The position numbers and the translations under genes are program-made. The notes beneath the pieces were generated by a model, which had not been told where the DNA came from, searched no databases, and worked only from the letters and a program-made list of their open reading frames with translations. 13,798 bases of DNA from Candidatus Helarchaeota ASGARD archaeon Hel_GB_B (lineage in GTDB: Archaea > Asgardarchaeota > Lokiarchaeia > Helarchaeales > HEL-GB-B), in assembly GCA_005191425.1 (NCBI GenBank), contig SUPR01000092.1, positions 1 to 13,798 on the forward strand, read 5' to 3'. Each line of letters starts with the position of its first letter. Within the stretch, counting starts at the first letter, position 1. This document shows positions 1 through 13,798 of the stretch, piece by piece.

Positions 1-20
1 TTTCTATGACTAACTTGACT

Positions 21-1435
21 GGCAATTTAACATGGAACGGAAATTCATGGCAAGCAATTAATATTGATGTATCTACACTACCAGAAGGTATTTATTATAT
101 AAATACAACATTTGGAGGCAGGTATTCTTTTGGAAATAATAGCCATGCATCACAACTTTTAGCAATCTTTACAGTCGATCATTATTTCAAATTAAATGGT
201 ATTTCTATAAGTTGTAATGGTGGCAAACTCCAAAAACTGAATATAACAATTGACTGTGTAAATAGTACATATAAAAAACTCGGAAATCTTAAAGGTTTGG
301 AAGCAAAATTTCATTATTTTAGAATCTATAATGAATCTGGATATAATACCTCTATATATGGCAATTTTTCTTTTGATAATACGACTGGCACATATAAACG
401 GGAAGCTATTAATATTTCTACTTCTAATGTTCCTCCAGATATTACTTTGTTTATATTAATTTTACTAATTATCTTAATTATGGTTCTATTATTTTTAACT
501 CGATTTTGTTCTTAATAAATCATACTTTAATTTCTGAAACAACCCCACAGGACTTCTATGAAGGAAATTATATTCAAATTATTAAACTCCGAAATATTAG
601 AATTAAGAGCACATATAATGGGCTAAGTAATTTAGGAAAAGGAGCAGCTCGAATTCATAATTATTCTATATTTTATAGTAATGGTACATTTACAGGAAAA
701 GCCGGTAAATTGAATTATGATGGATATTCATGGTACTCTGATATCTCTGCTTCGGATTTGCCTGAAGGCGAGTACTATATTAATGCATTTTTTAAAGATA
801 AATACAACGATTCTGGTATAACTTATATTTCAAATAATTTTACAGTAGACCATATTATTGATTGTTCAAATTTTAAAGTCATATATTCTGGTTATATGGA
901 TCAAATATTTAATTTATCATTTATTCCGAAAAGTACTTTTACTCCAAAAGATATTATTGATAATACTGAAGAAATTTATGCTAAATATAAAGTGATTGAC
1001 CTTAATACTTCATTGTCTATTAAAAGTGGTAATTTAACTTGGACTGGTAATCTATGGAACAAAATTATTGATGTCAGTAAATTACTGGAACGTGATTATA
1101 TCGTATTAATAAATTTCTCGGATTCATATGATTCGGTGATCTGTAATTCATCTGTTTTATCACCATATCATTATATTGAAATATTTGCCCCAATTTTTGA
1201 ATATAATTTCGCTTCAATGCAAATAAATATCTTGAATTTCGCTGCCAACTGTTCTTATCATGGTGTAATTAATAATTTAACCACTATACCAACTAATATA
1301 TCATTCAAAATTATTAATGATAAGACTACTCAAATTATCGCAAGTAATTTTGATTATATTTCATCTTATTGGCAAAAATCTAATATTAATCTAAATAGTA
1401 TACCTTTTTCTAATATTACCATTTACATTTATTTC
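21..1435 (+). repeat. Five diverged protein-level repeats with a period of ~105-115 aa (probably beta-sandwich/Ig-like)
   Basis: Core motif G-x-L/F-x-W/Y/F...W/Y...I-D/N-V/I-S-x-L-P-x-G-x-Y starts at 21 (GNLTWNGNSWQAINIDVSTLPEGIYY), 360 (GNFSFDNTTGTYKREAINISTSNVPP[G]YY), 704 (GKLNYDGYSWYSDISASDLPEGEYY), 1028 (GNLTWTGNLWNKIIDVSKLLERDY) and 1343 (SNFDYISSYWQKSNINLNSIP). A boundary motif recurs: FTVDHY / FLINHT / FTVDHI / SPYHY. Confidence 0.8.
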
Positions 1436-1519
1436 GAAGTAAATGAGTCGTTTGGTAGTGCAAGATTCTCTTTATTATTAAATAATGGCACAGAAAATAT
1501 TTTTATATCTAAAAATGAT

Positions 1520-1846
1520 ATATCTATTATTATAAAAATATTAAATTCACCAAAATTAATGGAAATTTTATTAATTGAAAATCTGGTACCAATTGATCGC
1601 TTTAATTTAATAAACTCCACTGGAAATATCTATCAAATTGATATAAATGACAATAGTATCATTTTTAATGCTAATATTTCCATTAAATATTCTCAAAATG
1701 AAATTGACTTAAAAGGACTAGATGAATGGCTATTAACAATATATGCATGTGATAACGGCGTTTGAACTGAAATCAATGATGAATACCTCGATACAGAAAA
1801 TAATATTGTAACCGTAACTGTTAATCATTTCTCATATTTCGTAATT
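1520..1846 (+). other. Membrane-proximal beta-rich module ending in VNHFSYFVI (ZU5/GAIN/Nup98-like HF-S motif at 1826-1834)
   Basis: In-frame translation through the TGA gives LTIYACDNGV*TEINDEYLDTENNIVTVTVNHFSYFVI, resembling the 'W...D...n.v...v.HFS.f' ending of ZU5-like modules in prokaryotic surface proteins. Confidence 0.55.
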
Positions 1847-1867
1847 ATGCAAGGTAAATTTGGACTT

Positions 1868-2008
1868 GATTCTGATAATGACGGATTGACTGATTATTTA
1901 GAACATTATAAATATAATACCAACCCACTAATTTGGGATACAGACGGAGATGGCTTTTCCGATGGAGCGGAAATATCAAGTGGAACAGACCCATTGAACC
2001 CAAATAGC
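1868..2008 (+). repeat. Two DxDxDG calcium-binding (bacterial thrombospondin type-3-like) repeats
   Basis: DSDNDGLTDYLE...TNP and DTDGDGFSDGAE...GTDPLNPNS. Confidence 0.85.
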
Positions 2009-2032
2009 TATCCACGAGCTCATTCACAAGCA

Positions 2033-2119
2033 ATACCCGGATTTGAATTACACTACATCTTATTGATCATATTGCTATCATTAGGTTTTTCTATATACAA
2101 AATAAAAAAAGTAAATAAA
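2033..2119 (+). other. C-terminal archaeal sorting signal (PGF-CTERM / Loki-CTERM type)
   Basis: IPGF, then a hydrophobic helix (ELHYILLIILLSLGFSIY), then a basic cluster (KIKKVNK): the tripartite motif/TM/basic signal typical of archaeosortase-type targets. Confidence 0.8.
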
Positions 2120-2572
2120 TACAAACCTGATATTTTTAAAAAGTTGCTTTATTTAACTTAATATTTTAAATTATTTTAATTGCATTTTAAATTATATTCA
2201 ATAAAAATTTACAAGGTTATCAATTATTCACCAATTTTAATAGAGATATTTCGGGCATTTATAAATTATTATATTTATTTAATAACTCTTCCACACTTAT
2301 TTATTATAGCATATTTCATTGCTAATAATTTTACAACAATATTAATTGAGTTTTTTAGTGATTTAATATTCAATTCTCTTTACTAAATTTAATTTAAAAA
2401 AAGAAGACCTTATCTAAAAAAAAAGCAATTTAATAATAAATCAAATTTTTTTTTAATTTTGAGGATAATATTTTTATTAATAAAGAATTTTTAAGGTTGG
2501 AACTTCATTACATCAATTTTAAATAGTTAAATTTGGAATTGTACTCATAATTTAATGGTTAAGGAATTAAAG

Positions 2573-3037
2573 ATGGTTTTATTTTATACAAAAAATAAAA
2601 GTGTACATATATATGAGGATAAGAAAAATAAAATTTTAACAGCGAAGGCATCAATGGAGGATTTCTTCTTTAAAGGAGAAGTAGAATTAGATGTAAAAAT
2701 TTCAGGTATGGAGATTCTAAGAATTAGCGGAAAAATTGAGCGGTCAATTTCAAAAAGTTGTGATATTTTTCTAAAAAAATTGGAAGATATAATTGGAATT
2801 AGAATTAGTAGCGGACTTACAAAAAAAATAATGAAATTAGCAAATGGTATTGAGGGTTGTAATTATTTAGCAAGTTTAGTACTTGAATGTTGTGAAGGTT
2901 GTATTTTAGCTTTAACTGTTAAGCCATTAGAAAGAGCAGTACCAGAAATTAAAAAAATGAAAAATCTTACACCAAAAATGCTTGTTAATTTTATGCCGAA
3001 TATGAAAAATAGTTGTTTAGCATTTAAAGTTGATTAA
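2573..3037 (+). CDS. DUF2889-like Cys-rich protein, paralog A (alternative start ATG 2555)
   Basis: Pattern F-x-K-x-K-S-V...MED...beta strands...SC...IG(I)RI.SG.TK.I...GC..L..L..ECC...NSC.AF fits DUF2889-type proteins as recalled. It aligns by eye with the next gene. Confidence 0.65.
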   Translation: MVLFYTKNKSVHIYEDKKNKILTAKASMEDFFFKGEVELDVKISGMEILRISGKIERSISKSCDIFLKKLEDIIGIRISSGLTKKIMKLANGIEGCNYLASLVLECCEGCILALTVKPLERAVPEIKKMKNLTPKMLVNFMPNMKNSCLAFKVD

Positions 3038-3038
3038 A

Positions 3039-3524
3039 ATGGTTGAAAATTTGGATACTTTAAGTTTTAATAGAAACAAATTCGTTGGATTTGAAAAAAA
3101 AGATGACAATACTTATTTAATATTTGGTACTTTAGAAGATAATTTATATGCTCATGAAATAGAATTTGAAGTAAATATTTCTGAAATGATAATTACTAAA
3201 ATCAATGGAGTTATGCGGCGATATACTACACCGTTGTGTCCACCTGCCGTTGAATTGTTAAAAAAAGCTGAAGGATTAAAAATAGAACAAGGAGTTACCA
3301 GTAAAATAAAAAGAGAAATATCGCGACCAGGGTGCCGTCATTTTGGGAATTTGCTAAATGAATGTATTAATTCAATAGTGCCTGCAATTCTTACTTCAGA
3401 ATGGCGAGAAATGAAGGATAATAATATAGAATTAAGTAGAGAAGAATTTATTAAGAAAGTTATGCAAAAATATCCACAAATTAAAAATTTTTGCTCAATA
3501 TTAACAGGTTCTCCTATAAATTAA
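3039..3524 (+). CDS. DUF2889-like Cys-rich protein, paralog B
   Basis: FNRNK.V...LED..Y..EIE.EV......I....G.M.RY..PLC....GL.I..G....I.......GCRH..NLL.EC...NFC. ATG 3039 lies 1 nt after the upstream TAA; the track's TTG 3030 overlaps the previous gene. Confidence 0.75.
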   Translation: MVENLDTLSFNRNKFVGFEKKDDNTYLIFGTLEDNLYAHEIEFEVNISEMIITKINGVMRRYTTPLCPPAVELLKKAEGLKIEQGVTSKIKREISRPGCRHFGNLLNECINSIVPAILTSEWREMKDNNIELSREEFIKKVMQKYPQIKNFCSILTGSPIN

Positions 3525-3541
3525 TCAGAGATCGAATAATT

Positions 3542-4177
3542 ATGTTAATAGACTTACACATCCATACTTATCCAAAATCCAAATGTAGTAATATGTCTCC
3601 AGAAGAATGTATTGAAAAAGCAATAGAAATCGGGTTGGATGGGCTTGTATTTACTGAACATAATATTTGTTGGCAAAAATCAGAATTAGATTCACTTAAT
3701 AAAAAATATGATATTCTCATATTGGGTGGCATTGAAATTACTACAATTGAGGGAGATATTCTTGTTTATAATCATTTTTTTGATCCTATTACTAAATTAC
3801 CGAAAACTCAAGAAATTAGGGATATATTAGGCAATTCAAAAGATTCATTCATGGCAATAGCCCATCCATTTCGTGAGTTTCTTGTGGTTGGAATTGGTGA
3901 TTTAGGACTGGACATAAATGAAATAATGAACAGGCCTATTTTTAATATTTTAGATGGTATTGAAATTTTCAATGGTCTTGTATCGCGAAAAGCTAATAGA
4001 TTAGCCAAAACAATTTGTAATAAGAAAAATTTAATTTGTATAGGTGGCTCTGATGCTCATGAACTTTTTCAAATTGGTAAATATGTTGTAGAATTTGAAA
4101 ATGAAATTAAAAATGAAAAAGATCTTGTAAATGAATTATTTAAAAGAAATTTTCAAATAAAACATTTTAAAAAATAA
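3542..4177 (+). CDS. PHP-domain metal-dependent phosphoesterase-like protein
   Basis: PHP motifs DLHIHT, GLDGLVFTEH, GIEIT, AHP, IEIFN and GGSDAH. The start is moved to ATG 3542 (MLIDLH) because the track's TTG 3491 lies inside the upstream gene. Confidence 0.9.
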   Translation: MLIDLHIHTYPKSKCSNMSPEECIEKAIEIGLDGLVFTEHNICWQKSELDSLNKKYDILILGGIEITTIEGDILVYNHFFDPITKLPKTQEIRDILGNSKDSFMAIAHPFREFLVVGIGDLGLDINEIMNRPIFNILDGIEIFNGLVSRKANRLAKTICNKKNLICIGGSDAHELFQIGKYVVEFENEIKNEKDLVNELFKRNFQIKHFKK

Positions 4178-4182
4178 GGTGA
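4176..4182 (+). promoter_or_regulatory. Shine-Dalgarno site (AAGGTGA) overlapping the PHP stop codon; translational coupling to DUF169
   Basis: Complementary to the archaeal anti-SD and 5 nt before ATG 4188. Similar GGT(G) motifs lie upstream of the lipase (5911-5915, -), ECH (6043-6046), the flavoenzyme (6873-6877) and gdhA (11829-11833, -). Confidence 0.65.
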
Positions 4183-4187
4183 ATATA

Positions 4188-4991
4188 ATGGGAAAATGGA
4201 ATGAATTAACAAAAAAACTCGAAAGATTATTACGATTAAAAACATTTCCTATTGCTTTTAAATTATTAGAAAATGAAGAAGAATTATATAATAATAAATG
4301 GGTTAGAATTCCTAATAAAAAAGAACCAGCTACTTTATGTCAACTTATTACTAGAGTTAGGACATTTGATTGGACTGTTGGCGCAACTGCTGAAAATTTA
4401 GCTACACCTGTATGTCCTTATATGCTTGGTATGCTAAATGAAACTCCTGAAATGATAAAAAATGGGACTTATCGAACTATTAAATGGTTTAAGGATATCA
4501 AGGAATCCTTAAGATATGAATCAATTTTTCCAAAAATTGAGCTTGGAAAATATAAAGCAGTAATGCTAGCACCTCTTTTATATGATCCATTTGATCCAGA
4601 TATCGTCTTACTCTATGGGAATCCCGCACAAATGATTGTAATTATAAATGCATTGCAGTTTTTCAAGTATGAACGCTTTACTTTTTATTGTGTGGGTGAA
4701 AGCTCATGTGTCGATTATATAGCTCAATGTTATAATACAAAAAAGCCCTCTTTAACAATTCCTTGTTATGGTGAAAGGAGATATGGACATGCCCAAGATG
4801 ATGAATTAGTAATTGCTCTCCCAGCAGATATGATAGAAGACCCACTAATTAAGGGACTAGAGGAATTATATAAACGAGGGATACGATATCCTATACCATA
4901 TTATGGGGCCGAAGTAGACCCAAGACCTGGGCTTTTTGATGCATATGCTGGAAGTAGGAAATATAGAAAACAAAAAGTTAAATATAAATAA
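4188..4991 (+). CDS. DUF169 (COG2043) family protein
   Basis: LRLKTFPIAFK, TLCQ, PDIVLLYGNPAQM, GESSC and PCYGERRYGHAQDDELV are characteristic DUF169 blocks. SD aaggtga at 4176-4182 favours ATG 4188. Confidence 0.9.
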   Translation: MGKWNELTKKLERLLRLKTFPIAFKLLENEEELYNNKWVRIPNKKEPATLCQLITRVRTFDWTVGATAENLATPVCPYMLGMLNETPEMIKNGTYRTIKWFKDIKESLRYESIFPKIELGKYKAVMLAPLLYDPFDPDIVLLYGNPAQMIVIINALQFFKYERFTFYCVGESSCVDYIAQCYNTKKPSLTIPCYGERRYGHAQDDELVIALPADMIEDPLIKGLEELYKRGIRYPIPYYGAEVDPRPGLFDAYAGSRKYRKQKVKYK

Positions 4992-5039
4992 AAAAATCGA
5001 AACAAATATGTTAGAGAAAATCTTTTGACTTTATAATTT

Positions 5040-5057
5040 AATTTTATCGATAAAATT
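5040..5057. terminator. Perfect 18-bp palindrome (aattttatcgataaaatt) between convergent genes; possible bidirectional terminator hairpin
   Basis: Located in the 77-bp gap between the DUF169 stop (4991) and the lipase stop (5069). Confidence 0.3.
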
Positions 5058-5068
5058 TCATTTTGAAG

Positions 5069-5902
5069 TTAAGTATGTTTGTTAAGCCAATCTAATAAAT
5101 CTTGGAGCACTATTTCTCTTTTTTCTTTAAGTTCGTTGTACACTTCGTGTCTTAAACCATCATATTTTTTAAAGGTTTTATCTTCCATTGTCATTAGTTC
5201 CTCAAGTTTGTCTGCACCTAGTATTAAGGTATCTTCAGATCCAAACTGAACTAAAGTTGGAATTTTAATATTTGGAGTTAATTTATTAGCTATTTTATTA
5301 CCCCTAAACATTTCAGCACCTAACCGAATAGTAATTTCTTTAAGGAGTAAGGGGTCTTCATCATAATTTTTTATAACTTCAGGGTCATGAGATACATCTT
5401 CACCTTTAATTTTTGTCGAGATTTTACCTTTTGGAGTAAGTATAGACATTAATTTTGCAAATGCTATTAATAATGCATTTGTAGAACCACCAATTTTTGT
5501 TCCAGCACCAGATAAAATTAATCCTTTGAAATTGTCTTGGACCGAACTTATATATGCTTTTGAAATAATAGAACCTAATGAATGTCCAAGTAGAAATAAT
5601 GATTTATCTCCTATTTTTTCTTTTATCAATTCAGTGAATTTTTCTTGGTCTTTAATAAAGTCTTCAAATTTATTAACATATGCCCTAATACCTTTAGATT
5701 TACCATGCCCTCGTAAATCGCTGGCATAGATTAAATATCCATTTGGAACAAGCTTATTTACTACATTAATATATCTAGTAGAATATTCACCCAATCCATG
5801 AACAATCTGAATTACAGCTTTAACATCACCATCTGGTCTCCAAATTTGATAATACAGGTCTAAATCATCATAACTCTTAAAAAAATTATCCTCGTGTTTC
5901 AT
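5069..5902 (-). CDS. Alpha/beta hydrolase, lysophospholipase / monoacylglycerol lipase (PldB / Hydrolase_4) family
   Basis: Oxyanion motif HGLGEYS, D.RGHG.S, nucleophile elbow GHSLG, acid in GSED and His in LRHE; 277 aa; SD aaggt. Confidence 0.92.
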   Translation of the reverse strand: MKHEDNFFKSYDDLDLYYQIWRPDGDVKAVIQIVHGLGEYSTRYINVVNKLVPNGYLIYASDLRGHGKSKGIRAYVNKFEDFIKDQEKFTELIKEKIGDKSLFLLGHSLGSIISKAYISSVQDNFKGLILSGAGTKIGGSTNALLIAFAKLMSILTPKGKISTKIKGEDVSHDPEVIKNYDEDPLLLKEITIRLGAEMFRGNKIANKLTPNIKIPTLVQFGSEDTLILGADKLEELMTMEDKTFKKYDGLRHEVYNELKEKREIVLQDLLDWLNKHT

Positions 5903-6056
5903 CTTTAATTACCTTATTATAAAATTTATTATATTATTTCTAAAATTAAATTAATTTAATCATTTAAATTATTATTGGAAATATGTAATTATAAAAAAAT
6001 CTAAAAATTAAAAATAAAATAATATGATAATTGAAATATTTTAGGTCGATATAAAA

Positions 6057-6872
6057 TTGAGTGATATAGTTTTAATAGAGAAAAATGAAGAAAAACCTAT
6101 TACAACGATTAAACTTAACCGATTAAACAAAAAAAATGCGTTAAATTATGAATTATTTATTGGGCTTGATAATGCATTAGACGAGGTAGAGAAGGATGAT
6201 TCTAGGGTTGTAATTATAACTGGAGGTAAAGACACTTTTAGTGCAGGTATAGATTTAAAAATGCTGACTGGACAAGATGTTGAATCCGATTTTAGAGCTC
6301 CATTAAGACCTACCAATTTTAGATATTGGTTAAATACTTGGTTACAACCGATTTTTACAAAAATTGAGATGATGGAAAAACCTGTTATAGCTAAAATTAA
6401 TGGGTATTGTTATGGCTCAGGTTTTGAATTGGCTTGTGCATGTGATTTTAGATTTGCAATAGAAACTGCAACATTTACTATGCCCGAATCAAAAGTAGGC
6501 ATAATAACCGATGTAGGTGGTACCATAAGATTAGTAAGATTAGTCGGTTTAACCAATGCCAAGGATATAATACTTACTGGCAGGACTTTTGACGGAAAAG
6601 AAGCCTATAGACTTGGAATATTAAATAATGTTGCTAAATCTATTGAAGAATTGGACCAAATGATATCCGATTTCGCTGATGAACTTATTGATAGCGCACC
6701 TTTGGCTGTTGGTTTTGGAAAAAGACTAATTAATGCTTGCTATGGAAAAGATACTGCATTTGGAATGGAATTAGAAGGTTTTGTTAATTCACAGTTATTG
6801 CAAACTAAAGATTTTTTTACTGGAGCCTTTGCAAGATTACAAAAGAAAAAACCAAAATGGAAAGGAAAATAA
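6057..6872 (+). CDS. Enoyl-CoA hydratase/isomerase (crotonase) family protein
   Basis: LNRLNKKNAL, FSAGIDL, IAKINGYCYGSGFELACACD and MPESKVG with both crotonase glutamates present; TTG start with upstream aggt. Confidence 0.92.
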   Translation: MSDIVLIEKNEEKPITTIKLNRLNKKNALNYELFIGLDNALDEVEKDDSRVVIITGGKDTFSAGIDLKMLTGQDVESDFRAPLRPTNFRYWLNTWLQPIFTKIEMMEKPVIAKINGYCYGSGFELACACDFRFAIETATFTMPESKVGIITDVGGTIRLVRLVGLTNAKDIILTGRTFDGKEAYRLGILNNVAKSIEELDQMISDFADELIDSAPLAVGFGKRLINACYGKDTAFGMELEGFVNSQLLQTKDFFTGAFARLQKKKPKWKGK

Positions 6873-6883
6873 AGTGATGTTTT

Positions 6884-8806
6884 ATGAAATTGTTAGAACC
6901 AATTAAAGTTAAAGATATTGAGATAAGAAATAGAGTTGCCATGCCACCTATGGATACCCATCTTGGAAATACTGATGGTAGTGTTTCAGATAAAACTATT
7001 AAGTATTATAGGTTAAGAGCAAAAGGTGGAATTGGAATAATTTATGTTGAAGGTACAGCAATTCATCAGTTAGCAAAAGCTACTATGAAAATGATGAAAA
7101 TTGATTCAGATGATAAGATCGAAGGCTTTTCAAAACTTGCAAAAGTTATAAAAGATAATGGCGCTATTGCAATGATACAATTTATGCATGCTGGTTCTCA
7201 AACTTCTCAGTTATTTTTAGGCGATAGACCAGTTTCTCCTTCTGGAGTAAAGAATTCATTCTTACCTATGGAAAATCCTAGAGCATTAACTAAAGAAGAG
7301 ATAAAACAAATTATAAGTTATTATGGTGATGCTGCTATAAGAGCGGAAAAAGCTGGGTTTAATGGTATTGAAATTCACGCAGCTCATGGATATTTAATAA
7401 ATCAATTCTTATCTCCCAGACACAATAAAAGAACTGATGAATACGGTGGAAGTTTAGAAAATAGAATGCGATTTCTCATTGAAGTTTATGACGAAATTAA
7501 ATCTCGAATTAGTAATAATATGATAATTGGTATGAGAATTAACGGATCTGATTATGTAGAAGGTGGGTTTGATATTGAAGAAGCAAAAATAGTCGCCAAA
7601 ACAATGGAAAATAAGGGAATAGATATAATTAATGTATCTGCTTCCACTGATGAAACTCCTAATCATCTAATGATCCCATATATGACTTCTCCAAGGGGGG
7701 TACATACTAATTTATCAGCCGAAATTAAAAAAGTAATAAAAAAAGTACCTGTCATTGGTGTAGGACGAATTAATGACCCACAACTTGCTGAACAAATACT
7801 CCAAGAAAATAAAGCAGATATCGTTGCTTTAGGTCGTCAAAGTATCTGTGATCCTTATTTTGTAAAAAAGGTAAAGGAAAAAAGAGAGAAAGATATATTG
7901 AAATGTATTGCTTGTAATAATTGTATAAATTCTCTGGCACTGCAAAAAGAAATAAATTGTTCAATAAATCCAAATATCTTAGAATCAGATGAGGAAATTG
8001 AAAAAACTAAAAATCCAAAAAAGGTTTTAATAGTAGGTGCAGGGCCTGCTGGACTAACTGCAGCCAAATATGCTAAATTAAAAGGGCATGAAGTTGTAAT
8101 CATAGATAAGAATAATAAAATAGGTGGTACATTAAATCTAGCCAATAAAGCACCCTATAAAAATGAAATTAACAATATAATGAATTATTATAACTATAAA
8201 ATTAAAGATTTAAACATAGACTTGAGGTTAAATACTGTCCTTACTCCAAAAATTGTCGATGATATTCAACCAGATATTCTAATAATAGCGACAGGTAGTA
8301 AACCATTGATTCCAAAAATTAATGGATTAGAATCAATTGATTATAAAATATTTTCAGATGTCCTTGAAGATAAAGTTAAAGTAGGTAATAATGTGGTCGT
8401 AATTGGTGGCGGAATGGTCGGAATTGAATTATCTGAATTTCTAGTTTCAAAAAATAAAAAAGTGACAATTATTGAAAAAATGAATAAATTAGGTGCTAAT
8501 ATTGACCAAATGGTTAGTTTTGTTATAATGTACTATTTGCAACAAAATAAAAACATTGAAAAATTAATCAATGCTAATATTGTAAAGATTGATAAAAACA
8601 AAATCGTGGTAGAAATTAAAGGTAAATCTATAGATATTTCATATGATGATGTCGTTATATCTACTGGCATGGGGCCAAATTTACCAGACCTTACTGAAAT
8701 TAAGTCTAAAATTTCAGATATTAAGAAAATAGGTGATTGCAAAAAACCCAAAAAAATTGTTGATGCAGTAAGTGGCGCTTATAAATTAATAATGAAAATG
8801 TCTTAG
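6884..8806 (+). CDS. NADH:flavin oxidoreductase, OYE-like FMN domain + 4Fe-4S + FAD/NAD(P) domain (FadH / BaiCD / BaiH-like)
   Basis: RNRVAMPPM, EIHAAHGYLINQFLSP..NKRTDEYGGSLENR, Fe-S motif CIACNNC-x11-C, GAGPAG and GGGMVG Rossmann motifs, GDC near the C-terminus; 640 aa; 11 nt after the ECH stop. Confidence 0.92.
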   Translation: MKLLEPIKVKDIEIRNRVAMPPMDTHLGNTDGSVSDKTIKYYRLRAKGGIGIIYVEGTAIHQLAKATMKMMKIDSDDKIEGFSKLAKVIKDNGAIAMIQFMHAGSQTSQLFLGDRPVSPSGVKNSFLPMENPRALTKEEIKQIISYYGDAAIRAEKAGFNGIEIHAAHGYLINQFLSPRHNKRTDEYGGSLENRMRFLIEVYDEIKSRISNNMIIGMRINGSDYVEGGFDIEEAKIVAKTMENKGIDIINVSASTDETPNHLMIPYMTSPRGVHTNLSAEIKKVIKKVPVIGVGRINDPQLAEQILQENKADIVALGRQSICDPYFVKKVKEKREKDILKCIACNNCINSLALQKEINCSINPNILESDEEIEKTKNPKKVLIVGAGPAGLTAAKYAKLKGHEVVIIDKNNKIGGTLNLANKAPYKNEINNIMNYYNYKIKDLNIDLRLNTVLTPKIVDDIQPDILIIATGSKPLIPKINGLESIDYKIFSDVLEDKVKVGNNVVVIGGGMVGIELSEFLVSKNKKVTIIEKMNKLGANIDQMVSFVIMYYLQQNKNIEKLINANIVKIDKNKIVVEIKGKSIDISYDDVVISTGMGPNLPDLTEIKSKISDIKKIGDCKKPKKIVDAVSGAYKLIMKMS

Positions 8807-8824
8807 ATAATTCAATGATCTATC

Positions 8825-8838
8825 TTTTTTACTTTTTT
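8825..8838 (+). terminator. Oligo-T tracts after the ECH-flavoenzyme operon (archaeal-type terminator)
   Basis: T6-ac-T6 starting 19 nt after the TAG. Confidence 0.4.
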
Positions 8839-9023
8839 ATCTAAATTTATTCTATATCAATTAAATATTAAAATGAGAAATGCTTTATAATTCTCTAAAA
8901 TTAATTTTTTTGTTTATAATAATTTCATGATTAAAAAATATTTTTCAAAAATTTGAGTAGCATTTTTAAATGAATTTGATATAATGGGATTAGTATTTTT
9001 TTAAAAAATATGGATTTGATTAA

Positions 9024-10409
9024 ATGAAAGTATTATTGATATATCCTCCATTCCAACTAGGAGCTGGCATGGGTAAAGTAATGTGTAGTCCTCCACTTTC
9101 ATTACTTTCATTAGCAGGTGCTGCAGAAGACCATGATGTTGAAGTTTTAGACTTAAATACAGATTATTCATATGGAATTGATAAATTAGAACGTAGAATA
9201 CAAAAATATGATATGATTGGTTTAACTTGTATGTCTAATATGTATAAGATGGCCATTAATATTTGTAAACTGGCTAAACAGAACGATGTTCAAACGATTC
9301 TTGGAGGTTTTCATCCAACATTAGACCCTCATATTATTGAAGATTATAATTATTTTGATTATATTGTAAAAGGAGAAGGTGAATTCACTTTTAAAGAATT
9401 ATTAGATGGAAAACCTAAAAAAGAAATTCTTGGACTATCTTATAGAGATAATGGTAAAGTACACCACAATCCTGAACGTCCCTTCTTACAGAATTTAGAT
9501 GATTTGCCTTATCCAAAAAAAGATCTTCTGGATTACTCATCATATCATTATTTATGGGTTCCAGCAGATGTAGTTGAAGGATCTAGAGGCTGTCCGTTCA
9601 GTTGTAATTTTTGTTGCGTAACTAAATTTTACAATAGATTATATCGAGCAAAATCGCCTATGCGTGTATTAAGAGAATTATATCAGGTACCGCAGTCGCA
9701 AGATTTAGTTTTTTTTGTTGACGATAATTTTACATTAAATTATAAACGAGTATTAAAAATTTGTTCATTAATCCAAAAATCTCATCTTAATTCTAAGTTG
9801 CGTTTTGTCTGTCAAACCCGTGTAGACGATATCGCAGCTCATCCAGACATGGTTAGAGAAATGAAAAAAGCAGGTTTTATTTGTTTTTTTATGGGATTTG
9901 AAAGTTTTAAACAAAGTAGTTTAAATACAATGCAAAAAAGCTATAGTGTAGATAAAATCAAGAGCGCTATCAACATATGTAAAAAAAACAATATAATGGT
10001 ATTCGGGTCTTTTATAATTGGAAATATTGGCGAGACCTATGATGATGTTCTCTTTAATATAAAAATGATGAGCAAATTAGGTCTTGATTTTATGATGACA
10101 AATCCGCTAACCGCTTTTCCAAACACACCGCTTTTTTATGAAGCCAGAGAACACGGATGGATTGATAAAGATTTCAAATGGGAAGAATGGAATTTTGGTC
10201 CAATGATGAAAACACCTGATTTATCTATTGATGATATTAAAGAATTATTAGATTTAAGCTATGAATCATTTTACAAGAATCCAAAATGGCTGCTACTCGA
10301 TAAAATAAAAGGGATCAAAAATTTATTTTCACCTGATGCTGGATGGTTATTTAAACAACTCGGTAGTTTTTTCTCAAATGGTATTAGTAAATTCATTATG
10401 AAAATTTAA
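9024..10409 (+). CDS. B12-binding domain radical SAM protein (class B methyltransferase / BchE-like superfamily)
   Basis: N-terminal Rossmann-type cobalamin domain (VLLIYPP, PPLSL, LGGFHPT, GEGE), SRGCPFSCNFC (CxxxCxxC), DDNF, TRVD, GFES and FIIG. Confidence 0.92.
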   Translation: MKVLLIYPPFQLGAGMGKVMCSPPLSLLSLAGAAEDHDVEVLDLNTDYSYGIDKLERRIQKYDMIGLTCMSNMYKMAINICKLAKQNDVQTILGGFHPTLDPHIIEDYNYFDYIVKGEGEFTFKELLDGKPKKEILGLSYRDNGKVHHNPERPFLQNLDDLPYPKKDLLDYSSYHYLWVPADVVEGSRGCPFSCNFCCVTKFYNRLYRAKSPMRVLRELYQVPQSQDLVFFVDDNFTLNYKRVLKICSLIQKSHLNSKLRFVCQTRVDDIAAHPDMVREMKKAGFICFFMGFESFKQSSLNTMQKSYSVDKIKSAINICKKNNIMVFGSFIIGNIGETYDDVLFNIKMMSKLGLDFMMTNPLTAFPNTPLFYEAREHGWIDKDFKWEEWNFGPMMKTPDLSIDDIKELLDLSYESFYKNPKWLLLDKIKGIKNLFSPDAGWLFKQLGSFFSNGISKFIMKI

Positions 10410-10429
10410 AAAATTTTTATTATCAAATC

Positions 10430-10450
10430 TTTTTTTTCAATAATTTTTTT
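10430..10450 (+). terminator. Oligo-T tracts in the convergent radical SAM / gdhA gap
   Basis: T8 at 10430-10437 and T7 at 10444-10450 on +. A-tracts near 10548-10560 give T-tracts on - downstream of gdhA. Confidence 0.4.
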
Positions 10451-10577
10451 AGAGTTATAAAGCTATTATAGATCTATTTTTAGTAATAGAATGGCACTTT
10501 TTAAATTTATTTTGAATAATTTGTGTTAAAATAATGAAATATAAATGGAAAAAATAAAATACTCAATATTATTATGG

Positions 10578-11819
10578 TTATGGAAAAAGACCTCTCATTT
10601 TCATGGCATCAGCAACTCGGGATACTCCTAAAATGTAAGCTGCCATTCTGAGATTTGTATTATATTTTTTTGATATTTCCCAAACATCGTTAAAGCTTTT
10701 TTTTAATAGTCTTTTTAATTCACTTTGTACTCTCTCTAAATCCCAGAAAAATGAATGTAAGTCTTGAACCCATTCAAAATATGATACAATAACTCCACCT
10801 GCATTTGCAAGTATATCTGGGACTATTACTATGCCTTTTTTATTAAGGATATCATCTGCTGCAGAAACTGTTGGACCATTTGCACCTTCAATTATTACTT
10901 TAGCTTTAACATTAGGTGCAATTTTTTCAGTTATTTGACCTTCAATTGCTGCAGGGACAAGAAAATCACAATCTAATGTTAATAACTCCTCATTTGTAAT
11001 ATTTTTAGTTCCTTTGAAATTACTCACTCCTTTATTTCTTTTTGCATATTCAAATAATTCTTTGCAATTGATACCATCTGGATTATAAATGCCACCTTTT
11101 AAATCTGAAACTGCAATAACTTTGCCAACTTTTTCTTCGTATAATCTTAATGCAAAAGATGACCCAACATTTCCAAATCCTTGAATTGCTATAGTAGCAT
11201 TTTTTAAGTCAATATCTAACTTTTTTGCTATCTCTTCAAGTATAAAATATAGTCCAGTCCCAGTTGCAGTTTCTCTCCCAAGACTACCCCCCATTTCTAC
11301 TGGTTTACCTGTAACTACTCCTAATGTAGTAGCCCCGACATTCATAGAATATGTGTCCATTATCCAGCCCATTTCTCTTTTCGATGTATTTATATCTGGT
11401 GCAGGAATATCTTTTTCTGGCCCAATCAAATCTATTATAGCACTAGTATAGCGTCTTGTTAATCGTTCTATTTCATTTACCGATAATTCATTAGGATTGC
11501 ATGTAATACCTCCTTTTGCTCCACCAAGTGGTAAATTTACCACTGCACATTTCCAAGTCATTAACATTGCAAGAGCTCTAACTTCATCAAGTGTAACATT
11601 CGGATGAAATCTTAACCCACCTTTGCCTGGACCTCTTGCAGTATTGTGTTGGACTCTATAACCATCAAAAACCTTTATACTACCATCGTCCATCTTGATT
11701 GGTACGCTTACTATTAATGTTTTTGTACATTTTTTCAGTTGCTCATAAATTCCTTGTTCTAACTTAATTATTTCTGCTGATTTTGCTAACATTTTTTTTG
11801 CATTTTCATAAAAACTCAT
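10578..11819 (-). CDS. gdhA: Glutamate dehydrogenase (Glu/Leu/Phe/Val dehydrogenase family)
   Basis: GYRVQHNTARGPGKGGLRFHP, MTWKCA, GGAKGG, DIPAPD, TGKP..GGSLGR..ATG, QGFGNVG, EGANGP and PDILANAGGVIVSYFEWVQ. The start is moved to ATG 11819 (MSFYENA) because the track's GTG 11831 is part of the AGGTG SD. Confidence 0.97.
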   Translation of the reverse strand: MSFYENAKKMLAKSAEIIKLEQGIYEQLKKCTKTLIVSVPIKMDDGSIKVFDGYRVQHNTARGPGKGGLRFHPNVTLDEVRALAMLMTWKCAVVNLPLGGAKGGITCNPNELSVNEIERLTRRYTSAIIDLIGPEKDIPAPDINTSKREMGWIMDTYSMNVGATTLGVVTGKPVEMGGSLGRETATGTGLYFILEEIAKKLDIDLKNATIAIQGFGNVGSSFALRLYEEKVGKVIAVSDLKGGIYNPDGINCKELFEYAKRNKGVSNFKGTKNITNEELLTLDCDFLVPAAIEGQITEKIAPNVKAKVIIEGANGPTVSAADDILNKKGIVIVPDILANAGGVIVSYFEWVQDLHSFFWDLERVQSELKRLLKKSFNDVWEISKKYNTNLRMAAYILGVSRVADAMKMRGLFP

Positions 11820-12119
11820 TTTATTATGCACCTACTGTATTTGCAATTAATACAATTTTTATTTTTGATAAATATTTTGGGTAATAAAATCTAAAATTAA
11901 AATTCATATAATATTTTTAAATATAATTATATTTTTGCATTTATATTTTGGATAATATCTGGTCTATTATTTCCTCTTATCCCAATATATTTATTATTGA
12001 AAAATAATTTGAAATTTTTTGGTAAGACAAGGCGGGTAATTTACTATGGACTTGGAACAAATTTGGTCTTTTTTATTTTGACATATACAATAATATTTTT
12101 AATAACTGCATATTTTTAA

Positions 12120-13241
12120 TTAAGGTATTGGATATTTTTTATTTGATAATAAATTTATGTTTCCAATACTGACATTTTTCAGTCCATTTTCTTTTGCTAT
12201 TTTGAGACATCGATTTGCGTGTTCAATACTCGTACAGGGTAAGTCGTTCATTAAATAATGAGGATAAAATCCTAAAAGTCGGTACGGAATATTTGGATCA
12301 AGTCTTGAAATAAATTTTGTAATTTTATCTATTTCTTGTTCATCAATATATCCTGGAATTAAAAGAGTACTACCGATAAGTAATGGGACGTCGGGACGTT
12401 CATTAATTAATTTGCTTAGAATTTTAAAATTATTTAAAGTACGCTGATTTGAAACTCCACACAAGGCGATATTTAAGGATTCCGTGAAACTTTTTAAATC
12501 AATTTTAATATTTCCGCCACTTTTTAAAGCAATCTGTGCCATTTTAATCAGAATTTTTTCGTTTATATTACCGTTTGTTTCCCAGCAAATTCTAAGAATT
12601 TTGTTTTTCTTAGTAGCTCTTTTTAGGGCTATTCGAGATGTCAGTATAGAATGAATTATTTGTGAAGAAGGATCCCCACCAAAATAACAAATACAATTTA
12701 CTTTTTCATGAACTTTTGAAGCCAGTTCTTCTGCCGAAATTAATGGTCCTTCATTACTAAGATAATTTTTGAATTGCGAGTTTTGACAAAATAAGCAATC
12801 ATAAGTACAAGAACTATAAAATACTGCTAAATTATAATAACCATACTCTAGCCCTTTTTTAACTGAATATTTGGGAAAACCACAATCTGAGCCGCCAAGG
12901 CATACCCAATCACCTACGCAATTTGTAGGTAGTGGGTCATAATACCAGTTTAAAAGTCCCTTCTCAACCCCTGCTAAGCGTTTTAATTTTCCACCCCTAT
13001 TAGAAACTAGCCCACAATAGCTTTTTTGGTTCAAAACAATACATTTATTTTCACACCAATTACACTGAATACCACCTTGCTCGTTTGGCGGTTTATTGGG
13101 TAGCCCATATTTAGAACGTATCGAAGTATGAAGATTATTAGCTAAATTCATTGCAAATTCATTACTATTTGCTAAACATTCGTAACAAACGCCGAGATTC
13201 TTGGAAATTATGCCTGATTTTTTACATATCTTACATTCCAT
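12120..13241 (-). CDS. Radical SAM protein, PflA/COG1180-like (AmmeMemoRadiSam-enzyme-related), with Cys-rich N-terminal extension
   Basis: Canonical CTYDCLFC, GGDP, ETNG, IDLK and LIPGY motifs. N-terminal CKIC...CYEC, CNWCENKC...YCG and YYDPLPTNC..WVC. Confidence 0.85.
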   Translation of the reverse strand: MECKICKKSGIISKNLGVCYECLANSNEFAMNLANNLHTSIRSKYGLPNKPPNEQGGIQCNWCENKCIVLNQKSYCGLVSNRGGKLKRLAGVEKGLLNWYYDPLPTNCVGDWVCLGGSDCGFPKYSVKKGLEYGYYNLAVFYSSCTYDCLFCQNSQFKNYLSNEGPLISAEELASKVHEKVNCICYFGGDPSSQIIHSILTSRIALKRATKKNKILRICWETNGNINEKILIKMAQIALKSGGNIKIDLKSFTESLNIALCGVSNQRTLNNFKILSKLINERPDVPLLIGSTLLIPGYIDEQEIDKITKFISRLDPNIPYRLLGFYPHYLMNDLPCTSIEHANRCLKIAKENGLKNVSIGNINLLSNKKYPIP

Positions 13242-13535
13242 TTTCTATAACATGAATTATTTTTTCAAATTTATTTTTATTAAATTCGTTTGTTTCCAAA
13301 ATTATTACTTTTATATATCATGAAAAAATAGACCAATTAAATTTAATATTAAACAATAATTTAAGTTTAAATCATTGGATATTGTTTGTTTGTACATTAT
13401 TAATAATTATAAGATAAAAATTCTACTTTAGAAATAAAGTCACTGTAATTTTATTCTATTAAAATAATAAATTAGGATAAAAATCATTCGTAAATTAATA
13501 ATTTCTTTAGATATTTAAATCAAAAATAAATATCA

Positions 13536-13798
13536 TTAACGCCCAATCGATTTCTCAATAAGATGAAAAATTTCGTCTAAAAGAATCGGCTTAAAATGAA
13601 TAAGATTTAATGTATCGGGAAATTGTATATCACTGTCGATATTAATAAAAAATATCCCGACTTCATTTTCTTTAAGATCTTCTAGAATTTTATTAGAAAT
13701 ATAATTTTGTCTCTCTTGTAAAACTTCTTGGAATATTTTATAATCAATTTCCATAGCTTCAGGACTCGATATTGTATTCAACCACCCAACAAACTCAA
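13536..13798 (-). CDS. Hypothetical protein, C-terminal part only (5'-truncated by the window edge)
   Basis: The frame stays open to the window end (..EFVGWLNTISSPEAM..), so the track's TTG 13781 is an internal Leu. Globular-looking ending RQNYISNKILEDLKENEVGIFFI...QFP; stop TAA followed directly by TGA. Confidence 0.7.
   Translation of the reverse strand, partial: EFVGWLNTISSPEAMEIDYKIFQEVLQERQNYISNKILEDLKENEVGIFFINIDSDIQFPDTLNLIHFKPILLDEIFHLIEKSIGR

Follow-up and report, generated by a model that had tools for sequence, protein, structure and literature searches.

Among described proteins, enzymes of the TrpH/YciV/Cv1693 type (COG0613; structures 3e0f/3o0f, 9etk, 7ug9 and 2yb1) are about 290 residues long and combine a PHP fold with a PHP_C tail; 7ug9 is RNase AM and 2yb1 is a 3',5'-nucleoside bisphosphate phosphatase. 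Characterised members act on the 3'-phosphate of adenosine 3',5'-bisphosphate, a nucleotide moiety which is also part of CoA. The last step of CoA synthesis is carried out by the dephospho-CoA kinase CoaE. IscU, SufU and NifU-N have a small alpha+beta layout in which an antiparallel sheet is followed by helices, with Cys residues where the sheet ends and where helices start. DUF169 and DUF2889 are widespread families without an assigned function, and full-text literature searches found no functional study of DUF169 (COG2043) or DUF2889 and no paper on the module described here. DUF169 subfamilies other than the one described here are found near genes for sulfur or selenium handling, namely TauE, YedE and SepRS (literature), and some occur as DUF169-ferredoxin and DUF169-URO-D fusions.

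The four-gene cassette and its products

The DNA analysed here (the window) is a 13,798-nucleotide stretch from a Helarchaeales archaeon, in which two DUF2889 proteins (A and B), a PHP phosphoesterase and a DUF169 protein are encoded side by side (Table 1). The layout was re-read from the sequence and confirms the sequence-only reading, as all four genes are co-oriented with gaps of 1 nt between A and B, 17 nt between B and PHP and 10 nt between PHP and DUF169. A GGTGA motif immediately adjoins the PHP stop codon (TAAGGTGA). The AT-rich upstream region that had been pointed out is also present, spanning 411 bp with a GC content of 17-20% compared to ~29% for the window. No regulatory element was identified in this region, its repeats are weak and no better than AT-rich noise, and no Rfam family was matched anywhere in the window.

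Table 1. Features of the cassette and its upstream region in window coordinates
Feature	Coordinates	Strand	Details
AT-rich intergenic region, presumed promoter and leader	2162..2572	+	composition profile, sequence
DUF2889-A	2573..3037	+	154 aa; stop TAA 3035-3037; paralogue of B
DUF2889-B	3039..3524	+	161 aa; start ATG 3039, stop 3522-3524
PHP-family metal-dependent phosphoesterase, compact, PHP_C tail	3542..4177	+	211 aa; ATG 3542, stop 4175-4177
DUF169 protein	4188..4991	+	267 aa; start ATG 4188

Both DUF2889 proteins belong to Pfam DUF2889 (PF11136), with 28.3 bits for A and 27.2 bits for B at a gathering cut-off of 25, and PF11136 is matched by 40 of 40 B orthologues. Given the small margin over the cut-off, the pair represents a divergent subfamily. 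Matches to a second Pfam family were weak across all 40 orthologues and none recurred. A and B align with a hhalign probability of 99.9% and are paralogues; furthermore, the A-B tandem is a single chain in some organisms, so that the heterodimer proposed earlier is compatible with both observations. The residue conservation of candidate Cys/His ligands was followed in 40 orthologues representing five or more phyla. In A the conserved positions are C63, C96, C106 and C148, the last being the only one present in 40/40, while B shows full conservation of C67, C99, H101 and E108 and near-invariance of C109. Four Cys positions align between the two paralogues, of which B keeps three in 38 or more of its 40 orthologues and A fewer. 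The AlphaFold model of B (pLDDT 91) displays four strands followed by helices. Sequence and profile searches found no solved structure related to DUF2889, and Foldseek with the B model against the PDB returned nothing at E <= 0.001; the nearest language-model neighbour of B, DUF3870 at 0.78, is a lead that fold searches did not corroborate.

The PHP protein is assigned to the PHP superfamily by PF02811 (29.5 bits, cut-off 26.4) and by PHP_C PF13263 (55.2 bits). Its metal-ligand motifs are intact and invariant in 40/40 sequences (D4, H6, H8, H40, E65, H108, D171 and H173). Its closest solved relatives are the TrpH-like structures 3e0f, 9etk, 7ug9 and 2yb1, with a best profile E-value of 1e-11 to 3e0f, and all metal-binding His/Asp/Glu motifs of this type are conserved in the cassette protein. 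Nevertheless, the cassette PHP is much shorter than the TrpH-type enzymes, it carries an additional conserved Cys, C15, plus C36 in most orthologues, and it always has a DUF2889 partner, often as a fusion. It stays below the cut-off of every NCBIfam equivalog, among them nside_bi_sphtase (16 bits vs 400), RNaseRnm (21.9 vs 375) and HisJ (24.4 vs 133), and also below that of the CehA/McbA domain (53.9 vs 80).

The DUF169 protein is a clear member of its family (PF02596, COG2043), with 181.4 bits over model positions 1-205 of 209 at a cut-off of 27. C51, C174 and C193 are family-wide whereas C76, C168 and C181 are specific to the cassette subfamily, and many Arg and Lys residues are invariant. 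Its model (pLDDT 86) has the same fold as other DUF169 subfamilies (TM 0.72-0.87 to Atlas models), which have the same three family-wide Cys, and in other lineages DUF169 is fused to Fer4, that is 2x[4Fe-4S] ferredoxin domains. The Asgard class-level DUF169 paralogues are 31-38% identical to the cassette protein; unlike it, they do not have C76, C168 and C181, have no DUF2889 or PHP neighbours, and a very long branch separates them from it in the tree. Sequence and profile searches yielded no solved relative, and a Foldseek search of the PDB had no match at E <= 0.001. The resemblance to the thiolase-like fold is weak (best Z 4.5, rmsd 5.3 over 148 residues), and the language-model neighbours GGGtGRT, pyruvoyl HDC and AA_synth (0.86-0.90) are leads uncorroborated by fold searches. 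Taken together, the earlier description of these proteins as uncharacterised ones with putative metal ligands agrees with the conservation of the Cys/His candidates among the 40 orthologues.

Conservation of the cassette as one module

Six Helarchaeales genomes, the window's own included, have the cassette; it was found in the same order in 5 of the 6 other genomes of the order that were searched, and its flanks differ in 4 of these 5. It is also present in Desulfobacterota, Chloroflexota, Bacillota and one Halobacteriota bin. The statement in the sequence-only reading that very similar proteins occur in anaerobic Desulfobacterota proved right, DUF169 being 54-62% identical there. The neighbourhoods were compared in 80 loci retrieved with DUF169 alone as bait, from Helarchaeota, Halobacteriota, Chloroflexota, Desulfobacterota and Bacillota. 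PHP and/or DUF2889 stand beside DUF169 in 73 of the 80, A orthologues adjoin B in 66, and most loci have the full set of four in the order of the cassette. The largest neighbour cluster among the loci arose from antisense ORFs in GC-rich genomes and was discarded as an artefact.

The phyletic distribution displays the same association. Among 151 Desulfobacterota genomes, DUF2889 and cassette-type DUF169 are both present in 27, DUF2889-B only in one and DUF169 only in none; among 41 Asgard genomes, six have both and 35 neither. Cassette-type DUF169 is thus found essentially only in genomes which also have the DUF2889 pair. Where a DUF169-CoaE protein stands alone, the DUF2889 pair is encoded elsewhere in the genome in 5/5 such genomes, and at least two of these unlinked B copies lie in ~385-aa frames, the length of a B-PHP fusion. 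Three types of fusion join parts of the module, namely the A-B tandem, B-PHP and DUF169-CoaE. In many Desulfobacterota, B forms the N-terminal part of a fusion with PHP, and such fusions account for at least 551 clusters; these were found by a profile search, whereas a single-sequence search for longer proteins with the window's B returned nothing. A complex prediction using all four chains as alignments and DUF169 as partner gave a score of 0.00, which counts neither for nor against contact between them.

Judged by sequence comparison, the four genes are one conserved, horizontally shared protein module. The functional unit proposed earlier is therefore backed by synteny, phyletic co-occurrence and fusions, and the gene-neighbourhood analysis of DUF169 and DUF2889 that had been suggested as its check shows conserved co-occurrence. 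The cassette is a clear case of a gene cluster shared between domains in an Asgard archaeon (Helarchaeales). The tree places the DUF169 of the window inside the orthologue clade; given its very long outgroup branch and unsupported basal nodes, no direction of transfer between archaea and bacteria can be read from it.

The link to dephospho-CoA kinase

The strongest clue to the role of the module, absent from the sequence-only reading, is the recurrent fusion or adjacency of CoaE. Bacterial DUF169 orthologues have a C-terminal CoaE domain (PF01121, E = 1e-55) or a coaE gene next door: the fusion is found in ~46 loci, and a separate coaE, inserted or adjacent, in nine loci of different clades, which place the gene at two distinct positions. 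Furthermore, the cluster's CoaE is the sole CoaE match in 5/5 bacterial genomes tested, and on an unrelated contig of 70% GC an A-B tandem adjoins a coaE gene that stands alone. In contrast to the bacterial module, which holds the genome's only CoaE, the window cassette has the same four genes and no CoaE fused or adjacent to them. PF01121 has no match anywhere in the window's genome (93.7% complete), and no CoaE was found at the five other Helarchaeales cassette loci. The dephospho-CoA kinase of the window's archaeon is of the archaeal DUF359 type, encoded on another contig and unlinked to the cassette. Several points count against the CoA link: in the window's archaeon and its order the cassette has no linked dephospho-CoA kinase; no coaE is nearby in ~25 of the 80 loci, many Bacillota among them; the DUF169-CoaE fusion is a single clade and hence represents one evolutionary event; and coaE often shares operons with unrelated housekeeping genes.

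The reading we prefer, held tentatively and at somewhat less than even confidence, is that the module forms a Cys/metal, probably Fe-S, redox complex which together with a phosphoesterase acts on CoA, dephospho-CoA or a derivative. The A/B heterodimer would hold a Cys-ligated metal or Fe-S centre, and DUF169 could be the catalytic or redox subunit, given its three family-wide Cys and the ferredoxin-domain fusions in other subfamilies. We infer Fe-S binding as such from the Cys patterns and a weak fold resemblance only. The PHP protein may cleave a phosphoester of the same substrate; since its nearest solved relatives are TrpH/Cv1693-type enzymes, the likeliest target would be the 3'-phosphate carried by CoA, a CoA derivative or 3',5'-ADP. 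A dephospho-CoA kinase would then restore CoA, this being CoaE in bacteria and the unlinked DUF359-type kinase in the window's archaeon. Considering that CoaBC and CoaD are encoded elsewhere in the five bacterial genomes tested, the module would stand outside the canonical CoA pathway and might serve strict anaerobes in the salvage, repair or turnover of CoA. A replacement of CoaD or CoaBC by the module was ruled out, as both are present in these five genomes.

A more specific version, which we consider improbable, places the module in CoA repair or turnover in sulfidic anaerobes, with bacteria and Asgard archaea having exchanged it. PHP would remove the 3'-phosphate of damaged or modified CoA (e.g. 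a CoA persulfide, disulfide or S-adduct), the Fe-S/thiol complex of DUF169 and DUF2889-A/B would reductively restore the thiol on the dephospho form, and the kinase would regenerate CoA.

The module gives DUF169 and DUF2889 a first testable role, with CoA, dephospho-CoA or 3',5'-ADP as ligands and Fe-S/thiol chemistry. This biochemical hypothesis is a concrete one, as the two families form an obligate module with a PHP phosphoesterase, to which evolution has repeatedly joined CoaE, the essential enzyme at the end of CoA synthesis. The organisms that have the module are anaerobic and base their carbon metabolism on CoA thioesters; they comprise sulfate reducers, syntrophs, Dehalococcoidia and lineages that degrade hydrocarbons, Helarchaeales among them.

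Alternative roles of the module

The suggestion in the sequence-only reading of an Fe-S or sulfur-handling module remains a live rival, possible though rather unlikely in our estimate. The module would mature an Fe-S or other metallocofactor or move sulfur, A and B being IscU-like scaffolds or carriers and DUF169 a further Cys-based carrier, while the link to CoaE would have an incidental or a regulatory meaning. The B model has the strand-helix layout of IscU, SufU and NifU-N (Z 6.4-7.4, five such entries in the top 20), and the four aligned Cys positions common to A and B fit this role. However, a Z below 8 reflects a common arrangement and the C-terminal domains of LplA as well as RnfG/NqrC score equally, while IscU and DUF2889 align with a hhalign probability of 0.2%, the IscU profile being shallow (3 sequences). 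Moreover, DUF2889 differs from these scaffolds in its Cys/His pattern, C...GC(R)H...EC...C, in an additional C-terminal helical part and in always being an A/B paralogue pair. The neighbourhoods are divided: in Chloroflexota and Bacillota the neighbours include Mrp/NUBPL (7 loci), MinD-Fer4 (6), NifX-like Nitro_FeMo-Co (5 and 3), C_GCAxxG_C_C (4) and NifU_N (3), and other DUF169 subfamilies have the sulfur- and selenium-handling neighbours mentioned above, but the loci of Helarchaeales and Desulfobacterota have no neighbours of the Fe-S type. An Fe-S role would also leave the obligatory PHP phosphoesterase fused to B and the recurrent CoaE link unexplained.

A role in acyl-CoA or lipid catabolism appears doubtful. 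Here the four products would be subunits of an anaerobic enzyme working with the adjacent lipase-like hydrolase, crotonase and FadH/OYE-type Fe-S flavoenzyme. The hydrolase, ECH and FadH/OYE genes stand beside the cassette in both the window and a genus-mate, but the link to lipase, crotonase and ene-reductase genes drawn earlier is kept within the genus only, as the differing flanks of the other Helarchaeales genomes show. Within 6 kb, the 80 loci include ECH in 9, acyl-CoA dehydrogenase in 7, and an NDP-forming acyl-CoA synthetase-like and a HMGL-like gene in 5 each; a DUF2889 tandem also adjoins an AMP-binding ligase, and the weak thiolase-like resemblance of DUF169 (Z up to 4.5) points the same way. 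Against this, no acyl-CoA gene is conserved near the cassette across phyla and the ECH/ACAD/HMGL set stems from closely related genomes. Occasional adjacency is in any case expected, since the carriers encode very many acyl-CoA enzymes. Furthermore, bins down to ~1.0-1.8 Mb, whose completeness is not reported, retain the module, and this would point to a housekeeping function.

That the four genes are functionally unrelated and together by chance can practically be dismissed, given a gene order kept in two domains and in five or more phyla, a near-perfect phyletic co-occurrence even where the genes are unlinked, and three independent domain fusions.

The sequencing runs listed as carrying the cassette are all DNA metagenomes, from hydrothermal-vent and marine sediments, with no RNA data set among them.

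Conservation and spread of the four-gene module

The window spans the whole of contig C176 (13.8 kb), part of a metagenome-assembled genome of 3.5 Mb with 93.7% completeness and ~28% GC, and its DNA is present in hydrothermal-vent and marine-sediment metagenomes. The sequence-only reading had described four co-oriented genes at close spacing, and this observation is confirmed by the ORF coordinates and the Pfam assignments. A GGTGA motif abuts the PHP stop codon ahead of the DUF169 start, and the 411 bp upstream of the cassette display 17-20% GC. No NCBIfam model names DUF2889-A, DUF2889-B (A and B below) or DUF169, and the PHP phosphoesterase reaches none of the NCBIfam equivalog cut-offs.

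Features of the cassette and of the surrounding window
Feature	Position	Strand or orientation	Assignment
Two Asn-rich proteins	3-515 and 506-1765	+	Dense in NxS/T sequons
104-aa protein	1847-2161	+	Thrombospondin-type-3-like repeats
DUF2889-A	2573-3037	co-oriented with B, PHP and DUF169	Pfam DUF2889, 28.3 bits
DUF2889-B	3039-3524	co-oriented	Pfam DUF2889, 27.2 bits
PHP	3542-4177	co-oriented	Pfam PHP and PHP_C
DUF169	4188-4991	co-oriented	Pfam DUF169, 181 bits
Hydrolase, crotonase, flavoenzyme block	5069-8806	hydrolase on minus strand	Hydrolase_4; crotonase; FadH/OYE-type
B12-binding radical SAM enzyme	9024-10409	+	BchE/HpnJ-like, under cut-offs

Among 40 related genomes searched, five from the window's order, spread over three families, hold DUF169 orthologues of 65-87% identity, and the other families of the class showed paralogues only (31-38% identity). 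The distribution of DUF2889 covers exactly the same six genomes, with none in the 34 genomes of other families. The order A-B-PHP-DUF169 is identical at all five orthologous loci although the flanks differ in four of them, the genus-mate G001 alone sharing the hydrolase, crotonase, FadH/OYE and B12-radical-SAM genes. Together with the co-occurrence and the fusions below, this synteny bears out the earlier proposal of a functional unit.

A search with the DUF169 alignment alone, in which each GTDB species was represented by one genome, retrieved 452 confirmed relatives, and the best 80 loci were analysed. These belong to Helarchaeota, a Halobacteriota bin, Chloroflexota/Dehalococcoidia, Desulfobacterota (including strain NaphS2, Syntrophaceae and Desulfatiglandales) and Bacillota (Peptococcaceae, Desulfotomaculum copahuensis), and outside the window's order their DUF169 is 54-65% identical to the window protein. 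With HMMs built from the archaeal proteins, 73 of the 80 loci showed PHP and/or DUF2889 next to DUF169, the others being mostly contig ends. In five genomes with a stand-alone DUF169 the DUF2889 pair is present elsewhere, with at least two B copies in ~385-aa frames, which is the length of a B-PHP fusion. Furthermore, in an even sample of 151 Desulfobacterota, related genomes that do not count as independent samples, 27 hold both a strong B and a strong DUF169 orthologue, one holds B only and none DUF169 only, at thresholds (B E <= 1e-33, DUF169 E <= 1e-98) picked after the bimodal scores were seen. B and DUF169 lie on separate contigs in several Desulfobacterota genomes, thus the association is independent of adjacency. 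The four proteins, A/B pair included, clearly constitute a real, ancient and horizontally shared module.

Fusions and predicted structures

By sequence comparison A and B are clear paralogues (hhalign 99.9%, 23% identity, four Cys positions aligned). An exhaustive profile search showed the whole DUF2889 family to be small, with 485 clusters at 50% identity among 1.84 billion, and to include single-chain A-B tandems. B and PHP are joined into a single ~390-aa protein in many Desulfobacterota. A profile search for longer relatives gave at least 551 clusters, the best 120 of which comprise 118 DUF2889-PHP fusions and show no further type of partner domain. Physical coupling of A/B and PHP in many lineages is firmly established. 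At locus L137:5001-8214, genes for an MFS transporter and a PALP (PLP-dependent) enzyme share an operon with two DUF2889 proteins (161 and 167 aa) that form a more distant pair; pairing is thus general for DUF2889 while the partner genes vary, and further distant pairs occur in contexts other than coaE.

The PHP protein retains every metal ligand, and its closest solved relatives are TrpH-like 3e0f, 9etk, RNase AM (7ug9) and Cv1693 (2yb1). The B model (pLDDT 91) displays four antiparallel strands followed by helices, a predicted layout that is a common arrangement. Its top structural neighbours (Z 6.4-7.9) comprise IscU, SufU and NifU-N five times, together with LplA C-terminal domains, RnfG/NqrC and CO-dehydrogenase flavoprotein C-domains. 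The predicted strand and helix layout of B is similar to that of IscU/SufU/NifU-N, and a comparison with a shallow profile of three IscU sequences detected no homology.

DUF169 is modelled as an alpha/beta protein (pLDDT 86) without a clear solved relative, as Foldseek gave no match and an exhaustive aligner returned only thiolase/ketosynthase folds with Z up to 4.5. In Atlas models the domain is fused to the bacterial dephospho-CoA kinase CoaE, to 2x[4Fe-4S] ferredoxin (several large clusters) or to URO-D-type domains, and these partners point to a redox-active or cofactor-handling domain. In ESM Atlas clusters, the ferredoxin fusions (Actinomycetota, Bacillota, Myxococcota) and a URO-D/MtaA-like fusion (Methylomirabilota) belong to other DUF169 subfamilies. 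C51, C174 and C193 are retained even in distant Asgard paralogues and C76, C168 and C181 are confined to the module-type subfamily; the invariant residues include seven Arg and two Lys, which would suit a phosphate-rich ligand.

Dephospho-CoA kinase link and possible roles

Long Desulfobacterota DUF169 proteins end in a complete dephospho-CoA kinase domain (PF01121, E ~1e-55). Over the 80 loci, CoaE is fused to DUF169 in ~46, stands as its own gene between PHP and DUF169 in six loci (five from Chloroflexota and the Halobacteriota one), lies directly downstream of DUF169 in three further loci and is not seen in ~25, all Helarchaeales among them. In the DUF169 tree the fused forms make one clade (SH-aLRT 100), hence one fusion event, and both kinds of coaE adjacency are placed in other clades, so that the link arose or was retained several times. 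This recurrent evolutionary tie is firmly grounded. Moreover, the cluster CoaE is the sole CoaE match in all five bacterial genomes tested, NaphS2 and D. copahuensis among them, with CoaD and CoaBC located elsewhere. The window's genome, at 93.7% completeness, yielded no CoaE, and its contig C132 encodes an archaeal kinase of the DUF359 type.

The Halobacteriota-binned locus (L064:551-3480) has five genes in the order A-B-PHP-CoaE-DUF169, its CoaE being bacterial in type and placed as in Chloroflexota, and represents either whole-unit transfer or a misbinned contig. At L134:5507-7507, on an unrelated contig of 70.6% GC, a stand-alone coaE is immediately preceded by a 402-aa single-chain DUF2889 A-B tandem, neither PHP nor DUF169 intervening, and is followed by a MoxR/CbbQ-like AAA ATPase.

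No functional study of either DUF169 or DUF2889 turned up in full-text literature searches. Our best reading, held tentatively, connects the module to CoA, any specific chemistry being far more doubtful. A/B and DUF169 would together make up a redox unit, with a Cys-ligated metal or an Fe-S centre, acting on CoA, dephospho-CoA or a derivative, PHP would handle a phosphoester on that molecule, a 3'-phosphate being the most plausible, and dephospho-CoA kinase would restore CoA. Such a scheme would amount to a salvage, repair or turnover loop and not a biosynthetic step.

Across phyla, the 80 loci share no conserved neighbour besides CoaE. A role in Fe-S or sulfur trafficking is the main rival to the CoA connection; genes for Fe-S handling are frequent in the loci of Chloroflexota and Bacillota, namely Mrp/NUBPL (7 loci), MinD-Fer4 (6), NifX-like, NifU_N and C_GCAxxG_C_C. 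An acyl-CoA catabolic role linked to the flanking genes, as suggested from the window's lipid genes, is less likely: some Desulfobacterota loci do have acyl-CoA genes (ECH 9, ACAD 7, HMGL-like 5, NDP-forming acyl-CoA synthetase-like 5), but the window's flanks recur in G001 only and none is kept across phyla, therefore the link is at most a weak, lineage-specific tendency. Chance juxtaposition of the four genes is excluded by their common order, co-occurrence and fusions.

Other genes and loci

The hydrolase-crotonase-flavoenzyme block adjoins the cassette solely in the window and G001; its alpha/beta hydrolase is followed by the crotonase and then by a 640-aa Fe-S flavoenzyme (BaiCD-like, 522 bits, under cut-off). 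In two Helarchaeales loci, and in L053, L055 and L058, three loci of one bacterial clade, a homologue of the B12-radical-SAM enzyme is encoded no more than 6 kb from the module, which may be chance.

The 104-aa protein upstream has Asp-rich calcium-binding repeats with weak NCBIfam matches to CglD/MtsD (E ~1e-5), and its C-terminus ('PGF' motif, hydrophobic helix, Lys-rich tail) resembles an archaeosortase PGF-CTERM sorting signal, confirmed by no family model. The two Asn-rich proteins, of which one carries a C-terminal membrane anchor, resemble N-glycosylated surface proteins of archaea, and no NCBIfam model matches the 419-aa member.

Finally, locus L047 (G002:C223) is labelled 'Candidatus Deferrimicrobium sp.', a bacterium. 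Its genome is placed in the window archaeon's order, its DUF169 is 69% identical to the window's and falls among Helarchaeota sequences in the tree, and the label is probably wrong.
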